Source: Camelus ferus (Eukaryota). From it: a DNA stretch of 64,000 bases. Positions within the stretch are counted from its first letter, which is position 1. Each line of letters starts with the position of its first letter. The notes beneath the pieces are model-generated. The model did no database searches. It saw only the letters and a program-made list of their open reading frames with translations, and was not told where the DNA came from. The DNA is taken from NCBI RefSeq assembly GCF_009834535.1, contig NC_045728.1, positions 7,502,001 through 7,566,000 on the forward strand, given 5' to 3'. This document shows positions 1 to 64,000 of the stretch, piece after piece. The position numbers and the translations under genes are program-made.

Positions 1-424
1 TTCTTTTGTGTTTTGGTCTTTATATTTCTAAATAACACGCAGTTGTTTCTTGATTTTTCAGTAGTATGCCTCATCAATTGACTTAACATTTGGGAAATTA
101 AATCTAGTCAATTTTCACCTGCCACCACCACAAACATACTCCCTAATGTGTTCATCTTCCCAGTAAAGTTAATTTTTAAAATTAGATTAATATTCAGTGT
201 TTACATGATTATAAGGATGTAAATGCTCTGCAAATCTAAGCAGTAAGCCATGCTGCTTACTTTTCCTTCACAACCCTGTTCTCTCTAGGGTAAATGATGG
301 TCTTAGTGGATTTAAGTTGCAAGGTACTCTGAGAACAGAAAGGAATAAGATGCAGATCCTGCCCCTCGGTTCTCTCATTCTAATCAAAGTAAGAAAAGAA
401 AGTAGTAATTGCATAGTTTATAAA

Positions 425-600
425 TAACTGGTGTTAGCCACAGTACTAAACTCTTTCATTAACTTATCCTTAATAATCTTCATGACTGAGACAAGTATTT
501 GTTTCACATTTGAAGAAACCAAAGCTGAGGTTGAAAAAATTTTGCCAAAGTCATAGCAACTATGGCAGAGCCAAGATTTAAACACAGATCTTTATTAACG
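425..600 (-). mobile_element. MIR SINE remnant
   Basis: Degenerate match to the reverse MIR core (...gctgaggttg...tttgccaaagtcatagc...ggcagagccaagatttaaac). Boundaries approximate. Confidence 0.5.
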
Positions 601-1047
601 TAAAGTTAATTTCTCTCACAATGTTATGCAGACAAAAGGGAGTAAGTACTGCCACAGAAGTTTGTACAACGCACAGTAGTGACACATATTAATTAAAAAC
701 TTTTTCATTGTAAAAAATAATTACTTTTCACTGTAAGTGAAATGAACTTGAGACAAACAAAAAAGTTCATTTAACTGGCAAGTCCAGGGCTGCATTTTGC
801 TTCAGATTTGACTGGATCCAAGGGGTCACGGAGGTGGTGTCTGTCTTTTTCTTTCATTTGCTTGTATATGCTTGGTTCTACATGGCTTTTTCTCCATGTG
901 TGGACCCAAAGACTCAACTCAGCTCTTCATGAATATGTACCTCCACCTTTATCACCAGATCACTCCTTTGCTTGATCTTATCTTAGCTGAAATTTCAAAA
1001 TGGGCCTTACTAAGAGCTGGGGTACAACTCAGGGGAAAATGCCTTAC

Positions 1048-1290
1048 AATGAGACCACAGGACTAGCTTGGGACTCCATGGCCCTTCTCCGTAGGGAGCT
1101 TAACATAGATAAGGCATGAAGAGAACCCCAGAGAGATGGTGAAGGGGGATCAAAAGGTGTTAAATTTTCAGCAAAGTGAGAGGGCATCCTATCAACTCTG
1201 GAGCGGATCATAAATTTCTTGGAAAGACTTCTTAAAGAAGATAACATTTTTAGAACACCAGCTAACATCACAGAGCTACAGCTGTATGTA
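1048..1290 (-). other. Candidate exon (243 nt, phase 2-2) of an unidentified minus-strand transcript
   Basis: Acceptor-like CTCCTCTCAG at 1291, donor ATT|GTAAGG at 1047. The frame of ORF 1044..1310 is open across the interval and stops at the TAA inside the donor. No protein recognised. Confidence 0.25.
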
Positions 1291-1554
1291 CTGAGAGGAG
1301 ATCTATACAAATGGGCAAGAGATTACATCAGAGAAATCTGTAGAATATTAAACAAATGAAAGCACCTAAAATATTCACTTCAAGGGAAACAAAAAAGAAA
1401 ATGAAAGCAATAATAGTACTTGATATATTATCTGTAAATGGTGTTTAAAACTGTTTGATAATGTGACTGCCAGTATTTACCTAAAAATGTAGTTATAACC
1501 GTATTGCAAGAGAGATGTGTGTGTCTGTGTGTCCATGTGTCCGTGTGTGTGATG

Positions 1555-1900
1555 AGAGGGAGGTGAAAAAGATTCCATAGGAACCACATTGGAAACTATT
1601 AGAGTAATCTAAATATGAGATGAGGAGAAGCTTATAAAATCAGTGTAACTGAGAGAGAAGGCCACACCAGGATTTCTAGCAGGTAGGTACTCTGGGACTT
1701 GGAGACTGGGTGAAGAAGTTAAGTGAGAAGTTGCTTACTTCTAGTTTGCTGCCTAGATGGCAGTGACAAGAGCTTAGACAACGATGACCAGAGGAGAATC
1801 AACGCTGAGAATCACAAGAAACTGTCAAATGCGGTTTGGGGCACTTTAACTGGAGGCACATACACAGACATAAGATAGAACTGTCCAGGAGGCAGGCAGG
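1555..1900 (-). mobile_element. L2 LINE remnant
   Basis: Purine-rich degenerate L2 antisense pattern (ggaaactattagagtaatctaaatatgagatga...gaactgtccaggaggcag). Confidence 0.5.
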
Positions 1901-1944
1901 GAACAGGTTCAAGCTACACGCATAGATGACTATGAATGAGGAGG

Positions 1945-2105
1945 AGAACAAACACTTACTGGACTCTTTCTATGTTCCAGGCAGTGTTCCATTACTTTAC
2001 ATTTATTCTCATTTTAGAGACAATAATTCTCATCTAACAGATGTGGATACCAAGGGTGGAAGAGGTTACAAAAACTGCCTAAAATCTCACAATTAGAAAG
2101 TGGAG
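1945..2105 (-). mobile_element. MIR SINE remnant
   Basis: cacttactgg...tatgttccaggcagtgtt...ctaacagatgtggataccaag...gaggtta...tgcctaaaatctcaca matches the reverse MIR consensus pattern. Confidence 0.6.
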
Positions 2106-2122
2106 AATCCCTCTGGGCTTAC

Positions 2123-2374
2123 ATTTCAGACAGTCTGACTTGATGGTCCACTTCCTTAAACTCTGCCACAACAAACCAGAACCTCAGGCTGGTAGAATCA
2201 CTGATGCTCTCAGCTCTCCTGACACTGGGAGAGTGACACAGCCACGACTGGGCTGCCTGCTGTGGGTGCTGCCTCCTGCTCAGACCTGGGTGAGCTGGGT
2301 GGCACCACAGCTGCTCGAGCTTTTGGCCTGCCCCACCCTTGCCGAACCTCTGTCTACCAAGCTGATATCCACAC
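2123..2374 (-). other. Candidate exon of an unidentified minus-strand transcript (alternative shorter form 2123-2188)
   Basis: Donor AAT|GTAAGC at 2122; possible acceptors CTTACAG| (2375) or TCTACCAG| (2189), both phase 2 in the frame of ORF 2119..2478. Pyrimidine tracts are weak. Confidence 0.2.
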
Positions 2375-3375
2375 CTGTAAGATGCCTTGTTCTGCCTGTC
2401 CTCCAACCTCAAACCAATTGTCTGAATTCCCAATCTTCTTTCTTTTAACTCTTTTCTATTTAAAGGCGCTAGAGTCATTTTTCCTCCAGTTTTATTAAGG
2501 TATAACAGACAGACAGCACTGAATTAGAGTCACTTCTTATTTGTCCACAAAAACCCTGACACAGTAAATTTCCCCCACGTACATAAGCCAAAGTAGAAAC
2601 TAAGTGACAAAACACATTATCTGTCAAATGGGTTAAATTCTAAGTTAGAAATACGAATAAACTTTGCAGTACAAGATTTCAGGGTGTTTTAATTCACAAT
2701 TCATCACCAAAATCTGTGTAATCTTTGTACCTCACTTCTCAAAAGGGAAGACTCTAGCTTCCTCTTTGGCAAACCAAGTCATTATTAGTTTTCCCAGTAA
2801 GTCCTGTTCCATGTGACATAAACTCACTTGATACAACTTTGGATTTTTCCACCAAAAATTGTCAGAAGTAAGTTGCAAACACAGTTTATATTTCTTGAAA
2901 AAGATGTCAAATCAAAAGGACCTTTTTCACTGGAACTTCCAGCTATGGTTGAGTAAGAAGGTCAGCAAATCTCCACGATAACATCTATAAACTTGGACAA
3001 AATTGGCAAAAACAATGAACTCAGCACATTGGAAATCAAGCAAAGCACGCAACAATCTGAGAAATGCTGATGCTTCAGAAAAGTGTTGAACTTTACGTAA
3101 GAACAATGGGAGTCTGTGATAGTTTGTATAGGGCTCTTCCCAATGCAAAATTTTTACTAGATATTTTAAGGTTAAAGATAAAAAGAACTGTATACAAATA
3201 CTGTACTCTAGTTGCTAAATTTGTTTCCCAAAGGAGTATGTGTTTGCAACTCTGAAACTCCATTATATGTGTACCGAGATCGTCGGGATGATAAATAAAT
3301 TGTAGATAATGGAAATGTTATACTCAATTGCCTTTTCCTGGCTGACTTGCTAATGATTCCCAATGATTCCCAATG

Positions 3376-4390
3376 ATGCCGCGGGGAGCGGCCTGCCCCA
3401 CCTGCGTGGCTCCTCCCACAGCCCGGCCGCCGCACGCGCGGGCCCAGGCGGGCCCCACCGCATCCTGCCCGGGGCTCACGGGCAGCCCAGCGGCCTCCCT
3501 GCCCTGGGCCTGAGCACAGGGACAGCCTCACTCTTACCTTCTCCGAGGAGTCTCTGAAGACTTAGTCGGCGAGGCGGAGGCCGGCGGCCCCAGCGAGGTC
3601 CTGCGCGCGGGCTCCCTGCACCTCGGCAGGTGCTGGGCCTGAAGGTGAGCGTCGCTGGGCCGGGGTGACAGCACGGAGGCTGCCACAGGACACGAATGGG
3701 GGCCCTCAGGCCAAACCTCGTTCGGCAGCAACTTCGACAGGGGTGACTCGGAAGCCACCCTGGGGCAGATCAGCCACCGTCAGAAGCACCGTGGAGCTCC
3801 TGCCTCGGGCCCAGCCCTGGCCCACAGTGGCCCCGAGCGAGGCCATCCACCAACTGACGGCAGCCTGGCCCCTGGCACGTCCCACAGGGACAAATGTTCA
3901 GCCATCTAACGCCGGGCCAGTCTGAGGACGCCAGGTGGGCTGAGCCGCACACCTGGCGCTGAGGACTTGATGGGCGGAGGCGCCGCGTGGAGCGCGGGGA
4001 GCATGCGCACGGGCCGCGCGCACGAGGCCGACGCGCAGGGTTTCGGCAGAAAGGAGGCGGGCGGCCGCGGCCCGGCCGGGAGGGCCTGGCGGAGGAGGAC
4101 AGCAGGGACAGCAGGGTGAGTACGTTCACGCCCAAGATTCTGAGTACGTTGCAAAGAAGTAGATCTGGTCACCAGCTTGGGCCAAGTTTGTCTCAGGCGG
4201 GGCCCTGGTGCCAGAGCAGCCCTGACCCGGCTGAGCTCAGCTCCGGCTCCGCTTGGTGGATGTCCCGCCCCCTCGCCCCGCCGCCCCCTCGCCCCGCCGC
4301 CCCCTCGCCCCGCCGCCCCCTCGCCCCGCCGCCCCCTCGCCCCGCCGCCGCCTCGCCCCGCCGCCGCCTCTCCTGTCTTGGCGCTTTGGG
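3376..4390. promoter_or_regulatory. CpG island, probable bidirectional promoter
   Basis: Very GC- and CpG-dense against an AT-rich background. GC box GGGCGG at 3972-3977, NRF1-like GCATGCGCA at 4001-4009, minus-strand donor AAG|GTAAGA at 3537, plus-strand donors AAG|GTGAGC at 3645 and AGG|GTGAGT at 4116. Confidence 0.8.
4265..4370. repeat. 16-bp GC-rich minisatellite (CCCCCTCGCCCCGCCG), about 6.5 copies
   Basis: The single T of each unit recurs at 4273, 4289, 4305, 4321, 4337, 4353 and 4369 (period 16). The last units carry a C>G variant. Confidence 0.95.
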
Positions 4391-7303
4391 CCCTCCCTTC
4401 CCCAACTCTCTTGTCACAGGTTAGTCTCTGGGCCCTCAGCCTTCCTCTTCTTGCGCATTTATGTCTCTGTCTCTGGGCTTTAGGTCCCTCTGGACCTTCA
4501 CTCACTTTAGGTCCCGTTTTTCGGGGAAGGGGGTACCTTTTTGTACTTAAGTACCCCATTCTCTTGGGTCCTGGTGTCTCGGGGCTTCCATATTCTCAGG
4601 GTTCCGCCTCTGCTAACGACTTCTGGGCTATGCAGCCTCTTCACTCTGCCGCCTCTTCGCTGTCTCTTGCCTCCCCATCTTCTCTGTCAGGGCCTCCCAC
4701 CTCCCCAGGCCCGTTCTCCCACCTGCATCTCAAGTGGCTGGGGACTCACTTCTTGTCCTGCTGGTATTCCCCTTTCCTCCTTGCCTTCAGGCACCTTTCT
4801 CGGTGGCCCATCCTTTTGTTATGACGAAGCAGAGCTGGTTGCAGGCAGTTTGTAGAGGTGAGGTGGAGAACCAAAGGATGCCTCTTGAGAGGTGTAATGG
4901 GGCAGGCCGCTCGCAAGGAGTCAGGGGGCGGAGGGTCCCTGAGCGGCTGCCTTGCCCAGGCCAACTGAAACAGACCTGGCCCGCTCCTCCAGCAAGGCTC
5001 TGGCCAGCACCTGGTTAGGAGTGAGAGCACTAGGCTTTGCTCTCACTCGATAGAGCAAGGCTTTGCTCACCATGATAAAACCTGGTCTGGGTGGATGATG
5101 CCCCAGCATCATGAAGAGTCCCTGGCATGCCCTATAGACACATTTTCACAGGTACCACCCTCAGCCATGCCTGGAAAGGGGCTGAGTGTGGGGCACTTCT
5201 GGAACAGGTGAAGGCAGAGGAGAGTGTATAGTGGCTCCTGGGCCCCAATCCACCGCTCACAGGGGTCCTCGTGCCCCATGAGGTGGGAGTGGTCCTTGCT
5301 CTGCAGGTGCCCAGCAGACTCCAACTCCACCCTTTCTCAGAGCCTTTCCTTTTCGTTACTTACCTGCAAAATCTGTCCTCTTACCTTTCTTGTGTCCTTT
5401 TCACCTCCAGAGAGTAATTTTGATTTGGAATGATACCTTTTGGTGCCAAATGCTTAGAAAACCCCTCAATGTAGTTGCTAGCACTGTGAAATGAGTCTTT
5501 CTACTATTTCAAATAGTTTTTTTTAAATATATAAAGTATAAGAAACACCAAGAGGAAAAGGATTTAAGAAATGAGGCCACTAAGCAAAGGCAGCAGTTCT
5601 GACTCCCAGCAGCTGGAGAAGGGAGAGAGGTGGGGCTTGGGGGCAACTTGTGCTCCTTGACAGCTCTCTGTCCACCAAAGCCATTGCCCAGGGAGTGGAG
5701 ACAGCAGGGACTTTTGTTCAGGTGGAAAAGGTCACTGGGGAGCTGGGTGAGCTGGAGTGTTTCTTGGCCTTAATGCGTTTCCTGCCATGTTTGTTTTCAC
5801 ATGGGGTGGTGTGTCACTGTTCTAAGCAGACTATTTGAGGTTTGTTGCTAAGGAAGAATCTTAACAGGTGGTGGAACATACTGCCCATGGAGAGGCCAAA
5901 GACTGGGAGCTCAGCCAAGGCCCTCGGAGCCTCCTGTCTGCATCCTCCCACATCTTGCTGAATAAGATATCTCCTGAAGTGTGACTCTACATATTTTGGT
6001 GTTAGCAATAAAACATAATGTACACCTACACACACAAATGGTGATGTGGTACATTTTCATGAAGAGGAGCAGTGGGACATACCCTGTGTTCCCCTTGTCT
6101 TTGACTAATTATAAGACCAAATCAAATTTTGACAAATTGTAAGACCAGGTCAAATTCTGGCCCAACTGTGCAGGCCTGGGAGAAATGACAAGCTTGAGCA
6201 TGAAACACCACCCTCGGGAAAGCAAAAAGGAAGCTATCAGCAACTGAGTTAATTTCACAGGATTGAAAGACCTTATACCTTAATCATACAAGCTTAAGAA
6301 TTCTGCTGTAAGTTGGAACAAGAAATGTGGAGCAGATGTCACCTAGAGAAGATCAGAAAGTGCCAGAATTACTAGCAGGACTGACAGAAGGTAATTCTCT
6401 CCTGAAGCCAGTCAGAAAGACTAGAGGCAATGACTACTTCTTCAGATACGAAGACAACAACAGAGTCTTCAAGGAATTTGAAAAATCAGTGTAATGTGAC
6501 ACCACCAAAGGAACACAATAATTTTCCAGAAACTGACCCCAAAGAAATGGAGGTCTGTGATTTGCCTGATAAGAATTTAAAATAGCTATTTTATGGGAGC
6601 TCAGCAAGCTACAAGAAAACACAGAAAGATGGTTCAAAGAAATCATGAAAACAAAACAGAAACAAAATGAGATGCTTAATAGAGAGAAATAAAAAAGAAC
6701 CAAATAGAAATTTGGAGCTAAAGAATACAATGAATGAAATGAAAAAAAAATGTGATAGAGACCATTGGCATCAGGTTAGATCAAGCAGAAGGATGAGTCT
6801 GTGAAGTAGAAGACTGGACATTTGAAATTATTCAGTTAGAAGAGAACCAGAAAAAAAATTTTTTAAAAAGCATGTATAAGCCTACTATGGGATATCATTA
6901 AGAGAAACATTGTAGGCATTATTTCCCAGCAGGAGAAAGATGGAGAAAGGGGCAGAAAGCTTATTTAGAAGAGTAATGGCTAAGAACATCCCAAATCTGG
7001 GGAGATTTTTGGAATCCAGCTTCATGAAGTTAAAAGGTTACCCAGTATCACAACTCAAAACAATCTTCTCCAAGACACACTGTAATTAAGCTGTCTAAAA
7101 TCAAAGAATTTAAGAGCAGCCAAAGGAAAAATAATCTTCAGTTGCAAGGGAACCCCCCACTAGACTATCAGCAGATTTCTCAGGAGAAACCTTGTAGCCC
7201 AGGAAGGGAGTGAAATAATATACTCCAAGTGCTGAAGGGAAAAACTGCCCTGCTAACCAAAAATACTTTTACCAGCAGAGTTGTCTTTCAGAAATGAAGG
7301 TGA

Positions 7304-7620
7304 TGAACATAAATACAAATCAGAAACACACTCATAGACATAGAATACAAACTTGTGGTTGCCAAGGGGGCGGGGGGTGGGAAGGGACACAACTGGGATT
7401 TCAAAATGTGGAATAGATAAACAAGATTATAATGTATAGCACAGGGAAATATATACAAGATCTTATGGTAGCTCACAGAGAAAAAAATGTGTTCATGTAT
7501 AAATGAAAAATAGTGCTCTTCACTGGAATTTGACAATGATTATATGATTATAACTCAATAAAATTATTATATGATTATATACTCAATAAATGATTATAAC
7601 TCAATAAAAAGTGTTAAAAA
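7304..7620 (+). mobile_element. Young 5'-truncated L1 3' end nested in the older L1
   Basis: 12-bp TSD AAATGAAGGTGA at 7292-7303 and 7621-7632; L1 3'UTR sequence and an A tail. Confidence 0.9.
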
Positions 7621-8559
7621 AAATGAAGGTGAGATAAAACTTTACCAAACAAACACAAGTTGAGGGAATTAATCAGCACTAGACCTGCTGTAAAAGAGAT
7701 GCTGAAAGGAGCTCTTCAAGCTGAAACAAAAGAATACTAATTAGTAACATGGAACATAAAATATACAATACACTGGTAAGTAAAAAAATCTAGTCAATTT
7801 CAGAATACAATACTATGTAAGATGGTGGTGTGTTAACCACTCAACTCAAGAAAAAGTTAAAGGACAAAACTATTAAAAATAACTATAGCTACAATAATTT
7901 GCTAATGGATACATAACATGCAATGAGGTAAATTGTGACATCAGAATGAGGGAGGAAAAGGGTAATATTTTTGTATGTGATCACAGTTAAGCTGTTATCA
8001 CCTTAAGATAGTGTTATACCTGCGAAATACTTTATGTAAGTCTCATGGTAATCACAAAGCAAAAGCCTACATTAGATACAAAAAGATAAAGAGAAGAGAA
8101 TAGGAACATAACATTAGAGAAATTCATCAAGTCACAAAAGAAGACACCAAGAGAGGAAAAAAAGAACAAGGGAATTATAAAACAGCCAGAGAGCAATTAA
8201 GATGGCATTAGTAAGTCGTTACCTATCAATCATCACTGTAAACGTAATTGGTTTAAATTCTTCAGTCAAAAGGCATAGAGTGGCTGAATGGATTAAAACA
8301 GAACGAAAAAGAGACCTAGTTGCCTGCTGCACGCAAGAGACTTACTTTAGCTTTAGCACATAGACTGAAAGTGGGGATGTGAAAAAGATATTCTATACAA
8401 GTGGAAACCAAAAAACAGTAACAGTAACTATACTTATATCAGACAAAATTAACTTTAACTCGACAGCTATAGCATGAAACAAAGACGGTAATGATATGAT
8501 GAAGAGGAAACATTACAGCTGATACCACAGTAGTACCAAAGATCGTAAGACTACTATGA

Positions 8560-8744
8560 NNNNNNNNNNNNNNNNNNNNNNNNNNNNNNNNNNNNNNNNN
8601 NNNNNNNNNNNNNNNNNNNNNNNNNNNNNNNNNNNNNNNNNNNNNNNNNNNNNNNNNNNNNNNNNNNNNNNNNNNNNNNNNNNNNNNNNNNNNNNNNNNN
8701 NNNNNNNNNNNNNNNNNNNNNNNNNNNNNNNNNNNNNNNNNNNN
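8560..8744. other. N run (185 nt)
   Basis: Direct count. Other N runs: 13815-13959 (145), 37835-38022 (188), 47372-47519 (148). All four are inside L1 sequence. Confidence 0.99.
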
Positions 8745-9649
8745 ACTTGTGAATTGTACCAAACATTTAAGCAAGAGTAAGACCAAAACTTCTAAAATGC
8801 TTCCAACAATTGAAGAAAGGGAACACCATCAAACTCAGTTACAACCAGAATTGCCTTCACAACAATGTCAGGTAAAGACGGTGAGAACTGAAAACTACAG
8901 GCCAGTATCTCTGATAAACATAGATGCAAAAATTCTCAACGGAAATCTCACAAACCAATCCAACAGCACATTAAAAGGATCATACACACAACACAAACAC
9001 ATGCTGCGTGCAGAATTACCTAATGCTGAATAACATCCGTAGTCCCATACCCTGTTAACCTTATACCAACGTCAAATTCCTGGTTTTGCTGCTGTTCTGC
9101 GGTTGTAGAACATGTCACCGTGGTAAGAGGCTGGGTGGATTTCAAGGGACTCTATCCCTAAGTTTTGAAATTTCCTGTGAATCTATAATAATTTGAAAAT
9201 TTTAAAAATTCGACTTCTCACAAGCGTGATTATAAGTTAATACATACATGGAAATTATAAAGTCATGTTTCTTTGTAATGGAAGCTGATTAACAGTGATT
9301 TTTCTTATAGATTTGATTTTAATCTATAAAAAGCAAATACATACAGCATCAGAACGGCCTAAGGTAATTCCATTTCCATGGAATTATTCTACCAGTAGAT
9401 GTTTTATTAGGCAATCATCTCTGAAATCAAATAAAAAGATCCTTTGATTTTTGTCTGTAAAATTTGTATAAAAACTGATTAAAGGGACTCAAATATTTTA
9501 AAGGGCCATAGTAAGTAAACTTTTCTGAAATGTTCATATATATTTATGAACTTAAATTCTTAAAAATAATGTTAACCTAGATTTATAATTAGTGAATTTT
9601 CAATGACATTAATTACTTGCATCTTTATGAGGGACAGGAGAGAATCCTT

Positions 9650-9810
9650 TCTTCTATGCTCTGGGGGATATATAATCTCTGATGGAAAATTAACATTTAC
9701 TGTCACAATTATAGTGTAAATGCGCACCCTCTGCTCTTCCCTGAAAAGCTTACCATGAGGGGAAGATCCTAGGGGGACAGCTACACCTGGATTTCTAATC
9801 AGGTCCAGAA
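9650..9810 (+). promoter_or_regulatory. Candidate OR promoter (O/E-like sites plus TAAT core); copy at about 38620-38785
   Basis: Imperfect O/E (EBF, TCCCNNGGGA)-like sites CTCTGGGGGA, ATGAGGGGA and CCTAGGGGGA, plus TAATCAGGTC at 9796-9805, about 1.7 kb upstream of the CDS. Short motifs can occur by chance. Confidence 0.3.
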
Positions 9811-10914
9811 GAATTATAAGCCTTTAGCAGATGCCATGTGCTGTGTGACACGGTGGCTCAGATACCAAGTCTGTGGTTTCCCTTCACAGTCTCTTAATAA
9901 GTTTATAACCACAAGATTACTCTGAACCATAGACTGACTGCTATGATTCAGACCGTGGTATCTGGGCTATGATTCTTTTACCAATAAAGGGAGAAGACTC
10001 TGTGACTACATCTGCTCAGCCTTGATATCTGCAAAGCCCGTTCTTCTTCCAGGACAGTGGAGGTGAAACACGCCTACAGGGCCAGGACTGAGTCTCCTCA
10101 GTGGAAACAGAGTGAGTTAGCCAAGTGTCTGTTTTTGTCTCTCTGTTGCTGAAAAATGAGGGAAAGGATTGATACTGAAAAACAAGAAACTCCGAAGTCG
10201 GGAGCTCTGACGCGACTGCCTGCATTGTTCTTAGCACACCCTCTGTGTTGGCTGCATCCTCATTCTGGTAGCAGGAGAACGGTAGCAGTTCCAAGTGACA
10301 AACCCAGAACATAGCAACGTCAGAAGAAGAAGAAATCAGTTTCTAAGAATTTCTTAGTTGAAATATACATATAGAAAACTTGACATACGTAATAAGTGTA
10401 CAGCTTGGCATATTTCCACAAACATAACAACTAACTAAATCAGCAGTTAAATTAATTACGCTTCTCTTCCATGCTGTCCTACAAAACCAAGGAAAGCACA
10501 CCCACCTTCCTTTATTCATTCTCTGTCCAGCTAGGATGGAAGGGAGGAGGAGAATGTGTGGAAACACTGGAATGTACGATTAAGTACAAAGCTTAGGGTC
10601 CAAGGGTTCACCTCAGTACCTGTTACTGATCATTGACTTCCTGGATTCTTGTAGTTAAGCATCTGAAAACCTTATAGACTGTGAGAGACTTCCTGGCAGC
10701 AAATATGTATTTGGGTCTCTGCCTCATAGAAATCCTCTCTTTTGTTGTAGGTCATCACAGGGGAACTGAGGTATCTAGTAGGGTGATGGATACCCTGTTT
10801 TTCAAGTATGTTAACCCATTACTGTATTTATTTGCTTTAGGCTGGTAAGGATATAGACTCAAAATGCTAAAAAGAATTTTAAAAATCTCCATTTTCTTGC
10901 TTCCCCTCTCCCAC

Positions 10915-11070
10915 ATTTTGATTCTGATGTCCCCTTTTGCATCTTCATGTTTATTCTCTTGCTGTTTATTGTAGTTACTGCATTTCCAATTGTGGTTTTC
11001 TCTGCTCTGTAGATTCCTGCTTTTTATTTAGAGAAGACCTTTCAGTATTTCTTTCAGGATAGGTTTAGGT
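10915..11070 (-). mobile_element. L1 inter-ORF fragment (also in copy B at about 39895-40050)
   Basis: ttttgattctgatgtc...tagagaagacctttcagtatttctttcaggataggtttag resembles antisense L1 ORF1-end/inter-ORF sequence. Confidence 0.5.
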
Positions 11071-11177
11071 TTATCTCGTAGGGTAATGGAAACATGACCA
11101 GGAACTAGGAAGTGAGGGATCAGATGAACAGGAGGGAGAGACAGGGATGCATCCCCACTCCTGAAGCTCACCATCAG

Positions 11178-11440
11178 GTAGGCTCGTTCCTCGTCGGCTC
11201 CGCCCCTCTGTCTTCTGGTAAAGATAGAGCAGTTCTTTGTAACACGCAGCTCACGCAACCAAAGGCGGTGATTTCAGTGCTGAGGGGTGTGTGTGGCAGT
11301 ACCTTCAGACCCTATGAAACAAAGGAGGACTTCTGTGATTTCTGCCAGTCTGAGTCTGTTTCTCATAACGCTCATATAAAAGACAGTTTGTCAGGACAGA
11401 GCTGTGTTCCTATTAATGGAGTTGTCTTCTGTTCTCACAG
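11178..11440 (+). other. Candidate last 5'UTR intron (263 nt) of the OR8B3-like gene A
   Basis: Donor CAG|GTAGGC at 11178 and acceptor TGTTCTCACAG| at 11440, 16 nt before the ATG. Confidence 0.5.
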
Positions 11441-11456
11441 ATTTCCGAAGTTGAGA

Positions 11457-12401
11457 ATGCTGGCTAGAAATGACTCCTTAGTGACTGAATTTATTCTTGC
11501 CGGGTTAACAGACCGTCCAGAGCTCCAGCAACCCCTCTTTTGCTTGTTTCTGATGATCTACATTGTCACCTTGGTGGGCAATCTTGGCTTGATCATTCTT
11601 ATTGGTCTAAATTCTCACCTCCACACCCCCATGTACTATTTCCTCTTCAACTTGTCCTTCGTTGATCTCTGTTACTCATCTGTTTTCACCCCCAAGATGC
11701 TGATGAACTTTGTGTCCATGAAGAATATCATCTCCTATGTCGGGTGCATGACTCAGCTGTTGTTCTTTCTCTTTTTTGTCATCTCTGAATGTTATATGTT
11801 GACCTCAATGGCCTATGATCGCTATGTGGCCATCTGTAATCCGTTGCTGTATAAGGTCACCATGTCCCGTCGGGTCTGTGTGGTGCTGTCTCTGGCTGCA
11901 TATGTGATGGGATTTGCCGGAGCCTCTGCCCACACCGGGTGCATGCTCAGACTAACCTTCTGCAATGTTAATATCATCAACCATTACTTGTGTGACATCC
12001 TCCCACTCCTCCAGCTCTCTTGCACCAGCACTTATGTCAACGAGTTAGTAGTTCTTATTGTGGTAAGTATTAATATTGCGGTACCCAGTGTCACCATCCT
12101 GGTTTCTTACATCTTCATCCTCACTAGCATTCTTCACATCAGATCTGCTCAAGGAAGATCAAAAGCTTTCAGTACCTGTAGCTCCCACGTCATTGCTCTT
12201 TCCCTTTTTTTTGGTTCAGCAGCATTTATGTATCTTAAATATTCTTCTCCTGGATCTATGGAGCAGGGAAAAGTTTCTTCTGTTTTCTATACTAATGTGG
12301 GACCCATGCTCAATCCCCTGATCTACAGTTTGAGGAACAGGGATGTCAAAGTTGCACTGAAGAAATCCCTGTTTAAAATCCAGAGGAGAAACATGTTCTA
12401 A
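11457..12401 (+). CDS. OR8B3: Olfactory receptor, OR8B2/OR8B3-like (copy A), 314 aa, intact
   Basis: [19 protein letters not shown] start with N-glycosylation sequon; [25 protein letters not shown] and [12 protein letters not shown] motifs. Closely resembles human OR8B2/OR8B3 as I recall them. The true start is the ATG at 11457, not the GTG at 11112. Confidence 0.95.
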
Positions 12402-12786
12402 TTAGAAACAGCAATAATGTAAAGACATTCAATTTTGTACTTAATTTTTATTAATGATTTTCAAGGTGAGAATTCATTCATAACCATGTTGCTTCTACAG
12501 ATTGTATTATGTGTGGTGTAATGGATTTGTGTCATCATTTCCCTTATAGCCAATCTTGTCTCATTTTTTTCCTCTATCTCTTGCACCTTGTAACAGTTTA
12601 CTAAATACTAATAGCATTTTTATAAAAGGAAATATGAACTGATTTTTTTCATACTCCTTTTTTGTCTCCTGGGCTATTCCTAATCAGGACAAATATGGTG
12701 AATTTTGTAAGTACATGAAGTTAAAATTAGAACTTGCTGATCTAGATACAAAAGTGCCAAATACTGGAAAAGAATTCTCTCTGTGG

Positions 12787-14035
12787 TTTTTTTTTTTTTG
12801 GTATAAATGTATTTTTATTTAAGTATAGTCAGTTTACAATGTGGTGTCAATTTCTGGTGTACAGCACAGTGCTTCAGTCATACATGAATATACATATATT
12901 CATTTTCATATTCTTTTTCACTGTAAGCTACTACAAGATATCAAATATAGTTCCCTGCACTATACAGTAAGTAGAAACTCGTTTACTCTGTATTTATCAG
13001 TTAATATCTAGAAATATGAAACTCTAATTTATCACCTCCCGCCCCCCTCCTCCCCTGGTAACCACAAGTTTGTTCTCTATGTCTGTGAGTCAGTTTCTGT
13101 TTTGCAGATAAGTTCGTTTGCCTGTTTTTTTTTTAAGATTCCTCATATAAGTGGTACTATATGGTATTTTTCTTTCTTTTTCTGGCCTACTTCACTTAGA
13201 ATGACAATCTCCAGGTCCATCCATATTGCTGCAAATGTCATTGCTTTATTATATTTTATGGCTGAGTAATATTCCATTGTATAAATGTACCACCACTTCT
13301 TTATCCAGCTATCTGTTGATGGACATTTAGGTTGTTTCCATGTCTTGGCTATTGTAAATAATGCTGCTATGAACACTGGGGTGCATGCATTTTTTCAAAT
13401 TAAAGTTCCCTCTGGATATATGCCCAGGAGTGGGATTGCTGGATCATCTGGTAAGTCTGTTTTTAGTCTTTTGAGGAATCTCCATACTGTTTTCCATAAC
13501 AGCTCTGCCAAACTACATTTCCACAAACAGTGTAGGAGGATTCCCTTTTATCCACACCCTCTCCAGCATTTATCCTTTGTGGACTTTTGAATGATGGCCA
13601 TTCTGACTGGTGTGAGGTGATACCCCATTGTAGTTTTGATTTGTATTTCTCTGATAACTAGCAATATTGAGCATTTTTTTATGTGCCTATTGGGCATTTG
13701 TATGTCTTCACTGGAAAATTTCTTCTTTAGGTCTTCCGCCTATTTTTGGATTGGGGTGTTTGTTTTTTCCTTTATAGTTGTATGAGTTGTTTATATATTC
13801 TGGAAATTAAGCCCNNNNNNNNNNNNNNNNNNNNNNNNNNNNNNNNNNNNNNNNNNNNNNNNNNNNNNNNNNNNNNNNNNNNNNNNNNNNNNNNNNNNNN
13901 NNNNNNNNNNNNNNNNNNNNNNNNNNNNNNNNNNNNNNNNNNNNNNNNNNNNNNNNNNNAGACTTCCCTAGGAGAACATTGCTGAGATTTATATCAGATG
14001 ATGTTTTGCCTGTTTTCTTCTAAGAGGTTTATAAT
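12787..14035 (-). mobile_element. 5'-truncated L1 (ORF2 C-terminus plus 3'UTR)
   Basis: Poly-T at 12787; minus-strand ORF 13143..13376 [19 protein letters not shown]...YTMEYYSAIK is the L1 ORF2 C-terminus. Absent from the paralogous flank of copy B. Confidence 0.9.
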
Positions 14036-14864
14036 GTCTTTAAACAATATTGTTACTGGTATACACAAGGAGGATTCAAAGAAATGTCTTCATTGCAAAT
14101 TGTGTAGACAGCTTGCAGTAGGCTCAGATCCTCCTAATGTTGTCTTTTCTGTTTTTCATACTACTTTTTATTATTCTTACTTTTCTTACTCCCTTTGAAA
14201 ATGGCAAAATCTGTTTTACATGACACCTGCTTCTGAGAGCCTCTTTCAGCCAAATGCATTTAATATTCAAGAGAACACATAAAAGCCCACCATTTATTGC
14301 CAACACAGCATTAAGAGAAGGGTGGTTAGAGGAATAATACATACATATCTCAGGACTCAATAAGCATGATGGGTGGTTTATTATACAACTGCATCCATTA
14401 CTATCTAAAATGACACCAAATGTTTTGAAAGAAGCATATAATTCTTATTGTAAATTTTGTTTTTTATTGCTTAAGGAAAATACTACACATTTGGTTAGGA
14501 GAAACATCTTAGCCATGTTTTACTTCTCCAGTGATGTATCATGAAAAACAGGTGCATGTTAAGACAGTAAACCATATTCCTATCAACAGCATTTTGTGAA
14601 ATTACTTAAAAGTTGCCTCACCAATAAGATAATAAATATATTTACCTAGATGCTCTTCCCTATAATTTCCCCATTTCTCCAGTGCATTTCCCATTCGTAT
14701 ATTTGGCGTATCAAATATAGCGTTAGGTCAAAAACTTCTCGTATTGGATCCCGTTGTTTGAAAAGTAGTAATACATTTAATGTTATAAGGGATGATTAAT
14801 AAAATATAATAATAAGTAGCAATAACAAATAATCCGAAAGAACTTTGGGGTATAATTTCTTTTG

Positions 14865-15340
14865 GGGAGTGGCATGTAGCAGCCATAGAGAGGTGCTGTT
14901 AACTCCCCTTCAGTAGAACCAGCTGTGGGAGCATCACTGACTGTCTCTAGCTGATACTCCTTTGGATCCACCACGGTGTTCAGGCAGAGCCCATGCTTAC
15001 TCTGAGATGTCCTCAGCCAGTGGCTTAGCACAGTGGGTCATACCGGAACTCATCAGTTTCTGTGTAACATGAGTCTTCTGATAGGTGATCTTTGCCTGGG
15101 GACTTCCTGTCATCCTAATAGACTTTTTGAACTGCACTGTGGTCTTAAGATTTTCTTACCCAATCCTTCCTTCTCGCTCTCCTTTTGTAGGTATCACACA
15201 TTCATCCTGGTCTGAAGCGTTTTCCACTGACCTCCACTTCCTCCCATTTTATCCTTTACAGACACTTACCGCAATAAATGTCTTGGAAATCTAAGCATTT
15301 CTTAGCATTTGTTTCTTGGGGAACTCTAAATGATGCAGAG
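14865..15340 (+). mobile_element. Ancient ERVL LTR (LTR16-like); paralogue at 43405-43880
   Basis: cagctgtgggagcatcactgactgtctctagctg...cccaatccttccttc...caataaatgtcttg...gggaactctaaatgatgca follows the LTR16-family layout. Confidence 0.55.
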
Positions 15341-15349
15341 GATTTACAC

Positions 15350-15990
15350 TAACTGATTTTATAACTTAGTTGCAGGATATGGTAATCAAGACTGGTTAGT
15401 TTTGTTATAAATACAGACAGATAAATCCATGGGGCAAGACAGAATATTCAGAAACAGATCCTCACTTTTACAGTTAATTGATTTTTGACTGAACAACTAA
15501 GTAAATCTATAGGTAAAGAAAAATCTTCTAAGCAATTGATGCTGGAAGTACTATGTGTTCATGAGGGAAACAGTGAACTTTGATTTCTACTTCACATCAT
15601 ACACAAAAATTAATTTTAAATGGAGATCAAAACCATACACTTAATGCTTAAGTATAAATCTTCTAGAAGAAAACAGAAACGTATATTGGTATAGGCACAG
15701 ATTTCTTAGACATATTCTAGAAAGCACTAAAAGAAGGAAAAAAATAAAATGAACATTTGAATTAGAACATCTAGTTATCAAAAAATATTTATAGGCAAGC
15801 TACAGACTAGAAGAATATTTGCAATACATAGATTTGATAAAGATACAGTTTCCAGAATATATATATAACACTATATTCTTAGTTAAAATGTATCTCTGAT
15901 AAAAAGACCATTTCTTGTACTGGCATGTCATTTGAAAGACATATCCCAAAGGAACATGTGCAAATGGCCAACAAGCACATGGAAATGTGC
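15350..15990 (+). mobile_element. Ancient L1M ORF2 3' fragment; paralogue at about 43890-44510
   Basis: cagaaacagatcctcac...aattgatttttgac...cacatcatacacaaaaattaattttaaatgg...gccaacaagcacatggaaatgtgc. Confidence 0.7.
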
Positions 15991-17339
15991 CTAACTTACT
16001 GCACCCCCTTAGTTGTATAGTCAGTAGCTGGACAGCACTCCCATACCAGCTGTACCATCCTCCCTCACTGCATTGCCCGGACTCTGCCCCTTGAGTAGCT
16101 CAAGCACTTGTCAGGCTTTCCTCTTGGTCTCTCTCCATGTTGGACGCTGCACCCTCTCGGTAGATTTCAGGCATCCAAGCACCAGCTGTGGGGCATCTCC
16201 AAGCCCTCCACCAACCCAAACACCAATTCTGTAGAGTTTCTCCTCCAAGATTCTGGAATCTGGTTATGCTTCTTCCTCTTTCTTTCTGTTCCATCAGTCC
16301 TGGGAGTGGTAGCTATTTTATATAGTTCATTTGTCTTTATATTTTTCTCTGGTTCATCTTTTGCTCTTTTTTCCTTTCTATGTATATATCTCCAATTCTC
16401 TTTTTTAAATATCCTTTATAGGAAGTTCAAAATAAGCTATTTTTTGACTAGAATTTGAAACAGGAAACACATTTTATGTGATATTGTTGGGCTGACTTGC
16501 CCATCTCACAAGGCATATCCCATCTAATCAGCACATGCCAAACCCTGATGACAGTGATTTAGTCAGAAATAGTCATTTTGCTATAGTCTTTTCTGCCAAA
16601 ATTATTTTAACAAACTTTTCTCTTCTCATTGAAGTTACTGAATTGGTAAGATTAAATCTAGAGATTCTAGAAGTCCTATCTTCACTACATGAGGAGAGCT
16701 CATCTGAGGTTAAAATGTAGAAGAACCAAGCAAACAAAATGTGGGAAGAGAGACACACCTCCGTGAATGGTTGGTCCCATCCAAGCAAATAAAAAGCCAT
16801 GTATATTCTTGACTTACCAGTTTCACACACTTTTTGGGAGTATGCTGTCTCGGCAAAATATAGTTGCAGTCATGACACGTGCCTGCAATGTGATATCCAA
16901 ATCCCCAGCACACCCTGGCGGCAGTATGAGTCAGCATAGTGCCTGGAGTGGTCTGTGAATCAACAGGCTTATTTTACAAATTGACTTTAAATTCTTTTGA
17001 TCAACCTGGCAAAAGTGATCATTATAAGAAATTAAAAATCACAATTCCCATAAAACTGAAATGACTAAACACTTAAATGTAGTTTTTTTAAAAATTACTA
17101 TAATTATGGAATTTGAAGTAAAAATTACTTCAATATAATAAGCATTTTCAAGTCAACTTTAGGGTACTTGGAAATATTATGCTCGTAAATGGAGAATTTT
17201 TTCAAGATATGGGTAGTGTCATATATGACTTTATTATCCTTCTGTATATACTTCATAAATACTATTTTAACTGGGAAAAAAGTTTGTTTTATCCGTGGGA
17301 AATTCCCATATGAACACATGTTAAAGGCACAGAGCCTAG

Positions 17340-18500
17340 ATCATGTCCTAGATAGGTGTTCTTGGGAGGGCAAGAGGCAGATGTGTCCAGTGTGGCGGCA
17401 CGTACCATGCTTTGGCCAGAGGCAAGAATGGTCATCCAAGTGAGGCATCCACTGCTCTATTTCAAAAGCCCAACCAAAGACGTCCTCCACCACCTGGACA
17501 CCAGCTACCGCAGCCATGTGCAGTGCCCACTGTGGACAGGAGTCCCATAGGGCTGCTGGAGGAGTTTGTGTTTCAGGTGCTCAACCTGTGGTGCTGGCAG
17601 GCTAGGCAGGGAATTCTGATGTTCATAGCTCCCAGCAGATGTCTCAGTCTCTGTCTCCCCATTTCAGATACTTCTGTTCATCTCCAGCTAATTTATCCTT
17701 TTAGTGACATCTAAACTAGTTGCAGTGTGATTGCTCTAAGAATACACAAGCCTTCTGCAAATAAGAGCTTCTTTGTTAATTTGAAATAATTGAAATGAAA
17801 AAGTGAGGTTGGTGCTAAATTGATTGAACATTAAATTTTTAAATAAAAGAAAACTCATTACTTACATATGATTTCAATTGTAAAGTTTTAAATGGTGGTA
17901 AAAATGACTTAAACTCTTATCACTTACGCATACAAAATTTCTCACTAATGATGATTACAACAGCTATTGGAGATATAGTCATTAAAAATTCTTGATCAGG
18001 AATTGCAAACAGTTATTTCAAGCACAAAGCCTGTTACAAAGAAATTATATTCCAGAAGCAAGTACAAATTTTCATTGAGAATTACAAATATATTTTATTT
18101 CAGATTATTATTTAATAAAAAATCATAAATCTCATTTAAGACATATTGTTGATGTTTAAATAATTTACATTATAATGGTATATAATGAATATACCAACTT
18201 TTCTGATTCTACCAGCAAATGTAACATAACCCTGAAAAGTTCATAAAACATACATTTGCAGTTTAATAAATGCTAAATTTATGTAATCACAAGCCAGTTC
18301 ATAAAATAGAATATGGTAGAATATTTTATGCAGTATTTTTAGCTGTTTTGAGTGGGTAGTTAGATCCAGCAGCCTAGCCCAACAATACCAGATGTGAAGG
18401 TTGTTAAATGGCTTATTCAGTCAACTTTCTTCTCAAATTAGATTACATGGTCAGGGGGCATTTACTGTACAGTTTTATTTTAGGTGAATGTCTTCAGCTG
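17340..18500 (+). repeat. Diverged duplicated non-coding block, copy 1 (partner 51950-53115)
   Basis: Colinear similarity with a 31-nt identical core GGGCTGCTGGAGGAGTTTGTGTTTCAGGTGC at 17550-17580 and 52153-52183. Confidence 0.85.
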
Positions 18501-18729
18501 TTGTATCTTCAAGTATTTTTCTACCACTCCCCTTCCTTGTAATTTTTAATTTTGAGGGGTCTGAGAATAGTAATTGGGACTCATTTTAGTAACGATTAGA
18601 TTTTCAACTATCCTGTGTGTAAAACCCGTATGAAAGATTTCTCACGTATTTCTCTTGACTCTCTACCTTTTTTCTTTTTATTTTCTCTCGTTGAATCTGC
18701 CTGATTCCATGGCTTTGCCTTCTATTGGA

Positions 18730-19245
18730 ATAATCCCCAAATCTTTTCTCAGACCCGGGTCTTCCTCTTGAGCATTACTTCGCTTTATTTAGATTGTGTA
18801 CTTCTGCTTGGTTGTTCAGCTGGTGACTCAAGATCACCATGTTCAAAACTGAACGCAGAATGTTTATGATTATTTCTGTTCTTTCTGAGTTCTCTGTTTT
18901 TAGTAACCCCATAATGTAACCAAACACCTAGGCTAGTATCTTTGGGAAATTTTTTTTGGTCTATTTCTGTCTACTTTGTGAGAAGTTCTGATGAATCTTT
19001 CTTTTCAGTGTCTCTTCTATGTATTTCTTGAAATTACTCACAGTAGCACTTTTGATTAAGGACACTTTTATCATCCATTGACTATTGTAATTACCTCTTG
19101 CAGCTCACCCTGCCTTCAATCTCTTTTATACCAGTCCATTCTGCCAGCCTTTGCTGTATTAATCTTTCCAAGCGTGCATGTAGATTATTTCAATCCTGTA
19201 AAAAAGAAATAAAAATCTTGAATGGTTCCTACTGGCCTCCCATAG
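18730..19245 (+). mobile_element. L2 LINE remnant
   Basis: ctcaagatcaccatgttcaaaactgaac...gactattgtaattacctc...ccagtccattctgcc...ttgaatggttcctactggcc. Confidence 0.5.
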
Positions 19246-19251
19246 TGCACT

Positions 19252-19428
19252 GACCTTGATTTTGGCATTTGAGAGCTTCCTATACTGATCCAAATCTGTC
19301 TTTTTATCTGAGTCTATGCTGTAGTCCTGCAGGAAGAGGCATTGGGACCTTTTTGAGAGCCTGTGGAAATCCTCTGTGTGAAATTCAGGGACGATGGAAA
19401 TTAACTTCTTTTCTCTGAGCTCAGTAAC
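19252..19428 (+). repeat. About 170-bp module, copy 1 (partner 20380-20543)
   Basis: tttggcatttga.agctt...tactgatcca.at.tg...tctgagtct...ttttgagagcc.gtggaa..cctctgtgtga.attcaggga.gatggaaatta...gagctcagt is shared by both copies. Confidence 0.9.
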
Positions 19429-20019
19429 TGATCTGAATCGCTCTTAGATGGCATCTCAGAGTTTATCAGTGACCTTTACGTGCCTTAGTGATGTTCTCCT
19501 CATCCCATTCTCAGGTCTACAAAGAAGAACGTTGGCACTGCATAAGCCTTTGCCTGTAGGGCGAGAGTATTGTTGTAGTATCCAGTATGGGTTCCAAGAA
19601 AGATAGAGGGATCCTCATTCCTTAATTCCTCATTCCTTTATTCTTTTATTATGCTCATATTTATTTGGTATCTAATATATGCCAAGCATTGCTCTAAGGT
19701 GCTACAGAAATTGCACTGAAGAAAAGAGACAATCTATTTAAAGCTTAGATTCAAATATATGTGGGTGCATAAATGTGTGTTTATGTGTAGTAGGAACATG
19801 CAATAAACAAATAAATGTATAGTATTTAATACAATAGTAGATGCTAGGAAGAAACTATGTGGATGCAGGAAAGATCATCCTGCTTTTCTATTTGGGGATG
19901 TGCCTTATTTGGTAGGAAATTAAAATGTATGTAAAATGGTACACTTCAATAAGTCCATGTTGTTATCATGATCTGAGCTGAATAGGAAAAGTGGGTAATT
20001 TCTTCTTGCCTCAAAACCT

Positions 20020-20115
20020 GATCTCTGGGGAAGGTACTAAGAAAACATATGTTTTCCCACTTTTAATCAGGTCTCTAGGCTTTCCCAACTCATAAAAACC
20101 CATGGGTCATATTAG
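20020..20115 (+). promoter_or_regulatory. Candidate OR promoter: O/E site, homeodomain core, O/E site
   Basis: TCTCTGGGGA at 20022-20031 (reverse complement TCCCCAGAGA), CACTTTTAATCAG at about 20058-20070, palindromic ACCCATGGGT at 20098-20107; 0.75 kb upstream of the CDS. Confidence 0.4.
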
Positions 20116-20379
20116 CGGGTGGCTCTCTTGGCACCAGTAGAGGGTATTTACTACCCCCTAGACTGGAGAGGACACTGTGGGCATAGCCACCATCAGAAAT
20201 CATGATCTGTAACTCATGGCATCCCGGAGCCTGGGATACTGAAGTCTGTGCTCTGGCTCCCTTAGTCATTCAAAACACAAACAATAACAAAAACCTCTGT
20301 TTTGGATTGTTCACCCCTAAAATTCATCAGTCACTTGCCTGTCTGTGTGAATAGTAGGAGGAGAGTTAATGAGGTAAGC

Positions 20380-20543
20380 TGACCTCAGTTTTGGCATTTG
20401 AAAGCTTTCAGTACTGATCCAGATTTGAGTTTTGATCTGAGTCTCTGCAGCATTTAGCAGAGAGGGACTTTTTGAGAGCCCGTGGAAGACCTCTGTGTGA
20501 CATTCAGGGAGGATGGAAATTATTTTCTTTGAGCTCAGTTAAC
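20380..20543 (+). repeat. About 170-bp module, copy 2, overlapping a candidate 5'UTR exon (20451-20573)
   Basis: Homologous to 19252-19428. Donor GAG|GTAAGC at 20374, acceptor GTCTCTGCAG| at 20450, donor AGG|GTAAGT at 20574. Confidence 0.8.
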
Positions 20544-20573
20544 CCAGCAGGATTGAGGTCCCCATGCAAAAGG

Positions 20574-20832
20574 GTAAGTGTTGAATTTAATCTGTCCTGT
20601 TATTCTTCTAAACCTCATTTATGGAAGCCAAGCACTCCTTGAAGTGACATGTCTTCTTTCTGCTGAGATGACTGTTGATCATTCGGTGAGCCTGGAAAAC
20701 TGTCGAAGCAGAAGTGGAGCAGAGATGCTGTAGTTATGAGTGGTCGCAGAGTTACTGAATCTTGTCCCTACAGAACTTGCCTGTTAGTGTTTTTGATACA
20801 TTTTAATGTTACCCTTTGTCCTGTTCCCACAG
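20574..20832 (+). other. Candidate last 5'UTR intron (259 nt)
   Basis: Donor AGG|GTAAGT and acceptor CTTTGTCCTGTTCCCACAG|, 17 nt before the ATG. Confidence 0.6.
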
Positions 20833-20849
20833 ATACGTCCTAGGAAAGA

Positions 20850-21782
20850 ATGGCCTTAGGGAATGACTCTTCACTGACTGAGTTTATCCTGCTGGGTTTA
20901 ACACAAGAGCCAGAACTCCAGCTGCCCCTCTTTTTCATTTTCTTGGGAATATATATGGTCACTGTGGTGGGAAACATTGGCTTGATTATTCTGATCGGTC
21001 TGAATCCTCACCTGCACACTCCCATGTATTACTTTCTTTTCAATCTTTCCTCCATTGACCTCTGCTACTCTTCTGTCATAACTCCCAAAATGCTGATGAG
21101 TTTTGCAAACCAGCACGTAATCTCTTATGCAGGGTGCATGGCTCAGCTCTATTTCTTCTCCTTCTTTGTTATTGATGAGTGCTGCATTTTGACATCAATG
21201 GCTTATGACCGATATGTGGCCATCTGTAAGTCCCTGCTTTACAAGGTCACCATGTCCCATCAGGTCTGCCTCCTGCTGACTGTGGGTTCATATGCGATGG
21301 GGCTTGTGGGCGCCACGGCCCACACTGGATGCATGCTGAGACTGTCCTTCTGTGATGGCAACATCATCAATCATTACATGTGTGACATACCTCCTCTCCT
21401 TCGGCTCTCCTGCACCAGCACCTACATCAATGAGCTGGTGGTGTTCATCGTGGTGGGCATTAATGTCATAGTGCCCAGTCTCACCATCTCCATTTCTTAC
21501 ACCTTGATCCTCTCCAGCATCCTCCGCATCCGTTCTACAGAGGGCAGGTCCAAAGCCTTCAGTACCTGCAGCTCCCACATCATTGTGGTTTCTCTTTTCT
21601 TTGGATCATCAGCATTCATGTATCTTAAGCCTTTTCCTGCCGGGTCTCTGGATCAAGATAAAGTGACCACAGTGTTTTACACCATTGTGGGGCCAATGAT
21701 GAATCCTTTCATCTACAGTTTGAGAAACAAAGATGTCCAAGTTGCCCTGAGTAAGACTTTGAGGAAAAAGTTGTTCTGCTAA
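20850..21782 (+). CDS. Olfactory receptor family 8 (OR8B/8C-like), 310 aa, intact
   Basis: MALGNDSS start; [25 protein letters not shown] and [14 protein letters not shown] motifs. Confidence 0.95.
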   Translation: MALGNDSSLTEFILLGLTQEPELQLPLFFIFLGIYMVTVVGNIGLIILIGLNPHLHTPMYYFLFNLSSIDLCYSSVITPKMLMSFANQHVISYAGCMAQLYFFSFFVIDECCILTSMAYDRYVAICKSLLYKVTMSHQVCLLLTVGSYAMGLVGATAHTGCMLRLSFCDGNIINHYMCDIPPLLRLSCTSTYINELVVFIVVGINVIVPSLTISISYTLILSSILRIRSTEGRSKAFSTCSSHIIVVSLFFGSSAFMYLKPFPAGSLDQDKVTTVFYTIVGPMMNPFIYSLRNKDVQVALSKTLRKKLFC

Positions 21783-22669
21783 ATGGAATCTGTGTTAGTG
21801 ATGCCAAATCCTCATAAGGGCACATGATGAATAAAGCTATGGAGAAAGTAGTAAGAAATCAGAAAAGAAATGCAAATGATTTAAATAAGAGAGTAAATTA
21901 AGTTCATTGTATAAATCACTTCACAAGGAAAAAATGCTATAAGAAGGAGGAAGATCAGCCCTTCATCCTTTCATAGAAAGTAGGGAACGCAGTTCATTCC
22001 ATCATTCTCCAGCTTATTTTCAGAGATTATAAGGTTTTAAGTAGAAAAAGTTGAATGGGGATGAGTCCAGGAATGATAAGATTGTGAGAATTTTGACTGA
22101 GTCATGTCCAGAATTCCTGTGACGCTTTGTCATGGAGATATGGACTTTGCTGGACTTCAGATTCAGTCATTGACTCATTTATTTAACAAACATCTTTTGA
22201 AAGACTGTTGAGTTTGAGCATTGAGGATGGTCTTTTCGAGTGCTGGTGGGGCTTTTGTCTGGGAGATTTCTTTGTTTCCCCAAAAGTGGAAAAGTATAGG
22301 GAGATGCACCTCTCACCCTGGCCTCTGATCTCTTCTCACTTTAGTCACAAGGGAATGCTGGTAAAGGGAGATTTTCTTCTGATCCCAGTCCCTAAGAAGA
22401 CTAAAATAACAGTTTAGAGCAGTCAGGAGTAAAGGAAGCAACATTGGGTTTTACCTCTTGAGACTTAAGGGCAAGAAATGTGGGCAATAGGATATGCTGT
22501 GTCTTCACTGGGAAGAATTTTACTGGAAATGTTTACCAATTATGAGTAGAGGAATTTTTGTCCTTTCCTCAAATAGACTTTGAAAACTAATTCATTAGCA
22601 ATCAGCACGTTCCCTTACTATTTTCATTTTCCCCTTTGTCCCAGAGGTTACATGGTACAAATGTTGTAG

Positions 22670-22800
22670 TTTATTTACTCAACAGATAGAAACTGAACAC
22701 CTATCCTGTATCACGCTTGGCTTTTAAACTTCAGAGATACAACGGTGAACAAGACAGACAATGTCTGTGCTCTCGTAGTGCTGTCTATGGGAAAGAGGAG
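22670..22800 (-). mobile_element. L2 3' end remnant
   Basis: tttatttactcaacagat...actgaacacctatcctgtatc...cagagatacaacggtgaacaagacagac...tgtgctctcgtagtgct. Confidence 0.55.
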
Positions 22801-22894
22801 TTGGGGTGCAAGTGGGCAGGAGGAGGAGGCACGGTGAGCAAATGGACAAAGACAGGAGGTCAGGGAAGGCTTTTCGGAGTAGACGTTTCAGCTG

Positions 22895-23125
22895 AGAAGA
22901 GGAGAATTGGACACACAGCGAGACACCAGGGGCATGAGTGTGTCCACACAGAGGAAGGACCATGTGAGGACACAGGGAGTGGGTGGCTATCTGCAAACCA
23001 AGGAGTATTGCCTCAGGAGAAACCAAGCCTGAGAACACCTTAATCTTGGACTTGAGGCTTCTCAACTGTGAGAAAGTGAATTTCTGATCTTTAAGCTACC
23101 TAAGTCGCCCTAGAAAACCAATGCA
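22895..23125 (+). mobile_element. MaLR LTR (MLT1A-like) 3' part
   Basis: ggagaattggacacacag...gaccatgtgaggacacaggg...gcctcaggagaaaccaagcctgagaacaccttaatcttggactt...actgtgagaaagtgaatttctg. Confidence 0.8.
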
Positions 23126-23679
23126 TAAAATATCTACTAAATACATGAAATTTAATAATAATGAACTATTTACTAAAGACTATGCAGCATTTTTTAAAGA
23201 GTTGAAATTCATGGTGTAACCATCTCATATAATGCTGAATATACTCATATCAAATTTGATAGTCAAAAAGGCATACCTGTCAAGCTTATTTTTACTGAAA
23301 AACTAATCTCTTTATTTGAATCATCTTCTTAGTTCACTCTGAATTTCGAGACTCTATCAAAAATAATATTCATCAAGAAGTCAGGGAGTGAATATGTTTA
23401 CGTGTGTGCAGAGGTCGGGCTTTATGAGCACATTTTACAGGAACCCCGGTTATAGGACAAGTCTTGGAAAGGCCAGAACACAGAAGGCCAGCTCCACTCC
23501 TCTCCCTCCCTCCTGGTGGGGAAGCCTCAGGGGAAGCCAGTCGCAGAGCTGTGTTGGCTGCAGCAAGCTGCCTGCCCCTTTTCCTTTGTTCTTAACTGAC
23601 CCCCGGCATCTGGACTGCTAGTTTCATACGCACTTTGGGTGAGGAGAGCTAGAAATCCATCCCTTGTTGTGTGTGAGCT

Positions 23680-24830
23680 TGAGGAAGATGTATATACTGC
23701 TGTTGTCGGATGCTAGTCCGTCTCCCAGTTCTATACATTTCAATTAGACCAAGTTGACGTGCTGTTCAGACAATATTATCCTTAACTGATTTTTTTGCCT
23801 GCTTGATCCTTATCATTCTGTGCTGCCTCTCTTTAATTAAAGATTAAATGTTCCTGGTAAGCTTCCTTGTGCTTATATCTACTTTCTGAAATCAATATAG
23901 TGACTCCAGCTTGCTTTTGAGTGTTGTCATGGTATTTATTTACTTTTAACATAAGGTTTTATATTTAAAATGAATTTCTTCTAGACAGTTTATAGCTGGG
24001 CTTGTTTTATTACCCACTCTGAAAATCTGTCTTTTATTGATGGATCTAGACCATTCACGTTTAAAATGATTAAAATGATACAGTTGGATTAACATCTATC
24101 TTGTATAGAGCTGCTTTCTGCTTGTACAGATGTTCCTTTTTCTTTTGTGTCTTCTCTTCCTTTTTTATTCTCCATATTTAATTGAGCATTTTATATTATT
24201 CTATTTAGTTTCTCTCTTAGCATTTTAATTATACTTTAAAAAAATTTATTCAGTTGCCTTATAGTTTATAATACACGTTTTAAATTAATCTAAACCCATC
24301 TTCAGATAACGCTGTACCACTTCGTATGTAGTGTAAGTACCTCAGAATATTTATATTTTTTCCCTCCTGTCCTCATAACATTGCTATTACTTATTTCATT
24401 GATCCGTGTTATACACATCAATGCATTGTCACTATTATTATTTTAAATACACAGCTATCTCTAAGAAAATTAAGAATAAAGAAAAGAAAATATTTTATTT
24501 TACCTCCATTCATTCATTCTCTGATGTCTTTTTTTCCTTTTGTCAATTCAAGCTTCTGACCTGTATTAGTTTCCTTTTGCCTGAAGAACTTCTTTTAGTA
24601 TTTTTTGAAAGTCAGGTCTGCTGGCAACAAATTCTCTCAGACTTTGTTTTTCTAAGAAAGTCATTATTTCACCTTCAGTTTGAAGGGTAATTTTATTGGA
24701 TACAGAATTCCAGGTTGGTGATATTTTTTATTTCAACACTTTAAGTATTTCATTTACTCTTTTTCTTGATTGTATGGTTTCTGATGAGAGTTCTGCTGTA
24801 ATTCTTATCTCTGTTCCCTATAGGTAAAAA
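23680..24830 (-). mobile_element. Ancient L1M fragment (ORF1/ORF2 junction region)
   Basis: gtcaggtctgctggcaacaaattctctcag...atttcaccttcagtttgaagggtaattttattggatacagaattccaggttgg is typical antisense L1M sequence. Confidence 0.75.
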
Positions 24831-25929
24831 AAAAAAAAAAAACTTTTTTCTTTTGGCTTCTTTGAAGATAAAGGCAAATGAAAGAAAAGTGCAAAGTAAT
24901 TACCCAGCTTTTCTTCCACCTTATTAAAACTTATTATATTTTTGCAGTTTTAACAACAAGACTTATATATCAAGAATCTTTACTTGATTTTAAAAAATAT
25001 ACTAAAACCTTCTTGGAATATTTCTTAGAGCAATTTCTTTTTTCTTTTAAATTAATTCAAATATTGTCTAAGACAAAAGTCCCCATCAGAGGCAGCTATT
25101 TACTTAGAATATAGCTGAAACAAGTTCCAAGAGGATAATTCCCTTCACTGACAGGGACTGTTTTAGACCACATAACTGTCCCTTAATTCACATCCCATAA
25201 TTCATAGGGAGAATTAACACAGTTCAGTTTTCACACACTGTTGTAGTTCTCATACAGAAGAAAGCCTTACTTTAGGACAGTTGACATTGTAAGAAGACTT
25301 TCCCCTCAAGACCTAGTGTTCCCAAATTCTTTTCTTTACCAAGAGCTATGCTATTGACGGTGTAGACAATTTATGAACTCGCAAATCTCAGAGTGAACGT
25401 TTTTCCTGTAAGTCACTGACAGGACATTTGATACTCCAAACAGGGTAAATCTCAGATTACTGCACTTCTCTTTATATTACACACATACTGTCCCATTGTG
25501 TGATTTGCTAGGACACATACCTGAGTTCTGTTGTTCAGAAATGCAGTTGTTCATTGCCTTTACATTAAGGATTTATATCCTTCTGATCTGTTTAGAAAAC
25601 AAATTGTGGCAAGATTTGAGGAAAGGAGAGAACATCTCTCAATCATGGCCACTTGTTTTTGAGCAGGGGTTGGGAATTGAACACATTGGTCACATAAGTC
25701 ATGGATTGGCAGGTCCTTTTTCTGCTTCTCTGTCTTTACTCAAGTTCCAAGAGAAAAAATATTAACGTCCACTTGAAGCTTTATGGTCACATTTTATTCA
25801 GAATAGGGAGCTTTGGTTAGTACGAAGATGCCCAAAGAAAAGAGTCTTTCCTCAAAGAAAGTGTGAGACTTTCAGATGAGAAGGGGGAGAAACATATACA
25901 ACTCTCAGCCCTTACCCCAATAATAGTTG

Positions 25930-27600
25930 TTTACAAGGGACAATGATAAAACTGAAGGACAAAGAAAAATAAAGGACTGAAAATGAAGTACTAGGCGGAA
26001 AATCTAACAAAGCACCTGGCGTAACTAAATTAACACAAGCAAAATAGACTTTAAATATGATTATTAGAGATAAGGAAGCCATTGCATAATAACAAAATAA
26101 CAGGGTATAACAGTTTTCAACTTGCACACACTTAGCAGTGTAGCCTCAAAATATATCATACAAAACATAAGATGATTGCAAGAGGAAATCAACAAATCCA
26201 GATTCATATTGTGAGATTTTAATATGCCTCTTTCAGATATTGACAGATCAACTGAAGTCTAAAAGGGAAAATAGACAATTTGAGCAAAAAAAATTAATAA
26301 CCTGGATCTGTAGATACTATGCGTAGGACTTTGTAGTCAACGATGGAGCATACATTATCTTTTTAAGCAAATGTAGAATTTTCATCTCAATATTTTAAAA
26401 TTTAGGAAAGGTCCTCAGATTCAGTCTCAAATACAAACAAGCTGATATCATGAAGACCACATTCTCTGATTAAAATGTAAAATTAGAAATAAAAAACAAA
26501 AAGATATTTACCCTGCTTACATTTGAGAACATATGAAACACTTCCAAATATTTCATAGGGCAAAAAAATGAGAAGTTAAAATGATAAAATATTTAGAACT
26601 GAGGGACAATTAAAACACATATATTGAAACATTTAAGATAACTGCTAGAGTTAGAGGGACATTATGTCCTTAAATTAATCTTGTTTTAAGATGCCATTTT
26701 GAAATTAATGCACCAAGGTTAGAATGGCAACATCAAGGTAAAGAATAACAATACTTCAGTAAAAATACAATACTAATAATATAACAATAATGTAATACTT
26801 AATAAATATTAGAAAAGGGAGTAGCACAATACACAAAATGAGAACAGCGACAAAAGCGAAAGCTGGCTATTTAAATGGCTGATAAAATAGAAAAAAATTC
26901 TGGAAAGGTCAATCAAGCAATAAATGAGAAGATGCAAATAAATATTAGGAGTGAAAAATGGAGACATAACTGAAAATGTCAGATATAGTAAAATACATGC
27001 CGAGGATACCACGAATAATTTTACATAAACTTGAAAACTTAGATGCAATGGGTAACTTTGTGTAAAAACACAACTTATCAAAAATATTTTTTTAAAACTC
27101 ATTTAAAAAATGGTCTGAATAAACCTTTAAACAACAAAGAAATTTAATCAGTAGTTTGAAACCTTATTTCCCCCCAAATACTAAGATGGTTTTACATGTA
27201 AATTCTAACATAACTTCAAACATAGATTATCTATGACTTATGTGAACATTTTTGTGGAGCAGAAATAGAGAGATGGCTCCCTTTTATTGTTATAATAATA
27301 TTGAGATTTCAACTCCAAAGAGGATAGTATGAGAAAGAAATATTAATAGGGCAATCTCACGTGTTTGGAAGCATCAGAAATTTATTTCCATTGTGTACCA
27401 CAGAGATACTTAAATTATTGGCATTATGTCACAAAGTAGCAAGTTGGAATTTGAACAAGTGGCCTAAACTAATTAAATTACTGAAGTCATTCATTACACG
27501 AAAGAATATTTTAATTAAATTTATTCCAGAAACAACTATATTTGAGACCTTGTGTTCCCTTATTGATTTTATGACAGACTATTAAATGGAAAAAATACAG
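25930..27600 (+). mobile_element. Ancient L1M ORF2 fragment (endonuclease to RT region)
   Basis: aaaatagactttaaat...gcctcaaaatatatc...gagattttaatatgcctctttcagatattgacagatcaac...aacttgaaaacttagatgcaatggg; heavily degenerate. Confidence 0.7.
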
Positions 27601-28074
27601 TAGCTTTCCCAGACAGCAAATCTCTGTGTGGCTGTCGGAAGATAACTAGAGTAGAGATTCAGACAAAAAATATTGCTAGGTAAAAGGCTTGGCACAACAC
27701 TTTTTAAATTCTAAGGTGTTACAGAAGACAGTGTATTTTATTACTGAGTTTTACTAATAGAGACCAATCCCTTGGGTGATGAGATCTTTTTGAGACCTTA
27801 TTTGCTTTTTTTTTTTAAATTGATTGTGTAATGCACCCAGAGCCAAATCTTGAGAGATTTGTAAACGTTTGGGAATTAGTTGTTATATATTTTAAGCCCC
27901 ATCTTAACATTTGCAAATAATATCAGGATCCAATTTTTGAAGATAAATAAATGTCTTCAGGTAAGTAGATATCAGCTTCTCAGCAGAGAAAAAATTCTGC
28001 ATGCTGTTTGGATTGATTCTATTTTAAATGCTATAATTAATCATTTCTTCATGATGTTAGATTAATAATATCAA

Positions 28075-28285
28075 TGGGTTATATAGTGCTTAATGTTTAC
28101 TGGGTTTCTTAAAAACCTCTATTAACTCAAAAAAATTCCTATGAGATGGATTTTTTACAGATGAGGACAGTGAGTCATAGGTAATATAACTTGCTCAAAG
28201 TCACACAACTCTAAGTGGCAAAGCCAAGAGATGATTCTGGGAAGACTGGATGCAGAGACGCGTTAAAGCTCTAATCACTATGCTA
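28075..28285 (-). mobile_element. MIR SINE remnant
   Basis: cctatgagatgg...ttttacagatgaggacagtgag...aacttgctcaaagtcacacaactctaagtggcaaagccaag. Confidence 0.75.
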
Positions 28286-31200
28286 TCGTATTCATTTATT
28301 TTTTGTGATTGTATTCATTTAATTTTTAAATGACTGCAAAAAAACATACATTGTAAGACAGGCCAACTGCTCTGAAAACTTTGCCTGGAGAAGGGTAATC
28401 CTGAACTCTACGTGTAATTATGTAGTTGCTTTTTGTCAGTCTGTACACTGGGTGACAGTTTCCTTGATTTGATTTCCGGTTATCTGCATTTCAGTTTCAG
28501 TATTTCCTATCAGATGCTCCAGTGAGCCAAACAATTTCCACAGAGCCCAATATTTTAAATCCCTCTTGTCCTGAATTCTGTTACTGGCTTAACTGTCACT
28601 GGCTTAACCGAAAGATCTTTTGTGTGTAGATGAATTTTCTAGTTAAACAGTGTCCTATCAAAGGCACAAATGACACATGCAAGTTAAATTGTCAAACTTA
28701 CGCTGCTGGGCTGTTAACCATCATTGTTAAAGTTTAGGAAATTGGTGAGACTATTTAGATGGGGAAGGGTCAACATGCTTGGTTATATCAACAGCATTTC
28801 ATGACCTTATCCTCCTGCTGCTCCTGCGTGCTTATCTGGGCAGTTCACTGCAACTGCTTTTCCTAGGAGCAAAAGCAGAGTTGATGTGATGGCTAATATA
28901 GCTCATTCTTAAATCTAAATCCTGACGTCCTACATTCACAGCTTCTAATATGCACCAAACTCCTCACAATTCTTCCAAAGTCACTGGAGGAACCTCAGAA
29001 ATCTCCTGTCCACTCTGCTTCTTGTATTAAGAACTTTTAAAGTTTTTTGCTTTTTGGGGTTAAAGAGAGTGCTCTTCTTGATGCTACAGATGCAGAAACA
29101 AACACTGCTTTTCTCAGAACACTCATCCACTTCTCCATCCACGCCCCCTGGGGAAGGGTGCCTGCTGCTTCAGAGCTTTGACGTAATACAAAGTAATCTC
29201 ATTTTTAAAATGTAAGAAATAATAAAAAATGGCAACTGGTAATTACATAGTGGTTTAAAGTTTTCAAAGCTCAGGACAGATCTCTTTATCTTCATAGCTC
29301 CCCTTTTTATGGTTAAGGACACAAAGATTCAGAGTAAATAACTTGCTCTAGTCATACAGACTCTGCAAGTGTTTTTGCCCATTCTTCTGACTCTGCGTCA
29401 TTATACAGTCGTAGGGTATACGATTTTAAATTAACAAGGATTTTCTTCTGATGTAATTTATACAGATATTTTGTAACATTTGCTTTGGAGAGGATTATCT
29501 CCTTCTCATAGTATTTGAATCCCATGAAAAATCAAACTTTATTCTCTACCCAGAAGATTGAACTTTTTGAATTCAACTTTCTTGACAAAAATACCCACTC
29601 TGTCAGAACCCAAAGGGACATGTAGCTCCATTCCCAATGATATTTCAGATTCAGATATCTAACCAATTTTATTATTTTCTCTCAAATGAAGTTACACTGT
29701 AGAAAAGATAATAAAAATAGGATTTCTTCAATAATCCTAGCTCTGTATTCTAGATCCTATAACAGATTAGTTTAGGAAAATGTTATTAGTGGAGGTTATC
29801 TTTCTAGGAGAGAAAATAACAGATTAATATCTTCCCTAGATTTATGTTTAAAAATGTAGGCATTAAGCAAGGAGGGTTGTCTTAGATTTGCATATCTCTG
29901 TTAACTTAAAGAAGCAAAACTTTTCAAAGATTTTAACTAGGCACACAGACACATACACACAGACATATACATATATATGCACACGCACGTATACACATTT
30001 ACAGTTTTAATTCTGGATGTTTTCTGGGTAACCTGATGAAGGATTTGGTGAGCAGTATTCTTACATCCTGGAGTAGCTGATGATGCTACTTCCATTGTGC
30101 TTCCCAAAGGTGGGAGCTGGCACCTTTCTGTGCTCTCTGTTGGTTGTATTATACAACTTTAAAAAACAGTAGCATTGTAGGACACTAGCGATGGGGGAGA
30201 AAAATTGGGAAGGAAACAAAGTAGGGTCTTTTTCTCCCAACAGAGAAGCATATTACCTATGTAAGTAGAAGTTGCTTACTTTCATTTAGTTTGGTATAAC
30301 ATTTCATTCCCAGTGAAATTTCACACGTGTAAATACCATTTTATTCTTGCGTAAATTTAAAGTGCTTCATTTTCTGAATTACTTCGATAGGAAATTTAAA
30401 TATTGTATTTCATGCTCCCCTGACTTTTTGAGCTAAAGATAAATAAATGTTCTTTTGGTGATTCAGGGCAATCATTTTTTGCCCATGAGCTATTTTGTGT
30501 ATGTATCTGCATTTTCGTAAGTGCAGATTTTCTGAAGGCCTAGATAACTATGCAATTTGAGGATTTTTTTCCTTCTATTTTTAAAATAGTTTTCTGAAGG
30601 CTTCTTTTGTTTTGCTGTTAAACTTCTCTTCTTGCTGTCCTCAGCTTTCTTTAACAGCTTTGTCCTGTCTCCCCTCCTCTTTTAAAATCCTGCCTTCACT
30701 GTGATCTTCAGGTTTGTTAAAATTATTTAAGAGAAAAAAAAAGACATGGCACTAAGAGAAAATATGCAGGTTCTGATCTAACAGCTTTGAGGGAGAAAGG
30801 TCAGTGAGAATTTGGCCTCTAATGATGGATGGAAGGAAAGAGGGAAGGAAACAGTGAGTTACTGATGGTTCAGGTAAAACATTTGAAACCCAGTCTTACT
30901 TCTTTGCTGTTTCTTAAACAACAAAGGTTTAAAATAGAATCTAAGAACAACCTTTGACACCACATTTCTGTCAAGCACATATACATTGAAAAGAAGAATT
31001 TCCTGGCTTATTAAAGTTTTCCCTTCAAAGGACAGAAATGGGAGAATGAGGGTCTGCATTGATTAAAGCCATTTCTTAATTTCTTTTGGTACTCATGGTC
31101 TCTTGAAAGAAGTCTTTTATGTTTCTAAATTCCCAGTTTTAAAGAATATTAATTATGTTGACTCATGTAGATGGATTGAGGAATTAAAATGGATGACTTT

Positions 31201-31373
31201 TATTTCATTTTTATAAAATTGGAAACCATGTTTCAACCCAGTTTGAAGGTTCTGTTGGTATATACTCAGACAAGTGGTGGGGGAAGGGGAATCATCGTTT
31301 CGTGATGGTAATGAAAGACTAATTAGGTCCTGAAATTTTGTGCTTTTTTTTCCAAAGTGAAGTAGTCAGCAGC

Positions 31374-31613
31374 GTAAGTTTGGGAGTGCAGTGAAAGGGC
31401 TCTGACTTATACAGGAGCATTGAGCGTTGGGTGGAACCAAGGCTCTGAGCTACACTCCTGGTCTTTGTCCTTGAGCTTTTAAGAGGTCTCTGGGAAGGAT
31501 CAAGTCATGGGGACAGATGAGAGATGGAACCAATCAGGACAGGACATGCCATTCTGCTTTGGGAATCAGGAAATAACTCTGACGCACCTATTTTCTCTTA
31601 TTTCTTTCTACAG
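31374..31613 (+). other. Candidate last 5'UTR intron (240 nt) of the OR8D2-like locus
   Basis: Donor AGC|GTAAGT at 31374 and strong acceptor TTTTCTCTTATTTCTTTCTACAG| at 31613. Confidence 0.5.
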
Positions 31614-31630
31614 ATAATATCTTGTAAGAA

Positions 31631-32567
31631 ATGTCTACTTTAAATTATTCCTCAGTGCCTGGGTTTATCCTTGAAGGACTGACAAAGCGCCCAGAGCTTC
31701 AGTTGCCACTCTTCCTCCTGTTCCTGGGAATATATGTGGTCACAGTGGTGGGGAACCTGGGCATGATCCTCTTAATTGCCAACAGTTCTCAGCTTCACTC
31801 CCCAATGTATTATTTTCTCAGTCATTTATCATTCATTGATCTCTGTTACTCCTCCGTCACTACCCCAAAGATGCTGGTGAACTTTGTGTCAGAGAAGAAC
31901 ATTGTCTCCTTTCTGGGATGCATGACTCAGCTTTACTTCTTCCTTATTTTTGTGATTGCAGAAGGCTACCTTCTGACTACCATGGCATATGACCGCTATG
32001 TTGCGATCTGTAGCCCACTGCTTTACAATGTTATCATGTCCCACAGGGTCTGTTCCATGATGACGGCTGTGGTGTATTCACTGGGGTTGTTTGGGGCCAC
32101 AGTTCATACCACCCGGATGTCAATGTTGTCCTTCTGTGGGTCTCATACTGTCAGTCATTATTTTTGTGATATTCTCCCCTTTGTTGACCTTCTCTTGCTC
32201 CAGCACCCACATTAATGAGATTCTGTTGTTTATCATTGGGGGAGTTAACACCTTAGCACCAACACTGGCTGTACTCATCTCTTATGTGTTCATCCTCTCT
32301 AGTATCCTCCGTATTCGCTCTGCTGAGGGACGATCCAAAGCCTGTGGCACTTGTAGCTCCCACCTTGTGGCTGTGGGGATCTTTTTGGGGTCTATAACAT
32401 TCATGTATTTCAAGCCCCCTTCTGGCAATAATATGGAGCAGGAGAAAGTGTCCTCTGTGTTCTACACCACGGTGATCCCCATGCTGAATCCCTTGATTTA
32501 CAGCTTGAGGAACAAGGATGTGAAGAATGCACTGAGGAGGGTGGTTGGGGAAAGGCTGCAATCCTGA
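31631..32567 (+). pseudogene. OR8D2: OR8D2-like olfactory receptor with a single +1 frameshift
   Basis: ORF 31631..32215 and the distal part of ORF 32091..32567 join at [13 protein letters not shown]. Total length is 937 nt = 936 + 1, with the extra base in the CCCCTTT run at about 32175-32182. [39 protein letters not shown] matches human OR8D2 as I recall it. Confidence 0.85.
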
Positions 32568-33069
32568 CAAAGATTTTCACAGGGAGGAAGAAAAAGTGAA
32601 CCAGATGGAAAATTGTCATGGGCTCCATGTAATTTCCTTCTCTCTTCCAGAGACAAAATTCATCATTATTTACAAAATGTATATTTTGTACTTGAAAATA
32701 TTTGAGGCATTTTTGGAGATTATCAAATGGTAAGATTTTCTGAAAGTCAGTATAATCTTTGTAAAATTTACATGTATTAGAGGAACAGGATTTGACAGAA
32801 GAGGGAGGGCAAATGAACAACAAACAAGAGAATATCTTGATGATACAGATTTTGAAAGTGCTTGATAAATAGAGAGCGAGTTAAGGTTCTGTTTGAAAAG
32901 AGATGTTAATTGATTCAAAATCCTGGTGGGCAGGAAGAGAGGTATCTTTAAACTTCCAAGGGAAGGGTTTTTTCTTTTCCAAAGCCATTATATTGTGATA
33001 CTGAGACTATCAAGATCACAACAGAGCTGTGAGGGGTGCAGTAATTATAGTGAAGGACCACTTGTAGGT

Positions 33070-33102
<33 letters not shown>

Positions 33103-33148
33103 TGGATGCACTAGGTTTAGGGTGAGAGGTGAGGGTGAGGGTGAGGGT
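33070..33148. repeat. (GA)n microsatellite followed by a short (GAGGGT)n tract
   Basis: Direct reading. Confidence 0.9.
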
Positions 33149-36100
33149 AAGAGATGCCCGTTAGCCTAGTCGTATCAGATTCAGTAAGGATGAACAATAA
33201 TTAACCTGAAGTCTCACATTGCCTGTCTTTGGAGGCCATCACTTAGGCTATGGCTTTTCTGTACAAAGTCTAGTAGAGTGTGGCTCCAACGTGGGGAGTT
33301 GAACTTACTTTTTATTTTGTATTAGAGTCATCATTTTAAGGAAAGCAATGCTGTTTCTTTTCTCCTGGAATGTATAGCTCTTTCCTACCTTCAATATGAG
33401 TCCTAGTTTTTAATCATCCTTTGAATTTGCCTGTATCCACCATTTCCCTTTGGTGCAGGAATCCAGCTCTCTTGGAGAACAGAAACACACTTCATTGGTG
33501 GTTCCTTGGCCTGGGACATCATCATTCCAGCCATCAGTGCATAACGTCCAGATTACTCTACTCTTAAGTATAGGATTCTGTCTTAGAGATGCATACCTTA
33601 GGCAGCTGGGAATTAAGCTATGTGATTTAGGAGTTTTGTCTTTGTTCAGTGACGTGAAGAAGAGTACCAAAAAAAGTTTTAATCAGATTTGCAGATGAGG
33701 TGAAGTTGTGAGAAGAGTTAATTTAATGGATGAAAGAATCATGTTTCTTCACAAAGACCTCTAGAGGCTGGAATGATGAACACATTTAATGAGATTAAAA
33801 TGTACATGGATAGTGTAATATTCATACTTCTGCAAAAATGAAGTGTGAGGTAGACTGGTTAACTGCAGAGAATTAAGAATTTTTGATGACAGTAGAGTCA
33901 CTATAAGTAAATAGTACAGCTACTTAAAAAGTGAATGTGACCACCTTGTCTGCATTAGCTGCATTTTAGTGTTTAGAATAAGAAAAATTCTAAAAAACTC
34001 ATTTGCACTCTAACGATTAGACTGCTTCCATTTGAATGTAATTTATTCAGTGGATATCACTTTTCAAGGACCATTAGCTCCTTAGGTAGTCTGAGGACTG
34101 TGGCCATGATGACTAAGGGAGTTGAAATCACACATCCATTCATATATTCATTCTCTTGGTTAGATCATTCAGTCTTTAAGGGAAATATGTGTTATTAACT
34201 TTTTTTCGGTGGCTTTAATATTTCAGTGACTAGAGTCCTGGATCTAGGTTCCTGGCCTTTAAGTTACCATTTTCTAATACATTGGTTTGTGGTCTGTCCT
34301 CTCCCCTCTCTCTCTCTCTTCAGTTTAATTAACTTGTTCTACTTTATTTTCTTTTCTTTTTTCTGCTGTTCTTACTATGATTATAAAACTGAAGCAACAT
34401 TTTTAAATCACGTGATTTCCTAAACAGACTTGCTACCTAGAAAGAGTGTTTCAAATCCATATCTGTAAGTTACTTCTTACCTTTTAGGTTTGCAGTATTT
34501 TAGTTGACCCACTTCTCTTTCTTAGTGTAATAAGGTACAGTATTCTTTTCACAGTAAGACCTCTGCCCGTTTTTATTTGCTCATTAATGAAATCTACCAC
34601 CCATTTAAAGAGACACTCCATAGTAGAAGACAAAAATCTAAAGTCCTGATCAGAGCTTATGTATTTAACAAATCCACGGACAATTTGAGTGAGCCCCTGG
34701 TGGGAACTAGTTCTTGAGCCTGTGCAGAAGCCGCAGTAATTCAGTGAGGCTCACCACAGTTTCACGTCTGGGTCTCAAACGCAGTTTACAGCAACCTGGC
34801 CGATCTGCTCTACTGATTTTAGAACTAGTATTTCTTGAATATAGGGCTGGAAATAGAGCAAAAACAATGAAGGATTGTTCTACCCTCTCTTTTCTTAAAA
34901 AAAAAAAATATATGTGTATATATAAAGGTTTTGTTTTCCTCATAATCAAATCATTACCTTCTTGGGAAAAGGTTCCTCTACATGCCAAGTTTAAGCTGCA
35001 GCACTGTCTGCTCATGCCCTCGCCGAAGTTGGTCCAACTTACCCAGCCTACATTTGCCAAGGTCCATAGGTGCATGGCTATGTGGAGGCTCGCTTAGCTC
35101 CCGTTTTTCAAGGAGCTTAACTTCTGCTGAGGCATTCGCCTTTGGTTAAGACCCAGCACTAGCAGTGTGGCCTCTGCAGAAGTGAATGTGCACCCACGTA
35201 AATTACTCACCTTTGAACAAACCCACAGTATGATGCACCTCTGGAGGTTAAAATCCCACATTGTGAGAGTTTTAGACTCATAGCCACCTGCTGGAATCCT
35301 GTTAGTTAAAAATTATGCTAAACTATAAAAACGTTGCAAAAAAGATGTCACTTCATGCCACTCAGGTAAAAACCCTGTCTCCCCATCAGAAGCCCAGTAC
35401 TCTTAGGTGCATTTTTGCTCCTAAATCTATTTCTCTTGTTAAAGTCTTTGTAACCCTAGTCCAATGCACAAGGTACAGTTGTTTGAGGAAGTAAAATATA
35501 AAGCTCTTGTTCTGCACTGATAGAGAAGGTAAATTAACAATCTGTCAAGTGAAGACCAAAATATCTTTATTATATCCTTATTGGAAAAGGTGTATTTGGG
35601 GGCAAGTGAACTTCTTAATACTAAGCTCAGAATTAGACAGATTTTCTACTATGATCACAGAAAGCTTCCTGCAGGTCTCTTCCAGTAGAGGTGGTACTGT
35701 ATAGGAAAAAAGCCAACCAAGAATATAGTCTTTCTGGAAATATGCTAACTCTCGCAAAGAAAGGGAATAGTTCCTCCTTTGAAACTAACCAATCAGATAA
35801 GTCACTCCAGCTTCCCTGGAGGTATGTATAAGGGTGTAAAGCAGGATGTGGAGTGTCAGAGTAACTTATTCCTACACATGGGAGGAATATCAGGAAGGAG
35901 AAAGGAGTGTTTCATTCCTCTTTCATGTACACTAGAAATTTAGAAAACTAGATACGAATCAGTGTAGGAAAAAAGCAAGTCTGTAATGAATAAAAATAGA
36001 ATAAAAAATGACAAAGATTCAAAATTAAAAAGTATGACTGAGAAATTCTAAGTAAGTCTTATGAAAAGTGACAGAAGACCCACTTTATGATTAAAATATT

Positions 36101-36432
36101 CATTAGTAATCTTATTAGGATGATTCTCTTAACTCCCCAAGGAAAAGTCAGAACCAGTGGAGAAGAGCATAAGGAGTTTAGCTGACCAAAACAAAAGTAC
36201 ATGGATTCCTTTTTAATTACTACTGAAAAGACTGGTAGCCCATAAAAAAAGTAGCCAAAAATCATTCAGTGGATAAATAGCAAAAGAAATGTAAATGCAA
36301 ATTAGCACATTAAACTTGTCCAAATTTATTAGATTAAAAAATTCAAATAAAGCAATAATAATACACATATTTAAACATCAATATTAATTTCTGTGAGACA
36401 GTTTAATATATATTAAATATATTGTATTATAA

Positions 36433-36467
36433 TTTTTTTATTGAGTTATAGTCAGTTTACAATGTTG
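36433..36467 (-). mobile_element. 35-nt extreme 3' tail of a young L1
   Basis: tttttttattgagttatagtcagtttacaatgttg is the reverse complement of the L1 3' end seen at 48303-48340. No TSD found. Confidence 0.75.
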
Positions 36468-37598
36468 ACTGAAAATGGGGGTGTGAAAAAAGATAGTCTA
36501 TACAAGTGGAAACCAAAAAACAATAACAGTAACTATACTTATATCAGACAAAATAAACTTTAACTCAACAGCTATAGCATGAAACAAAGACGGTAATGAT
36601 ATGATGAAGAGGAAACATTACAGCTGATACCACAATAGTACCAAAGATCATAAGACTACTATGAACAATTATGCACAAACAAATTGGATAATCTAGAAGA
36701 AACAGGTAAGTTCCTGGAAACAATCTACCAAGACTGAAGTATGAAGAAATAAAAAATCTGAACAGACCAATAACAATTCAGGAGATTGAATCAATAATCA
36801 AAAATTCTCCCAGCAAAGAAAAGCCCAGGACCAGAAACCAGAAAGGTTCACTTGTGAATTGTACCAAACATTTAAGCAAGAGTAAGACCAAAACTTCTAA
36901 AATGCTTCCAACAATTGAAGAAAGGGAACACCATCAAACTCAGTTACAACCAGAATTGCCTTCACAACAATGCCAGGTAAAGACTATGAGAACTGAAAAC
37001 TACAGGCCAGTATCTCTGATAAACATAGATGCAAAAATTCTCAACGGAATTCTTGCACAAACCAATCCAACAGCACATTAAAAGGATCATACACACAACA
37101 CAAACACATGCTGCGTGCAGAATTACCTAATGCTGAATAACATCCGTAGTCCCATACCCTGTTAACCTTATACAAATGTCAGTTTCCTGGTGTTGCTGCT
37201 GTTCTGCGGTTGTAGAACATGTCACCGTGGTAGGAGGCTGGGTGGATTTTAAGGGACTCTATCACTAAGTTTTGAAATTTCCTGTGAATCTAAAATAATT
37301 TGAAAATTTTAAAAATTCGACTTCTCACAAGCGTGATTATAAGTTAACACATACATGGAAATTATAAAGTCATGTTTCTTTGTAATGGAAGCTGATTAAC
37401 TGATTTTTCTAATAGATTTGATTTTAATCTATTAAAAGCAAATACAGCGTCAGAACAGCCCAAGGTAATTCCATTTCCATGGAATTATTGTACCAGTAAA
37501 TGTTTTATTAGGCAGTCATCTCTGAAATCAAATAAAAAGATCCTTCGATTTATGTCTATAAAATTTGCAAAAAAAACTGATAATTTAAAGGGACTCAA

Positions 37599-38452
37599 TG
37601 AGGTATCTCCTCACACCAGTCAGAATGGCCGTCGTTCAAAAATCCACAAATGACAAATGCTGGAGAGGCTGTGGAGAAAGGGGAACCCTCCTGCACTGCT
37701 GGTGGGAATGCAGTTTGGTGCAGCCACTATGGAAAACAGTGTGGAGATTCCTCAAAAGACTAGGAATAGACTTACCATATGACCCAGGAATCCCACTCCT
37801 GGGCTTGTATCCAGAAGGAAATCTACTTCAGGATNNNNNNNNNNNNNNNNNNNNNNNNNNNNNNNNNNNNNNNNNNNNNNNNNNNNNNNNNNNNNNNNNN
37901 NNNNNNNNNNNNNNNNNNNNNNNNNNNNNNNNNNNNNNNNNNNNNNNNNNNNNNNNNNNNNNNNNNNNNNNNNNNNNNNNNNNNNNNNNNNNNNNNNNNN
38001 NNNNNNNNNNNNNNNNNNNNNNCATTCTAAGTGAAGTAAGCCAGAAAGAGAAAGAAAAATACCATATGAGATCGCTCATATGTGGAATCTAAAAAACAAA
38101 AACAAAAACAAACAAACAAACAAAAACAAAGCGTAAATAAAGGACAGAAATAGACTCACAGACAGAGAATACAGACTTGTGGTTACCAGGAGGGTGGAGG
38201 GTGGGAAGGGATAGACTGGGATTTCAAAATTGTAGAATAGATAAACAAGATTACACTGTATAGCACAGGGAAATATACACAAAATGTAATGATAACTCAC
38301 AGAGAAAAAAATGTGACAATGAGTGTGTATATGTCCATGAATGACTGAAAAATTGTGCTGAACACTGGAATTTGACACAACATTGTAAAATGATTATAAA
38401 TCAATAAAAAATGTTTAAAAAAAAAATAAAGCAGATGAAAGTCATGAAAAAA
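37599..38452 (+). mobile_element. Young 5'-truncated L1 with TSD and short 3' extension
   Basis: TSD AAAGGGACTCAA at 37587-37598 and 38453-38464; single empty site in copy A at 9481-9492. ORF2 C-terminal peptide [37 protein letters not shown]. Confidence 0.95.
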
Positions 38453-40155
38453 AAAGGGACTCAAATATTTTAAAGGGCCATAATAAGTAAACTTTTCTGA
38501 AATGTTCATATATATTTATGAACTTAAATTCTTAAAAATAATGTTAACCTAGACTTATAATTAGTGAATTTTAAATGACATTAATTACTTGCATCTTTAT
38601 GAGGGACAAGAGAGAATCCTTTCTTCTATGCTCTGGGGGATATATAATCTCTGATGGAAAATTAACATTTACTGTCACAATTATAGTGTAAATGCGCACC
38701 CTCTGCTCTTCCCTGAAAAGCTTACCATGAGGGGAAGATCCTAGGGGGACAGCTACACCTGAATTTCTAATCAGGTCCAGAAGAATTATAAGCCTTTAGC
38801 AGATGCCATGTGCTGTGGGACACGGTGGCTCAGATACCAAGTCTGTGGTTTCCCTTCATAGTCTCTTAATAAATTTATAACCACAAAGTTAATCTGAACC
38901 ATAGACTGACTGCTGTGATTCAGACCGTGGTATCTGGGCTATGATTCTTTTACCAATACAGGGAGAAGACTCTGTGACTACATCTGCTCAGCCTTGATAT
39001 CTGCAAAGCCCGTTCTTCTTCCAGGACAGGACAGTGGAGGTGAAACACGCCGACAGGGCCAGGACTGAGTCTCCTCAGTGCAAACAGAGTGAGTTAGCCA
39101 AGTGTCTGTTTTTGTCTCTCTCTGTTGCTGAAAAATGAGGGAAAGGATTGATACTGAAAAACAAGAAACTCCGAAGTCTGGAGCTCTGACGCGACTGCCT
39201 GCATTGTTCTCAGCACACCCTCTGTGTTGGCTGCATCCTCATTCTGGTAGCAGGAGAACGGTAGCAGTTCCAAGTGACAAACCCAGAACATAGCAACGTC
39301 AGAAGAAGAAGAAATCAGTTTCTAAGAATTTCTTAGTTGAAATATACATATAGAAAAGTTGACATACGTAATAAGTGTACAGCTTGGCATATTTCCACAA
39401 ACATAACAACTAACTAAATCAGCAGTTAAATTAATTACGTTTCTCTTCCATGCTGTCCTACAAAACCAAGGAAAGCACACCCACCTTCCTTTATTCATTC
39501 TCTGTCCAGCTAGGATGGAAGGGAGGAGGAGAATGTGAGGAAACACTGGAGTGTACGATTAAGTACAAAGCTTAGGGTCCAAGGGTTCACCTCAGTACCT
39601 GTTACTGATCATTGACTTCCTGGATTCTTGTAGTTAAGCATCTGAAAACCTTATAGACTGTGAGAGACTTCCTGGCAGCAAGTATGTGTATGGGTCTCTG
39701 CCTCATAGAAGTCCTTTCTTTTGTTGTAGGTCATCACAGGGGAACTGAGGTATCTAGAAGGGTAATGGATACCCTGTTTTTCAAGTATGTTAACCCATTA
39801 GTATATTTATTTGCTTTAGGCTGGTAATCATATAGGCTCAAAATGCTAAAAAGAATTTTAAAATCTCCATTTTCTTGCTTCCCCTCTCCCACATTTTGAT
39901 TCTGATGTCCCCTTTTGCATCTTCATGTTTATTCTCTTGCTGTTTATTGTAGTTACTGCATTTCCAATTGTGGTTTTCTCTGCTCTGTAGATTCCTGCTT
40001 TTTATTTAGAGAAGACCTTTCAGTATTTCTTTCAGGATAGGTTTAGGTTTATCTCGTAGGGTAATGGAAACATGACCAGGAACTAGGAAGTGAGGGATCA
40101 GATGAACAGGAGGGAGAGACAGGGATGCATCCCCACTCCTGAAGCTCACCATCAG

Positions 40156-40420
40156 GTAGGCTCGTTCCTCGTCGGCTCCGCCCCTCTGTCTTCTGGTAAA
40201 GATAGAGCAGTTCTTTGTAACACGCAGCTCACGCAACCAAAGGCAGTGATTTCAGTGCTGAGGGGTGTGTGTGTGGCAGTACCTTCAGACCCTATGAAGC
40301 AAAGGAGGACTTCTGTGATTTCTGCCAGTCTGAGTCTGTTTCTCATAACGCTTATATAAAAGACAGTTTGTCAGGACAGAGCTGTGTTCCTATTAATGGA
40401 GTTGTCTTCTGTTCTCACAG
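40156..40420 (+). other. Candidate last 5'UTR intron (265 nt) of the OR8B3-like gene B
   Basis: Same donor and acceptor as copy A; 2 nt longer because of (GT)5 versus (GT)4. Confidence 0.5.
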
Positions 40421-40436
40421 ATTTCCGAAGTTGAGA

Positions 40437-41381
40437 ATGCTGGCTAGAAATGACTCCTTAGTGACTGAATTTATTCTTGCCGGGTTAACAGACCGTCCAG
40501 AGCTCCAGCAACCCCTCTTTTGCTTGTTTCTGATGATCTACATTGTCACCTTGGTGGGCAATCTTGGCTTGATCATTCTTATTGGTCTAAATTCTCACCT
40601 CCACACCCCCATGTACTATTTCCTCTTCAACTTGTCCTTCGTTGATCTCTGTTACTCATCTGTTTTCACCCCCAAGATGCTGATGAACTTTGTGTCCATG
40701 AAGAATATCATCTCCTATGTCGGGTGCATGACTCAGCTGTTTTTCTTTCTCTTTTTTGTCATCTCTGAATGTTATATGTTGACCTCAATGGCCTATGATC
40801 GCTATGTGGCCATCTGTAATCCGTTGCTGTATAAGGTCACCATGTCCCGTCGGGTCTGTGTGGTGCTGTCTCTGGCTGCATATGTGATGGGATTTGCCGG
40901 AGCCTCTGCCCACACCGGGTGCATGCTCAGACTAACCTTCTGCAATGTTAATATCATCAACCATTACTTGTGTGACATCCTCCCACTCCTCCAGCTCTCT
41001 TGCACCAGCACTTATGTCAACGAGTTAGTAGTTCTTATTGTGGTAAGTATTAATATTGCGGTACCCAGTGTCACCATCCTGGTTTCTTACATCTTCATCC
41101 TCACTAGCATTCTTCACATCAGATCTGCTCAAGGAAGATCGAAAGCCTTCAGTACCTGTAGCTCCCACGTCATTGCTCTTTCTATTTTATATGGGTCAGC
41201 AGCATTCATGTATCTTAAATGTTCTTCTCCTGGATCTATGGAGCAGGGAAAAGTTTCTTCTGTTTTCTATACTCATACGGGACCCATGCTCAATCCCCTG
41301 ATCTACAGTTTGAGGAACAAGGGTGTCAAGGTTGCACTTAGGAAATCCCTGTTTAAAATCCAGAGGAGAAGCATGTCCTAA
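40437..41381 (+). CDS. OR8B3: Olfactory receptor, OR8B2/OR8B3-like (copy B), 314 aa, intact
   Basis: Same motifs as copy A; the start is the ATG at 40437 after the acceptor at 40420. C-terminal motif is SLRNKG rather than the usual SLRNKD. Confidence 0.93.
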
Positions 41382-42384
41382 TTGAAGCAGCAATATTGTA
41401 AAGAAATTCAATTTATGATTTAATTTCATTGGTGTTTTTCAAGAAGAATCTTTATCACCATGTTGCTTCTACATATTGTATTATATGTGGTAAAATAGAT
41501 TTCTCTTAACATTTTCCTTGTAGCTGATCTTGTCTCGTATTTGGCCTCTGCATCTCTTGCATCTTACATCAGTGTACTAAATAACTAATGATGTGTTTAT
41601 GAAAGGAACCAATATGCTGACCTTTTTAAAAAATCATTTTATCATACTTCTATTTTCTGGGTAAGTCTTAATCTGGACAAATATGGTGAATCATAAATCA
41701 CAGAAAGTTAAAATTACAGCTTGCTTACCAAAACACAGAAGTGCCAAATACTTCTTGATAAGCATTCTCATTCTTATCAATACTGTTACCAATATAGGGA
41801 AGAGGAGTCAATACAATGTCTTCAATACAGACTGTTGTACAGCTTAAAGTATAATCGAATCCCCTGGTCTTTTCCTTCTGCTCTATTTTTCTTATCAGTT
41901 TTCTTTTTATATTTTGTCCTTTTAATATATTTGTCCTTTTATATTTTGTCCTTTTTATATTTTGTTCCCTTTGGGTATGGCAAAATCTATACCATAAACC
42001 ACCTGTTTTTGAGAGCCTCTATCAGCCCAGTTCATTTAATATCGAAGAAAATACATGTAGCTCCACCTTTAACTGCCAAAGATGGCCTTAACAGTATGAT
42101 TAAAGGGATAATACATATGCACCTTATGACCCCAGTAAGAGGTTGGTTTATTATAACACTGGCATTGATTACGATCTAAAATGACATCAAATATTTTGAA
42201 AAAGAGCATGTAGTTCTTACTGCAGAGTTTATTTATCACTTAAAGGACAATACTGCACATCAAGCTAGGAGAAACATGTAAGACACTGTTTTACTTCTAT
42301 AATAAGATTTATCATAAAAAGGTTTATATTAATGATAATAAACTACATTCCTTGCAGTGTTTTATGAGCTTATTTAAACCAATA

Positions 42385-42705
42385 TCTCAGTCCATTTGGT
42401 CTGCTGTAGCAAAATGCTACAGACGCAGTGGCTTATAAACACAGAAATTTATCTCTCACAGTTCTGGAGGTTAGAAGTCTAAGATGAGGGTACCAGCATG
42501 AGTATGTGGGAGCCTTTTTCTGTGTTGCACTTTTCTCATTGTATGCCACCATGGTGCTCATTGTGGCTGGAGATCTCTATGGAATGTCTTTTATAAGGCA
42601 CTAATCCCTTTTATGAGGATTCCATCTTTATGGCTTAAGTCCATCCTAAAGGCCCCACCTGCTAATATCATCACCTTTGGGTGTTAGGATTTCAGCATTT
42701 GACCA
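42385..42705 (-). mobile_element. MaLR LTR (MLT1A-like)
   Basis: tctcagtccatttggtctgctgtagcaaaatgc...cagaaatttatctctcacagttctggagg...ataaggcactaatccc...aaggccccacctgctaatatcatcacc...gttaggatttcagcat. Confidence 0.8.
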
Positions 42706-42763
42706 CAGCACCTTGCCTCACCACAAAGATAATAAACAGATTTAAAGTAATGCAGCTTTCTTT

Positions 42764-43172
42764 TTTTTTTTTTAACATTTTTTATTGATTTATAATCCAT
42801 TTTACAATGTTGTGTGAAATTCCAGTGTTCAGCACAATTTTTCAGTCATACATGGACATATACACACTCATTGTCACATTTTTTTCTCTGTTAGTTACCA
42901 TAACGTTTTGTGTAAATTTCCCTGTGCTATACAGTATAATCTTGTTTATCTATTCTACAATTTTGAAATCCCAGTCTATCCCTTCCCACCCTCCGCACCC
43001 CTGGCAACCACAAGTCTGTATTCTCTGTCTATGAGTCTATTTCTGTCCTGTATTTATGCTTTGTTTTTGTTTGTTTGTTTTTTAGATTCCACATATGAGC
43101 GATCTCATATGGTATTTTTCTTTCTCTTTCTGGCTTACTTCACTTAGAATGACATTCTCCAGGAGCATCCAT
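42764..43172 (-). mobile_element. Young 5'-truncated L1 3' end
   Basis: 17-bp TSD GTAATGCAGCTTTCTTT at 42747-42763 and 43173-43189; poly-T; endonuclease-type TT/AAAG site on the minus strand. Confidence 0.95.
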
Positions 43173-44611
43173 GTAATGCAGCTTTCTTTAATTTCCCTGT
43201 GTCTCCGGTACTTGTCCCATTTGTATATATAAAATGCCAGATGTATTTAGAGGATAAGAAAAACTTATTGAGTAACAACAATAATAACAATAATAATAAA
43301 TAATAAACTTCATCATTTATAAATAATAATGAAATATAATAGCCACTAACAATAGTAAACAAGTAAATCAAATGAACTTTAGAGTATCATTTATTTTTGG
43401 GGGGTGGACTATGGAGGCTGTTGATGTGCTGCTTAGCTCCCCTTCAAGATAACCAGCTGTGGGGACGTCAGTCCCTGAAAGCATGTAGCCAGTTCAGCTT
43501 TGGCTACACCACAGTGTTCAGGCAGAGCTCATGCTTACTCCAAGATGTCCTCCACCAGTAGCTTAGCACGGTGGGTCATATTGGAGCTGGTCCATTCTTG
43601 GGTAACACAGGTGTCTCCTAACAGACAGTTTTCATTAGGGACTTCCTATCATCCTTATTGAGACTGTTTAGAATTGCACTGTGGTCTGAGATTTTTCTAC
43701 CCAGTCCTTCCTTCTCTCTGTCTTGTCTTAGATGTTAGACTTTCATCCATGTCTGACGGCCTTTATCACTGACCCCCACTCCCTCCTATTTTATCCTTCA
43801 CAGACGTTTGCTACAATAAAAGTCTTACAAGTCTAATTATTTCTTGGCATCTGCTTCTGGAGAACTTTAAATGACGCAGAGGACTTGTATTACTGGTTTT
43901 AAAGCTTACTGTACTGTTTAGATAACCAAGACCGATTGGTTTTGCTACAAAATAGACAAATTATGGATAAAAGAGAAGATTCAGAAAAAGATCCTCACTT
44001 ACACAGTTAATTGCTTTTTACCCAACTAATAAATAGCTCCATTGGGAAATAAAAATCTAAGAAACTCATGCTGGAAATACTAACTGTTCTTGAGAAAACT
44101 ATTAAACTTGATCTCTAGTGCCATATACAAAAATTAATTTAAAATGTATCAAAACAATAGACACAAAACTTAAACATAGATGTTTCAAAAGAAAGCTATA
44201 GAAAAGTATGTTGGTGTAGGCAGAGATATCTTTTGCATATTCTAGAAAGCACTAAACCCTATAGGAAAAGAAGATTAAACTTTATTAAAATTAAAACATC
44301 TGTTTATCATAAAATATTCATAGACAAGCCACAGACTGAAAGAATATTTGCAATATATATATATCTTAAAGGTATCCAAAATATATAACAACTTAATAAT
44401 TAAAGTGTATCTCAGTGATAAAAGGACCATTTCATATATTGGCAAGTGATTTAAAAGAACATCCGAGAGGAACATGTGTAAATGGCCGAAAGGCACATGG
44501 AAATATGCCTGTCTTGTTCCACCCCCTTAGATACATAGTCAGCGGCTGGACAGCACTCCCTTACCAGCTGTACTATCCTCCCTCGTTTCATTGCCCAGAC
44601 TCTGCTCTCCC

Positions 44612-47600
44612 TTTTTTTTTAATTGATGCATAGTTGATTTACAGTATTAAATTAGTTTCAGGTGTACAGCATAATGATTCAGTATTTTTACAGATTATAC
44701 TCCATTAAAAGTTATTAGAAGATACTGCCTATAATTCCCTGTATTATACAATATATCCTTGTTGCTTATCTATTTTACACACAGTAGTTTGTATCTCTAA
44801 GTCCCATACATGTAATTTGTCCTTGCCACCTTCCCTCTGCCCTTTAGCAGCTACTAGTTTGTTTTCTGTATCTGTGAGTCTGTGTCTGTTTTGCATATAC
44901 ATTCGTTTGTTTTCATTTGTAAGATTCTCTATAGAAGTGATATCATACAGTGTTTGTCTTTCTCTGACTTATTTCACTAAGCATAATATTCTCTAGGCCC
45001 ATCCACATTGCTGCAAATTGCAGAATTTTAATCTTTTTTATGGTTAAGTAATATTCCATTTTATATCTATCTACCTGTCTATCCTCTGCCTGTCTATGTC
45101 TGTCTGTCTATCTATCTATCAATCAATCATATCTTTATCCTTTATCTGTTGATAGCCATTTGGGTTGCTTCCATATCTTGGCAATTGTAAATAGTGCTGC
45201 TATGAACACTGGAGTGCGTGTATCTTTTCCAATTAGTGTTTTCATTTTTTTCCCAGATATACCCACAGCAGTGGAAATGCTGGATTATATTGTAGATCTG
45301 TTTTTAGTTTTTTGAGGAATTTCCATACTGTTTTCCATTGTGGCTGCAGCAAATTTACATTTCCAAAAACAGTGTACAAGGGTTCTCTTTTCTTCACATC
45401 TTCTCCAATGTTTTTTGTTTGTAGATTTTTAGTGATAGCCATTCTGACAGGTGGGAGGTGATATCTCTTTGTTTTGATTTGCATTTCTCTGATGATTAGC
45501 GATGTTGAGCATCTTTTTATGTGCCTATTGGTCATTTGCATGGATTCCTTAGAAAAATGTCTATTTAGGTGTTCTTCCCATTTTTAAATTGGGTTGTTTG
45601 TTTGTTGTAATGTTGAGTTGTATGAGCTGTTTATATATGTTGGATATTATCTCCTTATTGGTCATATCATTACAAATATTTTCTCCCATTCTGTAGATTG
45701 TCTTTTCATTTTGTTGATTATTTTCTTTGCTGTGCCAAAGATTTACATTTAATTAGATTTCATTTATGTTTGCTTTTATTTCTTTTGCCTTAGGAGACAG
45801 ATGCAAAAATATTGCTATGATTTATGTCAAAGAGTGTTCTACCTACGTTTTCTTTGTGGTGTTTTATGGTTTCATGTCTACCCTTTTGGTCTTTAATCCG
45901 TTTTGAATTTATTTTTGTATACGGTCAGGAAATATTATAATCCCATTGTTTTACATGTAGCTGTCCTGTTTTCCTAGCATCACTTGCTGAAATGAATGTC
46001 TTTTCTTCATTGTATATTTTTACCTCCTTTGTTGTAGATTAGTTGACCATAAGTGTGTGGGTTTTTTTTTTGGGCTCTCAGTTCTATTTCATTGACCTAT
46101 GTGTCTGTTTTTGTGCCAGTCCCATACTGTTTTCATTACTGTAGCTTTGTAGTATAGTCTGAAGTCAAGTGTGGGAGCACACTCATTGGTTAATAAGTTG
46201 TAGGGCTACAATGCAGAAATGCCTAGCTTATCTTAGGTGTAGGTTGTTAGCTGTAGGGCTGCTTCTGCTTCTTGGAAAACCATTACCTTTTGCCCTTGCT
46301 GAAAACAGCAGGGCATTCTTCACTTACCTAGTTAAATCTTGATCTTTATTGGGTCTTTCTGCCTGCCTGGTTTCCATTATCAATTGTATACTCCCTAAAC
46401 ATGTAGATTAAGACTAATGTTTCTGTTTTTCACAAAACTGCTGACCTACATACCTGTATGTACACCATACCCCTTACACATTCCTATGACATGCTTTACC
46501 TTAATACTTTATTTGACTAGTCTCAATAAATACAAGGGTTTCTAAGGGGCTCAGGGAGTTAGATTTGGTCTCTGGGTCCCTCTCACTCTCTTGACTTGAT
46601 AAAGTCATGAGTAATTCACTCTTCCATGGTGGGTCTTTGTCGGACAAAGCCCACATCAAGGATGGTGATACCTCTAACTGTTCTTTTTTCTCAAGATTGC
46701 TTTGGCAATTTGGGGTCTTTTGTGGTTCTGTATTAATTTTAGGATTAATTGATCTAGTTAGGTGAAAAATGTCAGATATTTCGATAGGGATTGCATTAAA
46801 TCTGTAGATTTCTTTGGGTAGAATGACCCTTTTAATACTATTAATCCTTTGAATCCATGAGCACAGGATAGCGTTCCATTTCTTTGTATCGTATGTAATT
46901 TCTTTTATCAGTATTCTATAGTTTCCGGATGATAGGTCTTTCACATCCTTAGTTAAGTTTATTCCCATGTATTTTATTCTTTTTGAACCTATTTTAAATG
47001 GAATTTGTTTTTTGCTCTCTTTTTCTGAGAGTTCATTATTAGTGAATGGAAGCACAACAGATTTCTGTAGGTTATTTATGTATCCTGTGACCTTGCTGAA
47101 TTCATTTATTAGTTCTAATAGTTTTGAGGTGGAGACTTTAGGGTTTTCTATATGAAGTATCGTATTATTTGCAAATAGTGACAATTTTACTTCTTCCCTT
47201 CCAATTTGGATACCTTCTGTTTCTGTTCCTTGTGTGATTGCCGTGGCTAGGACTTCTAATACCATGTTAAATAGAAGTTGCAAAAGTGGGTACCTTCATC
47301 TTGTTCTTGAATTTGGAGGAAAGGTTTTCATTTTTTCACCTTTGAGTATGTTGTTAGATGTGAATTTGTACNNNNNNNNNNNNNNNNNNNNNNNNNNNNN
47401 NNNNNNNNNNNNNNNNNNNNNNNNNNNNNNNNNNNNNNNNNNNNNNNNNNNNNNNNNNNNNNNNNNNNNNNNNNNNNNNNNNNNNNNNNNNNNNNNNNNN
47501 NNNNNNNNNNNNNNNNNNNGGTTTTTACAATTGATTTGTGAATGTTGAACCATCCTTGTAACCGTAGAATAAATTTAACTTGATCATTGTGTGTTATAGT

Positions 47601-47690
47601 TTTTATATATTTTTGGAATCAGTTTGCTAATGTTTTGTTGAGGATTTTTGCATCTATATTCATCAGAGTTATTGGCCTGTGACTTTCCTT
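44612..47690 (-). mobile_element. L1 (RT domain to 3'UTR), interrupted by a solo LTR
   Basis: Poly-T at 44612; ORF 46501..47283 LFNMVLEVLATAI...VKLSLFANN...KLLELINEFSKV.GY is L1 RT; ORF 45242..45541 is the ORF2 C-terminus. Confidence 0.92.
46170..46655 (+). mobile_element. Solo retroviral LTR, 486 bp, family unidentified
   Basis: Starts TGTGGG, ends CCCACA (perfect 6-bp inverted termini); 5-bp TSD TCAAG at 46165-46169 and 46656-46660; the L1 sequence resumes seamlessly. Strand inferred from AATAAA at 46525 and is uncertain. Confidence 0.9.
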
Positions 47691-47699
47691 TTTTGTAAT

Positions 47700-47887
47700 C
47701 CTCAGAACAACCCTATGAGATAACTCCTTTGCTAGCCTCATTTTATAGATTTATAAGTAGAAAAATATATATATATATACATACAAGGATCAGATAAGTT
47801 ATTTGATTATCTACAGTCTCACAATTAAGAAGTTTAATGTCCAGATTTAAACTCAATCTGATTTGAGGAGCTCACTCCCACTTTCTT
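47700..47887 (-). mobile_element. MIR remnant (target of the 47888-48356 insertion; continues at about 48372)
   Basis: ctcagaacaaccctatgaga...ctcattttatagat...tctcacaatta...atttaaactcaatctg, resuming as ttaaccattttgcta. Confidence 0.6.
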
Positions 47888-48356
47888 TTTTTTTAATATT
47901 TTTAATTTTTTTAATTGAAGTATATAGATGATTCACAGGGCTGTGTTAGTTTCTGGTGTACAGGATAGTGATTGTTATACATATATATTCTTTTATTTAT
48001 TTATTTTTAAATTTTATTATTTATTGAAGTGTAGTTGATTTAAAATGTTAGCTTCAGTTGTATAGCAAAGTGGTTCAGTTATACATATACATACATACAT
48101 TTTTTTCAGATTCTTTTCCATTATATGTTATTATAAGAAATTGAATAGTGTGTACTTTGTTGTTTATCTATTTTTTTATACTGTATAGCACAGGGAAATA
48201 TATATAAGATCTTGTGGTAGCTCACAGCGAAAAAAAAATGTGACAATGGATATATGTATGTTCATGTATAACTGAAAAATTGTGCTCTACAGTGGAATTT
48301 GACACAACATTGTAAAATGACTATAACTCAAAAAAAATGTTTAAAAAATAGATAAA
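47888..48356. mobile_element. Composite L1-derived insertion: two minus-strand L1 3' ends plus one plus-strand L1 3' end inside a single TSD
   Basis: 15-bp TSD CACTCCCACTTTCTT at 47873-47887 and 48357-48371; inverted 16-mer at 48161-48176 and 48343-48358. Confidence 0.85.
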
Positions 48357-49428
48357 CACTCCCACTTTCTTAACCATTTTGCTACAACATCTCTTTTCAG
48401 AGGTGAAATCCACAAGCATGGACAGTGCTAAACCTATGATTTACTCTTTCACTAATGCGATACTAGAGGCTCTAGGAAAGTGCTAGACAAGGCAGATGAT
48501 CATGCTAAAGACCTTTTTTTTTTATAGCTTGCATAGACTCTAGGAGATAATGAAGAAAGTGCATAGGAAGGCATGCATTCCTCTGAATTGGGGATTAAGA
48601 ATTCTTATTGTGAAATTATGAGCTGAATAGTACATTGTGTCTCAAAGGATCGAATGTTAGGTCTGTGACACAAACTCAGTAACTTCTACCCTCAGTGGGC
48701 TCATTTAATGTGAAAGGAAATCATGAGGGAGAGAATAATTTTCTGTGCCTCTAATCAGTTTTCCCTGAAATGGAATAGAGTCTCATTTGAGTCAACAGAT
48801 TGCTTTGGAGCTCATATAAGGTGGTTTTTCTCCTTGGAAGTGGAGGACCTTCTGGCAAATTTTCAAATTCTCAAGTATGGCCTCTTCCCCAGCATACCTC
48901 TTCTAGTGGGTCAAAGATGGAGGACCATGTTGATGGACTTTGCCTCCTTCATTGCCAGAAACTGTGACCCTCTCAGAACTGTAGGGGAGAAGGAGCATTA
49001 AGGTTCAGGGGCAGTGAGGCATCCAGGGAAAAGAAGGTGAAGGTTGAATCACCTTTGTCTTAATTTCCTTTCAAACCCCAAACTATGTAAATCAAGGATT
49101 CTGGAACACCTCCTATTTACTGATTTTTTTAGCCCTGATCCTTAACAGAGGCTGAGGAGAAGAGAGGAGATGATGTGCAGACACTGGGAGTCTATCAGCA
49201 TTCTTTCCAGACAGAGGCAAACAACATGAGTAAGGGTAAAGGAGAAAAATGAGGAATCACTGGTGGTAATCATAATTAAGTCTTGCTTTCTGGATGCCTT
49301 GCTGTGTGTCTTTAGGCACCTCTGAGCTTATAAACTAGCTCTCTCTCTGGAAACAAAGAGGGAAGATCCACTGTTACTGTCAGATTCTACCCCTGTTCCT
49401 GCAGATCACAACTGTGCAGTGAACGGCT

Positions 49429-50355
49429 ATGGAAGATAACTCCTCTGTGACCGAATTTATCCTTATGGGATTGACAGACCAACCTGAACTCCAACTGCCC
49501 CTGTTTTTCCTGTTTTTGGTGAACTGCGTGATCACTGTGTTGGGCAATCTGAGCTTGATTAATCTAATTTGTCTAAACGTGCACCTTCACACCCCCATGT
49601 ACTTCTTCCTCTTCAACCTGTCCTTTATTGATCTCTGTTACTCATTTGTGTTTACCCCCAAAATGCTAATGAGCTTTACTTCAGAGAGGAATATTATCTC
49701 CTTTAGAGGATGCATGACTCAGCTCTTTTTCTTCTGCTTTTTTGTCAACTCTGAGTGCTATGTCTTGACAGCCATGGCCTATGATCGTTACGTGGCCATC
49801 TGTAAGCCCCTGATGTACACAATTACCATGTCCCCTCAGGTCTGTTCTCTGCTGATGTCTGGTTCATATGTGATGGGGTTTGCTGGTGCCGTGGTCCACA
49901 CAGGGTGTATGATCAGGTTGATCTTTTGTGATTCCAACATCATCAACCATTACATGTGTGACATCTTCCCCCTCCTCCAGCTGTCCTGTAGCAGCACCTA
50001 TATCAACGAGCTTGTGGTTTCTGTTGTTGTGGGCACAGTTATTATAGTATCTAGCCTCATTATCTTTATTTCTTATGCTTTGATTCTTTTCAGTATCCTT
50101 CATATACCATCAGTTAAAGGTTGGTCCAAAGCCTTTAGCACCTGTGGCTCCCACATAATAACAGTTGGTCTCTTCTATGGTTTTGGGCTGCTCACTTACA
50201 TCAAGCCATCATCTGCTGGGTCTGTAGGGCAGGGGAAATTTTTCTCAGTGTTTTACACCAATGTGGTGCCCATGCTGAACCCTCTCATTTATAGCCTCAG
50301 GAACAAAGATGTCAAGATTGCTGTGAAGAAAACCCTGAAGAGAATTACAAACTGA
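49429..50355 (+). CDS. Olfactory receptor OR8B-subfamily-like, 308 aa, intact
   Basis: NSS sequon; [28 protein letters not shown] and [14 protein letters not shown] motifs; acceptor CCCTGTTCCTGCAG| at 49404. Confidence 0.95.
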
Positions 50356-51949
50356 ACAGAACCATTTATGCCTCCTTTTCCGGCTTTTTCTTCTCTTCCT
50401 GTCCACTTTTTCCTCTTCTTCCTATTTTTTTTTTTTAAGTCTCTACATTTGTCTTTCTAAAGTCTTCTTGGCAGAATTTCTGCTCTAATGTCTTTCCTTC
50501 TCTTGCCATATAAGGTAACTCTGTGGGCTTATTCTTGGACTTGAGGGTCATCCTGAGCCCTAAGTGAGCCCACACTAGTGGGAGACAATGGGATGATAAC
50601 CTTTCTAAGGATAACACTACCTGATATTTTTTTGTGTGTCTTTCCTATCCAAGGTAAGCCATGGCACGGTATGCTATTTGAAAAGTTCTTTACTTGGTTT
50701 TATTACATTGAGTCCTTTCCTGGTACAAGGGTTTTATTACCTACAACTGCTTAAAACAGAGAAGGAATGACAAAAATTGTAGGCATGATAAAGTTGGAAA
50801 ATTTTCCAGAATTTTTCAGGATTCTCTTAGGATTCTCTCTTTTAGGGTTCTCTCTTAGCTGTTGTTCTAGATTTTCAGTATGCATGTATAAAGGAATTGA
50901 ATGCTTTGTTGAACCAACGTCCTTTCTTTTATTCTTGAGGATGCTTGACAATTTATCAGCTACACTATTCCGCCTACCTTTTTCAATCCTCACCGGTAAC
51001 AAATGCTTCTATTTAATGTATTTGTCAGCTGATATTTCGTCATCAGTGGAATTGAGATTGTCACCAACTTGTCTATGTATCTGTGGTTTGCCATTGTGGT
51101 TGAAAATTATACAGTGATATTCTTGCCTGCATAATAGGTTGTCACATGTAATGTCAAGATTCTTTGTCTAAGTGTGTGACAGAGATTTCCCCTTTGCAAA
51201 GGAAGATCTGTTTTCTGCTTTCAGAAAACAAACAAAAATATATGGTGGAAACCATGTTCTGTTGGGATTAATTCTTTCTACATGTAAATGTGATACCTCC
51301 CTTTTGTCTCTCAGAAGAAGGATTAAGTCTGCAGTCCGTAATGTGTACCACAATTTTACAAATCCTATTAAAATACAAGTCTCCTTACCTGATTTTTTAG
51401 ATAAGGAAATAGTTATGTGACTTGCTCAAGATTGCACAGCCCAGTTTTTGAATCCACTATTCATTATGAAGAAATGGAAGGAAAGAAAGAATTGTGAGGG
51501 AACAGAAAGAACTTCTGGAGAGTTGTTTCTGAATAAGCTTGAAAATGGGAGTTTTCATGGGAATAATATCCTCAGCCAAGATGGCTGTGGCAGAGAGATG
51601 TTCTGCAAGGCTTCAGTGCCCAACTAGAAAAATGTGCCTATTCCTGGAGAAGTTTAATTAAGTGGGGTAAGCAGCGTGAGTTACAGAGAAATATTTATCA
51701 CAATCTATTTATAATAGTCATCATTTCCTGGGATGGTGAGGCTGAAGAATTTGGGGACATGCCCCTCTGGTAGGCATGTCACAATTTTCATAGTAGCATG
51801 TACACTTTAACAAGCCTATTAGATATTATGGTATCATCTGGAAAGAAGAAAAAAGGATTCTCTATAATGAAAACAATAGAAAATAAGGCTCTACAATTTT
51901 TTTGTGTGTGTCACACAGAACATAGACTCTACTGTCCTTTGTAACCTAG

Positions 51950-53115
51950 AAGGGGGCTTCTAGGAGGGCAAGAATAAATGAGGTTTGGTAAGAGAGCACT
52001 TCCATGGCTTTGGCAAGAAGCGAGCCCAGTGAGACAGATGGCAGTCACTGCTGCATTTTAAAAGCCCAGGCAAAGAGGCCCTTCACCCTCTGGTTGCCAG
52101 CTCTAGCAGTCACATGCAGAGGGAGTCGCCCTTTGTGGACAAGAGACCTGTGGGGCTGCTGGAGGAGTTTGTGTTTCAGGTGCCCAAGGAGTACAGTGAT
52201 CACCTGTAGGTGCTGAGGACTGTGGTGGTGGGAGGCTCTGCAAGGAATCCTGATGTTCACAGCTCCAGGCAGATGCCCAGCCTCTGTCTCCCCATGTCAG
52301 ATACGGGTCCATTCCGAGCTGATGTATCCTCTTAGTACCATCAAAGCCGTATGATTGCGCTAAGAATCCATAAGCCTTCAGCAGATTAGGGCTTCTTTGT
52401 TATTTTGAAGAATTTGAAATGAAAAAATGAAATTTGTTCTAGATTGGTTTAACATTAAATTTGTCAAAGAGAAAAGTTCTTACATTATTTGAACGATTTC
52501 AATGATAAATTTTTGGATGGTTTTAAAAATGATTTAACACTGTGTGTTATTTGACATTCAATATTTCTTTTTGTGGTGATCATAAAAATATGGTTATAAC
52601 TATTAAGACCTTATCTGTAATTGCTATTTATTTCTTAAAACATGATAGGAAAAATTAGGTTCCAGAAGCAAGCACACATTTTCAGTAAGGATTATAAAGA
52701 TACTTTATTTGGAAATATTATCTAATATATAAAGTAACTACAATTCTGTTTTAATTATAAGTGCATGTTGAGTTTCAAATAATTTACATTAATCTGATAT
52801 GTAATAAAATACTGTTTTTAAATTTTACCATCAAACATTACATATATACTAAAATATTCACAGAACATTCATTTATAGTTTAATAAATAATGAACAAAAT
52901 CAATGCAATCCCTACTTGGATAATAAAATATTGCCAGAACAGTTCATTCAGTATTTATAGCTATATTTTTCCCCAAGTGGGTATTTAAGTCTTCAGAGAC
53001 CTAGCCCAATGATATGCGATAGGTAAGTTTTAAAATAGCTTATTTAGCCAAATTAGGGCAAGTGGACTGTGTGCATTCAGTACATAGTTCAGCTTTTGCT
53101 GAATGTCTTCATTGT
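51950..53115 (+). repeat. Diverged duplicated non-coding block, copy 2 (partner 17340-18500)
   Basis: See copy 1; also shares ttccagaagcaag.aca.attttca and cctagcccaa...gcttatt.ag.caa. Confidence 0.85.
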
Positions 53116-53564
53116 TGGAAAATATTTGTATAAACAGGTATATTTAGTGTTACAAAGTGAGGTGTTATATATTATAGCTTTGTGAGTTTTTGCTTGTTTC
53201 CTTTAATGAAATACATGGTAGATTTATTTTAAGATTATGCAGAGTTATGTAAATAAAGTACACAGAATATTTTGGAGAGAAAAATAATCTAAATAAGATT
53301 AAGTATCTGTATAGGTCTTTCATTCTAAAATTTCCCTTGGATTTACCTCCCTTTGATTTTTATATCTGAACCATTACACCTGGCCATTCAGAATATAGAA
53401 TTAACTTTTTTTGTTTGTCTAGGACCCTACTTTTATTACTGTTTTTTCATCCTGGAATTTTCAAAAAGAAATCATTGGAGAAATAATGAAAAATAAAGAT
53501 AAATATACACAACTTTAAAAAACCAGGTTCCCAGGACTGAAGAGTTTTCTCCAGCTTTTTTTGA

Positions 53565-53895
53565 AATTTTTAAAAAATTGAAATATGGTCAGTTTACAAT
53601 GTTGTGTCAATTTCTGGTGTACAGCATAATAGTTCAATCATACATATACATACATATATTCATTTTCATATTTTTCATTATAGGTTACTACAAGATATTG
53701 AATGTAGTTCCCTGTGCTATACAGTTTAAACTTGTTGTTTATTTTATATATAGTAGTTAGTACTGTAAATCTTAAACTCCCAATTTATCCCTTCCCACCC
53801 CTTTACCCCCTGGTAAGCATAAGTTTGTTTTCTATGTCTGTGAGTCTGTTTCTGTTTTGTAAATAAGTTCATTTGTCTTTCTTTTAAGATTCTTT
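53565..53895 (-). mobile_element. L1 3' end
   Basis: gtcagtttacaatgttgtgtcaatttctggtgtacagc...ttccctgtgctatacag...gtttgttttctatgtctgtgagtctgtttctg. Confidence 0.85.
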
Positions 53896-54524
53896 ATATA
53901 ATTGAATCTCCAGCTTTTGATGCAAATACTTAGAGCTAATATTTTCTTCTCAGCTTTTCTCAGTATATCTTATTGTTTCTTTATCTTTCAGTGCGTAAAC
54001 TGAATCTATCTTCACTGCCTAAATTATTTCACTAGCCTTCCCAGATTTTCTATTTTTAATTTTTCTATTTATTCTCAGCATTTAAAGCTAAAATTCTATT
54101 TTTTTACTAAACTTTTGTTTAGTAAAAATTGTCTCCACCAATTGAGTTTTTATTTCTAATGATCTTTGGAATTCTCTAGTTAACCACTGAGTTTGAAAGA
54201 TAGTTTGTATTGGCTATTCTTGAGTCATAGTGAGTAAGGTGGCCTTTTATGGATTTGGTAATCAGTTTCACCAAATATGATATATTTGTTGGTGCTACTT
54301 TTTAACCCCTTGACAGACAGAGACTGGAAACTTTTGGTGATTGAACATTCAGTGACTATCTTGTGACCATAAGCAGAAAACCTGATTAGAACCTAAATTG
54401 TGGGACCAGGGCCAAGAAAAAGATCTAGAGAAACTGGGCCTTGGTCACATCATCTGAACTCTTGGGTTGGGCTTCACTGGAATCCAAGGAAGTATTTGAA
54501 TTTTTGTTTAAATAAAGAAACGTC

Positions 54525-55045
54525 TTTTAAGATTTCACATATAAATGATATCATATGATATTTGTTTTTCTCTGACTTACTCCACTCAATATGATAATCT
54601 CTAGGTCCCTCCATATTGTTGCAAATAGCATTATTTCATTCCTTTCAATGGCTGAGTAATATTCCATTCTATAAATGTACTATAACTTCTTTATCCAAGT
54701 ATCTGTTGATGGACATTTGGGTTGGAATGATACAAAAATTCTGTTTACAAAGAAAAAACAGACTCACAAACATAGAAAACAAACTATGGTTACCAAAGGG
54801 GAAAGTGTGGGAAGGGATAAAGTAGGGGTTGGGGATTAACAGACACACATTACTATATATAAAATAGATAAACAACAAGGACCTACTGTACGGCACAGGG
54901 AACTATATTGAATTTCTTGTAATAAAATATAACGGAAAAGAATCTGAAAAGAAAACATATATGTATGTGTATATCTAACTGAATTACTTTTCTGTATACC
55001 TGAAACTAACATTGTAAATCAATTACACTTTAATAAAAAATTTTT
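54525..55045 (+). mobile_element. L1 3' end with 5' inversion
   Basis: 54525-54722 is antisense ORF2 C-terminus; 54725-55045 is the sense 3'UTR that directly follows it in L1. Confidence 0.75.
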
Positions 55046-55563
55046 TAAAATTCATTCATAAAATAAAATGTGGTCATACTAAAAATAAATAAATGAAATT
55101 ATTTTATTTTTGAAACTGCTTTTCCCCCCAAATTCAAATTTTATTCAGAATAATCTGAGTGATTCTATAACTTCAGCTATGAAATGTACACCAGCATGAG
55201 TATGTGTGTCTATATTATTGCAGCATTATGCAGCTTAAATTTAAGATTTCTTTTGGATGAAAAAGATGGAAAAGCAAAAAATTCTTATTCACAGAGATTT
55301 AGAAATTAAAACAAGCAAAGTTAAATTGTTAACCATAACACAAGAATTGTAATTAACAGCTTCTTTTGGTACTCTTAATGCAAGGCTACTCAAGGATAGT
55401 CTAATATACTCTCTATACTTTCTAATTTACAGTTACAACATAATTAAGCAACAGAAAACTTCAATTCAGTTGTCATCATTTCAGAATTTTTCAAAATGTT
55501 GACTTGAGATACAAAGAAGAGCAATTCCATTACCATTATACTTTGCATGTGCTGTAAAGGATA

Positions 55564-55779
55564 CAAATAACCCTTGAACAGCATGGGTTTGGCTGCACAT
55601 GTCCACTCATATGCAGATTTTTTCAATAAATATGCACTACACTACTACAGAATCTGTGATTGGTTGAATCCACAGATTTGGAAATGCAGATACAGAGGGA
55701 TGCCGTAAAGTGATAAACAGATTTTCAGCTGTGCAGAGGGTCAGTGCCCCTAACACCCACATTGTTCGAGGGTCAACTG
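55564..55779. mobile_element. Tigger2a/MER8-like TcMar MITE
   Basis: TA flanks at 55562-55563 and 55780-55781; termini caaataacccttgaacagc and attgttcgagggtcaactg are imperfect inverted repeats of the Tigger2 type. Confidence 0.8.
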
Positions 55780-55829
55780 TAGTTATATAAAAAAAAGTTA
55801 AATTTTCAGCCTTTGTATGTTTAAAGATG

Positions 55830-58720
55830 TTCATTTCTTCATAATTTATTGAAGATACTTTTTGCTGGGAATAGAAATCTAGATTGATAGTATTTTTCTT
55901 TCATAATTGAAAGGCATTGCTCTACTATAAACTGGCTTACTTTCTTTTGATGAAAAGCCTGTTATTCTTTTTCTTTTTCTTTTGTATGTAATGTAACATT
56001 TTCCGCTTCTAATTGCATTTAAGATTTTCTCTTTATCACTGGCTTTAATCAATTTGGTTATCGTGGTTTGGAAAGTTTTCTTTATATTTTTCTGCTTGGA
56101 GTTCTTTGAGATTCTTAGAACTGTCGGTTTATAATTTTCATCCAATTTTGGCCATTATTTATTTAAATATTTTTATAACCTCACTTCTTTTGGAATTCCA
56201 ATTCTATAAGTGTTAGGTTGTTTGTAATCGTCTCACAGTTCACTAGTGCTCTGTTCATCTATTTTCAGTCTTTTTTTTTCTTTGTGTTTTTCTTGTTATG
56301 CTGTCAAGTTTATTAATTATTTCTTCTGCAGTGTGAAACCTTCTGGTAGGATTATTTTCTAGATTTTTTGGAATTTTAATTGAATTATGTCCCTTTCTAA
56401 TATAAATACTTTTTTCCCTAGCAACATGTCTGCTATTCATTTATTTTTCTTACCCTGTTGGATTATCTATTATCTTCAGTGCAGTGTCAAATAGGAGTAG
56501 TGGGAGTGGAAATTCTTGTGTTATTTCCACATTTAGGGGTAAAGAATTCACTCTTCACTTTTAAGTATTGAAGTTAGATATAGTTTTATTTTTAAATTTT
56601 TTTCTTTTTTTTTTGCAAATGACTTTTCTTAGGTTAGGGAAATTTTCTTCCCTTCTATTTAAATTTTGTAAGCTTTTTCTGCATCTACTTAGATGGTCAT
56701 GTCGTTTTACTTCTTTACTCTTTTAACATGGTGAATTACATTGATTGACATTCAGATATAAAATGAGATATTTTGGTTTAATTCAAATATTAAACCAACT
56801 TACATTCACAAGATTAAACCTTGTTTTTCATGATGCATTGGTTTTTTACATATTGTTGGATTCAGTTTGGTAAAACTTAAAAAAAAAAATACCTTTTTGC
56901 ATCTATGTTTATGAAGGGTATTAGTCTTTAATTTTCTTTTCTTGTAACTACTTTGGTTTTGGTATGAGAGGAATGCTTGTTTTATAGAATGAATTGTATA
57001 ATTTTCCTATTTAAATTTTTTTTCGATTTGTGTATAATTGCTATTATTTCTTTTGTAAATGTTGGGTAGATTTTAACAACAAAGCTATTTGAGCGCAGGA
57101 TTTGTGTGTGTGTGTGTGTGGGAAAGTTTTTAATTAAAATTCAATTTCTTTAATAGACTTAAGGGCATTTTATTTACCTACTTCTTCAGTGAATTTCGGC
57201 ACTTTGTATCTTTCAACAAATTAATCCTTTGTTGGTTGCAAAATTTATTAATATAAATTTGTTCATAATATTCTCTTACTTTCCTTTTAATGTGTGTAGA
57301 ATCTATTGCAATGTACTCTCATATTTCTGATATTGGTAATTTGTGTCTTTTCTCCTTTTGTCCTGAGCATTCTAGCTAAAGAATTACTTCTTTTAATGAT
57401 CTGAAAACCACAAGTTTTAGATTAGCTAATTTTGTATATTGTTCTTCTATTTCCTACTTTATTGATTTTTTTTGCTATTATCTTTATTATTGTATTCTTC
57501 TGCTTAGTTTGGTTTTAATTTTACTTTTTTTAGTTTCATAAGATGAAATTTTAAGTCTTTGATTTAAAACCCCTCTGCTTTTCCAATGTAGGCACTTACA
57601 TGCCATAAAGTGCCTTGTAAGCCCTGTATTTACATTACATGTATTTTTATATGTTGTGTTTATATTTTCATTCATTTCAAAATATTTTCTAATTTCCCAC
57701 TTTATTTCATTTTTTTAAAAATTTTAATATTTTTTTCTGGTAATAACTTTCTTGATATTATCCACATGTACAATTCATACATTTAGTGAATAAAATTAAG
57801 TGTTTTTTAGTTTATTCATAGAGTTATGCAACCATAACCATAATGAATTTTAGAATATTTCATCATCCCCCAGAGAAATCTCATATCCTTTAACCATCAC
57901 CTCTCTACTTTCTCATCCTGTCTTATATAGCTCCTAGTATATTTCATGTCTTAACAGATTTGAATGGTTTGGATATTTCATATAACAAAATAGTATATGT
58001 GGTCTTTTGTGATTGACTTTTCTTGCTTTACATGATGATTTCAAGTTCATTCATGTTGTAACTTTTAAAAGTACTTTATTCTTTTTCTTTACTCAGTAAT
58101 ATTTCATTATATAGATATAAACATTTGTTTACCCATTCATCAGCTAATGGACATTTAGATTTTTATACTTTCTGGCTATTAAGCGCTATGAACATGCATA
58201 TGTAAATTCTCATGTGGATATATATTTTCTTACACATTGCTGTAAGGTCATATGGTAATTCTATTTTTACATTTTTGATGAAATGCTAGATTGATTTCCC
58301 AAATGACTATACCATTTAACAATGTATGAGTTTCCAATTTCTTCACATTCTCATCAACAATAATAGTGTTATCTGTCGTCTTACTGTAGCCATCCTACTA
58401 GTGTGTGTGAAGTGATATTTTGTTGCAGTTTTAATATCCATTTCCCTGCTAACTAATAATTTTTAACATATTTTCATATACTTTTTGGACATTTGTATAT
58501 TTTCTTTGGAGAAATATCTATTCCAATAATTTGCCCAATTAAAAGTTGGGTCATTTGTCTTTTATTAGTGAGTTGAAGAGTGGCTTATGCATTCTGGGTA
58601 TTAGATGTGGATTCTGGTGCTTTTTAAATAGAAGACTGGCACATATTTCTCTCACTCTCTGCGTTGTTTTTTCACTTTCTTGGTGTCTTTTGGAGACACT
58701 CCTTATTTTCAGCAGGTCGA
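55830..58720 (-). mobile_element. Mosaic of ancient L1M fragments (ORF1, ORF2 and an L1MB/MC-type 3' end)
   Basis: ttgaagatactttttgctggga...; ggtgaattacattgattga...ttttgcatctatgtttatg...; gagttatgcaaccataacc...ttggagaaatatctattc. Confidence 0.75.
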
Positions 58721-58989
58721 ACATTTAGATAGTCTTATACTTTTTGACTAGAAAGGGAGCCCTTTCTATTAAGTATAACATGATGTCCTTTTCTCTCCAC
58801 AGTGTATATTTAATTATGTATATGCATTTTTTCATATACATATATTTATATAATAATTTAAATATACTAAGGTATTGAGTTGATTTAAAGCTTAGAAGAG
58901 TAAATTTACTTAAAAATAACAGATACATTCTACAGATAAATTGAACAAGTACGATTTCCTACAACAAACATCTTTCACAAGCTTTTTCG

Positions 58990-59420
58990 TTGTGGCAGAC
59001 TGTGTAGGTATCCTACTCAGCTGACATTTCTCTCCTTCTTAATGCTGAAACTTCATTTCATGATAGTGGCTGTAAATGGGAGATTGTCATCTTCTCAGTA
59101 CTCCTTGAAACTTGGTTGGCCATGTGCATAGTCCTGACTGAAGAGGCATGAAGGGAAGTCATCTACTGGCTTTTGGGGAAGATTCACTTCATGATATAAA
59201 GAGAGAGAGATGTGAGGGGCAATGTTTTGCCTTGTTCTGTTGCTTTATTCTTTGGAGATGGTTGTCTTTGTTTTTGTCCTTCAGAGTGTTTAGTTGCTGA
59301 TCCAACCCTAGGATGCTGTACTTTCAGATTTATTATGTGAGAAAAATAAGTGCCTATTTTAAATGAGTTTTTAACTGAGCATTTTGTAAATTGAAGCAGG
59401 AAACTTTCTAACTGATAACA
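58990..59420 (+). mobile_element. Ancient MaLR/ERVL LTR remnant
   Basis: Starts tgtggcagac, ends ctaactgata; internal ggccatgtg...gactgaagag...gggaagtc and tgtgagaaaaataagtgcctattttaa. Confidence 0.55.
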
Positions 59421-60109
59421 AGGGTTAAAAGTTACATTCCTGAGATATTAAATAAAAATATGTTATTCTAACAGATGAATGTTGGAGAGGATATTCTGGC
59501 AGCTTTTCAGTAAATATTGAAGAGAAAACCTGTAGTTTATTTTGATAGAGATTATGTGCTTATTTGAACTTAAGTTTTAAGTATATTCTTCAGTTTACTT
59601 GGCTAGTACTTTTTGTTCATTACCTTTTCGTGGTCTCGGAAATATAGACATTCTTCCCAATTCTCTTTTCTATATTTGTTGAGTAGAGTAAGAATTTGTG
59701 TGCTACTTAATGTGCTCAAAACACTTAAAATAATGAGAATAGAACTTTCACAATTTTTATGAAGTTGAACTCTCATTTTATTTCTTCTTTAATTTTATCT
59801 ACAACTTAATCTGGCTCTGATACTTAGACTTTTATTACAGTGTTTCAATTATGCCATGGATAATTGAGAATCACTGAAAGTTCTTACACTGGCTCATTCT
59901 AGCAGCAGTGCATATGGCTACATAACAGGGATTATGTTTGACAAAGCTGGAATAATAGTTGGAGCCACTACAATTCAGTTAAAACCTAGAGTACCTGAGC
60001 TTGTGTAGTGGCTGAGGGAAAATGATGGACGTCAGTGTGGCTATAGACTCTAGCACTAAGCATGTGAGAAATGTGAAAAACATTCCAAAGGTTTTCATCC
60101 AGAGAATGT

Positions 60110-60535
60110 CATTTACATCATTGCTTATGGAGCACCTGCTGTGTACTCTGCACTATCCATAACACCATGAGAAAAGTCATAAACAAGACTGAAGAGACAT
60201 TTGCCCTTACAGAACTTGTAGTTTATAGGGGAACACAGAAATTAAAGGGGAAATCTCTGATGAGCGTTCTATTTGAGGACCTCCTGAAAGTGTTGAGAAC
60301 AGATGTGATGACCGCTGACATTGACTGTTTACTACATGCCAGGTACTGTTATAAACACTTTAGGTAACTTTTTCATTGAATCATCAAAACAACCCAACGA
60401 AAGAGATGCTATTATTATCAGTATTTTAGAAATTATGAACTTGAGCCATAGAGAGTTTAAGTACTGTGTCCAAGTGAGAATGCATGGGGTAGGATTCAAA
60501 CCCATCCCCTCTAACTCTGTGGCCCCTACTCGTCT
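60110..60535 (-). mobile_element. L2 3' end (60110-60240) followed by a MIR (60325-60535)
   Basis: ttatggagcacctgctgtgtact...aaacaagac...tttgcccttacagaactt; then tactacatgccaggtactgtt...aacaacccaacga...ggattcaaaccc. Confidence 0.65.
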
Positions 60536-60874
60536 ATAAGGAGAAGGAACTGATAACCTCAGTTAATGAAATAATAACATTTAAGGACCCAGCTGGATCT
60601 TGAGGTAGAAATTTCCAGTAGGTGTTTAAATGTAAAAACTTTAGAAGGGAGAAAGGTATAGACTTTTTTTTTTTTAATAACCTAGGAGATGCAATAACTG
60701 AAATGAGTTACTAGAGTTTTTGCAAATTTTCAGGTAAAGATATGAAGAAATCTGCAGGCAACTCTAAAAAATTTTCATTTATGGTATGGGAAGACACAGA
60801 AAAAGAACCTATTCAATAGATTTTCTTTAGGAGGTGAAAATGTTAGGAAAATGGGAGTTTAATTTTGCCTCTGC

Positions 60875-60940
60875 CTTGGGGGATGTACTGTCCCTAGAGT
60901 GACCTGTAAACTGGATGAAAATATTGAGTCCCTAAGGAAC
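60875..60940 (+). promoter_or_regulatory. Candidate OR promoter: cluster of three O/E-like sites
   Basis: CCTTGGGGGA, TCCCTAGAG and TCCCTAAGGA (60929-60938), about 1.1 kb upstream of the CDS. Confidence 0.3.
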
Positions 60941-62058
60941 TAAATAGGGAATATGGTTCACAGTGTAAATGCAATCTCCTTATTTCTCTTTTACACATAG
61001 AATCTGTTTCCAGATGGGGTAGGGGAGACTGAGAAAGCTCCTACCCTGTTTATAATCAAGTGGACAATATCATTAAACTCACATTTAATCTTCTGTGTGT
61101 TATTAAGCGACAAACCTGGTAACAGTGCTGTTTGTCTTTCCCTGCTGCTTGAGAAGACTCAAAGTCATAGTAAGAATTGATTTGTAGTTCAGAAAAATTC
61201 CCAGGGCATGTCTGAAATTAAGTCTGAGCTACATCCTTTTAGAATCAAATGAAATAAAATCTCAGAACCTGAAATTGCCTTTCCAGGACCATAGGGGTAA
61301 ATACCAAGGACACCAAAGTCACTAAGGTTTCTGGCCTAAGGAGGGTGAGTTTCTGAATTCTGTTTATGTTAATGTCCTTCTCATTTTGAGATGGAAGTCC
61401 AGGGATATAAGATCTGCCACTTTCTTTCCCATTTTCTGCAGTCCTGAGATTCAAGTGAAACTTCCAGGATAATGTATTTAAGGGGATCAGGAAGTGTTCA
61501 GAGGTTAGGAGACTCAGCAAGCGCAGTATCTCAGTCAGTACATTCCCTCTCCATGGACAGACTCTCACTCTTCTACATGAGATAGTAACTTAACCTCTCC
61601 TAGCCTTTGGTCCTGTAGTTTTTATTTGGAAACAGTCTTCTTGGTTGCCATCCCACCAGGTCTAATGTGCATTAGAGGCCAGCACCGGGTAACTAGAGTC
61701 TCTGCCTCCAATTTTACTGGTGAGGGAAGGGCTTAAATGAATGAGGAAATGGTGAGGTGGGAGAAGGACTTTCTGTCCTGGTCTATTCTTCTCTCTTCCC
61801 TTCCCTTTTCCCAGCAGTCATGTTTGCAGACGGTCTTGTTTGCTGTATTTAGCTTATTAATATTCTGGTAAAAGAAATTCCATGTTACTCAATATCATGA
61901 TGATAATGGTAAAGGCAGATTTTATAAGTCCAGGTTGGGCTAATGTCAGACATTCCTAGAGAATATACTCTCTCATAGGATGAGGTATTTGGGGAAGAAC
62001 TGAGCTGATTTCTAATGTACCTTTTTTTCTCCATGTCCACAGAATCCCTTAGTGAAGA

Positions 62059-62991
62059 ATGGCTCCTGGAAATGGTTCTTTTGTGACTGAATTCATTCTG
62101 TTGGGTTTAACAGACCAACCAGATCTCCAGCTCCTCTTGTTCCTCCTGTTCCTAGTAATGTATATGGTCAGCGTGTTGGGAAATTTGGGCTTAATGACTC
62201 TCATTGGGCTTAGTTCACACCTACACACCCCCATGTACTTTTTCCTCTTCAACTTGTCCTTTGTAGACTTCTGTTATTCTTCAGTATTTACTCCAAAAAT
62301 GCTGACGGATTTCTTATCAAAGAAGAATGTTATCTCTTACATGGGGTGCATGACTCAGTTCTACTTTTTCTGTTTTTTTGTCGTTTCTGAATGCTATGTC
62401 CTGACATCAATGGCCTACGATCGCTATGTGGCCATCTGTCGCCCACTGTTGTATAACATTGCCATGTCCCCTGCAGTGTGTTCTAGGCTTGTGCTTGGTT
62501 CATACTTGATGGCATTTTTTGATACCATGACGCTCACTGGATGTCTGCTGAGACTGACCTTCTGTGATGCAAATACCATCAACCATTATTTTTGTGACAT
62601 CCTCCCTCTACTCCAGCTCTCCTGCACAGGCACCTATGTCAGTGAGCTGGCGGTTTTCATTGTGGGAGGCATCAACATAATTTTTCCCAGTCTCACCATC
62701 TCTGTCTCGTATGGTCTCATCCTGTCCAGCATCCTCCGCATAAGTTCCAGGGAGGGCAGGTCCAAAGCCTTCAGTACCTGCAGCTCCCACGTAGTTGTTG
62801 TTTTTCTGTTCTTTGGATCGGGTGCATTTATGTATCTTAAACCATCTTCTGCTAGGTCTATGGATGAGGGGAAAATCTCTTCTGTCTTCTACACGAATGT
62901 GGTTCCCATGATTAACCCCTTCATCTACAGTTTGCGGAACAAAGATGTTAAAATTGCTCTGAGAAAAACCCTGGAGGGGAGAAAATTTTGA
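62059..62991 (+). CDS. Olfactory receptor OR8B-subfamily-like, 310 aa, intact
   Basis: MAPGNGSFVTEFILLGLTDQPDLQ start; [28 protein letters not shown] and [14 protein letters not shown] motifs; acceptor TTTTTTCTCCATGTCCACAG| at 62042. Confidence 0.95.
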   Translation: MAPGNGSFVTEFILLGLTDQPDLQLLLFLLFLVMYMVSVLGNLGLMTLIGLSSHLHTPMYFFLFNLSFVDFCYSSVFTPKMLTDFLSKKNVISYMGCMTQFYFFCFFVVSECYVLTSMAYDRYVAICRPLLYNIAMSPAVCSRLVLGSYLMAFFDTMTLTGCLLRLTFCDANTINHYFCDILPLLQLSCTGTYVSELAVFIVGGINIIFPSLTISVSYGLILSSILRISSREGRSKAFSTCSSHVVVVFLFFGSGAFMYLKPSSARSMDEGKISSVFYTNVVPMINPFIYSLRNKDVKIALRKTLEGRKF

Positions 62992-63599
62992 TTAGAATCA
63001 GTGTCTTTGTGCAGGTAGTCACAGGGCAAGAGATTCCATTTTTTAATTAAATATTTTTAGTGATAGTCTTCTTATTTCTGTCTCACCATGGGGAAAGAAA
63101 TTTAATCTTCTCTCAATCTGTTTCCAGTTTTTTAGAGTAGGTCTTCCTCCTTTCATTTCCATTTTATCTCCTTTAGTTTGTTTTTTCTATTTAAGAATAA
63201 CATTAGGAAAAAAAATTATCTTTGTCTTTTTTCTATTGTCATTATGGTCTTTCTTTTTTCCTTGTGGAAAAAGGTGAGTTGTCCCACTGATGATCGATAT
63301 AGTAACACTAATGTGACTTTTTGCATTTGGGGGGCAGTTTCTAAACTGCCACTTGTAATGTGCTATTAGAAGCATGAATCAGGTAGTCTGTCCTTCTCTC
63401 TTCCCCCAACAGTGATCAGGAATATGACCCATTTAAATGCCAGTGTTTCACAATTATAGCCAATTTCATAAGGACTATCAAATATACCCCACTTTGCAGC
63501 TGTAATCACCACCATACATTAAGCTTCTTTCTTGTTTACTTCATAGATTTTATATTTGCCTTCTGCATTCAAAGTGGCACATTAGATTGTCAATATATA

Positions 63600-63725
63600 T
63601 TTATTACATGAAGAGAATACCGAAACTCAGAGAAGTTAATGATTTACTTAAAGTCACACAACTTCTTCATGAAAAAGTCTAGAATAGGTATTAGCCACCT
63701 GACTTTCAGTCTACCACTCTTTGTA
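63600..63725 (-). mobile_element. MIR remnant
   Basis: gaaactcagagaagttaatgatttacttaaagtcacacaac...gactttcagtctaccactct. Confidence 0.6.
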
Positions 63726-64000
63726 GTATACTTTCTATTTTATTTTTATTTTAGTGAACATGAAATATGAGAAAACATCTCTGTTTTAAAAGCTGACTTC
63801 ATACAAAAAATAAAGTGAAATGTTTTCTCTGTAATCCAGAGAACAGGGCATGGCAGGGAAAAATTCCCAGGAACATGTCCTTAGTCTGTCACCCAAAAGC
63901 ACACCCAAAAGGCCAATAAATGAGAGGCTCCTCATTAGGAAATGGCAGTAAGGTTTAGAAACCACAGTTCATTTTGAACTTGTATCCTAGTCTGTAGAGC

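Follow-up and report, generated by a model that had tools for sequence, protein, structure and literature searches.

Evidence for recurrent gene conversion across most of an ancient pair of OR8B3-type olfactory receptor genes in camelids

The window analysed here is a stretch of 64,000 nucleotides of Camelus ferus DNA (assembly GCA_009834535.1, chromosome record CM020800.1), and all coordinates are positions within it. Two similar genes lie on the same strand within one olfactory receptor (OR) cluster, the second 28,980 bp downstream of the first:

11457 to 12401, forward strand: copy A, an intact OR8B3-type olfactory receptor gene of 314 codons plus stop (open reading frame and translation, Pfam)
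40437 to 41381, forward strand: copy B, an intact OR8B3-type gene of 314 codons (open reading frame and translation, Pfam)

Each gene is a single unbroken coding exon of about 940 bp, and its translation contains the OR motifs of its class. Both match the Pfam profile PF13853 (7tm_4; 158.5 bits and E=4e-46 for A, 156.1 bits for B, against a cut-off of 27), and PF00001 is also matched by both. In protein comparisons, their nearest named relatives are full-length OR8B3 or OR8B3-like proteins at 82-97% identity, names that are automatic annotations. These relatives span camelids, ruminants, carnivores, horses, elephants, rodents and primates. On these grounds we classify A and B as vertebrate class II olfactory receptors of family 8, subfamily B (OR8B3-type).

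The window also carries intact ORs at 20850, 49429 and 62059, and one frameshifted OR at 31631. The frameshifted gene (31631-32567, forward strand) lies between A and B and is split into two overlapping reading frames in C. ferus. An extra T at 32180 is found in C. ferus and C. bactrianus when compared with both dromedary assemblies, in which a 311-codon gene is called, making this locus a candidate for lineage-specific pseudogenisation. In the alpaca assembly GCA_048564905.1, the spacing between A and B is 22.5 kb, compared with 29.0 kb in C. ferus. The retrieved alpaca DNA between the two copies contains no called gene, where camels have two OR genes, and a 310-codon OR lies about 6.3 kb past the stop of B. 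The intervening ORs may have been lost or broken in alpaca.

The two coding sequences (CDS) are nearly identical over their first three quarters and then diverge sharply. Across CDS nucleotides 1-704 there is one difference (11762, G/T, giving L102F), and no synonymous difference over approximately 163 synonymous sites. Across nucleotides 705-945, by contrast, there are 19 differences (12161-12397), which the Nei-Gojobori method divides into 7.0 synonymous and 12.0 nonsynonymous. Together these tail differences change 11 residues from A to B: L250I, F251L, F252Y, Y262C, N280H, V281T, R295K, D296G, K302R, N312S and F314S. The contrast in difference density between head and tail is highly significant (Fisher p = 4.7e-11), and a maximum chi-square scan places the break after nucleotide 704 (permutation p <= 5e-5). 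An earlier, sequence-only reading of this DNA had counted 1/704 and 19/241 differences, the latter comprising 12 nonsynonymous and 7 synonymous changes with 11 residue changes, and direct comparison reproduces these figures exactly.

The same reading placed the conversion tract in the coding head. This holds for nucleotides 1-704 but not as a limit, as about 3.1 kb of upstream DNA is near-identical too. The near-identical region and the elements that interrupt or adjoin it are:

8363 to 12160, forward strand: homogenised block, A side, comprising about 3.1 kb upstream (intron and upstream region) and CDS nucleotides 1-704 (A/B identity, trees, AU p=1.6e-6)
36467 to 41140, forward strand: homogenised block, B side, split by an L1 insertion (self-BLAST segments)
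37599 to 38452, forward strand: B-specific, 5′-truncated L1 of about 854 bp with an A-rich tail (junction sequences, gaps in the ten-sequence alignment described below)
12402 to 12780, forward strand: 3′ flank of A, alignable to the B flank at 41382-41769 and 20-27% different from it (alignment)

Measured along the A side, the difference between copies is 4.1% at 8745-9475, 2.3% at 9481-10893, 0.5% at 10894-11456 and 0.14% in the coding head (11457-12160), before reaching 7.9% in the coding tail. The core of the block (10894-12160) differs at 4/1267 positions in C. ferus. Self-BLAST recovers the block as three paired segments, 8363-8559/36467-36664, 8745-9492/36850-37598 and 9481-12779/38453-41769. 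Its 5′ edge is sharp at 8363/36467, and the same edge is found in camel and alpaca. A splice-acceptor-like sequence (...ctcacag) lies at approximately 11434-11440, inside the A-side block. Upstream homology is broken by the L1, which carries a target-site duplication of about 11 bp (AAGGGACTCAA), occurs in every Camelus B copy, and is absent from alpaca B and from A. Masked N runs at 8560-8744, 13815-13959, 37835-38022 (contained within the L1) and 47372-47519 were left out, and alignment columns with N in the window were dropped.

Downstream of the stop codon, the flanks had been described as far more diverged than the genes, which they are: 19.5% at 12402-12520 and 26.7% at 12521-12700. Collinear homology returns at 14190-14610/41966-42378 (72% identity) and at 14797-16087/43327-44605 (74.6%), and this 72-75% identity further downstream sets the duplication's baseline divergence at about 25%. 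At either end, the well-aligned block is adjoined by sequence that resembles the 3′ end of an L1. On the A side, a T run and L1-tail-like sequence follow 12790 (within 12780-14190), and on the B side L1-tail-like sequence occupies 36434-36466, just before 36467. Lineage-specific repeats thus partly determine where the copies remain alignable.

We compared both genes, with 10-kb flanks, across five assemblies of four species (C. ferus, C. bactrianus, two of dromedary, and alpaca), yielding a ten-sequence alignment of their A and B copies. The step between head and tail is present in all five assemblies, with a shifted boundary in alpaca, and the four Camelus assemblies share the same 19 (or 18) tail differences. 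Separate head and tail trees with orthologues had been set beforehand as a test of conversion, and they proved strongly discordant, in support of it. In the tree of 12161-12780, an A clade and a B clade are each supported at 100/100, with species nested within. In the trees of 10894-12160 and 9481-10893, alpaca (A and B) instead separates from Camelus (A and B) at 100/100, and the two copies are intermixed inside Camelus. Approximately unbiased (AU) tests reject the converse arrangements in each case: an enforced A clade is rejected for the core (p=1.6e-6) and for CDS 1-704 (p=9e-4), and enforced grouping of alpaca A with alpaca B is rejected for the tail plus flank (p=6e-6) and for CDS 705-945 by itself (p=4e-6).

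Individual sites point the same way. Within CDS 1-704, seven sites are species-specific and common to both paralogues, whereas in CDS 705-945, 14/19 of the tail differences distinguish the two paralogues in Camelus and alpaca alike. Divergence in 10894-12160 is 0.3% between A and B of C. ferus and about 1.5% between A and B of alpaca, compared with 2.4-3.0% between camel and alpaca orthologues. Within the tract, then, paralogues of the same species are closer than orthologues of different species. Species-specific head sites shared by both copies, coupled with paralogue-specific tail sites, indicate interlocus gene conversion after speciation in both lineages. We consider it very probable that recurrent non-allelic (interlocus) gene conversion, and hence concerted evolution of an ancient tandem pair, accounts for the relationship between A and B.

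These patterns leave almost no credence for the idea that purifying selection alone has kept the heads identical with no exchange of sequence. TM1-TM5 of OR8B3 are indeed well conserved among mammals. Selection on the protein, however, would not remove every synonymous difference from the head, nor hold non-coding upstream DNA to 0.5-2.3% when the equivalent DNA of a deer pair differs by 20-36%, nor bring paralogues within a species closer together than orthologues between species.

Near-identical paralogues are also known to confuse assemblies and gene models, and the contrast could in principle have been produced in the C. ferus assembly if two genes that differ more had been collapsed or joined chimerically. 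Two older C. bactrianus protein models at this locus are mosaic. In one, P0117, residues 1-141 come from A/B and the remainder from the neighbouring OR at 20850; the other, P0129, combines a B-type TM6-TM7 with an A-type C-terminus. Both are probably assembly or model chimeras arising from the near-identical heads; the alternative is a real recombinant allele. For the A/B pair itself, an artefact is extremely unlikely. The same step and tail differences recur in four Camelus assemblies, alpaca has the step with its boundary shifted, and species-specific substitutions are common to both copies. Moreover, the B side has its own L1 within the block, the flanks are orthologous copy by copy, and both stretches occur in many independent sequencing runs: 20 runs from 8 studies contain the copy A sequence, and 14 DNA runs contain the B tail at >= 95%. 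In C. ferus, the case against an artefact rests on agreement across assemblies.

Two further observations concern these sequence collections. In the C. bactrianus assembly GCA_048773025.1, copy A (10001-10953 of the retrieved stretch) contains an 8-bp tandem duplication (TCCTGGTT) after CDS nucleotide 655, at approximately 12104-12111 of the window, which shifts the reading frame. Its protein is annotated LOW QUALITY, and the duplication is either a real disabling allele or an assembly error. The only RNA-seq runs in which part of the B tail was found are labelled 'reproductive system metagenome' (2025); they contain 37-49% of the sampled words of the B tail and 3′ flank (41141-41769), which could reflect host DNA carry-over or expression outside the nose.

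The pair is considerably older than its heads imply. In a tree of the 3′ flank (the first 400 bases past the stop), cow OR8B3 and the upstream fallow-deer copy join camelid A (100/99), and the downstream fallow-deer copy joins camelid B (92/91). Two donkey copies fall on the B side without a settled placement. A camelid A+B clade is rejected for this flank when ruminants are included (AU p=5e-4). Judged by the 3′ flank, copy A is orthologous to cow OR8B3 and the upstream deer copy, and copy B to the downstream deer copy. As the cow and deer flanks are split between A and B, the duplication is older than the camelid-ruminant split, which bears out the earlier view of the genes as an old paralogue pair.

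The tree of CDS 1-704 groups the same sequences by lineage: camelids (100/99), ruminants (100/99), the deer pair (97/94) and the donkey pair (99/98). The fallow-deer pair has 8/704 differences in the head and 21/241 in the tail, and further upstream its two copies differ by 20-36%. This old pair has thus had its coding head homogenised more than once while the 3′ end escaped, and the long upstream tract is peculiar to camelids. Camelid A and B differ from each other at 19/241 tail positions, and from their own deer orthologues at 25/241 and 32/241 respectively. Because the two camelid tails are closer to each other than to these orthologues, the tail was probably homogenised in the camelid stem too and escaped later. 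The homogenised domain therefore seems to have retreated in the 5′ direction over time.

A different origin for the block would be one structural event, in which a young partial duplication or unequal crossover joined the upstream region and head to an older tail. The sharp 5′ edge common to camel and alpaca would suit such an event, as would an upstream block that is long for a conversion tract. A single event cannot, however, produce lineage-specific substitutions shared by both copies in alpaca and again in Camelus, or patches that differ among Camelus assemblies (described below). Furthermore, A and B retain their ancestral positions and order, their own orthologous 3′ flanks and an unchanged copy number in Camelus, alpaca and deer. 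As an explanation of the whole pattern it is therefore very unlikely, although such an event may have been the source of the first long upstream tract in the camelid stem.

Under recurrent conversion, the question becomes where the tracts end. The sequence-only reading described an abrupt switch at the RSKAFSTC motif, with conversion ending at the most conserved motif. The abrupt break after nucleotide 704 stands, but its placement at that motif is not established. The first two tail differences (12161 and 12167) are synonymous and their outgroup polarity is conflicting. Polarisation with cow and donkey gives conflicting answers at CDS sites 705, 711 and 733; 705 and 733 lie in CpGs, the one at 705 (12161) being present in copy B. 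An old, fixed difference between the paralogues is first met at CDS 747 (12203). With conflicting polarity and a CpG at 12161, the end of the Camelus tract can be bracketed to approximately 12143-12203. This would place the end of the homogenised domain at the start of TM6, near the KAFSTC motif. Elsewhere the boundary differs, falling at approximately CDS 462-589 in alpaca and CDS 800 in deer.

Alpaca also reveals the direction of exchange. Alpaca A retains V197, G204 and T208, the states of 74-83/85 related receptors; in alpaca B and in both Camelus copies, these positions are L, S and A. Camelus A has therefore acquired B-derived TM5 residues, and cow-like nucleotides at CDS 462, 589 and 609-624 agree with this direction. 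CDS sites 517 and 585 indicate the opposite direction, so that exchange ran both ways and was patchy. The earlier proposal that conversion created two receptors differing essentially only in TM6-TM7 consequently describes the present contrast between A and B but not its origin: conversion erased older TM1-TM5 differences and created none, and it also brought the B-derived TM5 residues into Camelus A.

Exchange also appears to have continued within Camelus. Dromedary A is B-type at 9877-9943 in one assembly but not in the other, C. bactrianus A is B-type at 10075-10211 and 10559-10709, and dromedary B is A-type at 10732-10857. These assembly-specific patches suggest segregating conversion tracts. 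The core divergence between A and B in C. ferus does not exceed the orthologous divergence between C. ferus and dromedary, indicating that exchange lasted to about the Camelus radiation or later. The idea of a single recent conversion is therefore not upheld, as homogenisation recurs independently in camels and alpaca, within Camelus, and in deer.

What conversion has spared is the tail of each gene:

12161 to 12401, forward strand: A tail, codons 235-314 (TM6, ECL3, TM7, helix 8 and C-terminus), with the mammalian OR8B3 consensus except at R295 and K302
41141 to 41381, forward strand: B tail, with camelid-specific derived residues (alignments)

Among the derived residues of B, I250, L251, Y252, C262, H280, T281 and S314 are common to the B copies of Camelus and alpaca, S312 is found in Camelus, and G296 in C. 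ferus. At the positions of B's derived residues, 69-85/85 related receptors share one residue. The deer orthologue of B has the consensus at these positions, so the derived residues are specific to camelids. No third gene in the window could have donated them, as the codons for ILY and HT occur nowhere else within it.

We aligned residues 225-314, free of gaps, to the solved class II OR structures consOR5, consOR2, consOR6 and bmOR6A2. Residues 250-252 fall in the 'FYG' stretch of TM6, with residue 252 aligned to the Y of FYG in the solved receptors. Residue 262 lies at the end of TM6 and start of ECL3, residues 280-281 belong to TM7, where they precede the NP-motif proline by seven and six residues, and residues 295-296 lie in the helix-8 motif. 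The helix names for these positions are those we take from general knowledge of OR motifs.

Substitutions in the tail were counted by hand parsimony with two outgroups. The B lineage has accumulated 14 nonsynonymous and 5 synonymous changes (omega ~0.8), and the A lineage 3 nonsynonymous and 3-4 synonymous changes (omega ~0.25). The nonsynonymous excess of B over A is significant (14 vs 3, p=0.013), and the contrast in the ratio of nonsynonymous to synonymous changes is not (p=0.19). The tails differ at 7 of roughly 54 synonymous sites, a divergence only slightly lower than that of the flank (p=0.024 for a baseline of 25%; p=0.15 for one of 19.5%). With an omega of ~0.8, relaxed constraint on the B tail would be as likely as a new specificity.

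One could nevertheless propose that selection holds the boundary: tracts over TM6-TM7 arise but are purged, because A and B differ in odorant specificity and both specificities are useful. This would refine the conversion account, and it competes only with a mechanical explanation of the boundary. The seven derived residues of B are retained in both Camelus and alpaca at sites that are nearly invariant in 85 receptors, and Y252 in B restores the OR-wide Y of the FYG motif. The B reading frame is intact in all five assemblies, and B has the nonsynonymous excess reported above. Neutral drift, however, would fit the same omega, in keeping with the non-significant ratio contrast. The intact frame is itself weak evidence of function, since the head is refreshed from A and only about 240 bases must stay open by chance. 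The boundary also differs in position among alpaca, Camelus and deer, and the flank is too divergent for tracts to enter in any case. On balance, a boundary held by selection is doubtful.

We regard as unlikely the stronger proposal that TM6-TM7 of B represents a camelid-specific functional innovation, kept apart from A by selection against conversion. Such an innovation would take in F252Y at the FYG activation motif, Y262C and N280H/V281T, with the rest of the gene kept identical, including about 3 kb upstream. If true, camelids would express two receptors that share their regulation and their TM1-TM5 but are tuned differently. A three-step series of natural chimeras would then run from alpaca A, with ancestral TM5, through Camelus A, with B-type TM5 and ancestral TM6-7, to B, which is derived in both.

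Under recurrent conversion, the history of the pair can be outlined as follows. The duplication took place before the camelid-ruminant split, and several lineages have since homogenised the coding sequence, repeatedly and independently of one another. A long tract in the camelid stem extended this to about 3.1 kb of upstream DNA. After the camel-alpaca split, further nested tracts passed between the copies of each lineage in both directions, and in Camelus the last 200-240 coding bases have kept paralogue-specific states found in alpaca too. The 3′ limit is likely to be mainly mechanical, with heteroduplex or tract resolution rarely reaching the tail: the flanks past the stop differ by 20-27%, and within the tail fixed mismatches occur about once every 14 bases. 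Selection for a functional difference in TM6-TM7 may add to this limit. A long tract over DNA that is 20-36% different in deer is unusual for simple conversion, and the first long upstream tract might have used another template-switching mechanism.

Neighbouring OR paralogues have been reported to exchange stretches non-reciprocally, leaving mosaic or homogenised coding sequences between old flanks (Sharon et al. 1999, Genomics 61:24, as described in the review PMC1995454). The camel genes resemble the mosaics described in that review in being cluster neighbours with a homogenised coding head and old flanks. They differ from them, as there described, in that the camelid OR8B3-type tract includes about 3.1 kb upstream, and in that the polarity of head and tail recurs in deer. 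A literature search for OR gene conversion in camels and for OR8B3/OR8B2 conversion returned nothing specific. To our knowledge, the camelid OR8B3-type pair has not been described previously. Gene conversion of ORs is nonetheless textbook knowledge, and the camelid pair is a well-supported, ordinary case of this known process, involving no new mechanism.

The L and M opsins of primates offer a second comparison. They form a tandem pair of seven-transmembrane receptors homogenised by conversion, in which the sites of spectral tuning are kept different. The functional effects of these sites have been measured, and purifying selection is documented to act against conversion. The camel genes are likewise a tandem seven-transmembrane pair, homogenised except for a short stretch that holds the distinguishing residues. 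Unlike the opsin sites, the TM6-TM7 differences of the camel pair are known from sequence only, and the B tail evolves at an omega of ~0.8.

The value of this pair lies in its unusually clean phylogenetic evidence that two ancient OR genes can seem recently duplicated along most of their sequence. Unless head and tail are analysed apart, such genes will yield wrong orthology assignments, duplication dates and dN/dS results in surveys of OR repertoires. Near-identical heads can equally mislead assemblies and gene models, as the mosaic C. bactrianus proteins at this locus illustrate. In addition, alpaca A, Camelus A and B are natural chimeras that could be used to ask what TM5 and TM6-TM7 each contribute to odorant tuning.

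Two minor features lie elsewhere in the window. The segment 3906-4824 is GC-rich, has long open reading frames on both strands and includes a 16-bp unit (CCGCCCCCTCGCCCCG) repeated 6.6 times in tandem at 4265-4370; it resembles an island of CpG-island-like or low-complexity DNA on the margin of the OR cluster. At 46501-47283, on the reverse strand, a 260-codon open reading frame resembles a fragment of L1 ORF2 (reverse transcriptase).
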